Shown here: piece by piece, positions 1 to 64,000 of the stretch
Position numbering within the stretch: the first letter of the stretch is position 1
How the letters are laid out: every line of letters starts with the position of its first letter
DNA from: Magallana gigas
Lineage: Eukaryota
Assembly (NCBI RefSeq): GCF_963853765.1
Contig: NC_088860.1
Location: 34,906,001 to 34,970,000 of the forward strand
DNA: 64,000 nt
Direction of reading: 5' to 3'
Notes under the pieces: model-generated
Seen by the model: the letters and a program-made list of their open reading frames with translations, nothing else
Databases searched by the model: none
Told to the model about the DNA's origin: nothing
Program-made: the position numbers and the translations under genes

Positions 1-3000
1 TTTGCATTTTCCCCTGTATATTCCTCGGATATACTTGTTAGAAATTGGTTGCTCAATTGATAACAAAGTGACTATATGGACTATCACTTCTGAGGAATAA
101 CTATTAAAAGACAGACCAATTCATGAGAAAATTAATGCTTATCTTTAATCGATTACTCCCATTGATATGTTGGTCGATTAAAATCCCTGATTTTTGCCAT
201 GCTTTGGTGCTTCCTCTATAAGATGAGTACAGGTACGAGGGAATAGAAAGTACGACTTTTAAAATATTTGAGCAAAATATTGGCCTACCAACCATTCCTC
301 ATTTACTATAATGAGATATGATAAGATAATAATCGGTAAATTGATAAAACATCAACTATATAGAAATAGGTTTTTCATGACATATTTTCCCTCAGACTGA
401 TATTTTTTTCTAGCTTTCGGTTGCCATCTTCTGGATCAAGCCAGTGAATTTTCATCTTTGAGCAACCAATTTCAAACGAGCATCCAAGGAATTAACTAGG
501 AACAATGCAAACAAAAATACAATGATAAATTAAAGAAGACTCTTAAAAAGTTATAGTTGTCATATAGAGTGGTATTTATAATACTTTACAATGTTTAGTA
601 TAACAAGATGAAATTGGTTGAATTATGAACATAATGAATAAAATTGCTCCATAAGGAACTATTGCAAATACTGTCATATTGTGTAAAAGTATGATTATTT
701 ACTTGTGGAACTCCATCCACTAATTCAGTGTTCTTTTTTAAAAAAATGTATCGAGAAAATTGTAAACATTATTGTTTTATAGTTGTAGGTATTTGATAAG
801 ATAAATTGGTTTGTAAAATAGTCAAAAGGTGTTAGCCTGTTAAGGATTGTTAGTTTGTTACAGATTACTTTTTTTATTTACTTGTCAAGATCATAAAGTA
901 ATGGCACATAACTGGGGGAAACTCCCAGCAATAATATTACTTAAATTCTGTATCAATATATGCATGCTGTATTGGATTATAATCACCATATTTAAAAATA
1001 CATTTTGCGGAAACACCCAATGATATCTATGAAATAAAAGAATTAAGTAAAGAATAGCATGTAAACAAATCTTGCGTCAGAGAACTCATTAACTATGGAC
1101 ACGTTATCTATCATTCAAGGTTTATGCCAATCAGGGCGACTAAAACATATAAAGTGCACTTCATGGCCTTTTAAAGTTTTACGCGTCAAAAAAAGAGAGA
1201 AGACTCATATATATATATATAAGTAGAAAACTCAAGATCTATTTTTCAGGAGACTGATCTAACATTTCATTTGAAAATCTTTAAATTTTTGTTTAAAAAA
1301 AAAAAACCAGTACCAAGGTCATTATGCATCAATGTTCAAACTGTTGTTTGTATATTTATGTAATAATCAGCTAGCAAGAAAGGGCTTAGTTTAATTGGAT
1401 ATTAATCTTTTACTTATATTTATCTATATAAATATAAACAGTAATAAGAAAGTTTGTATATAAATCAGTTTATACAATTCGAGCTTGACACCCCCCCCCG
1501 TAACTTTTTGTTTTCTTTATTTTATTAATCTATTTTTTTTTGCCTGTCAAAATGTTTGTGGTGTGTGTCTCTCTGCCCTCACCCTTGTTTTACACCGGGC
1601 CTACCCTTTTTTACCGATACACATGTAATATGAGGAATGAAATTCAATCACAGTTTATTATGAAAATCATTTTTATTACAAAACCACGATCAAATGTGAA
1701 ATAAAATTGATTGTCAAAAGGTAATTATATAACTCAATGCATATGGAATTGAAATGAAATGCAAATACTATGTTAATTAAGTAACAAACACAAATTCATA
1801 ATATATGTTCCATTATTTCCCCTTGCTAAAGTACTGAGGGAAAAACCAGCCTCCAAGTAATTTATCATTAACAAAAGGTCGTATCAAGATATAATTATAC
1901 ATTGTTGATCTCTTTTTTTTTTTACTGAATAGGGAATACTTAATAGAATAACTTATTTAATCTTATATATCTAAGACCAGTTTGCAGTTTTTTTCCGGGG
2001 GGGGGGGGGGTTCTTAGGTTGATTTTAGCTAAACAAATTAAATCACTCTTTGAATGACTATAACGAGAAAGAATTAGACATTCTGCGTTGCTGTATGTAA
2101 TAAATAAAGTTATTATTATATAATGCTTTTTTATTGTTTAGTGACCTGGGTGTGGAAAGTTAGGTCAATAGACGACATTCGGGGTCAGCTGGTGACGTCG
2201 CCACATCAATGAAACGTGCCCAAAGGAAATAACCCAACAATAAGTAAAAGGCATCATAGCAAATATTTTTGTCTTTAGTAATGAGTATAAACAGAAACAA
2301 TTTTTTTTGTAAAACGAATCGACGTAATTATTTATTTTGATATTTGTTATCATTTAATTCTTTTTGATGGTGACGGTTTATATGTGTAAACATTATGTAC
2401 AAGGTCAGGTCACATGCCATACATCATCTTTATGCAAATTAAGCCGGGTTAATTAGGCTCTGATCTATTGATTTCAATGGAGACATTTAATGTGGCTACG
2501 TATAATTTATTTCAATTTTTCATTTCCATTTGACCACCTTTCTCTAGAATGTTTATCTATTTGTTGACCTTTTTTTGCAATGTCAATATACTTTGAATCA
2601 CCTGTTCGCTTTACTCAGACAGTGTAGTATTTTAGCGTTGATTGATTTCCTAGAATAGCTCGTGTATCTTCGTTTATGGCTTAAAAGTGGTGAGTTGTAA
2701 ACTATTACGTCGAGGGGTCGTCGACATTAAGAATATAATAATTAAAGACGTGAATAAAATTTCAGTCTGGATTAAATAAAGCCAAGGTAAGGATTTGGTA
2801 TACTTAACAACATGCACTGATAATTCTTTTCCAAAATAATATTTTCTGTATTAAGAAATATTCTGTTATGAATTTATAATTCAAAAAAATCTCTAATAAG
2901 TTAAACTAAATTTGCATAATGCAAGATTTATTAGATAAGATTTTGATTTCAAGTACGTGTACCCGGTTAAACTTCAAAGAAAATGTGTTTTGATTTTTAA

Positions 3001-3972
3001 AAAAATCAAAGTACTGACAAGTACTTAGTGCAAAGTAAGCTGTACATTTAATTTAAGGTTTTTAATACCGATCGGAAAATGCATTGTATTATATTATTGT
3101 AAAGAACAATTCTACAGAATTTCACTTACACTCTAAAATAAAAGATACAGACATTTAGAACAATTCAAACCTTCTCTTCATCTGACCTATGATATTCACT
3201 TTAAAAGTGTAAAAAAAAAATAATTAACCATATATATTTAAACGCGAAAAAAGGAAAACCGTCTATAACATGCACTTTTGTAAAGTAAGCACCATATCAT
3301 TTACAAGTTAAGTCTTTTACAAAAAAAAAATGAACTACGAAATATTTTTACGAATATACGATAAAATGTTTATTTCTGTAGAGTCAGTTTAACGTTTTGC
3401 AACAAGTGGTTTGAACATTTTTGGTTCCTTAATGATCTCTCAACTCTGAAGTTTCATATATGAATGCTATTTCAAGGTATATAGTACAGTGGTAGTTATG
3501 TAGGGAAATTATATAGCACAAGACTAATGTTGGGAGCCACGTTTATTTTACAACTAATTTCGTTTTGTAAAACAGATGTCGTAAAGCAATTAGTCAGATC
3601 CAAAAACAATATTTAGCAAGTTTATTGGAAACATAAAAAGCTTGATAGATGCAATATATTAGATAAGAATTTTTATTTACATCTGTTTTTACGTACATCA
3701 ACTTTTGCATTTATTAATAAAGCTTTATTATGAATTTAAAATATTCAAAACGTAAAAAAGGTGACATGTAGTAAAATTCAAAGCTCTGTCGTACCACTTT
3801 GTCCGTCCCTGGGAAATGAAATACCTTGACTAATCACCCTATTATACTTCAATCAACTTAATGTCCCCTCGTAGACTTTAATTTTGTGTGCCTTGTTATT
3901 ATACATTTGTCTAACATGATAATATTAATTAAGACTAACAGGGAAATGTTTCTTGTTTGTAAAGCCACCTCT

Positions 3973-3974
<2 letters not shown>

Positions 3975-4036
<62 letters not shown>

Positions 4037-4068
4037 TAGTAGAAGTAGTACTGTAGTACTGTAGTAGT
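3975..4068. repeat. (GA)n microsatellite followed by degenerate (GTA)n
   Basis: Read directly. Confidence 0.95.
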
Positions 4069-4639
4069 AACCTAATGAAAAAAACAGTTTTTCAGATAAA
4101 TAAGAATACAACAGTTCATATTCAAAAGCCAGTTCTATTATCTTTTACTGATTAACCATTTTAAATTGTCAATGAGTCTATGACTAACTGACAATTAAAA
4201 ATTTTTAATTTGTAAAAGACACTATTCAGGAATCTTGCAACTATTGAACAGCAATGTTGAAATTGTTGCCAATGCCTTCCTAGTTTCTTTCTATTTTAAC
4301 TAACTTAAAAGGCAGGTAATGAGCAGATCTAAAAACTATACAATGAACAAAAGAATTGAAAATGTCGCTTTCTGATTAAGTTGATCTTAACTTCACTTTT
4401 TTAACGTTTAGTATGGTTGAATGATTTTCACACAAGTAAAAGTACAGACGAGTTTCCGTGTTTTATTTTATGGTTCTAATTCATAATTTTCATTAACTCG
4501 ACATGACATTAATAAAACCCGCATATTGTAGGTGAAATTTTGCGAAAATTTTGTTAAAAAAATGATTTTTATGAATTAAAAATCAGTCGCCTATCCATCA
4601 TGTTAAAAGAGAAAAAGATATTTTCGTTTATGTATAATA

Positions 4640-4641
<2 letters not shown>

Positions 4642-4676
<35 letters not shown>
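4642..4676. repeat. (CT)n microsatellite
   Basis: Read directly. Confidence 0.95.
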
Positions 4677-4679
<3 letters not shown>

Positions 4680-7600
4680 ACTTTTAGATTCAATTTTGAG
4701 ACAATTTAAACAATGTTGATCATCGATCAATTTAATTTCTCTGATCGACAGAACGCCTTTACTTACGTAATAACGATGTGATATATGTTCTAATTATTTG
4801 AAAGAATATTTTTGTCAATAAAAATATGAATTATTTTACACTTAGATAGGTAGGAACAATGTTGACAATGTTTGGGCGTTAAATACCATTTTGACACTAA
4901 TTCATTTGTGTTGAATTCTTAAATGTTACAGTTATCCACACGTTGTAAAACTTTCGTATTTTCCCGTTCAAATAAAATCGGATTAGAATCTATCGAGATG
5001 ATTTTTGATTTTGCCTCCAATATACCGATACGAAAATCTAAACTCCATCAACAGAAAATGCCCCCTCGCCAATCGTCTGCAACTTTTTTCTTCTGTCCAT
5101 GATCTGCGATCGTTTTTGCCAGGCGTCCGTTCCCTTTACTTAGGTTAGCATTTGGTGTTCTCCCTCGCCGTTTTAGTCTCTGTCTTAGCTTGCAAGTTAA
5201 GAGTCACTATATTGTTCCATGGTCCAAATTGCTATGGTAAAGTATATGGTATAAAATGCCATTTTCTGTGCTGGTATTAAAAAGCCTGGGCATGCCGGAA
5301 GGTTACAAACTTATGTAAGTATAGAGTAATTGAAAGCTTTTTGACATTTAGTCTGATCTTTAGACTTATGCCACAAGACACAAGACAGCCAGCCGCATAT
5401 AGTGTTTAAACACCTGTTTAATGGAAAAATACTATACCACTCCCAGTCGGAACATCTCGGAAGTCGTGTACGATAAGTGCACGATAGATCCGAGGAATCC
5501 GCAGATGACACCACTCCCCATCCTAACGGATATCATTTTACGAGGTCAGATTAAATGGTTTACCCTAATTGTAGTAAAAGTGTCCTCACGAAAGGACTAG
5601 TTAATCATTAGGATGTCGTCTACAACAAGCTTATCTTTTTATAAAGCTCGGAAAACATATCCGAAAGCTAGCTATTCATATAATTTCTAATATAACTTGA
5701 CATTATAAAACCTTAGGTACAGTTACTTTATTATTTATGATAAAACACAAAACTTCAGATCATATGTAGATGATAAAACGAAATTCACAGTTTAACTACA
5801 GTCGTACAGTGTTCTCAGAATGCTCTACCATGGGGTCGAGCATGCGTATTCCAGTAAGGAATACTAACGCAGTTGCTAGCGCTCTCGTAGCAATCATAGT
5901 GTCACATGATCATCCTACATCCGGTCAACACAGATGCCAGTGAAAAAAAAAGTCTGTGTTCGACTGCAAGGACATTCAATAGCGATGTTGCAAGTTTAAA
6001 AAGTCAGAAAATAACACCAAACTTTGCTTTTGTCCGACCTTTTTCGCGGACATGGTCCAAACTCGATAACTTTTGTCACACAGCACCCACTTTCGCAAAT
6101 TTTCGGGCATTTCCAGCGGAGCTCGGAAAACGCCGTTTTTCTGATATTGTCAGAAAGGCACGAGATGCGGCATAGTGAATATTTTATCATGGGGACCCTT
6201 GACGAAAAATGTTAGTTTACAAATAATCCAGACATAAATTACTATCTATTCTGTAAAAGAACAAGCTTATTAATCGGCTAATTTTGAGCTAATTGTGAAG
6301 TGTCATTTTTATTAAAGATAATTGCGATTAATTAGAAAAAGTGGTTTTGTAAATGAAACAGAGAGCAGAAGCTTCAGTAGTGCACGAAAGAGCTGGAGTA
6401 TATTTTAAACCCTTTTCACAATTGCCGCACTAGCAGACGCAACAAAATACTTTTATTCGTGAGACCAAAATAATTAGATATGGTTTGTAAACTGTTGGCA
6501 AAATGATCGCATATGAAAAATTACTTACACGTAACTCGCACGATTCAGAGCGATCATTTTGCGATGTGAATGCAATGAATATTGCGATATATCTTGCTTC
6601 TATATGCGACAATGCAAGCGAGTGCTGTAAGATAATGCGATAAGATTGCACGAAAGACCAGATGATCGGACGATTGAGCATGCGCCAATGCGATAGGACG
6701 AGCGGCGCTCGTCCAATCATTCGTTTCATCGTACAAATGCTCGAACGAGTCAGAGCAGTTATATATATCGCCCGTTTCCGACGCTCTTCAGGTACCACAC
6801 CGGTAATAATTATTGTTTTCACTATATAGTACTATAGAGGGAAAAAATTCTTAAAAATCAGTTTGTATTTCTCATGACAAAATATTTGAGGAAATGTTAT
6901 TTGTTATACCTATCTCATCAGCTAACACCATAAAAAGGGCACACGATACGGCATTTTCCCAAAATATCTAGCTCCAAACAGGTCTTCCCTCAAAACCACG
7001 TGTTTTCCGTTTGTATGTAAACAGACTGCACACTCCCCCAGGAAGCTGCTGCATGTGTCCTGAAAGAAGTAGTCCCTGTGAAAAAAGATCATCATCCAAC
7101 AAAAAAAAAATGAAATATTCTCAGTGGTACAAAAAAATTAAAACTGAGTAAAGGAAAATGTAAAAATGCACTCAAGAATTTAAAAATATTATTCTAAAGT
7201 AGTGTATACATGGAACTACCCTTGACTAAGTTCATAAGTTCATTTTGATTGGTCGATTACCGGTGTGATACCTTCAGTAAATAGTTGAATGCAAGAGAAG
7301 AACACAAAAGCAACACCCAAAATTAAGCTCAATTGTGGCCTGAAACAGAAATTCTTATACATTGTAGATTGTATAAGGGAACTATTCGTCCAAGTTTTGT
7401 TTCGCTCATTTTGTCAGTTAGTGGATTAAGACTTGGCGAATACCAGTGTCTAATTATATCTCTCTTTACCGCGACATTGTTGGAGCGATTTCAAGACAGG
7501 TCAAACCCGAAAGTAGAAGCGATAATATCACGGGGCGAAAATAACCCTGTATCCAATATGTACTATTATCATACTTTTATGTTAAATACTGAAATCTGAT

Positions 7601-7751
7601 TGGTAAAGACGAAGTTGATAATCCGTTCTATTATCCTTAGCGTGAGCAACACACTTCGCAACGGGTAACATAACGAATTGTTACATACGCGTAAATGATG
7701 CGCGTACGGTTCGCCTTAGAATTAAATTCATTCGAATAGAAAAGCAGTTAA

Positions 7752-8093
7752 GGTACTTCACTACACCGAGACTTATACTTTTTAAGACACTACGTCACAA
7801 GATGGCGATTTAAATGTTTTGTTAAACTGTTTGTATCAATCGATTCAGATGTATATCGTCAAAGCTCAGTGGTTAATGTATCAGGCTTGTGAACCGCAGG
7901 TCATGAGTTCGAATCCACCTGGGGCTTTTGTTTATGTTTACTGAATGACATTTTTGAAAATATCATTTTTTATCTAAAATTGCACTTTTTTTCGCCTATT
8001 TGATATATATACTTCTTATCCATCATACTTTCTATCATAATCAAGTAATTTTCTGCTGATTTGAGAAACTATTTCCAGGTGTAGTGAGGCACC
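7752..8093. mobile_element. 342 bp MITE with TTAA target duplication (Kolobok/piggyBac-type), nested in a hairpin-tailed element
   Basis: TTAA at 7748-7751 and 8094-8097. The TIRs are GGTACTTCACTACACC and GGTGTAGTGAGGCACC (2 mismatches). The host element is uninterrupted at this position in its copies at 9256-9622 and 30575-30907. Confidence 0.85.
7855..7927 (+). pseudogene. Degenerate tRNA-Thr(TGT)-like sequence inside the MITE
   Basis: A-box-like AGCTCAGTGGTTA, anticodon-loop-like CTTGTGA, B-box GAGTTCGAATCC and 3' CTGGGGC are present. The anticodon and acceptor stems no longer pair. Confidence 0.65.
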
Positions 8094-8325
8094 TTAAGTT
8101 TTCTTTAAAATTGACATTCAGTGTAATATAATAAATAGTGCCTATTGGGGAGGATAACAGTTGAAATCGACACCCCTCGAAAACTATTGTCAACCTCCGC
8201 TTCGCATCGGTTGACAATGGTTTTCGAGGGGTGTCGATTTCAACTGTTACCCTCCCAAACGGACATTATTTATATAGTTGCAAATCATGGAAACTGAAAC
8301 CGATAAATCTTGCAATGATAGTAAA

Positions 8326-8811
8326 ACGTTGCAAGATTACATGAGACACATTGAGCAACAGTCTCATGGTCGCACAACACACGCATAAACAGCTACAATT
8401 TACCTATCGTGCATCGCTCTTGCGAGTACAGTAAACGCTGTAAAACGTTCTTACTAATGTTCGTGCGTTGCATTGCAATATTTGGATCGCATTTGGTCGC
8501 GTCTGAATATTGTGCATGTCCATTATTTTGAGAAGACATGATCTGACCACAAAAACGCATGCAACGAATGTGCGGCGTATGCGATAGTTCGTGCGAAGCC
8601 GTAAATTTCCGATCGCAAAGTGTTGCAATTTGCAAAGTGCTCGTGCGCCAATCTGTCTAAAAGGGGTTTTAGACAGAGTTTTGTTTCGTAAAAACCGGTT
8701 CTATGTTTTGCATATTACTTGTTGCTCATTGGTTATTGTTATTTTTTCTTTTAATAGCAAAAAGTTGATATCATCAATATTTATGACAGTATTTTTATCA
8801 TGCTTGCAACC
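8326..8811. mobile_element. Degenerate CpG-rich MITE with TTAA at the right end
   Basis: Left AACGTTGCAAG vs reverse-complemented right end AAGGTTGCAAG. TTAA at 8812-8815. The left target site is degenerate. Confidence 0.45.
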
Positions 8812-9255
8812 TTAAAAGCTTTTCATCTCAAAAGGTCATACAAAAATGTCAATATTCATAAAGTGTAAACTTTTACTTTGATTTCAAAGGTGAACCGCAT
8901 AGGGCGAGGTCATGGCTACATGTGTCAACCCTGAATAGAGCGTTAGTCCTTTTCTTATGAGATATAGTAACCTTTTTTTTCATAAAGAACATTTGTTAAT
9001 CATAAGGTCACTGTTACTTAAAATCAAATTGCCAGAAATTTTCCTACCTGTTTATGCAAAGGTAAAACCAACTGTTTATTTCCAGACGTTGCTGTAGATA
9101 CTGTATACAACTTTATAGGGAAATTTGGGTTTAAAAAGAGAGACCAAAATTTTCCCGTAGAGAAAGCCAAAATTTCCAGTAGAGTTACAAACATGCGACT
9201 GTGTCACAGGACCAATAATATATTTTTTACCTAATTTTTGGAGGGGGTGTCGTGT

Positions 9256-9622
9256 TATAATATAAATAGTGCCTGTTTTGGAGGGTAAGAGTTGAAATTG
9301 ACACCCCGAGAAAACCATTGTCAACCGACGCGAAGCGGAGGTTGACAGTGGTTTTCGAGGGGTGTTAATTTCAACTCTTACCCTCCAAAACAGGCACTAT
9401 TTATTTTATTACACTGAATGTCTCAATTTCAAAGAAAACTTTATTGCTTTTATATTGGAATGACGTGAATTCTATGGCGAACCGTACGCCATTAATTTAC
9501 GCGCATGTAACAATTTGTTGTGTTACCCTTTACCAAGTGTGTTGCTAACGCTGAGGGCAATAGAATGGATTATCAACTGCGTCTTAACCAATCAGATTTC
9601 TGTATTTAACATGAAAGTATAA
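9256..9622 (-). mobile_element. Hairpin-tailed element copy 2 (inverted)
   Basis: Reverse-complement match to copy 1 without the MITE. Palindrome at about 9261-9404. Confidence 0.8.
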
Positions 9623-10884
9623 TAAAAGAAAATAACTACATCTAATAGCAAGTTGATACATGATACATGATTTTGATTTTTTTATTACATATATAGATTT
9701 TTTAACATAAACTGTTATTAGCATAAAATGTTTCATTTTGAAAGAGCAAGACATACCTTTATTCCTTTTTATGGGGGGGGGGGGTAGTATAACTATTTTT
9801 GGTTTTTTAAAAACATTGTTTAGGGTTGTTGTTTTGTTACTTTTTGCTGTTAAGTATTTGTTAAATCATTTATACATGTCCTTTTCAAAAACTTGCTACT
9901 ACTTGAGAGACTCTGTCTTCAAAAACGTTTGATTTCAATGAAAATGTTACCGATAAAATAAGTTGGTGGGAATGGTAGGTAAATATGCATTCAGAATATC
10001 ACATTTTTCTTTGCTATATAAATGATAATTATAATTGATCAAAAGCGTTCCAGACTTTCGCATAAAAGTAAAATAATGTTATTCTGCGTTGAACATGTTG
10101 TTATATTTATTGCTTGACAAAAACCACCGATTTTGACACCTCTTACATTAAGGTTGCGGAACCAATCGAAGTAAAGATAAAAATATTCACATGTTTACGT
10201 CAAATCGTCTATTTTTAACCTTGTGCATGACAAAAGTACCATTGTGCATTAAAGATATTATTTTTTTTTTACAAAGCACTCTTAAATTATTCTTTAACCA
10301 ACACCTACTTCGGTGATGAAGCAGGTTTTTGGGGCCAAAAGGACACCTTTTGGGGGATTATTTGTGTCAATATGTGCAAGCCTACCAGCATGTTTAACAT
10401 TTTTACAATGTAAATAAACGCTCATTCTTGTCAGATTGGAGCTTAGAATTGACACTAGAGAATGAAATATTGTTGTACAATTTGACAAATGAAACAGAGG
10501 GATGTCTGCAAAACACTGGGTCATGACATTAAGATGAAGTTTTTGTGTTTTCTTTTGCCCCCGCTGCTGCATTAGTTGAACTTTAAGTCATTCGATGCTG
10601 TTAAGATTATGCAAATACTGGTATATTTACGTCATTTAGCCATGATAGCTTCATCCGCGTTATGTCTATATACATATAAATATGATCCGTTTACATATAC
10701 ATACATATACAACGAGGATTTTTTTATGACATCTGCGGTTGATGAGGATACCATGTCATAATATGTCATTATTGACTTTGACAAATAATTCTGGTGGCAT
10801 ATTTTAATCCCAAGAATGAGGGGAAGAATATTTCACCGGCAAATAATGAATTCTACTTCTTTTTTAATGATAAAAATCTTTGTA

Positions 10885-11355
10885 TCCTTTTTAAACCGGG
10901 TTTTCCAAAAAGAAAATTCCAGTTATTGTAGTGGTGAAAATGGCGGATGGGAAGGCGGGCGGCTGCCAAAAGGGTACCCTTATTGTACAGATAACTCCTC
11001 CCATTGTTTTTAAGATAGGAGGTTGTTGTTTTGCAGATCAATTGTACATATATCAGAGATGTGCATATTACACCCACTGGATTTTGATTTTTGATAATTT
11101 ATGAAAAAATACCCGCTACTGAACTTAGTCATTTTTTCGCACAATATTGCATGTAAGGTACCTGTACTTTTCCTCCTACAATTTTCAAGATACAGGATTA
11201 TAAAGTTGTTTTGCAATTCAGTTGTAAATAAATTAGAGATGTGTATATGACTTAGATTTTGATTTTTTATAATTTTTGAAAGAAAATCAACTGTTGAACT
11301 TTGTTAGTTTTTGGTAAAAATATTGCGTTTCTCTTGATCGGTAGTGGGTTTTTTT
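10885..11355. mobile_element. Helentron-associated (HINE/pearl-like) element with about two 175-185 bp tandem core repeats
   Basis: A GGCGGGCGGCTGCC tract is followed by two diverged monomers (GGTACC at 10973 and 11157; GAACTT at 11121 and 11296). The family assignment comes from recall of bivalve repeats. Confidence 0.6.
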
Positions 11356-13986
11356 TTCCAATTCAGAGTTGACAAATGGATGATCGATACTGTTCACACA
11401 AAAAGAAAATCCGGTTTGCTGTCTGATTGACAACCTTTCTCTTGCGTTTCTTATCGTTTCAATTTCCCCACATTTTCAAATCATAGATATAGATTATTTA
11501 TTAAGAGAGCAGCATGGTCAGGACCATATGAAGGCTATATTTACCTTATTTAGATGAAGAGCTTTATATGAATGTATAGGAAAACGTTCAAATTTTAAAG
11601 TCAAAATTGTTGTTGGAGTTTCCTTTTTTTAACTATTTGAAAAAATATCGTATTCAAAATTGTTTTCAGGCAGATATCATTGATAATTTGTAAACCACCC
11701 TGTCTTCTTAATGAAACGCTTCTGTATATTGTTTGTAATTATTACTGGGTGAAGCAGATTTAGTCTCGTGGAAAATTAAATGTAGTTTTGATTAAGCGGA
11801 AATGAAAACAATAATGCCTTCATAAATATAAATTGCAAAATACCACGGGGAAAGCCAGCTACTAAATACCAAAAAATATTCTTAATTAATCAACAAAAAA
11901 TAATTATTATTTCAAAAACAGGTGATAAAGGCGTCAAAAACTCCGCAACTAATGCCTTACCAAAGTAATTAAGATTTTAAAAATTGTTCATTATTATTCG
12001 AAAAAAATCCATTTTCAATTCTAACACACTATTGATTCATATATAATTAAGAAACAGTTCGAATTAACCTGTTTTTATCAAAAAACTAAAAACATCGAAT
12101 GTAATATCATATCTATGCTATTCGTGTACAAGGAAGATTTCAATGGGATGTAAAAAAAAATATATATCATCTCGATTACACAATAAGTGAGATACAAATG
12201 TCAGTAATTTGCATTTTGAACGAAGGTCTGTCAATTAGACAGAAGTATGCGGTAAGAGACTAACTGGGGTTATTTATCATAGTCACCTGAATATATAAGT
12301 AGAGGGAGATTGTTTTCTCGTCACCATTTGGAAATCGGATTACTCTGATTAAACGTCAAAGGTTTGGTCATATATTATTATTTTAAATTTTACTTTCTTC
12401 TGTACTTTTTTTTTAATTTCAATTTTTCTTTTTGATATTAAACTTATATTTTTTTAAAATTCTATTTTCATTTTTATTTTTTTTTGTCCTGTAAAAAATG
12501 TACAGTTTTTTTTTTTATCATTATGACGTTTTATTTTTACATAAGAATTGCTTAAACTATGTTTTAAATGAAATTATTTGTTATGTATCTTTTTGCATTT
12601 TTTTTTTGCATGGGGGGGGGGGGGGTGTTGTAGGTGATCTCAGGGCACACTCAATTTGTTAGAATGATTTTAGTTAATATGTCAGTTATAAACATGTTCA
12701 GTGTTTAAAAAGAGTACTAGTGCACTTGTCATCTTTGTAATTTGGATTTTTCATTTGTGAATTTGAATACATTGAAAAAAATATATTTCGAGATAAACAA
12801 TTTGAAATAAGTTTGATATTGTACTGTAGAATAATCATTTTCGGTGATATTAAAAAAAAATCACAATATGACTTCGGTTATGAATATAGTCAAATAAACG
12901 TTCTGGGTATATGAAATTAGTTGAGCTATCCCTTAACTGTTGCTTTCGTAAAAATTCACGTTTTAAGATCAGCTATACTACTTTATAGGATTTATCCTAA
13001 TATCAAAAGCAAGTTAGCCTAAAAACAAATGACAACGCATTGAAGACGGAAAAAATACAATGAAGAGTAGTTGTTTTGTTTCGGGCCTAATACGGACAAA
13101 GAAATATACTCAAAACAATAAATGCAGATAATAATTCACATGGGTCAAGCAGGTGCTTTGGAATTCTAACCTTTGCCATATTCACTCACTTTCCCAAAAT
13201 TCACGATTAATGTAATTACGTTCTTTTGGTAACCATAGAGAAGAGCAGCAAAATAAAATCGTTGAAGTTAAGGTTGTCAAAAGTATCTCGTTGGTCATAA
13301 ATCATATATTTGACAAATCGTAAATATAATTTTTCTTAAACTTTCCAGTAATAGGTTGATTGGGAATTGCATTTACGTGCATCAATTTTAAACAAACCGA
13401 ATTTACCTATCAAGAATTCAAATCAGTTATGAAATTTTCAATAATTAGTGTCGATGTGCATCGTTTTTAACAAAGTGTGTGCACCGGTGGCGTTAATTAA
13501 TTATCTCGCGATCATTGAAAAATTAATTATCTTCGACGGCTTGAATCATTAAACAGTTGGATGCGCTGCGGTTTTGCAATCGCTGTGTGATTGACTGTCT
13601 AGGGGTCGAAGTGCCGGTTTGTACTGGGAACAAGGAAATATGCTTTCCTTGTTAATTTTATTTTCTTGCTGCATAATTTCGACCAAAGATTAACCTTGCA
13701 AATTGAATAAGGAACGTATTGCCTCCCCGTCAATGTCTTTCGTAATTGATTACCTGTTATGACGGTACCTAACCTTTTAGACCTTATTAATTAAATTAAT
13801 AAAATCTTAATTTAAAATTTACATGGACTGTGAATCACGTAATAAGAAACGCACGTTTTCAAGACTTTTGCTGTCATGTATTTTGGAATGTAACGCACGT
13901 GCTTTGCTTTTCAAATCTTATACATATTTGAGAATAATTTCGTTGTTTTCTTTTTCAGGCAGCCTTTTTCCAGATAAGTCACAAAG

Positions 13987-15111
13987 ATGTCACGAACAGT
14001 CCAACTTTTTATCATTGGACTTCTTTTAACAAGTCATATCGAGGCGCAAAGCAAACGGAAGTCTAAATCCAAGTTCAAGGCTCTACTTCCAGCTTTTGAG
14101 CCAACCAAGCCTAAAACAAACAGCATTGCTGAAAAACCTGCAAATACCGCCTCTGCATCGTCGGCATCAACTATTGAAGCAGTCGGGACCGTCGACTTGG
14201 GAAAGGCACCAGCAACAGAGCCTAAAGCTGCTCCAAAAGAAGTAGTTCCACAGGAACCTTATAAACAAAGTTCAAAGGAACCTTCTTCAAACCCAGTCGC
14301 TAAGAGTAACTCACCAGCACCATACAAACAAATCCCCTCAACGGTTAAAGAAAGCAAACCCGTGAAAAAGAACGTCAAAGCCTCGCCCTACAGTCTGTTT
14401 CTGACAGAAAAACCAAAAGAAACAAAGCCAAAATCTCTGGAAAAGAAACTTCAGCTTCCTTCACAAAATGAGAAAACGGTACCATCTGTACCAGCTTGGG
14501 ATTATGTTCCACCCAATCCACGTCAACACAGTTCTAACTTCTTTGGCCAAATGCCAACTCCCACAACGCCTGCGCCAACTACACCTCAACCACCAACACC
14601 TGCGCAGCAATCCCTCTTTGGTTTCCTTCATGGACGAAAACCTGCCACTCAAACCCAGCAAGTGCTCCCCTTCAATGTCCCCTCCATGCCCCCGTACCCT
14701 GGACTTCCAAACAACAACCCACAACTCAACAACGTGTACAGAATGATAGCCACGTGGTTGGTTTCCCACGCCATGAAAGGAGGCAACAATGCTGCTCAAC
14801 CCTCTGCTCCCGCAACCAACAACATTCCCCAGCAACAAAATATGCGCCGCCAAAACCAGCAACGGCCTAAAAACCAAAGACAGAAGAACACCCTTACGCC
14901 TCCTCCTGCAAAACCAGCGAGAAATCCACAGAAGCAACAGGCTCGTCCAAAGAAAACCAACAGAAAAGAGGAGGAGCGTTTACGTAAGATGAGAGAGAAG
15001 GCTTACCGAGAGTATATGGACGAGGTGTATGATATTGACGTTCCGGATAATGCTTTCGCTAACGGTGTACCGCCATATAACCAAGGTCCTCCTTTTGGAT
15101 TCCCATGGTGA
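13987..15111 (+). CDS. Orphan secreted low-complexity protein, 374 aa, single coding exon
   Basis: 1.1 kb ORF with a signal-peptide-like N-terminus (MSRTVQLFIIGLLLTSHIEA|QS). It is rich in K/P/S then P/T/Q/N and has no Cys. A splice acceptor lies upstream (ttttttcag, exon starts 13959). An intron follows the stop (gtaagt at 15130, acceptor ending 15246). No domain recognised. Confidence 0.85.
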   Translation: MSRTVQLFIIGLLLTSHIEAQSKRKSKSKFKALLPAFEPTKPKTNSIAEKPANTASASSASTIEAVGTVDLGKAPATEPKAAPKEVVPQEPYKQSSKEPSSNPVAKSNSPAPYKQIPSTVKESKPVKKNVKASPYSLFLTEKPKETKPKSLEKKLQLPSQNEKTVPSVPAWDYVPPNPRQHSSNFFGQMPTPTTPAPTTPQPPTPAQQSLFGFLHGRKPATQTQQVLPFNVPSMPPYPGLPNNNPQLNNVYRMIATWLVSHAMKGGNNAAQPSAPATNNIPQQQNMRRQNQQRPKNQRQKNTLTPPPAKPARNPQKQQARPKKTNRKEEERLRKMREKAYREYMDEVYDIDVPDNAFANGVPPYNQGPPFGFPW

Positions 15112-18100
15112 TCCATTCAAAACAAAAACGTAAGTACGTCGACGATGTTCTTTGAATTTCAAAATTTTGAAATTTTTTATTCGAGAAAAGAATTTAGAAT
15201 TAGTCATTTTAGTAACAACATTATTTATGTTTCTTCTTTTTTTCAGACTGATCGTGTAATTCCATTTGGATTGGAGAGACCTTGACTCGCCAATATAAGC
15301 TCACCGCTCTATTTATTGGGACTCGGGTGATTCTCTCGGATATGCCCAGAACAAGATTAAAAACTCGTTGGCGATGGCATTAACTCTGTTTCATTAAAGA
15401 ATGTTTTAGCTATAATAACAAAATAACAAGAATTCGTAATCATAGATAATGTGATGAATAATACAAGAATAGTGATATGTACTACATCTTTCTATCCAAA
15501 TTAATTTATTCATTGTTTGATATTTGATGATGGCTTCTTGAATCACAGATAAGTAATATTTTGTGCCCTTTAAACTCAGAACAAATAAATTTTTAAATGG
15601 ATTGCCCTGCCTGTATATACATATATATGTGTATGGTCAGGATCATATGACTTCGTGTGATTTTTTTTATGTACTTGATTCTGTATGCACATGTATATAT
15701 ATTAGAACGTTCCTAGATGTATATAGAATATTCAAATAAAATTCATAATTCATACGTGTATTTACTAGGCTGGTAATTACAGGTACATAATTTCAATGAC
15801 ATTAAAATATATTAATCATATTTAATAAATCCCACTGACTTTTTTCTATGACAACTTGTGACCTTTTCATTGGCCAATGTTTTTGAAAATCTTAATAAAT
15901 CATATTTATTCGCCTCTTTAGATTTTGGATGAATAAAAGTCCAAAATGAAAAACAATAAGATAACTAGCCTGAGTAAATGAAATGATTATATTCATTTAT
16001 CTTTAGTATGGCGTGTAATCTTAGTATTTTGAAAAAAATAAGCACACTTTATACACCAATATAATATTGTATGATTTATTCATCAATGCTAATTGAAACT
16101 TCGTTCCTTTACATAAAACCGAGCAGAGGACTTTCAAGATCTACTAAATGAGCTAGAACCATTATGACATCATAATTGATTTGAATAATCTTTTTCCTGT
16201 ACTTAACGAATTAGGTAGAAAATTAAACAATTTCTTGACATTCTATATTAAATCATGAGAAAAATAATCCCGATACCTGTATACAATTTGACATTATTTT
16301 AAAGAGGAGGTCAAAAGCTTTTTTACTTCCGTTTTGGGGGAGACTGTAGGCATTCTAGATATATTTTATTAGTCAGAAATGGACAAAACTCCGAAATTTG
16401 TTCCTCAATTCCTTCATATTTCTTTTGAAATTGACGGTTTAAAACATGATTTTTCATTGTGTTAACCTAAAATTTTAGCCCCGGTACACCCTATCAAACA
16501 AAGCTATTGGTATAAAGCATCATTAAAAGAATTTATATAAACTTTTTTAAAGAGTGCAAATAGTTCAAACCGACAGATGAAAATACATATTATATCAATT
16601 GGTCTTAAAAAAAAATAACGTAACAATTTAATGCACCTGAAATACTTGAAAAATTTTTATTTATGGAGCCAAATTTGACTGATATAATATTAAGTTTCTT
16701 TATGGTATCAAACAAAAATTTTTGTCGCTGGAAATAAAATGATGTCTGATCTTCATGACATAAATGTAAAAAATATCAATATTTATTCGGTATCTAAATA
16801 TTGATTGCACATGACAGTTGTGAAAATCATTCATTATTATATTAGCACGTATATTTAGCGGAAATAAATAACTAATGTATAAAATCTTTTTTTTTTATCG
16901 ATCACTGATATCGAAACTAGAAATAAGAAAACCATAGGTAGAGTTTAAATAAAGAATAAAATCACGAAAAAATAAACCAATGAAAAAAATAGTGTGTGGT
17001 TTGAATTTTGGAAAAAAGAGAAGAACCGAAAACAATCGCATCATGTACCATTATGACATATTTTTCTTCCCTATTTTTTTTTAATCCTTTTTCCCTTTAC
17101 AAAACGAAATTAATATGCCGTATACGGTATTGATTTGTCCGTTTTAAAGAATTTCCTTATTATGATTTTTAAATGTTTTAAAGTCTACACAAAAGAAGGG
17201 GTTTACCATTCGTGAGAAGTATTTTCATTTGATAAAAATACCCAATTAAATTCTTTTGAGAATGCAGTGGCATAAGAAGAAAAAAAATAATTTACTACTG
17301 CAATGTAGATAAATAGAGGACGTTGTTTGAAATAAAAATTGAAACTTAAAGCTAAAACCTTAATCTTTAAAAAAGCCAAAATTACGCTTGATATAGGTAT
17401 ATCGAATTCTCTATAAAAAAAAAAAAAGGCTTAAGTTACTTATTATGCGGGACAACTCTAACAAGATATACTAATTTTTCAGATCAAAAGTTACTTCTCC
17501 ATAGATATATAATTTGTTGACTTATTATTTAGTATCTGGTAAACCTAAAAGCCGTGAATGATTAGAGAATCTAAAACAGGAGATCTAATCATCGGGCGGA
17601 ATGTGTTACCATAGAACTGTTACCTAAACCTAAACACGATCATTTAGTATTCAAACATCATACGGGTAAAGAGACATGTTTATACATTTCACATGATGCA
17701 TTTAAAACACGAATTGTCAATTGAAAATATAAAGTTTTCAAAAAGAATTATTATTGTCCTTGAAAAGATCTATAGGCTTCATTTACTCTTCGACTTTCGA
17801 TAAAATTTCATTTGCAGCTAGAATTTTAAAGAACATAAAACTAAGCGTTTGTAAATATAGCTCTGTTTGTGCACTCTTATGCTAAAAAACATTGTTTACG
17901 TTATTTACCAAATCACTGTTTTGTCAACTCTTTTGATGGTTGTTCTGACTGTTTGCTTTCCCACGACTATTTATGTTAAAACACAATTTAAAACTCAGAA
18001 ATATAACTTGCATCTTTGTATGTGTACATGTTTCTATAAATATATATTTTCAATCAATAAATCAGTTTCAGTTAATTTTTCCAATTTTCGAATCTCAATA

Positions 18101-19167
18101 CTGAAGGATGGTGGAAATTCAACAACTAATCAGAACTACATTTTAAAATAAACCATATACTAGGATCATATGGGAACGAAAAATCCAAATACGGGTATTT
18201 TAGCCTTAGAATTCCAATACATCTTATACAAAGTTCTTCTCAGATAGATTGATAGTCTTAAAAAAGAGATTAATAGTTTTGAAACGGCCACATCCATCTA
18301 GCCCCCTTGAGCGCCCACCCCACCCCCTTCTGAGGCCCCATGAGGAGATTGATTGAATACACAATGTGCTGTCATTAGTCTGGTCTGTGGTTTTTATTTA
18401 TCAGTAACCTTGACCTCTGTGTACACATCAAACAGTTTCTCTCAATGACCGTGGAGATACTTAGAAAGTCACCAAACAAAAGGACATGCCACGTGTCGGC
18501 TTATAAAAGACAGTAGCAAATCAAGAGGGGTGATGAATATCATATTTTGCTAAGAGTTTTTAAGTGTTCTCTGAAAAGGTTAATTTTTATAAATATATAC
18601 AACTCGGAAGTGAAAAAATATTTATGAGCCCACTTCATATTATGTACTGTGCATTGTGTAAATGGTTCTATAATCGACAAGGGAGAAACAAAAGTCAAAT
18701 TACCCTTACTTTCATTGCGACCGAAAAGTATCTCAGGAGGACTACATGTATTAATGCAGAATGAATAATTATATTAAATAGATATTAAAGAAATTAAGGA
18801 TTAAAAATTTATTTTGATTAAATGCCCTAAATTAGGATAAAGATTCATTAATAGTGTAACTGCTCTTATGTAGACAATTCTGGAAGTTTTGTGGGTACGT
18901 TTTTAAATCCGGAACCCCGGTCTGTGTATGACCGTGGATACATTTGTTTGCAATGGTATTTAATTCTGACTCATTCTAAAATGGACTTTTGAAATAATTT
19001 TGACCGCTTTATGAAATTTAAACTGCACAATCATTGCTTTGCTTTATGACAAATTGTGTTCTAAAAGCTTTTGTTGACATTGAAGATTATTAGCAGTTTT
19101 CGAAACAGGAAGATTCGGTTCCCAAGAAAAAAGAAAGATTACAACCATTCAACAAACGTGCATGCAT

Positions 19168-19170
<3 letters not shown>

Positions 19171-19210
<40 letters not shown>
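19171..19210. repeat. (CT)n microsatellite
   Basis: Read directly. Confidence 0.95.
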
Positions 19211-19212
<2 letters not shown>

Positions 19213-20937
19213 GAGTATTAGTATTAGTTGGTAATTATAAAATGATATTAAAATAAATCAATAGTTTAAATTTGTATTTATACAGATGGATTCGAACTTG
19301 ATTGTTATCATTTCATGGGTATATTATGTCTTTTCAACAACCTTGCTATTTTAATACTCGTCCGCTTTTCAACAGAGGCACGTCGGTGCCATTTAATCAT
19401 TCTGCACTGATCTTGTCAACCGATGCTTGAAAAATCTAGAGGTCTGAGGGAAATCCCCTCATCGTTTGTATTTAAATTCTCAAATTTGTACACCTGAAAA
19501 TATACCCCAAAGTTCACCTATTTAACGACAAAAGGTACACATATACAGTTTAAACTGCGTCGTTTTAATATAAAGCAATATGCATGTCGCTAGAATTCAA
19601 TGATTATAGGAGTAGTTTACAATGCCCCGGGCAGAAAAATCAATCAATCAATCAAGATGAAAATCAATAAAACAATGATCCCCGTTTGCTGCTTCGGTTT
19701 ATCTTACTCTCTCTTTGGGCAGGCACGTAGCATCTTTTGAAAGTGAGATGGGCCAGACCAGTCCTAAAATTGTTGACCAAAAAACCGCAACCCAAGATAA
19801 ACCTAACCCGCGCGCGTGTGTGTGTGTTTTTTTTTTTTGGGGGGGGGGTTGTGTAGTATACCTATAAATAAAGTTTCACTGTTATTTTCCCATTCAATTT
19901 TTTACATTCCTCCGAAAAAAGGGGGTGTAAATTTAGAACAAATGTTTCCTGCGAAAAAAAGTGATGTTATGTGCCTGTAGGACAACTTACAAAAAGAATC
20001 AACAAAGATAAGATTTCAAAAAAGAATCAAAAATATAGTTCACATTATTTAATATAATAACAATATAGCAACAATTAGATACAAAAACTGAACATAATAT
20101 GAATGCGTTATTTGTATAACTAGGCCATTTCGATTGTATCATATTGCTTTTGAGATCATTCTTAACAGAGAATAAATTGAGCATTGATTTTGCATGCAAC
20201 CATCGCGCTGACGTTTCAATGTGAAACGTTTGACTAGTTTGCTACCATTTTAAGCGATGTTGTTCTCGTTTTAAAAAATATGATGAAAAACTGTACTTAA
20301 AATGTTCGTGAAAACAGAATTGAGGATCCTTATTGAATTTAAGAAGCTTTGTAATGGACAAAGAAAAAGACAAGTTAGTCTTGAACATAAACAAAACAAA
20401 ACAAACAAACAAACAAACATAAAAAACAACAGAGGGAACATACCTGTACTCTGTCATGAAAACAAATACATGTATTAATGACTCTATAAAGAGGTATGTT
20501 ATAATTATAACAATTTTGAATTTTCTCTACTATAATGCGATTGATGAAAAATATACACTTGCATAATCGTCAAATAGCAGACGATAATACAAAATGATGT
20601 GATTATATCTTTGTCTGTATCAGACATACGGGGGATGGTGTTTAGGGCCCATTTTGAGGATCCCAAGTTTTTGGCACAAAGAATGCAAAACAGGAGTAGA
20701 TCTTCTGATAAAAGTATCACAGATGTGTCGTTTCACATAACAAACATTCGTTTAAAATACGAATATTGCAATGCCTTGTTTAACAACTAGACATAAACCG
20801 GAACGTTTCTACGCTTGCTAGTCTCTGAAGCGGCACCGGTCAAAGAGAGTTCCGAACGTACTCTCCGTGGCAGAGTATGCCTATCTGTCGTATTTAGACA
20901 GCTACAGATCTGTACCGATCCATATTGTTCATTTTTT

Positions 20938-22245
20938 TCACAGCTTGAAGACGCCAAAAAAGTTCTCGTTTTTGTATCTTTCGTCATACTGAATTTTTCC
21001 GGTATCCGACATTTTGACCCGAAGTTCCTCCCCTTGGTTCAAATATACCACTCTCTGCAGGAAGCTACTGTGGACGGAGGCTTTATTGGTGCACTGAATG
21101 GACGCGGATTGCACGGTGGTGTAACGATTAGACAACCCTTTACCCTTTTCAATAATGTGCTTAGTGTCCTTCAATTTCAATGCCATTACATGTTCTATGG
21201 GGATTGATGGGTTGTACTTGAACGTAATACGGCTGTAAACGTAATAATACCCGTTGGAGGGGATAATGATCGTCCCTCTCTCCTTTGAGAACTTTAATCC
21301 GCTATTTTGGGGAGAGGAGCTGTCTTTGTCCTTTACCCAGTCTTTGAGGAAGCAATGAGAACCATCTGTGCAAAAGAAGAAAAAAAATCTATAAGATTTG
21401 ATACGTTCCATTTTGTGTCCTTTTTCAGAAACGGTCGCCAAGAAAAGAAAAGTGGTTGATACAGTTTATTCTAACAAATAAATACAATGCTCTACTAACC
21501 TGATTGGGGAGAGCCATCGGTAAGATGTAAAACATCTGCAAATTAAAAGAAAAAAAGAAATATCATAACCATCGTTTCTTGCTATACAAGTAAAAATGTT
21601 CATAATGGAATAAATTTATTTCATTTTATTACAAAAAGTTCATCAATGAACAAGAAAAAAGTATTTTCCCCAGTTAAACTTGATTCAAAATTTACCATTG
21701 TATTCCCTTGGTTTCAGATATTTAGCGATGGAATCCACCATGTCTTCGAGAGAACACATTTCGTCTGTATCATATTGGGTAGCGTTTAGTTTGTACGTAA
21801 GGACAGAACACCGGATCTTGGCCTCTTGGACTGTAGGAAGCTCCGTGATCGCGGACAGGGCTGCGGTCTTTCCGGGCGCCGGAACATTATCACCTACTTT
21901 TGGAGACGACTTTGACCGGAAGTTGTCCAAAATCGTATCGTTGTCTGACAACCGGACGAAGAAGACAGCGAAGAAGCCGCAGACGAGAAGGATGATGATG
22001 ACGTTGACAACACAGAGAACACAAAAGTAGATTTTCAGCTTGGTGTAAGATTTGTAAAGGTCCTCCAGTTTCTGCTGGTTTGCGCATAGCTGGATATTGG
22101 AGACACAACTCGGCGCTCGATGCATTCTTCCGAGGAGTTCAGCGGAACTGTCTTCGGTGGATACTGTTTCTCCTGACCCTTCGCTGGAAATTGAGAACTC
22201 TAGTCTCTTCCTTCGCACTTCGCCTTCGATCGGTGGTAGATTCAT
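20938..22245 (-). CDS. TNF superfamily ligand A, type II membrane protein, about 337 aa
   Basis: Coding exons 22245-21696, 21535-21500 and 21365-20938 (550+36+428 nt, phases 1,1). TM segment IYFCVLCVVNVIIILLVCGFFAVFFV. C-terminal TNF homology domain motifs: VLHLT, DW, GYYYVYSRITF, LNQGEELRV, NFFGVFKL. A 5'UTR acceptor at 22462-22463 implies a non-coding upstream exon. Confidence 0.9.
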
Positions 22246-24094
22246 TTTTTCAAGTGCGATATGACACAGGATTTCCTGTCGATTGCGGTAGTGAAATTGT
22301 GGTTATTTTTGTAAAAAGAGTCGGTCTGGATGGGAAAGATTTAAATAGCTCAATGACGTATTTGAAAACCCCTCTTAGCAACAATTGACCACATTGAGAG
22401 ATTTAATCGGATGTACTGTTCCGGTACACAAAATCCTTCGGCCGTGAAAAGGTTGAGTCACCTGAAAGAAAAGAGAAACCTTGAATACATTCTGCTTCCT
22501 AGAGATTTTTTAAAATCCCACATCAGCACTTTCTTTTTTAAAGTGTCCAATTAGAATTCGATATCGATCGTTCTCTAAAGAGGACCGGGTGTACAACGAG
22601 TACTGTTGAAATGCGTACACTGGTTGACTGTCCCAAACGCACTGATAAAATCACTTTCAATACACTACTAATGAAATTTGACCCCTGTTGCTATATGGCG
22701 TATATATACGTATGTACATACAGACATTAAATATGGCAGTTGGCTTACTGCGCTTCGCTAACGAAATATTTACCAGCGTGCGTTGATAACGCATCAAAAA
22801 TGTGAATTAAACAAAAATATTTTTAAAAACTTATTTAACAATAATGAATTACATTGATAAAACTGCCTTACCCCCATAAATTGAGAGAGGGTCGACCAGA
22901 CTCAGGGTTGTTTCGTTTCTGTTTCAGAGAAGACACTCTGTACGTACACTTCTTTATGTGTTTTCTTAAAGTGGTTTTTTTTAAAGCGCCAGAAATAGGT
23001 CAGGGCCTCCACAGCAGATTGGTTTATTTTCGTACGACAAAAAGATCTATCTGCATGTGCGCAGTGGTTTATTAGTAGTCGATGCTAACCTTATATCTCA
23101 TTTTATTTTCATTTCATTTTCGATGAAATTTTCTCACTTGGAAAAAAAAATATAATAACTGCCTTATCAAAAGCTGCCTATTCCACAGAATATATTGTTC
23201 TATGTTATATTTAGCTAGTTTTCGGCATGCGCATGTTCTAAAACAGTAGGAAGTTTTATCTATTTGATACATGCTCAAGATCATATCTGCCCTAGATCTT
23301 AAGTAGGTAGAATTATAGGAATTTCCATGAGTTTACATATCAAAACTAAATTAATGTTGTTTTTTATACAAAAAAAATATGATAGAAGAATAGGATGAAG
23401 ACGATTTCGGAAAAACGGAAAGTTTGGAATATTTATATAGCAAATAATTGTACTTACTTTCTAATTAATTAAAAGTGGTTTATTTGTCTTGCATACATGA
23501 AGTTCATTCGAATTTCACATGAATAATATTTTTAATACAAACGAACAATGACTGAAATATCGTTTGATTTGACTCTGTGATTTGTTTATTCATTTTCCCC
23601 CTTGCAAATAAATAGATGTTGAGAGCATACATTGTGTGCGGAAAACGGAAAAGTTTGCTAATTAGCAGACTATAAAGAGGAAAGAGCAATTATACAAGAC
23701 ATACCGTATCATCGTCGGAAAACCTCGTTTTATTTTTCTTATCCTCATTCAAGCTCTATTGCGATTAGCTCCTTTACTTTTTCGTGAAGGAAATCTCAAT
23801 CACCAATGGGTTCGACGCTTAATTATGCATGCTTCTACTCAACTGAATGTATCCAAGACATATTCTTCGGTTTCATACCTAGTAACTTTGTTTTTTAATT
23901 GAAAATATTAAAATTAATTATAATATTCGAGGAAACTAGGAAAAATCAACGTATTGGTAGCAAGAGTGTTTAACAAATAACTCATCAATCCTATCTTTTA
24001 CATACAATATTTAAGCTTTAAACGAAATTATTTAGTAAAGAAATTCCATATGTATAAGATTAAAATTTTATATATTTTCCTATGTCGTATCAAA

Positions 24095-24301
24095 TACTGT
24101 GGTTTAATTAATTTTCGTGGGTATCAATTTTAGTGGATGTAATGAAAATTACAGTTTCAAGGGTAAATTCGAGGTCCATGATCCTATCAATATAAAATGT
24201 TAGTATAATTTGCACTTCAATGAACATTTAATTTCGTGGATCAACTTAACAACGAAATCCACGAAAATTGGTATTCAACGAATATTGATGAAACCACAGT
24301 A
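24095..24301. mobile_element. TA-flanked MITE (TACTGT...ACAGTA family)
   Basis: TACTGTGGTTT...AAACCACAGTA termini, with internal TTTTCGTGG/CCACGAAAA motifs. Confidence 0.75.
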
Positions 24302-24449
24302 TCATATATTTCTATTACTGAGCTCTTCTCAAGGATATTACTGTATATATATTTGTCTAAAAAACCGACCATCCAGCTGTTCTGAAATGTTCATAGACAA
24401 CTTATTTGAAAAAATAAACCTAAGGCAACCACCGTCCCACTAAACCAAA

Positions 24450-24680
24450 TACTGTGGAATCATTAGATTTCGTGGTGGCTCAATTTTCGTGGAATTCGTG
24501 GGTACTTCTCATTCACAAATTAACATCCCCCCCCCCCCCCCCGAATTAATAAATTAGAGCTATAAAGTCATATTCCTCTTGCATGTATACGAAAATACAC
24601 GAAATTACGCCCCCACGAACCTGTAAAATTTAAGCAATCCACGAAAATTGGCCCCCACGAATTTTAATGATTTCACAGTA
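24450..24680. mobile_element. TA-flanked MITE, related family
   Basis: TACTGTGGAATCATT...AATGATTTCACAGTA termini, with the same internal motifs. Confidence 0.75.
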
Positions 24681-25347
24681 ATAACAACAATACCCCCACA
24701 ACTGTTTGGGTTAAGGACAATTCCGTGACCTTTCAATAGTGTTCAGTATCCAGATCACATATTGTTTGTTTTATAATTGATAATAGTAGGTCAATCGATC
24801 ACGTTATCATTTTTTTTCAAGCTTTATCAGGAAACTTATCAAGTGTAGAGACTGATAATATCGCTCTCTCTTTCTCTAGGGCACCCTTGACATCAATCGT
24901 CCTACTCCTTACAGCTTCCTATTACAATTCGTGAAGGGAAAAGTAGTTCCGGTTAAACTACGTCTCAGATTTTTTGAAAGCCAATTATTGAATGTAAATT
25001 TTTACACCTCCAAAAAAGCTAGAAATCTATTCGTACACACATTGTAGTGTCATTTGATCAAAATGGGTGGTGGGGGTGTTATTACTTAGAAAGATGTTAA
25101 AAATAAAGCCATCTAAATGGTAATTATTAAGTTTCGATGACATTCCTCCCGGAAGTTAGTATAATAATCGCGACAACATTGAGTTCCGGTTGTCAATGGT
25201 TGAACTTACTGCCTACATGTACATGAAAACTAGGACGCTGAAATGTTCTCAAAGGAGTCCGAGAGATATTTTTATTTGCTATTTCCTGTAACTTTTTAAA
25301 TTTAAATTTATTAAGTTAAATAAGTTTGAATCATTCGACCCCTCCCC

Positions 25348-25448
25348 CCTGCATACCTTCATAATTAACATAAATTCTGTGCGCGGATCAAGGGACCCCC
25401 CTTGATCCGCGCACAGAATGTATGTTTTAAATTATGAAGGTATGCAGG
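25348..25448. repeat. About 100 bp palindrome downstream of TNF-B
   Basis: CCTGCATACCTTCATAATT...CTGTGCGCGGATCAAGGG-ACCC-CCCTTGATCCGCGCACAG...AATTATGAAGGTATGCAGG. Confidence 0.9.
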
Positions 25449-25575
25449 AAACATTGATTATTACACCGTATGTAAATAATTTCTGTTTATTTTTATATTT
25501 GTAAACAACATAAACATATACATATACATAATGACAAATAAAAAACAATAAAAAAAAAAGTTTTGAGATCAAGAA

Positions 25576-26859
25576 TTACAATTTGAACATTCCAAAATAA
25601 TTTCCAGTGACGTCACTCGCGTCATATTGCAGCTTTCCCGCCCTTGAGACCGTCACTTTCAACTCCTCTCCTTTCCTAAACTTGGCCACCCTCTGTATGT
25701 AACTGTTGCCACTGGAATCGATCATATCAGTCATCGGGGTGGTAACAGTGACGAACTTCTGAAATCTTTGATTGATTGGTTTGATTCTTATGGAGTGCTT
25801 TATGGTAGTTCGACTCGATCGCTTGCTTTCGCCGTTGTCGGATGAAAATGATAAACGGCAATATAAGAAGTAGAACCCGTCGGACGGAATTCTAATAGAC
25901 GAGTTGGTCATGTGGTATTTCACGGAAGAGTTTGTATCATTGTCTCTTCTCCAATCAGAGATCGTATATTCATAATGCTCTAAAAAAAGGAAATACATAT
26001 ATAGATATTATTTATCAAAAGTCTCGACATCAAAGTGTAAACCTGTGTAAAACCAATTTAAAGAAAAAAAAAAGAAAGAAAGAAACCTCACCATTCCTTT
26101 CGTTTTCGGGTTTTCCACCAACTAAATGAATCACTTCTGAAAAAATAAGAAAATATATTTTATCGAAAAAGTTTATACATCTATTTGCGATTGGTCAAAA
26201 CGAATTATAATAAGTTCTACTACATGTAGTATGTTAAACTTACCAGAGTATTCCCTCGGTCTGACGTACTGAATAAAAAAAATCAACACATTTATTATCA
26301 ATTCATTTTCAATATTTTGTCAGTGTAACATTATTATTATTAGGCTATTTAACCATTAAAAATATTCTAATTTTACCTTAATCAGTGCATCAATCAAGTC
26401 GTTAAAGGTACACGCAACTCGGGATTTCGAAACTTCAGCACCAAGTTTATATCTCAGAGTAGCGCAGTTAATTCCTCCATCGAATCCCGGGGACACTTCG
26501 GCCCTATACAGTTTTTCTGTCTCCCCACCTTTTGGCGAACTTTCACCTTCTTTTGTCTGAATAATTCCTTTTGAAGGCGTCTGATCACTCGAGTCCATTT
26601 TGCTCAAAAATTGAGCGTAAACCAATCCACCAACTGTTGCCATCAGGGCAATGTTCACAAACAGCAAAAAATAGAATTGGATTTTAAGTCTGGCGTTGGA
26701 TGCGTATAAGTCTTTGGCCAGGAGTTCGTTCGTTAAAACTGACAACTCTGTAGCACAGCTTGAATTGCGATTGCGCACTCTTTTTGGTAAAAGTTCTGAA
26801 GACGAGTTGCAGGCGTGCATTTCTTCAATAGCTGCAGACGCAGGTTTTGAAGTCGACAT
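25576..26859 (-). CDS. TNF superfamily ligand B, type II membrane protein, about 313 aa
   Basis: Coding exons 26859-26377, 26268-26244, 26121-26092 and 25979-25576 (483+25+30+404 nt, phases 0,1,1). TM segment IQFYFLLFVNIALMATVGGLVYA. THD motifs: DW, IPSDGFYFLYCRLSF, FRKGEELKV, NYFGMFKL. It is a clear paralog of TNF-A (PREY, QRV, GK[IL]QYD). The micro-exon choices are hand-picked. Confidence 0.85.
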
Positions 26860-29800
26860 GATTACACAGACAAAACAACAGTACTTTGAATAAATTTGTT
26901 AAATAACTAAAAATTTACTACATGGCTTTATCTAACAATTCATCCGGAATCCATAGATATTGTTAATTTTTTATTCGATGAATGATTTCCCTGTGAAATT
27001 CATTTGACGTCAGGATGTGAAATTCTTCGAAGATAAAAATAACTGCGCGTACGTTAATTCTTCCTTTTATGGCTACATGTATATTTTAGATATTAAGCAT
27101 ACATGTATATAATTGCTTACCTCGAGTATTATTAGTGAGTATGTTGATGGATCCCTTCCGCAAACCACCAACACCGAGTCGTCCAGGGAGATGAAATTTG
27201 ATTGGTGTATACCAAACGTATACGTCAGGTCACATGTCGCGCATCAAGTCTGGGTCTTGGAAAACTAAATTTTAAAAGAATAAAAAAATAAATTCATTGA
27301 TTTTAGTTTCGTTTTCGCTGTAACTAACTTGCTTTCTTTTGATCTAGGTGTAATGAAAGGAGAGAGGCGAAACGATTCCACGGCTCGTTCTTTTCGAAAA
27401 TCAAATTTTCAAGTTTTCTTTTTATTGTACAATGCTTTATTTTAGATATTTCTGACCAAATTTCGAAGGTCCCTCAATTTGTCAGGTAACAACTGAGACT
27501 CATAGCTTAAAAATCGTTGTTATATAAACAAGGTTCGTGTCATATTATACACACCAAGGTGTATCTTTGTTTAACTTGTTTGCAAACAGTGATATGAGTC
27601 TCGTGGAAAACCACATGCACAATTAAACTTTCCTACTACTTAAAAATCCATTATCGCGATCGGTTCATATACATAACAACATCAGACTTTAAAAAGTTTA
27701 TATAGAAGAAGATTTTTATATCAATTAGATACATTTTTAATTATTTACCCAAAACTATATATAGTCTAAACATTTGTATATGCAAGTTATATATTAAAAT
27801 ACCCCCAGAGAATCAATTATTTACAATTAGTCAGTTCATTATAGTTGGTTTTAAAATTCAGAACATTAAAATCAAAGAAAGACAATGCGTTCCAGCAGAG
27901 ATATTCTGGGTTTAACTGTCAGCATATATAAATACTAGTATGACCTTGGCCAGTTAAAGACATACATGTACATATTAATCACGTTTTATGATTGACCCTT
28001 TCCCTATGATCTTGTGCATGTAATAATGTGTTGTATGAAAGGAATACTGCGCGTTTACATTTATCTAATATACACCTCACGAACCATTTATATTCTCTAT
28101 GTATTTTCTTACAGAAAGAAATGAACTTGAACTTCAACAAGCTATTAAAGGGTTTATTATGATATACGCAAATTACTCAAATCAAATCAGCTGCGATGTC
28201 AACACCGTGGGGGTTGACACACTTAAAGCGGTTGAGATAAAGGACTTTATTTTTACCTGCACAGGTAGCTGACGTAAGTTTCTCCTCATTTTACCCCTGT
28301 ATAGACTTAACTTAAGGCCTCAACCACAGAACGATATTGGATATCAAAACACAAGATTGTGCCGATAGAATACACTGTCAGGATTATCAAGTACCCTTGA
28401 GATTAAGATTATTGATCTATAGGAGTCGATTTTTGTCCATTTACAGTCGATATCTGTCTTCGACTTTTTTTCCCCACTTCCTTCGTGATGGCTTCCTAGT
28501 TGATTTCCAAGAAAATAAACTTCTCTTTGAAATCGATTTATGGTAATACTATGACAGATCAATACAAATATATAATAGTATTCCTCTTGTGTTGCTTTCG
28601 TGATTCAGAAAGTTACTGAAGTCCTTTGAAGTTTCAAATATGATTACGCAATGTTTCAACAACCCAACCCGGTCGCTTTTTTGGTGGTTTTTTTTTTAAA
28701 GATTATTCAATATTTTCTTAATTTTTTTTAAGTCTACGTACAGTGAAAAATTATCCAATTATTAAAATGAATAATATATTTAATTTATTTTATACATTTT
28801 ATGAATATGTTCTTTATACTGCACATTATTTTTGGTTGTCAGAAAAACATAGGAAAGTTTTTTATAATTTGTATCCATTCCTTTTGTAGTATATGTATAC
28901 GGCGACAATATTTCAAACCAAAGTGCACACTCGTTTTTCTGCATGGTTTCTTTTTTTTATTTTTTTTATTTTTACAACCCAACAGTATTTACACATGCTT
29001 ATATATCTACCTGCACGTGTATATAATCAAGTTTACAAAGGTAAATATCACTTCGATGGCGTCTCGTTTGAAACTCCACACTGACACCTGTCTAACACCG
29101 GGGACAGGAGTGCAAACCATGAGTCATTTCCGCAGAGTTTCAAATATACAGCACGAATCAAATCTACCCCCCCCCCCCCCCGTGGGGCCCACGGTGTCAT
29201 CGAAATTAATTTCTGTTTATTTTTATTTTGACCCTTAATTGCTCTAATGACAGACCAGACATCTTATTTCTCCTCATATTGCTAAGAAAATTCCTCACAT
29301 TCCCAGTTTTTATTCTGTTTCTTTCTTCTGAGGCTTCGAACATTGAAAAGTGCAATGATTGAACAAGGAGCCCTCAAGTCTACAAACCACTGGAACGATC
29401 ATAGAGTCGAAATTAAAGGCAATTAATGTCAAATTGCAAGATTTTTTTCTGTATATCAATTTTGCAATTTTTGTATGAAATGCATATCACTGCAGATCAA
29501 TGGTTTATAATTATATTTACTTGTATAAATTTCTTTTAAAAAAATGCATTGCGATAATTGATTTTTTTCCTAATGCATCCACTAACCAATTTAAATCATC
29601 TTGATAACGTTCTTTGATTTTATAATATTTTTACAAATTTTTAAAAATATGAATTTTGTCCTTTCATTTTTTATGGTACTAACGTAAAATAGTTAATTTT
29701 AAAGTTATAAAAGTTCTATTCAAATGTTTTCCCTTATAATAAGTCATTTTCTTTTATTTCTCAGTGCTGTAAAAATTGCGTAAGTTTGCTCGAATAAAAC

Positions 29801-30406
29801 TAAGGCGTGATTGATCAGAAATGTCGACAGAAAGATCTTTCTGTTCAAACAAGCGAACTTTGCATTGCAATATTTTTAATGTATTTCAAAACGACGTTAC
29901 CTTGATCGACAAATTGAATTACCAGAGGATTAAAGAACCCATTTTGAAATTCTACTGAAGTTTTGAATTCTGAGCTTATTCAAAACAGACTTGTTTTTTA
30001 AAGTATATAATTCTTTTTAATGAAGATACTACCCCCCCCCCCATTTTTACCACCCAGTGGCTATATACCTCTATTTTTTTTCCAACATGTACTCGTGATA
30101 TACGGTATATTCATACATGAAGATACTATGGATAGGTCTAAGTACTTTCGAATTCAACTCTCAAAGCACAAAATTGCCGTTAATCTTAAATTCAAATATA
30201 CATAATTATACGACCGAATTTGCATTTTTATTCTAGAAAAAAGGAGTATAAGATGCACTTTATAGAAAGTGTGGGGGTGTTCATTCTCTTGATATTATAT
30301 CTTGTCTGTCAATGATAAAAGAAACATTGTTCGTCAATATATGGTGGACATGCTAACATTTCATATCAATTTTTGACTATTCGTTACATATTTTTATTTG
30401 TTATAC

Positions 30407-30574
30407 TGTCATGTTGTGAATTTTGAACTGAATTTACCGGGTGGCAGTAAATACAAAATTCACAACATGACAACTAGTTGTCATGTTGTGAATTTTGTGT
30501 TGTGACAACTAGTTGTCATGTTGTGAATTTTGTATTTACTGCCACCCGGTAAATTCAAAATTCACAACATGACA
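30407..30574. repeat. 168 bp nested palindrome built from the unit TGTCATGTTGTGAATTTTG and its complement
   Basis: Five full copies of the unit or its complement plus a partial one. The spacer TTTACCGGGTGGCAGTAAATA is mirrored on both sides. Confidence 0.9.
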
Positions 30575-30907
30575 ATACTTTCATGTTAAATACTGAAATC
30601 TGATTGGTTAAGACGCAGTTAATAATATTGTCTATTACCCTCAGCGTTAGCAACGCACTTAGCAACGGGTAACATTAAAAAATGTTACATGCGCGAAAAT
30701 TATGCGCGTACGGTTCGCTGTAGAATTAACGTTATTCCTATATAAGAGCAGTAAAATTTTCTTAAAAATTAAGACATTCAGTATAACAAAATAAATAGTG
30801 CCTGTTTGGGAGGATAACAGTTGAAATTGACACCCGCGTCGGTTGACAATGGTTTTCTCGGGGTGTCAATTTCAACTGTTACCCTCCCAAACAGGCACTA
30901 TTTATAT
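30575..30907 (+). mobile_element. Hairpin-tailed element copy 3
   Basis: Same head and body as copy 1. The hairpin at about 30791-30907 has a deletion in its left arm. Confidence 0.8.
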
Positions 30908-33900
30908 ATTGGTAATTCAACAGATTAACCTGATTGGTTCGCTTTATGTCACGTGCTTCCAGAATTTTGAAATACGGACTTGAATTAGTAAAACAGGTAT
31001 TCAATGTGGATGCTTCTCAAATTATGCTGATTCTACTTTATGACTTTGTTCTTAACTATGTTTCCAATTAGTAATAACATAAGAAATGTAGACTTCTTAC
31101 ACGTACTTGGTCAATCCATCTATCCAATAAGTAGATTGAAACTTTGTTCTAGATCGAGGTGCTTTTCTGTTGGGTCGATAGAGCTATGGATTCACCCCTA
31201 TGAAAAATAAAGGGTGAGAAAATAGAACTGAATATAACATTAAATTATTTTCATTTCCATGCCCTTATTTGTGTGTTGTGGTATAAGATTCTTTTCCACG
31301 ATTTTTTCAAAGTTTCGTAATTCTATAAATATCTAATTTAGTTGTGTGGGTGTTCAGGAAGCCTTTTCCTGGATTGCATGATGCTCGATTTTACTGAAAT
31401 ATTGGCGTTCACCAGGAAGCGATAGTACACATGATCTCAAAAGAGATTCTCCTTCAACTATACACACGTACATTGTATGTACAGTAGGTTCATAATGGTG
31501 TGATACTGTATGCCCATTTCATGGAATGAAAAAGATAAAGAGTTCCTTTTAAAGATAGGGTTTGATATGAGTGAATGTATTCATTGGTGAACTACTGTGA
31601 TTAATTTTTAATATCATGCGTTATTCATTTGACACCGTGCGGGTGAATACCCGAGTAAGAGGTGACAATATTAGTCTAAGTACTCTTCACGGGTTAATAG
31701 TCGTCCCCAAGGTTAAGAATTTCCCAAAACTTTCGTCTTGATTTAATATACACTTAGCCCCAGTTAATACCCCGGTTGTAACAGACATATGTACATGTTC
31801 AGTGACCCTGGGCTTCCCCAGTATTTTGACACCTGTTTATCTTCTTAATATACATATGTACCTATCTAGGCCAATAGTCGAAACTTGATACATATATGTA
31901 TGTATATAAAGAAAGGGAAGAATTGACCTTGGTTTTGTTTTGAATACCTCTTTTTTTTTTTCTTTTTTTTTTTTATTTTTATAAAGTTTCTGGTCTTTGA
32001 TTTGAATACCTCTTATTATTGTTTTTCTGTAAGTTTTATAAAGTTTCTGATCTTTGTTTTGAATACATCTTCTTTTTATTTTATTTTTTTAATTTTAATA
32101 AAGTTTCTGGTTGTGAATCTGACCATTAAACTCAAATCTAGAAACGTGTTTGTTTCGTAAACCATGGTGCAAAAACCGTTCATTTAATTGATAAGATTTA
32201 TTTGTATATATCATAATAAAGTAAGATCTGCTGCGTCAATTCTATAAGTTTTTTTTTAAGTAATTATCTTGTAGACGTTTTTTTTAAAAGAGGCAATTTT
32301 CGTGTTCATGTTTAGTTAGTCACTTCATAAAATTTTATAACATGGTTTTTTCTGATATTAAAACTTTTAAGATTTAATCACCAGTTTAGTTTAAATAAGA
32401 ATCTCTTCCTTGTTTCAAATGTCTTGTATTTTATTCCTTATTCCGCGAATTCTTGGAAGATTATTCTCTTCCCGTTTGCAATCTTTTAACTTTTTTTTAA
32501 ACCCATGGTGTCACGTACCCTTTCCAATCCTCTGATTTTAATCATTATATCTGACACTGTATTCTTTGTAGAAAAAGGAAGGAAGGTGGAACTGTCTTAA
32601 CAGGAATTTTTATCGAATATTTTTCGGGGTAGTTTTATCCAAATTTAACTGAAGAATACAGTACCTATTGCACTTTGTGTTTGTAAGATATCTTGATGAA
32701 AAATATCGGGCCTATCTTCATACCTAAAAAAAAGATACTGAAAAAGGAAAGCTTACTAATAGTATCTTTATTGAAAAAAAAAATGCTAAAACCTTTAAGA
32801 ATAATAATGTATATATCGTAACGGTTGTAATCGTTTGACAAACGAATAACATTTCTATAATTATTTATAAGAATAAACACCTTTTCTTTATTTTAAATTT
32901 TAATTAAATTTATATATTAAATAATATATTTTGCCTTTTATTATTTTATTTCATTTTACCTATCATTATTTTTTTAAAATTTCTTTTTGTGCCCACATAC
33001 AAATTGTTTCATAATATTTTCGTTCCAATGACTTGTACAACTTTAAAAAAAAACCCCACTTTTTAAAAAAAAAATTAAATGAATGCGTTTAGGTATATTT
33101 TAGAATTGTTTGTATATATATTATGATAAAAAATTTATCGCCAGTTATTCTAATCGAACAATTTAACATTGCATTTTAAACGTGGGTGTCAATACAAAAA
33201 AAAAATCAAACAATCATCATGTAATTGTCAATGATGTAAGCATTCAGGTCCCAAAATATTCCTCTGAATTCCGATGCCATCACTGACCAGTCATTAGAAC
33301 TTGATCGGAGCCAAAATTTCCAAAAATAAGTTTTCAGCTGTCAACGTACAATTTTGGCAGTTGTGAAGAGATGTAAACAGATAAAATTTCATGTCATTGT
33401 TTTTATGTAACAATGGCTAATTTGATTATAAACTTTGACGACCGAAAAATCAAAGCATTGTCATTTATATTTAAGAATACAGTAATCTGGGATTCTAAAA
33501 AAAATTCTATTGTCAATATCTTAATTAATTTTGATATTTGTCATTTATTCTTCACGTACATTAGGTTCGGTCAAATGTACATATTTATCGTTACAAATTT
33601 ACGACTTTTTTTTTTGGGGGGGGGGGGTGGAGTTGGGGGGGGGGGGGGGGATAAACACATGAAATCATAATAAAGTTGCAAGTTGACGCCGTTCGTGCAG
33701 AGTTAGTGTGCACTAAATGACAACAGGCAGGTATTGTTTTAGCATACACAGTTCAAGGCTAGTATTCTATTTATTGCAATTATCTTAAGAATAAAATGCA
33801 AGATCACTGTGTTTACAATTACCCGTACTACTGATCTAAATCTGTGTATGTCAGTCACGTGATATGGGGGGATTCTGTCGGGGTCTCCCTGTGTCATTGC

Positions 33901-35683
33901 ATAGTTTATCCCCGCAGGGAAATTTAATACAGATTCTTTTCTGACTCAAAACTAAGTTAATGTGAAAGGTGTCTCGTGTATTGTGTCAGTTGTCATGCTC
34001 TCAGGCGTCAGAAACCAAACAAAGGGAGGACGTTTTATAATTATGTAATAATCTTGTTTCAACAGATAAAAACGGGGTTCCTTTTTTTCTTTTTTGAGTC
34101 AGATATAAATATACTGATATTTGAGATAGAGGTATACAAAAAAGGTGTTTTTGAGAAAACTATTTATTTTTCTGTTTCACTTTTAATGGAATTGAGCTAG
34201 CAATAGGAAGCGTAGCTATAGAACTTTTATTTGTAAAAATATATTTAAAATACATATAAAATTGAAATTCATCGTCTGTATTTGCGTGCCTGTTCCGTTT
34301 ACTTATGTCGCCTGTTTTCACATTAATTGTTGACGGGGGAGGGCGGTTCTCATTAAAAGTTTAATTTTGAATTAGAATTAACTGAGCGGGTAAAGATTGC
34401 TTTGGCGTGTGTGACGTTAAATAGTGAAAATTAATGACTTTCACTTAAAATAATGACGCTCTCTAGAAGAAGGTATTTTTCATTTTTCATTTTATAGATT
34501 AAATTTAAACACTAGTGTTACATTTCCGGTGGAAACAAATTATAATAAGATATCTTTTCTTTGGGTAAATCGTGATTTCCTGTATTATTTCGAGATTTCC
34601 AAAAAATATATAATCAGGATCTAATTTGATCACAGTTCTCGAATAGTTATCAATATATAGAAACAATTCTTGAAAATCTTAGCAGCTGCCCTTTCATTCT
34701 TAAAATAAGGATACAGAATATACGAAGAAAATGTGCTTATATATCCTACATTAATTAAGCTCAATTTTCCTGGTCCGCTATATTTACAATTTGTAATGAT
34801 GTACACCTACAAGTAAATATGTACATGTAGTTGAATTTTTAAACAAATCGAAAATAAAACAAGGAAGAGAAAATGACGTCATTTTAATTGATTACTGACG
34901 AAAAGAACATCCAATTCCTCGTAAACTGGATTCATGAAATTTATGATAAACTGAACAAAGTCGTAGGTTATCTTTATTTATTTTGAGCATTCACATGTTG
35001 ATATGAATAGATGCAAATGCACAGAACTCATAACATGCTCTTCTATTATTACAGATAAATAAAAAATGAATGTCAACATAGACAAAAGTAAAAGTGCGCA
35101 ATTTTTGTAAACAGTTTGTGTCACCGGAATTCGAATGATAATTATTATAAACATATCTATATATTTCATATATTTTATCACAACTATAGATAACTTAATA
35201 TAATCACCGCATGTCATAACACCCCACGACTGACCTGGGAAGCATTCACAATACATGGCTAGGGGCGTCAGTGAATTTTGATAAAGCCATGCGATACACG
35301 CATGATAACAACAAAATATAGAAACACAAAAGGGTAAATACATGTCAATGTGTCAAATAAAAACAAAAACAGTTCACTGGTACTCATTCATATATCACTT
35401 TCTATGGACGGCCAAAGTGCATGTTTTGTATATAAACGTATACACATTACGATTGTTTGGGTGGGAGAGGGAGGGTGTAAAACAGAGACCCCACACAGTC
35501 TGTGTATTAATGCCGCTCAGCTTGCCCAATATTGTCCGTTGCAACAACATCGGCAAACACAAATTTCCCCATCAACTTCAATATCGTATAACTTTGGGGA
35601 TCATCGCTTGGTTTTTCTAGGGAATACCATGTTTAGGGAAAGTGAAAGGTCTGCCAACATTATGGCAACAACAGAACATTCTA

Positions 35684-37250
35684 TCATCCTAATTTGAACA
35701 TACCGAAAAATGTCGCTTTGGGATCTTGAGAAACTTGACTGATATTTGAAACTTTAACGTAAATCTCGTCACCAACATTTAATCGAAATACGCCGCCTGT
35801 AAAGCTCGTGTAATCGTCGTACTCTTTATTACGCTCCCAGCATTGTGTCCTTACGCTCTTGAGAAGTAGTTCCTCTCCGCCGTTAGGGTAAATCACATTG
35901 TATCGGTAAACGTAGTGATATAGCGTTGTAGCACCGGGACTATTTCCGCCGAAGTACAGCGACAGGAAGTAGACCTGGCTGTATAGATAATAGAGCCCCG
36001 AGTTGTTGACACGGACCCGATCGTTCCTCAGCTGGACACCTCGTATGTGAGCTACTGGGTCCACAGTCAACCAATTGCGAACTGCCGCTTGACCTGATTT
36101 TTAAAAATAATACTTTTTTTCAAATTTCTAAATCTTCATTTTATTTAAAGAATTACATATTTTTTCGTTTATGAACTTTATACAGGAATTTAGGCTTTAA
36201 TATGGTTGAAAAAGTTTTATGAATTTAAAAAAAAATCAATTTAATATATTGATAATGTAAAATTAATGTTTAATTCATGAGTTTGCATGTTATACCTGAA
36301 ACTGGGGTCTGAGGTCCAATTAGAAGGTGCGCTGCAACCTCTCCGTGCGACTTCTGTGTCGAGTTGTTCTCTGCTTGAAGTCTTTCTTGTCCTTGAATCA
36401 TAGCTAAGAACGAACAAACGAAACCTTTTAGGATTCATTTTTATACAAAAACTTACTATGCGAAATACATATACAAATAAGAGTTGTCTTCAGAAATGTC
36501 TATTATTATTCTTAAGTGCGAACCAAATTGATAATGTCGTGAAATACAATTACCTTTTGCGCAGGATACATTCTTTTTCTTTTCTACTATCTGTAAAAAA
36601 TATTAATTGAATCCATTGATAAAAAATCAATAAGAAATATTGAAAGCATTTGTTTATCGCAATTTTTTTACAAGCAGTATTTCTTGTCTATTCAAAGAAA
36701 ATGTTCCATGGCAAAGTCTTTTGAAAATATATAAAACCACAACGTTTTAATCGCAAAGAAAACCTACCAAACCCAAGATGGCGGACGTTTGGTTGGGGGA
36801 GTTTCCGCAGCAGACCTCCACTCCGTTGACCTTTTTCTTACTTAGCTTGGTCAGGTGTTCATTGTCCTCTGGAAACGGTCCAAACTTCAGATCGGCGCAG
36901 GGGACACAGAGTCTCCCCGAGACCCCGCCATGGCCCTCTATCTCGTCATCAAGTTTGTTCCTGAGGTCGGAGATCAGAAGGAACAGAGAAATGACGGCTG
37001 CGGACAGGGCGATGCAGACGACCAAAAGTAATAATGTCACTGTTCTGTATAACGTTGACGGGGAACTGTAACTTCCCGTGGAAAGATAACTCTTGTCGGA
37101 ACTGGTGGAATCGGGGCTCCGGGGCCTTTTGAAGGAACTCTCGCTCCCGGAAGTGGCCAGCGTGAAGTGTATATCCGGGCATTCGCTTGGGCAGGGTGAT
37201 GGAGGCACGAGGGCACTGACAGAGCTACAGCTGCATTGTTTGGTGTTCAT
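35684..37250 (-). CDS. TNF superfamily ligand C, TRAIL/TNFSF10-like, about 345 aa
   Basis: Coding exons 37250-36768, 36590-36554, 36403-36296 and 36093-35684 (483+37+108+410 nt, phases 0,1,1). TM segment VTLLLLVVCIALSAAVISLFLLI. Canonical THD: VAAHLLIG, NW, GLYYLYSQVYF, LLLKSVRTQCW, SFTGGVFRL, GDEIYVKVS, TFFGMFKLG. Confidence 0.93.
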
Positions 37251-39933
37251 CCTTCAATGTTTCTTATCACTGTCTAAAATTAATTAAACTTAATTAATAT
37301 TAATAGGTTTTTAACATTTTTACCAATGTATAACTATTCTCACGGTATATATTCCTTGTGTTGAAGTATACCCGTATACTCTGACGCTATGATGAGTTCG
37401 CTCTGGAAAACCTTTACTTTAAAGTTTAAAAGTCTACAATAGATTTTTTTGTTAAGTTTTGATTTGATAAACTATATATGCACAGATCCAAACATACATA
37501 GCGTTACCAATCAAGGAATAAATTCTTATTTTTAAAAAGTGTGAGTCAGTGAGAAACCTTATATCCTCTTTAATCATTTACTTCTCATTCGCAAAGAATT
37601 ATGGGAATGTAAGCGTTTATTGGTTGATCCGGGATATACCTGGGTGCCCTTTAGCACGACCCACCACATTATGTGCAGATCATATGTTGCTGACAACAAA
37701 TACACGATCAAAAATTATTTTTATCAGTTCAGATAACCCCAACGCGAAATAGGAAATGCCACAAATCATTTCCTATGTCGTAAACCATGACCTGGTTTTA
37801 CTGAGAGGCAACACGGCATCTTAGTTCAAATGTTAAATTTAAAATTACAGATGTAGAATTTATAATATTAATCAAATCTGAAATTATGAATAATCTTTTT
37901 TTTTATTTTAATTTTAGTATACTTAATTCACACAAAAAGAAATATAAATTCTTCATACTTTAATGAGTAGATCCTTAATTCATCTAGCTATATTCATTTT
38001 TGTATTTAGAACGTACATATAGGTAATGAAGATATGATAATTCATCATAAAGCGTGCAATGAGGTTAAGATCTTTTTTTCATATTGGAGGCAAAGTTGAA
38101 AAATCTCTTAACAAACATACATGTACAAAAGGGTACAAGGGGCATTTATTAAAAAAAAAAACTAGTGGGTGAATTGCTTATATCTGTCAGTTGTCTTGAC
38201 ATACTAAAATACGAAAACCATGCGCATTCACACAAAAGAAATTGCAAAGATCTACTGAAAAACATAAAAAAAATCAATAGTTCATGTCTTAAAGTATATC
38301 ATCCTATTAGTAAATAAAATACACGCAATTAATTTGGTCGTCTAATTAGCTACTAGTAGTCCAAGTACTTCATTTTCACGCATAAAATGGAACAAAATTT
38401 AAATATAACATAATTCAGTGACAAAGCAGGTCATTTATCACTGAACAAAGGCTTTATAATATGCAGTACTTGAAGCAGCCCAAAGCTAAAGAAAGGCAAC
38501 CGGTATTATAAGAAATGCTTTAAAACGACACATGCAAAAAATGAAGGATTCGATCATGAATATCGACAAAATTTAGCAGCACACAATCAAATACCTACCA
38601 CCTGATTTGTTTGTAAACAAAATCTCCACTGTTAAAATCTGTATAGTTTTTATCTCTATATATCCCGAAACTGGCCCAGTAACCTCTAGCGATTGGTGGA
38701 GACCAAAAGACAGCGGGGCAGCGATGCTACGGGCCCATACCCCTGGTCTAATTATAGGGGGGACAGAAAAAATTAACAAATATCCATCAGATCACATCAT
38801 CTTCTAGGTCACTGCACCGTTTGTTTAATCGCTAGAAAAGAGAAAAGAGGGACTGGTGTGTTAAAAATAAATCGCGAATTACTTCTAATGAAATAGACAC
38901 AGTATGTACAACACCTCACGATGGTTTGAACAATGGAAACCGCGTGTAGCGACAGAGGGGCTAAGTAGTCATTGAATCATTTCATCGGAAGTTCTTATTG
39001 TGGTAAAGCTCAACTTATTTTTTTAAAGGATTTTTTTTGTAACAAGGTGCAAATTATACCTATATACTTTTTGATAAGGTATGAAAAGAGGCGTGTTTTG
39101 TTTATTGTGCAGTATGAAAGTGAAGTTTTTTTGTAAATTGGGGGTAGAGTTTGCTTTACAGACAGAAGTTAGATAGATAAGAGGGTCAATGATCGGAAAA
39201 CAGGTGCTCCGAGTGAATTGAAGAAACAAAATCCCCTGTGTCAAGCTCACTTACAGGAAATGTCTAGAGCTTTTGGTGATTCATGAAATGCACATCCATT
39301 TTTTTTCCCTTTTTTTATTTCCTATGCAGATCAAATTTGATTTTAAAAAAATTAAGAATTCATTCTGGGGTGGGGGTAGGGAGGGGGGGGGGGTAAGGTG
39401 AGTGGGCAGGGGTGGATTTGAAAATTTCTTTCTAGTTTACAAACATATAGAGTGTTACAGCATTCATTGAAGTAACTTTTGCTAATTCGGTCAGATTTTT
39501 TTTCACACAGTGAGAAATCACGTGCTTAACGAATTTCATATTTTCTGTCAGTTCTGACAGACTTCATATTTTATGATAAATTCTCCGACAATGATAATAG
39601 ACTTATCAGTCCCCGTAGTCTGTAGTATGTTTCTATATCATACATATAAACAACTGCTGGGAAAATATATTCGCGTTTTCAAAACTCACATCATAATCAG
39701 AGAGTTCTACCTACAGAAGATGACCTGACCTATGTGAACGCGTTTTTAATTTCCGCTAATAATTTATAATTTGTAATACATTTTTTTTTATTTTTGGTCT
39801 TGAAATTCTTATTGATGCTGCGTCAAAATATCGGTCGCGCATATTTATTTCCATCTTGAGTAGTAAATATAATTAAGTGGTTATTTACGTATTTGTATAG
39901 CCCATCAAAATTTTAAAATGTCCAAAGAGCAAC

Positions 39934-39936
<3 letters not shown>

Positions 39937-39996
<60 letters not shown>
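39937..39996. repeat. (CT)n microsatellite
   Basis: Read directly. Confidence 0.95.
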
Positions 39997-40000
<4 letters not shown>

Positions 40001-40377
40001 AAGCTAGACAAAATCATTGTTTTCGTTAAGAATAAACTGTCAATAACTTCAATTGAACACGACAAGTGGAAACACTGCAGTAAATAAATTGGTGATAAGG
40101 CTTTAGGAAATACACGATTCAATTCACCCTTGTCTTGGATTTTCGTTGTCAAGAAATACGTTTCTTTGTTCAAATGATAAACTCTCCCCACATATGAAAA
40201 AAGCATTACTTCTGAATTTTTTTTTCGGTTGCCAAAGTGACCTAGTTCAGAGTACGACGGAAAAAGACTTTTATTTAACATCATTATGTCATTTATAGAG
40301 ATAAATACTCTCCTCGTTTCCATTCCAGATTATAATCGACGAGATGTCATTTCTTCAAACGGGCCTTCAGGGGAATT

Positions 40378-40378
<1 letters not shown>

Positions 40379-40431
<53 letters not shown>
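40379..40431. repeat. (CT)n microsatellite
   Basis: Read directly. Confidence 0.95.
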
Positions 40432-40436
<5 letters not shown>

Positions 40437-42318
40437 AAACTTAAATGTATTTTTAATGCAAGCACGCCCACGTGTAATATAGACAAAAAGAGAAAACAAA
40501 TACGAACTTACCGATGAGGAATTTTGATGTGCCATATCTGCATGTAATGCTTTGATCTTTTTGTGGGTATAAAGAAAAAGGTTCCATTCGCATATATCTG
40601 CAGATTATTTTTATTTATGCCATTGCCCCACTGTAAATATGTAAGTAGCTCAGAACTATATATCCTGTAGATTTTATTAATGTAAATCGGTTTTCAAGTA
40701 TCAAAAGTGAAGTTGTCTTGAACAAAACAGGAAGTGTTGAATAAGGTAGCCCGGTCGAGGCTGGAGATCTGGGTGTGGTGGCCTTTTAGTACTTCCGCTT
40801 AGAGCAATGGTTGCATGCTGCCTTATTACAGAGCATCAGTTTTGATATGGATATATGCATCCAGACAATTTATTTGGTTAAAATCAATAATTAGCCTAGA
40901 TTTTTTATTGATTTTGATTGGGAAAATATTGAGGCTAAAATTTCCATGATCAGCTAAAAACAAACTTCATTGTCTATAAAACTAATGAAATCTTTTCTAC
41001 AACTTTGTCTTCAAAATTGAACCAAAAAAATGGCCACACTATTATTGTACAAGCATCCTTAAACATCCTTCCAATATCGAAAATATTCTGCTTCCAAAAA
41101 AAAACAAAAAAAAACAAAAAACAAAAAAAAAACCAAACAAACTTTGTTCAAAACAAAAAAAAAACAAAAAAAACAAACAAACTTTGTTCAAAACGTGATG
41201 GGATGGCGGGGGGGGGGGGGGGGGACGCCTTACCAAACCGGTTGCAATTCGTATGGTTTAACCATGCAAGTTGAATAAGAGCAGGAAATGTTATTCCTGC
41301 AATTGTAGTTTAGTCTTATTAATTTTGTTATTGATAATTTTGATAACTTTGATAACAATCCACTACAATAATTTACAATCTATACAAACATATTAAGTTT
41401 GAACCATGATCTACTGAACAATTAAGAATAAAACTTAATTACGACTAATCAACATGTTTTACGTTTCAAGAACTTTGATAAAATCTCAGAAAAAATTTGC
41501 ACGTCTTTTTTTAATTTCGATTTGCTTGAATGATAACTTAATTGTCTTTGCTCTGTTTTTATTGGTCAAATCGTAATAAAATAACAATGCAGATGCATCT
41601 CGAAAACAAGCTCATTTTCTTTTTTCCCGAACACAAACTCATTTTGATTTAGCAATATTTGCTTAGAAAAATATTTGTTAATCTTACTGAAGTTATGTAC
41701 ATATCTATTCACGGTTTATTTTGATATAATAAAAAGTTTCATTTGCTGCAAATTTTAAACAAACTTTAATTTTTGCATTGAATTATGGAACATTAAACAG
41801 TTAAAGACTCTTTTCTTTTTTTCAAATAAATATACGACTACATGAATATAGATGTATGCAGTATTTTTTTTTACACTTTGTAGGCTGACGCGTATGGTGA
41901 GGAGCAATTCATAATTTTTTTTTATGAAAAATCTAATTTACTTCATGTTGTATTAGATGCAATAAAATGCTTTTGATATCATTGATTTGTATAAACTGCC
42001 ACACTTGTTTGGACTGTTTATATTGTTTGGTGCGTCTTTTGAAAAGTAAGGAGAGCATTTGTATTGATCAAGAGATGCGACATATGGCTTATCTAACTCC
42101 GGCTGTTCATTGATTTATAATTTCATGCCACGTGAGAAATCTACAATAATTATATTTAAAAAACGAATAAGTAAATAAAAAGGGTATTTTATTTCTTCTA
42201 ATAGCAACAAACTTAAAATAGGATACTAGTCAACGCAAACTTACAATTGTAAAAATTGTAATTTACACAATTCGCCAGCTTTATTTAATCGGGATCGACA
42301 TTGGATACACAACAAAAG

Positions 42319-42328
42319 CGCCATCTTG
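42319..42328. promoter_or_regulatory. YY1-type motif in the FYTTD1-like promoter
   Basis: CGCCATCTTG (reverse CAAGATGGCG) lies about 90 bp upstream of the ATG, in a short CpG-richer stretch. Confidence 0.5.
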
Positions 42329-42418
42329 CGAGAGGTTAAAAACAAACTGAACGCGGTCCTCTCGCAATTTCACTCGTCGGAATAAACCTCTCTGAAAACA
42401 TTTGCTCCTTGAGTGAAA

Positions 42419-45400
42419 ATGGAAGCAGTAGAAAAAATAGATATGTCACTTGGTAAGGTTTGCTGTGTGAAATTTTAAACGTTTAAAAACTCAAATATGA
42501 GACAAGACGTTGCAGGTTCGTCGAGAGGGGTCGTCTTAAAGTTTTAAAACAGTTTGTTTTTTTCACGCCAAATTACAAGTTATTAGAAAATAAAGATGTC
42601 ACATATTTAATAATAAACAAGTGTATTGCCAGAAATTGCTGTAGATACTCGTGACTTTTTCAGATTTTCTTGCAAATTATGCAGCTGATATATCCTGACT
42701 ACACCATATTATAGTTGTCATATTATAGTTATCATCCCTGTCAATGGCTGATATTTCGGTTGTAATTTGATATAGGCCTTTTTGTTTGTTTTTTGATATG
42801 CTTTATGGTATTCATTCACTGCTCGTTATTTTATATATCCATTTGGCAAAACTCGGAAATATTGTCTCTAAGTTATAAAAATGTTCCAATAGAGTTTTTA
42901 TGGTTTTCAAGCATATACATGTAGACATTATAAAAAGTAAATTTTGAAATTTTTCAAAGGAGAGCGTTCTTATAGATATATTATTAATGGGAATGTTTTA
43001 AAGAATAACTTCATGAACCTGTCTGTTTCCTTGCTCTTTTGTCACTGGTCATCACTTGGCTTTTTCAGCAGTTCTCCTGTCGTATTTGTTTTGGGTTGCA
43101 GGTTGCACGCTTGACTTCTGCTGAAGACATTACATCAATCTAAGTTCTGCATCAAAAATTGTCTCTAGAATATTGTAAATTTAGTTTTTGAAATATTATC
43201 AGTCCATTTATTTTGAGAATTTGGTAAAACTATTCTCTACCTACAAACCTTTAAAGGCTAGCTGTTACTAGTGTATAACTTGTTTGTTGGGTTTTTTTTT
43301 CATGTTTCGTACAAATAAACAGGACTAGTCTTTAAAAATTCAACTGTCTGTCATAGTTTTAATTTACCAGAGTATTTTTTAAAAGTATGACTAATGTATG
43401 TTTTTTCTTATCTTTCTTTGATTGTATGTCATCACAATGATCACATCATCCTTTCTAAATGACTATGCTCCCATTATATGTGAAACCTTTCTATTAGTTT
43501 TGAAACTGGCCTTCTGAAGTGATGCATCACATAATAATAAACATTATTTCCTTCTAAAAAAAATTTTTTTCTACTGTAACTTGAGAAACCAATGCTCATG
43601 GAAAATTCACATAGCCCATTGTTTTCATAGAATATTTCATACTAATTAACATTTTGTGTCTAGATGTGCCCTTTTATCAGGAAATGTTTGGTTTTTCTTT
43701 ACAGATGACATTATCAAGCTAAATAAGAAACAAGGCAGGGGAGGATCGAACAGGGGAGGGAGGGGTGGAAACCGAGGAGGAAGAGGTCAAGGACAAAGAG
43801 GTCAGGGAAGGAGGGGTCAAGGTCAAAGAGGAGGAAGAGGACAAGGGCAAGGAGGTAGAGGAGGATTTTCCAACAGAGGAGGAGCAAGAAGGGGAAATGT
43901 CAACAGAGGAGGCACAGGGAGAGGGAGAGGACAGGGGTCAGGAAGAGGAGGTGGGGGCATGAGGGGGTCCCGTGGAGGAAACTCAGTAGTTGATAGAGTC
44001 AAAGGAAAGGGTCCAAACAAGTACAAACAGCTGAGGACCAACCTCATGAGGAAGAAACAGTCCCGGGGAGGAATAGGAGTTAGTCCCCTAAACAGAGTCA
44101 ATTCTAACCAGGTATATTGTGGGTTGTGATTGTATTCATGTCTTTTTATGGAAAGAACTGAATTGTTTTATTTTTTTTTAACCTTTACCAAATTCTACAA
44201 AACAATCTAAATTCAAACAAGATTGTGAAAATTACGAATAGGATTTATGTCGACAAAAACTGTTATATAATGTATTTGGTACTTAGAAATTATAGAATTA
44301 ATTTGGGGAACATTTTTTGTTTTACAGAACAGAGGTGCTTCAAATCTTGGACAGAACAGAGGAGCTTCAAATTTGGGACAGATAAAATCCCAGGCATTAA
44401 GTGCTCTTAGACAGGCTAAGCTTACTCTAGCCAAAATCTCTGCTCGAGAAAAAAGAGATAACATTGTTAACCAGAGGAGAGGTATTCAGGTAAGATGAAG
44501 TAAAATATAGTTCAGTTTAAAAGTGAGGTTGTGTGACTATCTGAAAAAAAGGACGTAGCTCTCACCTGAAATTGTTAGATTTTTTTTTTTTGGTGAAATT
44601 AAATAACTTGTAAACTGGCAATGAGGATCAAAATTTTTTAGAAAAGATAAAACAAGTAAAAAATTGGTAGTTTCAAAATATCTATTGCAAAGATCTTGTA
44701 ATTCTAATAGCTAATACCCTGTATTTGTTTCCGCTAAATTTATCTATATCGTACTTTCAGATGGATAGCCAGAATCCCAGAAGAGGACGAGGAGGAGGCA
44801 GAGGGGGGCGTGGCCGGGGAATGGGTAGAGGCGGGGGCCAGGGTGGAGGGGGTAACAGACAGCGCGGGGGTAATCTACAAGGTGGCAGACGGGGGTGGAG
44901 GCAGCCCAGACAGCAGTCCTCAGTGGACAACAGCGGCATCATCACAGTCAGTGTGGAGAACTCACGGCAGCAAACCAATAACTCACGGCAGCAAAATAGG
45001 TGAATTGAATTGAATGTACATTATATTTCATTGACATTTGGTGGGAGAATTACACTGGAGTTCTGTGGCTTTGATTGTTCTCTCCTAAGATAAAATCCAA
45101 AAGAAGTGTTCAAATGCAAATGTAAACAGGTAGTTAAAAATACTGGCTTGTTTTTTTTGTGTGTGTGTTATTGATACCTTCAGTAGCAGTACATGTACCA
45201 TAATGCCTTTTCTTAGTTTTATTTTTCGTTTTCCTTTCAGGCCCAGAATTAACAGAAACAACCTTGGTGCACAAAATGTCAGAGAAGAAATGCTTGTAAG
45301 TTATTTGTAATTAAATATATTAGTGTTTGGATTCTGTGATATTAATTAAGGCAGTTGCAACATATTTCTTAGTAAAAATGACAGTTACCGGTACATGTTA

Positions 45401-46478
45401 CACATACTTTGGAATCATTAGAATTCATGGTGGCTCAATTTTTGTGGTATTCATGAGGAAGCCCTCCCTCATGAATTTACATCCTCGTCAAAAACTAATT
45501 TTGAAAGGTTAATTTTCTTATTGAAACTGAAAACTGACGTATCCAGGAATTAACATCCCTTCATATAAGCAAAAAAACCACAATCCACGAAAATTGGTCC
45601 CCATGAATTTAAATGTCTCCACAGTACTATACATATATAGTGTTAAAGATAGAATAGGAATGGTGGCAAATGATTTCATCGGAAACTGGGTAGCGAAATT
45701 CATCCACAAATAACTTAATTATTTAATGACTTAATCTATTTTAAAAAATGCTTGATTATAGTTTTCTATTTTTGTCAGAACCTAAAACCTTCAGCAAGAC
45801 AGAGGTACAGGATGAACAAAGAAATATTTTCCAGAAATACAGTAAGACAATATAATTCAAGTACGCTACAAAACAATGCAAAATACAGTGATTGAAATTA
45901 TACTATTTCATAATTGAACCATGGGGTAATAATATACAATTATTGCTGTTTTTTTGAGGTCAATATGATGATTTAGGTACCTGAGAAATACAAGAGCCTT
46001 CAGCTTGGTGAATATTGTACTTCGAGGGTAGCTAAATCATCGTATTGATCGAAAAAAACTGCAAAAATTGTTTTATATGATTTAGCGACAAATTGATACA
46101 GACACATCAAATTAAGTGTTATCAAGCAAATATTTTAGTTTGAAACTGACTTGAACATATAGAGAAATGTGGTATTTTATTTGACAATCTAGTTTTCGTC
46201 TAGTGTAGAGAAAATCAAATGTTTTATTGACCTCCTAGGTCAGGTGCTGGTGAATAAAACGTTTGATTTTTTTCTAGATTGTTTGATATCAGCCAGTCAA
46301 AATGCTAGGAATTAATCAATCTCATTATAATGTCTTTTGGCATGGAATTTAAAGTTTCATACATGGTCTTGTTTTGTAGACTGATATTAGTCTCAGCGAC
46401 CGCTTTGCCTCAGAATTCAGTGCAGAATCCAGTGCAGAATCCAGTGGAGTCGGAGATGGAAGAAGAATTTTCCTCTAG
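42419..46478 (+). CDS. FYTTD1: UAP56-interacting factor / FYTTD1-like mRNA export adaptor with RGG regions, about 352 aa
   Basis: Seven exons: 42419-42452, 43705-44111, 44328-44489, 44761-44999, 45241-45295, 45779-45841 and 46380-46478 (1059 nt, in frame). The N-terminus KIDMSLDDIIKLNKK is the UAP56-binding motif shared by ALYREF and FYTTD1. No RRM is present, which argues against ALYREF. The C-terminal TDISLSDRF...GRRIFL resembles the FYTTD1 C-terminal TGMTLNERF motif (from recall). Confidence 0.75.
45405..45626. mobile_element. TA-flanked MITE in FYTTD1-like intron 5
   Basis: Homologous to 24450-24680 (GGAATCATTAGA...GGTGGCTCAATTTT...CCACGAAAATTGG...ACAGTA). Confidence 0.75.
45931..46277 (-). 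mobile_element. Two tandem hairpin-type elements in intron 6 of the FYTTD1-like gene
   Basis: An imperfect palindrome at 45931-46078 (CAATTATTGCTGTTTTTTTGAGGTCAATATGATGATTTAGGTACC vs GGTAGCTAAATCATCGTATTGATCGAAAAAAACTGCAAAAATTG). A second palindrome at 46206-46277. Confidence 0.65.
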
Positions 46479-48286
46479 ATAAGCAGTGTTCGTGTAGATA
46501 GCCAGTAGGCTGAATATCAAACAACATCTCATGTACCTTCTGTTTACAAGTGGGTCTGTCAGTAATGCAATATTGCAATAAGACAAGTGGTGATAACTCA
46601 CCTTGTGACAAGGTGCTTTATAAACAACTCCTGTCATTTAGTTGAAGGTTGTTTTTTCTCATGCTTCACTTATAATACATGGATCTTTAATTTTAATTTT
46701 TTTTTTAAAAATATTTTTGAGTCATGACACACATTAATTCATTTTTAAAATAAACACCATTTATCCATTACAAGTCACTGCTATTTAATATGACACTATT
46801 GAACTTAAGTAAAATTGTGATAATATTATTATTATGCCTATGGTTATTTTAAAATATCAGTTTAAAAATGATGCAGCTAATGGGAATTTTTATTTGTGTG
46901 ATTGTCTTAATTGCACACTTGTGCTGTGTGTGTTTAAGCTTTGTCAAAGTTCAAAAGGTGATTGTATCATTTTCACTTTGTGTTTATATGTGTGTCACTG
47001 TACATAGAAATATTATCTGTTTTTGTTTTATAATCGACAATTCATGAATTTTTATTTTAAAAATCTTGAAAGCTCAAGAATTCAATTCAGTTTTAGTGTC
47101 AGTAACTACAAATTATAAGGATTTAAGAGGATAAACTCTGTTTTATTAGTAGATTGACTAGAGCTTTAATCTTACACAAGTCCTTAGTTAATTTTATTTG
47201 TTTGGTTTCTGTTTTTATTAATAAAGCCATGTACAGATACATGTGAGTCGTAACACCTTGTATTTTTTTCTTTATTATATATTTGTTTTATTCTATGTTT
47301 TTATATTTTATTCTGTTAAAAAAAGTTACATGGATGCTTGAAAAAAAATGTGTGCCTTTACATATCTATGTCTCAAACATTGTGAGATATGTCACATTTT
47401 TTAGTTACTTAACTTGTTTATCAAAATATGGAAAAAACATCTTTGAATTAACACTGACTGGTTTTAATTTTCAAGTTAAAAGATTCCTACAGAAATGTTC
47501 ATGTATTTGAGGAGAAAAAGGTCACAAGGAACAAAAACTTCAATAAACCAACTTTAATTCGTGTGAGAGAGAGAAAGGTTTGCGAGAGCCTCATTGGGAA
47601 TATTACTTGGTGTTTTTAAAGTCAGCATTTAAACTACGATTAATTCAAATGTAGATTGAATGGTGAAAGTTGATTTCTTTATTATTTTGAACAGAATCCA
47701 ATAGTTTTATGTTTAGTTGTGACATTTGAAATGATATATGTACATGTATGTAGTTTGGATGGCTTGTGGAAATATATTTGTAGAGTTCGGTATTAACTAA
47801 AGGGTGTTTTTATTTTGTGAAGAGAAAGTGATTTTTTTTTTTTAAATCTTTAAGAATCTGAGGGTATGTATGTGAAGTATGTTTTGTTGAATTGTTCATT
47901 AACAGGGGACAATTCAAGTAAGTGACCCCAGTTACTGATTTCATTTGTCCTCCCATAATACATTTTGTTTAAGTACATGTATATCAACTTAAAACATACT
48001 TTTTATATAAATTGTTTAAAAAATTAAATCGATTGAAGTTCGTTAATAAAATGAAATTATTTAAATGCAAATGAAATTGTTTTTTTTTATAATGAGCCAC
48101 TGTGAACACATTCAAAATACTTTTCTATGTTTGGCCATGTATACACATGGGTATGAGTACCAGTATATAGTGTCAATTATGATAATCAGCTCTCATTCTG
48201 TCCGGCAGGCTTAAGACGGCTGGATGGTCAACAAAATAACCATCACATATACCGAAAACTTTAACATGATTTGTTTATCTATAAAC

Positions 48287-48503
48287 TACTGTAAATTCCT
48301 TATATTATGCGAGTACTTATTTCCGGGATCCCACTGTTTTGTTTCAAATTGCGAGAGTATAAAATCGCGAACATGGAACTTCTCTCCTTATCATAATTTT
48401 CAACTCTCAGAAAATAATGGCGAAATTTTTAAATCCGCGAAGAATGCTTCTCGCGATTTTATGCGGATATTAATTCCTCGCGTTTAATTAGGAATCTACA
48501 GTA
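48287..48503. mobile_element. TA-flanked MITE
   Basis: TACTGTAAATTCCT...AGGAATCTACAGTA termini. Confidence 0.7.
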
Positions 48504-50741
48504 ATGTTTCGTAAAGAAAAAATCCATATATTTTACCTTTTAAATTTATGTATGTTCCTATAATTGATATACATGTTTTACATAAAAACTAAATCCCCCA
48601 AACTTACAAATACTTAAAAATGGAAAGAAATAACAAATGTCCCATATTGTAATATGTGTTTGAACAAGTGGACTATTTGAAATTTGGATGCCATAATAAA
48701 AATAAGATTATGAGTGAAGCATACATGTAGGATAGCTGCATGCAATACTTAAAATTATATATACATCATTACGTGTTACTTGTGTTTTGCCCTAAAACAT
48801 TAACAGAAACTTGTTGAGGAATAGTTTCAAGTTGATGAAGATAAAAGAATGTGTAGGTCATCTGAGGAACTTGAATATACCAGTCTAAAAAAAAAAGGTT
48901 TTGATTGGTAGATGTACCAATGGTTAAAGAGGATTCCATTTAGCATCTGCATGGAGTAAAGTCTTCATATGCAATCAAATATATTGCCACTGCCATGATT
49001 GCAAGAATACATATAAGTACATTATACTTACTCATATTTGTTATTTCAAGATTTCCCCAAAAAATTGAAAAAAAAATCAATGTTAACATATTTAACCCTC
49101 AAAAGTCCTAAATATCTTGCAAGAAACTCTTTCCAGTTTGAGATGGAGGTTTAACTGTTCAGTATAATACCGGTGCTATACATGTAGTTCGCTTTGAAAC
49201 CTGGGTTTTTTTAATCCTTGCTATTACATATGATACTTGTACATTGTGGTACTACACCTCTCTTCTCCTTTTGCTTATATACATATACATACCGGTACAT
49301 GTACCTTTAGATGGCCTCATATTCACTGCTGCTAACACAAAATATGCCATGGCCTTCTAAAAATTAAACTTAAAAACATTTGAATTTTCGATCCATGGTT
49401 TAATTAACTTGAAAAAATGATCCCTTTACTAGTGGTGAATAGTACACAAAACACAACAAAGCAATATTATGCTAGAAAAAAATTTATTCACAAGTCAGCT
49501 TGAATTTGTGTGTACACATCAACAGAACGGCTAGGAACATAACCTCCCAAATAACCTTGTGAGGAATTTCTTGTAATTAGCGACTTGCATTCAGAGATAG
49601 TGTACACATATTGAAAAACAAAATACAAAAAATGATTTGTTGGTGAATCATTGGAAAAGTTGTACCACAAAAAATAAGAACAGTTACACAGTTAGGTGCT
49701 CTATATTACAATTTGCATTGCTGGGCATTGCATATACTGAACAGAGTCTGTTGACAGAAGGACTTGCACACACAGGTCTTATACAGGAGATTCATTCATA
49801 AACTATTAAATAAAACCAAGATTAAACATTTTCCAATGTTTTTCCAACATACATGTATGATGAATTTATAAATACACCTAGAATGGCAAGCAATGTGTTT
49901 CAGCTACATAACGGTATAAGATAAATAACCCAAATTTTAATCAATTTTCTTTTAACTGGATCTTTTGATGATAGTGGGCTACAATGATGAAATATTAATT
50001 TGCCTACATTTATCTGGTATGTATTTATATTTTCAATTGACAACTGCTAACTATGTACATATCCACTGCACCGAAGTACCAGGAAAAAGTTTACCATCAA
50101 AATCATTTTTTTTTGTTGAAAAACATAATGAAATTAACATATATAGGTTCCTATGTACACTGAAACTAAGAAAGAACAAAATATCTCATTTGTCTCCAGC
50201 AAATGATATAATTCTTATCACAGATGAACTTTATGATCCATTTGTACATCATGTTCCAACAAGTCAAGGATTACAAAGCCTCAAACAAGCCATTTAGTCA
50301 ATTAAACATGATTAAAAGAAACCGAAAATTATTATCTGAGGTAATATGTATCAATCACAACTTCTCTCATGAATTCAAGGATGATGTAAAATGGGTGCTG
50401 TACAGTGAACATTGTTACAGAACATTAGGAAGATTGGTTCTTAAGCTGACAATTACCCAGGTACATGTACTTGTAACCCCTCAAAAAAAACCCCCACTGG
50501 AATTGATCGAGTGTTCATGCTTTTAAGAGTAAAACATGTAGAACATAACTTTGTACAAAATTTTGGTATATGTATATTTTTCTTTCTTCTTGGTTTTACT
50601 ATCACATACAAATAATTGTAAACAAATGAAAACAAAAATGATATATCATCACAGCAAGAACGTTTCTTTGTTTTTGTTGAAGTACAGTGTAATATAAACT
50701 TTTATGACTGATTTGTTCTAATTGTCCTCCAATGCCCTCCC

Positions 50742-57863
<7,122 letters not shown>

Positions 57864-58204
57864 TTTTCTCTCAAATCACACTCTGCGTTTCAGCAGTCCA
57901 GGTTCACCAAAACTGTGTTTACGAAAGAGGTCGTTTGACATCCGGTTTATACAACAATGGATGCGCATGCGCTAAAGTTTATTCAATAATCTTTTTTCTC
58001 GTTCGATTTTATTTCTTAGGACATATTTTTAGTAAATGCAAGCTAGGTATAAGCTTATCTCACTCAGTACTCTCTGCTCCGCCAATATTGAGAATTTAAC
58101 ATCCTTTCCATTTACATCGGGTTCAGAAAGCATTCGGATTAACTTTCTTTGCTTTCCCTTATGAAAGAGGAAAATAACCGAGGATATTCCGAATGACCTA
58201 AAAA
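57864..58204. promoter_or_regulatory. Bidirectional promoter region shared by ACADVL and MED11, with NRF1-like and ETS-like sites
   Basis: The divergent ATGs are 341 bp apart. TGCGCATGCGCT at 57962-57973 matches the NRF1 consensus YGCGCAYGCGCR at 11/12. ACCGGATGT on the minus strand (about 57938-57946) is ETS-like. Confidence 0.7.
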
Positions 58205-60189
58205 ATGGCTGGAAGTTCAGCGGCATCGTCCACTGTTGATCGACTGAAACAACTAGAGACAGTTGAAAGTGATGTGATAAGTGCCATTCAAAGTGCAGGT
58301 AAAGATAGATGATATTCATTTGGTTTCTATGTGTCACGGACATGGCCGTTTGAACAATTCAATATTAGGTAAAAACCATATTGCATAGGAAATTCGAAAT
58401 ACATGTATGTACTGACAGTAAAAAAAAAAAATTTTTATGGCTCACCTTAGCCAAGGGCTTGAGTAAGCTTTTCTGAAAATTCCGTTTTCTTTTGTTTTTG
58501 TCATCTTAGACTTGTTACACGTGTAGTTCATCTCTTAAAATATTCAATGCCACTGGGCCATCCTCTACGAAGTTTGACTCAAAGCATCCTTTGCCCTATA
58601 TGAATGGGATCCAGTTTTTCAAACTGAACTTTTTTCAAAGTTCAAAGTTTTTTACAGTTTTTCAAACTCATCTATAAAGGATGATCATTTAAAATTATTA
58701 AAGATTTGATTAAATTATCTTTAAAAAAAAGCTTCTCTAAAACCATTTTGCTAGAAAAAGGTGGAACCGAATATTTGGAAGCATCTAAATGTAGCTTCTG
58801 CAAAAACTGAAATAACTAAGGGGGCTTGATGTTAAACATGAACATATATAAAGAATTAGAAGGAAATTGTTTTCAAGATATTTTGTTATTTGATACCATA
58901 AAACTGATTTGATCAGCTATGACTAATGTTGCTCCAGTGAGCAATATGGCCCATGAGCCTCTTACTTATATTTTAGATGTTGTACATTTGTTTATTTTTC
59001 TGTAGGATCTGCTCTTCAAGAATTATCCAAAGATAAACCAGTGATGAAAAATGTTGAATCCCACACCACAACATTCATTAAAACACTAGTAGAAGTTGAG
59101 AAAAAATTAACAGGACATATCAACTACTTAACTCAAGTTTCTACAGGTATAAAGTTTAAACTACTGTTTGTATGCATGCATGTAATCCAGTGTATATAGT
59201 ATACACACATGAAAACATTGAAAATGAACTCTTTAAAAAAGAAGAAATGAAAGAAAAACAAAAGAAAAATTATAATGACATCTTGTAAGTACCTTTAATG
59301 AAAGAAAGTCCCTATCTAAATGATTACTAATTAGATTCTGCTTATTTAAAATCAATTTTTTGAAGAAAAAAAACTTTGCTTTTTGTAATATGAAATACAT
59401 GTACATTTATAGTGAAGTGGGTTAATAATGGGACCTTAGCTTTTTGTTGGAACTACTTGTAGAATACAGGGATTTCATTTTTTTTTTTTAAATTTTGAAG
59501 TAAGGAGGTGAGCTACCCATTGAAGAGTTTTTTTTGTTGGAATTAGTTATTACTCGTGCATGGATCTAGTGGGTAGGGGGAGGGGGGAGGAGGTTGGTTC
59601 TGGACCTCCTCTGGAAAATTCAAATTTTTCAAATTCACATCGTAAAATTCCTGACCCCCCCCCCCCCCCCCCATTCCTGTTACTGATTTCATTAATATTT
59701 TTGTGGATTTTGTGACAATCAAAATTTCAATGATACGTAAATTCATGCTCATTGCACCTATCAATTCATTACGTTATAAGAAATTGGACTTCGTTGGACA
59801 TTAAACTTTCGTGGATCAACTCAACAACGAAATCAAGAAAAATTGGTGCATAACAAATATAGATGAAACCAAAGTATTTCCAATATTTTATTTTCCCATT
59901 TATGAAATTTTAATTTTTGCTAGTTCTCATCATTGAAACAATGTAAAATTGCTCATTTTTGGAAGCTGTGGGAATAACTTCACAACATTGCACTGAAATT
60001 TTTCTCTCAATAGGACAACCACATGAAGGGTCCTCATACGCCCCACAGAAAGATCTTCTATTGGCCTACCACCGTGTTGACCACATCCGAAGTCGACTGA
60101 GCGACTTGGAACGATTGACAGCTGAGCCTGTGGCTCATCGACAACAACTGACCCAGTCAGATCTATTGCAGATGAGTGAGCAACACTGA
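58205..60189 (+). CDS. MED11: Mediator of RNA polymerase II transcription subunit 11
   Basis: Exons 58205-58298, 59006-59146 and 60014-60189. The spliced product contains DRLKQLETVESDVISAIQSAGSALQELSKDK and INYLTQVSTGQPHEGSSY, the MED11 signature. Confidence 0.95.
58436..58963. mobile_element. Helentron-associated (HINE-like) element in MED11 intron 1
   Basis: 5' GCTCACCTTAGCCAAGGGCTTGAGTAAGCTTTTCT and 3' CAGTGAGCAATATGGCCCATGAGCCTCTT are degenerate versions of typical bivalve HINE termini (from recall). Confidence 0.6.
59681..59876. mobile_element. Degenerate TA-flanked MITE in MED11 intron 2
   Basis: Similar to 24095-24301 (TTTCGTGGATCAACT...AACAACGAAATC...GATGAAACC). Confidence 0.6.
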
Positions 60190-63100
60190 ACAGAACGGAA
60201 TGGAACTACGACCTGTTCATTGTGAGGGTTAAAGCCCGTTGCAACTCTTGTAAAGGAGTGGGCAGTGGCGAGGATCTCACTTAATGTGTTTCCATGTGGC
60301 AGCTACTTGTATGTGTACAAGGGAATATCCTTCATTGATCTTAAATGTGGAGTGCTTGCCTTGATGTGCTGTATGTATTATGTGAATGTTGACTGATGGA
60401 CAAACTGTCTAAAAGTTTAAGAAACAGTTGTAAAATAAAAAAATTATTTATTCACTGTATTCATTCCGAAAGTTAACATCCAGTTATAGTGTGTCTCTCA
60501 ATTTTGTTTATCACAAGTGCTTACAACATGTACAACATGCAAAACTCAAAAAATGAATTTTATTTAAGATATTTTCTGTATATGTATACATTTGAATATT
60601 AGAATTTTGTTTCATTATGAAAATCAGATACATTCAAATTTATGGAAGTTTGGATGTTGTTCATATTTCACGTGCTTGATCTCAGTCATGTAGTAAACTG
60701 ATATCAATGTGCAACTGGTATGGTACACAATTAAAAATGAAGATGTAAATAATTGAATGAATGGGTTTTTTTTCTTTAATCTGTAACAAATATGTCTAAT
60801 TGATGTTTTAAAGAAACTGAATAAAAACGTAGAAAAGCAAAAACAATTTAAATTTTTTTTGACAGTTTTTGAGAGCAATGATTTATTGTGGCCCCCTCAT
60901 GAAATGAAGATGACTTTGGTAATCACTCAGCAATAACAATGACATTTGTATGTTAACATACCTATGTATCTGTATGTAATATGTGTCTTCAATACCACTG
61001 TGATGTGGTACATGTATCTCAAATCACTTTCATCACTACCCTTATATTTTAAACAAAAGACGGTGACCATAGTAGGAGGGGACACTTCCAGGTGGTTAGA
61101 TTTTGTATTCGCTTAGTTTGTATGTTTAGTGAGTTTGCCAATGTTTAAGCAGTCAGTGAGTGTTCCTTTTCAAACAATGACTTTAAACAAGAGACCCTTT
61201 TGTCTCGCATCACTCACATGAGCAACAATATTCATCTGACAGAAGTATATTGCTAAAGAGCTTTTATATACATAAATAGAACAATCCCGTTGTCAGCCGA
61301 GCTCGTTGCTGAGAGACAAAAGCTGACCCACATAAAAAATGTCTTTATAAAGTCAACTACTGCCACATTAAATTTATTGCCATGTTGAAGAAGGGAAGTA
61401 CTATTTCAGTTGAAAAGTAAGGGAAATTAGAGTTTTAATATTCTCATTTAGAAAAGAATATGGTACTCTGGAATCTCTCTAACATTTCAGTCAAAAAGTA
61501 CCGGTAATGAAAATTTGAGATCTAATATTCTCACCAAAAAACGAATATGGTACTCTGGAATGTATGTGGATATCCTCTAAATGCTCATTCTTATGATTTT
61601 TGTTTCTGATAAAAGCATTACAATAAATTGTTTTATTAATTTTAATATGGTGTAGGTAAATGAAAACAAGGCATTTAAGCAATCTGTATTTATTCCATCA
61701 GACAGAATGTTGCAAATCACTTGACATATATATAAATGATATACATCATAAAACTGCAATAACAACACTACAAAATATACACCATATTGTCCCCATTTAG
61801 TGCCCTTAACTGTAAGAGAATTTCTTTAAAAATGAGTATGCATGGTACATGTAAAGTCAAGAGTTGGAATTTTTATTTTATTCCTCATTTAAATGCCGAA
61901 AATTAATCAGAAATAAAAATCCAATTTGAAAACTTTCCATTGATTTGTAACAAAATGTATTTCTGAACCTCATTTTGTTTAAAAAAAATGATAAGGAGCG
62001 ATGAGTTGTAGATTCTCAGATGCTTAAAGGGGCAATGGGGCTTAACAGAGATGAATTTTTTTTGCATGTTTTTCTGGGTTAGCATTTTTAATTTGCGTCA
62101 TTCTTTTTTGCCATTTAAAATGTTTTTTATTGGAAACAATGCAGAACATTATTTTTGCATATTCAAGAATTTGCTATTTAAAAGAGATTCTGAATAAAAG
62201 CAAAAATTGGAAAATCGCGAAAATTACCAGATATACTGCATATTATCAAATTTCTGGGAATAGTTAATTACGATAGCTTTGAATTGATATTTTGAAATGG
62301 TGTATATATATACTTGAGATTTATACATCTTTAATCTAACTTGTATTTTTTAAATATTAATTCTCAATATACATTAATGTATACTTTACTATAATAAAAT
62401 GTTTTTCAATTTTGAAGACAATTTTTTTGCACTGTCAGTTAATAATGCTTAAATCTATCCATGCAATTATATGCTAAAATATATACAAGTACCATACATG
62501 AATTAGTCTTCTTTCTAATACAGTATAAACAGCATACTTGTACTAAGTTGAAAATTTCATCATTCCAGTGAGCAGATTTTATAACTTCTTTCTCCAGTTT
62601 AATATACATTTGAATTAAGTAAATGACAATTTACACAGAAAACAACTGCATTTCCAATAGGAAAATGGCACAATTATATTAAAATTAAAATTAACAATTA
62701 ATTAAAACTTATCAAAAACAGAAATTGTATTATGTACAAAAGTCATGGCACTTAGCTTCAACATTTATAACACAAAACTGACAAAAGAATATTAGTGCTA
62801 TTGCCTTTAATTAAATAATTCTCTAATTTATTCAGTCTTATCACAACAGGATAGTTTAATATGGCCACTTCACAACTAAGATGGAGTGATGCAAAGATTT
62901 GAATTTACTGCCAATTATACAGTACATCGATATCTGACTGATTAATATTATATATTATAAATTCCAGTATACCCAGTATATAAAAGAATGAATCTTTTTA
63001 GTCTTAATTCAAAAATTTAAATGACTCAAAATCAAATATCTCAATTTGTAATATATTACATAAAAAATATACACTGTAACAGAAAATTCATTTCAACTAT

Positions 63101-64000
63101 CATGTAATAAAGACACTTTTCAAAAGACTTCAACACATTTTGAATTGTAACATAAAATCATATTTTTATCAATCAATATCATGGATAACCAGATAAATCC
63201 CAGATTTAAAAGTTATTGAACTTGGCCAAGGAGCAGATTGTATACATTGGGAATTCCTTCATGCTGTCTTGTTATGTTAAAGGGACCTTCAATCCACCAA
63301 GTGAGAAAAACTTTGAATGCAAGCCCAAATTTCTATATTTCTTAGTGATTTGGATTTCTAGCATGCTTTCGGCTTAAAAATGATAGAAAAAAGGTTTAAT
63401 TTTTTTTTTTTGGGGGGGGGGGGGGGTTCACTTTTAAAGATTCATAAAAACAAATTTAAAGTTCACACAGTATCTGGGATTTCTATCACCATGTTGTGAT
63501 ATACATAAAAAGGATGTCGAGGACCCTTTTGTTATTAAACAGTTTAGAGAATATAAAAATGCACCCTGTTCTAGAGAAATTTAAGACAATTTAATTGTTC
63601 TAGGCAAGAGAGATCTATTAAGTATATACATATGTTGATTAAAACTGGCTTGGTACTGGAAATGTAAAAGTCAATACTGGTATAAGACTTTAAAAAGCAC
63701 CTGCATACACAAATATTTAACATCAAATAACATATATAGGTTGGCAGAGGCATGTAGACATTTGATATCCTTACATATTCCTTGTTTTATGGAAGTACTT
63801 CATTCCACGATCACACCCATTGTGTATCAAATAGCGAGAATATAACATCGCTCAAACTCAACTTTTGTTTTAATTTCACATATTTCACAAATAGCAAGAT
63901 TTTAAAATCTACAAGGAATGCTTCTCAGTTTTATGATGTAATTGTAATATTCCTTGCGTTTAATTAGAAATCCACAGTGTTTAGGGGTGTTCACTTGATT

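Follow-up and report, generated by a model that had tools for sequence, protein, structure and literature searches.

A cluster of three TNF ligand genes in Magallana gigas: a TRAIL-like gene and an old tandem pair from a small bivalve subfamily

Paralogous TNF ligands of vertebrates can mix within trimers, as exemplified by lymphotoxin alpha/beta and by APRIL/BAFF, and the genes for LTA and LTB are adjacent. Human TRAIL (TNFSF10; PDB 1D4V, 1D0G) carries an unpaired cysteine, in an 'SCW' motif, that binds zinc on the trimer axis. Oysters have about 22-23 TNF ligand genes, few of which have been studied so far; they have been reported to occur in threes or pairs (PMC4346834). Two type II TNF ligands described from Magallana gigas, TNFSF10 (XP_011453058) and MgTNF-3 (LOC105344501; a gene of ~17 kb encoding more than 340 residues; PMC11869874), lie on the chromosome considered here. 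We analyzed a stretch of 64,000 nucleotides of this chromosome (hereafter the window), in which positions 20938-37250 hold three co-oriented, minus-strand, multi-exon genes for type II TNF ligands, here called A, B and C (Table 1). We are confident that all three are intact and encode cytokines that belong to the TNF ligand superfamily and are anchored in the membrane, with C representing a conserved TRAIL/RANKL-like bivalve ligand and A and B an ancient tandem pair.

Assignment to the superfamily follows from PF00229, which matches the last exons of A (59.3 bits, 4.7e-16), B (51.1 bits, 1.6e-13) and C (101.1 bits, 5.7e-29) at a cut-off of 23 bits; these three also come up in a scan of the whole genome for TNF domains. 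The Kyte-Doolittle 19-residue maxima of the first coding exons are 3.08, 2.10 and 3.05 for A, B and C, respectively, at residues ~60-100, and the combination of a hydrophilic N-terminus with one strongly hydrophobic stretch per first exon fits type II topology in each case. The three co-oriented type II ligand genes of the original prediction are thus borne out; small exons must be added to its picture of two open reading frames. Our exon models were built from GT/AG sites and reading frames, and the searches and folds described below used database proteins equal to the gene models (P0086, P0111, P0092) rather than joined exons.

Table 1. Coding models and exons of the three TNF ligand genes, in window coordinates.
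Feature	Coordinates	Strand	Evidence or remark
Gene A, coding	22245-21696, 21535-21500, 21365-20938	-	337 aa
A non-coding 5' exon	22870..23224	-	22459 joined to 22870 in RNA contigs (runs X7, X8); upstream end is a lower bound
A first coding exon: cytoplasmic tail, TM helix, two-Cys stalk (17 apart), PREY	21696..22459, ATG 22245	-	ORF, donor, RNA joint 21535/21696
A 36-nt exon: THD strand A (VLHLTDG...)	21500..21535	-	Joints 21365/21500 and 21535/21696; present in XP_011450909.3 (P0111)
A last coding exon: most of THD, stop	20938..21365	-	Pfam 4.7e-16, RNA pieces and depth, TNF-fold model
Gene B, coding	26859-26377, 26268-26244, 26136-26092, 25979-25576	-	318 aa
B first coding exon: tail, TM, two-Cys stalk (17 apart)	26377..26859	-	ORF, RNA joint 26268/26377
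B 25-nt exon (YVRPREYS)	26244..26268	-	Joints 26136/26244 and 26268/26377, three RNA-contig runs and polyA reads
B 45-nt exon: THD strand A (VIHLVGGKP...)	26092..26136	-	Joint 26136/26244; P0092 and K1QV98 span both junctions
B last coding exon: THD, stop	25576..25979	-	Pfam 1.6e-13; exact end at 25979 in RNA pieces from three runs
Gene C, coding	37250-36768, 36590-36554, 36403-36296, 36093-35684	-	345 aa; predicted from sequence
C first coding exon: Ser/Pro-rich tail, TM, CxPC...CC stalk module	36768..37250	-	ORF, donor
C 37-nt exon (IVEKKKNVSCAK)	36554..36590	-	AG/GT sites and frame; model only
C 108-nt exon: linker, THD strand A (EVAAHLLIG)	36296..36403	-	AG/GT sites and frame; model only
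C last coding exon: THD, stop	35684..36093	-	Pfam 5.7e-29

Gene C is TRAIL-like. Among 83 PDB sequences human TRAIL scores best against it (1.7e-20), with RANKL near (2e-17); the cysteine of its 'QCW' motif aligns with that of the TRAIL 'SCW' motif, in a column where A also keeps a cysteine, and it retains the Gly-Gly strand (T-G-G-V). C differs from human TRAIL in its stalk, where the CxPC...CC module is one common to other mollusc and nemertean TNFs. Its first exon is 33% identical to the stalk of the Ruditapes protein P0022 (E 5e-15) and its last exon 47% identical to the same protein, with which it groups at a support of 94/96 in a multi-species tree that included no vertebrate TRAIL. The [FI]VE[KR]K and SCA motifs of the 37-nt exon recur in the relatives P0022, P0109 and P0047. 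Within the genome, the closest paralog of C is a separate gene at 32.7 Mb (L002/L026), 2.2 Mb away, and MgTNF-3 fits this paralog in gene size and protein length, as distinct from a sequence match. The reported TNFSF10 is again another gene, at 24.0 Mb, and matches the L003 domain there at 100% identity.

For A and B, the models are traced in RNA. The four splice joints 21365/21500, 21535/21696, 26136/26244 and 26268/26377 occur both in polyA reads and in the RNA contigs from three studies, with 21535/21696 seen in three RNA-contig runs, and the polyA reads over the exons of both genes are first-mate-on-plus only, as expected of minus-strand RNA. The joint in the 5' UTR of A skips 410 nt bounded by CT..AC, which is GT..AG on the minus strand, and record 9 of run X7 extends to 23224. 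The 3' UTR of A extends below 20900 and that of B reaches ~25396. None of the contigs looked human, and no runs of N were touched. A is the gene of M. gigas XP_011450909.3/XP_011450910.3 (P0111), with which it agrees at all four positions that set the allele P0086 apart. B represents LOC105344740 (XP_011450911.1, K1QV98_MAGGI) in another allele, with three residues different from P0092. RefSeq labels both 'uncharacterized protein', other databases use 'THD domain-containing protein', and our literature search found no paper on either gene individually. Both are expressed, with correctly spliced RNA in several studies, and both are intact in many other individuals, their protein clusters numbering 145 and 124 members, and in other species as well; none of the outcomes named as refuting the original prediction was observed.

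What sets A and B apart is a shared series of sequence marks: DLY..[NY].[RK]LKI.F, a pair of stalk cysteines with a spacing of 17 residues, PREY, QRV and GK[IL]QYD. All of these had been listed in the original prediction and are real; the list had also contained FG.FKL, which is present in C as FGMFKLG. On the trimer-facing strand, C has the pair of small residues (Gly-Gly or Gly-Ala) that is common in the TNF family without strictly defining it; A and B instead read L-Q-R-V and I-Q-R-V. The Gln-Arg is kept by all oyster and Pinctada members of the A/B family, and Tegillarca has Glu-Gly; three further relatives, P0107, P0028 and P0040, show Glu-Gln or Glu-Lys here. Three marks characterize the subfamily, namely the spacing of the stalk cysteine pair, a K-P-R-E-Y stretch that leads into strand A, and Gln-Arg where the usual small-residue pair would stand. 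The two genes also differ from each other: A keeps the TRAIL-type cysteine, which B has lost, and B in this genome is without a stalk N-glycosylation site. The counterpart of the 25-nt exon of B is fused into exon 1 of A, indicating that an intron was lost in A.

The kinship of A and B, which are only ~31-37% identical, is well supported. The first exon of B is 29% identical to that of A (E 9e-17) and is the sole paralog of this exon in the genome; in a tree built from all 21 complete TNF domains that the genome contains, the two come out as sisters (support 99/97), and a multi-species tree unites them with members from oysters, pearl oyster and ark clam (support 100/99). The expectation that a THD phylogeny would group them as sister paralogs was therefore correct, while their portrayal as strongly derived was overstated, since their Pfam scores rank 5th (A) and 7th (B) among the 22 TNF domains of the genome. 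A profile of A and B retrieved 54 representatives at E<=1e-3 from 1.84 billion proteins, and only 7 at 1e-10. A and B belong to a small subfamily whose known members, in this analysis, all come from pteriomorph bivalves, namely oysters, pearl oyster and ark clam. One member, Saccostrea echinata XP_061171352.1, is orthologous to A (identity to the allele P0086 66%, with 100% coverage; 70% identical in the THD exon) and has been named automatically as 'TNF ligand superfamily member 6-like'. No specific similarity to FasL lies behind this name: the A3 profile, in which 14 of the 19 sequences belong to the A/B family, has no clear preference among solved ligands (FasL 2e-18, LT-alpha 2e-17, TL1A 5e-17, LIGHT 2e-16, TRAIL 2e-16).

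The THD of A, the only one of the three that we folded, is predicted by AlphaFold2 to adopt the ten-strand jelly-roll TNF fold (pLDDT 86.3, pTM 0.83). The top 50 Foldseek matches are all structures of TNF-family ligands (E ~1e-9, TM 0.64-0.84), including TNF, LT-alpha, LIGHT, FasL, CD40L, TL1A, TRAIL and RANKL. In the full-length model, a helix spanning residues 55-101 (pLDDT up to 90) overlies the hydrophobic stretch found by hydropathy at residues 67-102, the stalk (residues 104-160) has pLDDT below 50, and the tail is likewise of low confidence. Three copies of the THD modeled together scored 0.53, as against 0.00 for the best of three controls, with contact agreement of at least 88% and partner pLDDT of at least 69 across runs. 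The mark used is reached by 21/30 proteins solved as one-chain pairs and by 0/23 solved as single chains, although the score may reflect model memory of solved TNF trimers; eukaryote proteins with no older solved relative reach the mark in only 1/7 cases. Residues 120-126 (F-L-Q-R-V-V-Y) fall within the predicted trimer interface. Because this position normally carries glycine or another small residue, Gln-Arg could change how the homotrimer packs or make it less stable.

One alternative is that A and B assemble with each other in the manner of lymphotoxin alpha/beta, the tandem arrangement and the shared residues having been kept for co-assembly. Like the vertebrate ligands that mix, A and B are paralogous, and like LTA and LTB they are adjacent. 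The same-strand B-then-A adjacency is kept in three oyster genera, transcripts of the two genes occur together in RNA libraries, the Gln-Arg is retained in both lineages inside the predicted protomer contact, and the axis cysteine is gone from B while A keeps it. On the other hand, a shared bulk library does not mean a shared cell, many old tandem pairs consist of TNF ligands that form homotrimers independently, and A by itself passes the homotrimer model. We therefore judge a lymphotoxin-like A/B ligand unlikely, and give similarly little weight to the more specific proposal of an obligate or preferred heterotrimer held by a co-conserved Gln-Arg interface. If it were true, a mixed ligand of the lymphotoxin kind would have been invented independently in protostomes, made by a linked pair kept since at least the common ancestor of Crassostrea and Saccostrea.

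The pattern of selection bears on a second alternative, in which B (or A) does not itself signal but dampens the other ligand, as a decoy or as a dominant-negative subunit. The original prediction had called for a dN/dS comparison across oyster species; computed for each exon and added up, leaving out split codons, and at a dS of 0.63, the ratio is 0.07 for A and 0.16 for B, which is purifying rather than diversifying. Both genes are under purifying selection. The N-terminal half of B evolves faster (dN/dS 0.24), which, along with the missing TRAIL-type cysteine and, in this genome, the missing stalk N-glycosylation site, is what a decoy might look like. Selection on the THD exon of B, however, is as strong as on that of A (0.08 versus 0.06), and B is conserved across Ostreidae with no mark of inactivity, and we consider a decoy role very improbable.

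The B-then-A tandem is conserved in Crassostrea virginica (LOC111135427, LOC111135426) and in Saccostrea, which indicates that the A/B duplication is ancient, and members of the family are found in Pinctada and Tegillarca. These observations contradict a recent local expansion. AU tests of how the A/B split relates to Pinctada reject 0/4 groupings (p 0.14-0.44), and tblastx of the C. virginica flanks against the window gave no matches. The notion that A, B and C together arose recently and in this lineage alone, through tandem expansion of a single C-like gene with immune diversification as the driving force, can recall the clustering of oyster TNF genes in threes or pairs (PMC4346834) and the young arrays on the same chromosome, such as seven near-identical domains at 19.9-20.04 Mb, but is scarcely credible in view of the low identity of A and B, the 1:1 orthologs of each in C. 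virginica and Saccostrea, the pairing of C with the Ruditapes protein and the 32.7 Mb gene instead of A/B, and the purifying selection.

That A and B descend from a C-like gene, as originally proposed, is plausible. B and C have an identical exon plan and intron phases (0,1,1), the stalk cysteine module appears homologous, and A retains the TRAIL-type cysteine. Against this, the tree does not unite C with A/B, its nearest kin being Ruditapes P0022 and the 32.7 Mb gene, and S. echinata has no C-type domain within 10 kb upstream of B; the corresponding search in C. virginica spanned only ~6.7 kb.

Taking the preferred reading of three intact ligands, with A and B as an ancient pair, established TNF biology suggests how they would act. 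A, B and C would each trimerize via the inner sheet of the THD and would sit on the cell surface, as no furin-type site (R-x-[KR]-R) was found outside the cytoplasmic tails in any of the three stalks; shedding by a metalloprotease is possible. They would be expected to bind cysteine-rich TNF receptors that act by way of TRAF on NF-kB or cell-death pathways. In B, the loss of the TRAIL-type cysteine and the faster change of the N-terminal half make it probable that the preference for receptor or partner has diverged.

The locus is a real and ordinary TNF cluster together with a newly delimited A/B subfamily; the genes are ordinary in kind and reveal no new sort of system. The value of the analysis lies in turning two 'uncharacterized protein' models into a defined TNF subfamily that is old, is maintained by selection and bears clear marks in its sequences. 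The A/B pair is set apart from the young TNF arrays of the same chromosome and corrects the idea that all clustered oyster TNFs expanded recently. It also provides comparative immunology with a concrete pair of ligands in which to consider receptor choice and mixed trimers.

The three TNF-ligand genes A, B and C lie on the minus strand. By an ORF listing and by direct reading, all begin their coding sequence with a long exon and carry the TNF homology domain (THD) in the last one. Models built from GT/AG sites and reading frames are listed below with the Pfam matches (PF00229; cut-off 23 bits). RNA mapping covered A and B; the model of C is based on splice signals, frame and homology. No Pfam family matched the first coding exons, whose hydrophilic N-terminus and single strongly hydrophobic segment (about residues 60-100 by hydropathy) fit the type II architecture of TNF ligands. 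The domain scores, hydropathy and a genome scan thus confirm the original prediction of three co-oriented type II TNF-ligand genes at this locus.

Gene models and TNF-domain matches (window positions)
Feature	Positions	Strand	Length or score
Gene A exons	22245-21696, 21535-21500, 21365-20938	minus	337 aa
Gene B exons	26859-26377, 26268-26244, 26136-26092, 25979-25576	minus	318 aa
Gene C exons	37250-36768, 36590-36554, 36403-36296, 36093-35684	minus	345 aa
PF00229, A last exon	20938-21441	minus	59.3 bits
PF00229, B last exon	25576-25998	minus	51.1 bits
PF00229, C last exon	35684-36070	minus	101.1 bits

In all three genes THD strand A occupies its own short exon (VLHL in A, VIHL in B, AAHL in C) and a phase-1 intron precedes the last exon. 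B and C have a common four-exon plan with intron phases 0,1,1. Gene A is without the first intron of this plan, as are its Crassostrea virginica and Saccostrea echinata orthologs, where exon 1 aligns unbroken; in a pearl-oyster-like metagenome contig (L028) the first exon still stops where that intron would sit. Elsewhere in the window, the B-C spacer holds two long hairpin-forming inverted repeats, at 30429-30557 (55-nt arms, 100% complementary, 19-nt gap) and 30791-30905 (45-nt arms, 98%, 25-nt gap), and a plus-strand ORF at 43656-44129 has many Arg-Gly-Gly and Gly-Gln-Gly repeats, with strong positive GC skew over 42-48 kb.

Four RNA runs were mapped over 20900-26880: three of RNA contigs, from three studies, and one of polyA raw reads. 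All four contain the joints 21365/21500, 21535/21696, 26136/26244 and 26268/26377, exactly those predicted from splice sites, and RNA pieces from three runs stop at 25979, at the last exon of B. Two runs contain an intron in the A 5'UTR (22459/22870). The polyA reads over the A and B exons occur only in the first-mate-on-plus orientation, as expected for minus-strand RNA. Between the two genes, an interspersed repeat at 24100-24700 shows very high both-strand RNA depth and many loose ends in each of the four runs; its imperfect inverted arms (24247-24302 and 24449-24504) are 73% complementary, and it looks like a MITE or other transposon fragment.

Searches used database proteins equal or near to the models, with no exons joined. 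The exons of A agree with the M. gigas entries XP_011450909.3/XP_011450910.3 at all four positions where another allele (P0086) differs, and B, which differs from P0092 at three residues, is an allele of LOC105344740 (XP_011450911.1, K1QV98_MAGGI). These records are named "uncharacterized protein" and "THD domain-containing protein", respectively, so both genes are already annotated, under names that carry no function. Oyster TNF genes have been reported "in clusters of three or in pairs" (PMC4346834); in the literature searched, we found no paper treating A, B or C individually.

A and B are sisters. Their last exons share 31% identity (8e-21 pairwise; 34-37% in multiple alignments) and their first exons 29% (9e-17), the first exon of A has B as its sole paralog in the genome, and the two join at 99/97 in a tree built from the 21 complete THDs of the genome. 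A profile of the two THDs, searched against 1.84 billion representative proteins, found just 54 matches with E<=1e-3, of which 7 reached E<=1e-10. The best were A-type and B-type proteins of S. echinata, S. cucullata and C. virginica (LOC111135426 and LOC111135427, respectively), two from Pinctada imbricata, one from Tegillarca granosa and one from a metagenome contig. In a 39-row tree the family is one clade (100/99), in which the oyster A sequences (99/98) and the oyster B sequences (100/100) form clades of their own. The metagenome member (L028:9696-10622, ENA ERZ26168041) is pearl-oyster-like and retains Gln-Arg; several degenerate tandem repeats of the last coding segment (GNENCFGIF...) follow its stop codon, which the gene caller passed to give a 308-aa product.

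All subfamily members keep the strand-A exon, a K-P-[RT]-E-[YF] linker and a stalk Cys pair with a spacing of 17-18 residues (17 in both A and B). Oyster and Pinctada members have Gln-Arg at a site where most other TNF ligands of the genome carry one or more small residues (Gly, Ala, Ser, Cys; His-Gly in one, L009), Tegillarca has Glu-Gly, and remoter relatives have Glu-Gln or Glu-Lys. The Cys of the TRAIL "SCW" column is retained in the A type and lost in the B type, and the A transmembrane helix is nearly invariant between oysters and Pinctada.

In C. virginica (L032), as in S. echinata (L033, L034), B lies directly upstream of A on one strand; the duplication is therefore older than the Crassostrea/Saccostrea split. 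AU tests of whether it also predates the pearl-oyster split rejected none of four groupings (p 0.14-0.44). An exon-by-exon comparison with sister-species transcripts (L029, L031), excluding split codons, gave dN/dS values of 0.07 (A) and 0.16 (B), with dS near 0.63; for the THD exons the ratios are 0.06 and 0.08, respectively, and for the first exon of B 0.24. Purifying selection maintains both genes. The three genes are intact, and A and B are transcribed, spliced as modelled, conserved and under purifying selection.

The best solved relative of C is human TRAIL (1.7e-20), followed by RANKL (2e-17), and C groups with a Ruditapes philippinarum protein (94/96; THD identity 47%). Its CxPC...CC stalk also occurs in Ruditapes, other molluscs and one nemertean. 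The first exon of C has a sole genome paralog, at 32.713 Mb; it is part of the gene that also supplies the nearest THD to that of C in the genome (L002). C is thus an old, widely conserved type, not the local parent of a young array. The earlier interpretation is partly supported, with the A/B sister pair (99/97) upheld. No C-type domain was found in the 10 kb checked upstream of B in S. echinata. The common exon plan, a stalk apparently homologous by eye and the Cys kept in A suggest that the A/B family may have derived from a C-like kind of TNF; in the trees C and A/B do not group. The stalk module, CxPC...CC plus [FI]VE[KR]K between the transmembrane helix and the THD, is present in C and seven database proteins (P0022, from Ruditapes, P0024, P0026, P0047, P0059, P0060, P0109) and has no Pfam match; the stalk of A and B, with its two Cys, looks like a reduced form of it. 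The paralogous gene (L002/L026, 32.713-32.730 Mb) spans about 17 kb and, judging from gene size and protein length, is probably the published MgTNF-3 (LOC105344501), whose SNPs are linked with bacterial resistance (PMC11869874).

When the whole genome (564 Mb, 29 contigs) was scanned in six frames, 22 TNF domains were found, A, B and C among them; twenty-three TNFSF genes are given for C. gigas by Gao et al. (2015), as cited in PMC12843592. All 22 lie on the contig that holds the window (C8, where the window spans 34906001-34970000), at 5.09-5.28, 17.70-17.73, 19.90-20.04 (seven near-identical copies), 22.08-22.09, 23.90-24.02, 32.73 and 34.93-34.94 Mb, and the entire TNF ligand family of this genome appears restricted to one chromosome. 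The domain at 24.02 Mb matches M. gigas/C. angulata TNFSF10 (XP_011453058) with 100% identity.

The A THD is modelled with the usual TNF jelly-roll fold (pLDDT 86.3, pTM 0.83), its best structural matches being TNF, LIGHT, FasL, CD40L and TL1A (TM 0.7-0.8). Three copies modelled together scored 0.53, against 0.00 for the best control, with contact agreement between runs of at least 88% and partner pLDDT of at least 69; of proteins solved as one-chain pairs 21 of 30 reach the mark used, and of those solved as single chains none of 23. The modelled interface includes F120-L-Q-R-V-V-Y126 (numbering of P0086:178-337), where Gln contacts Tyr62 and Phe120 of the adjacent chain and Arg contacts His10 and Phe154. 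The unusual pair would thus lie in the protomer contact, with the trimer still built. This pass may stem from the model's memory of solved TNF trimers; an A trimer is plausible.

By established TNF biology, the three proteins would be displayed as trimers at the cell surface, bind cysteine-rich TNF receptors and signal via TRAF, NF-kB or death pathways. Outside the cytoplasmic tails there is no R-x-[KR]-R site, so any release would require a sheddase. That A and B form heterotrimers, or that one acts as a decoy, is speculative. These are ordinary TNF ligands, and what is new is the delimitation, within them, of A/B as an old subfamily.
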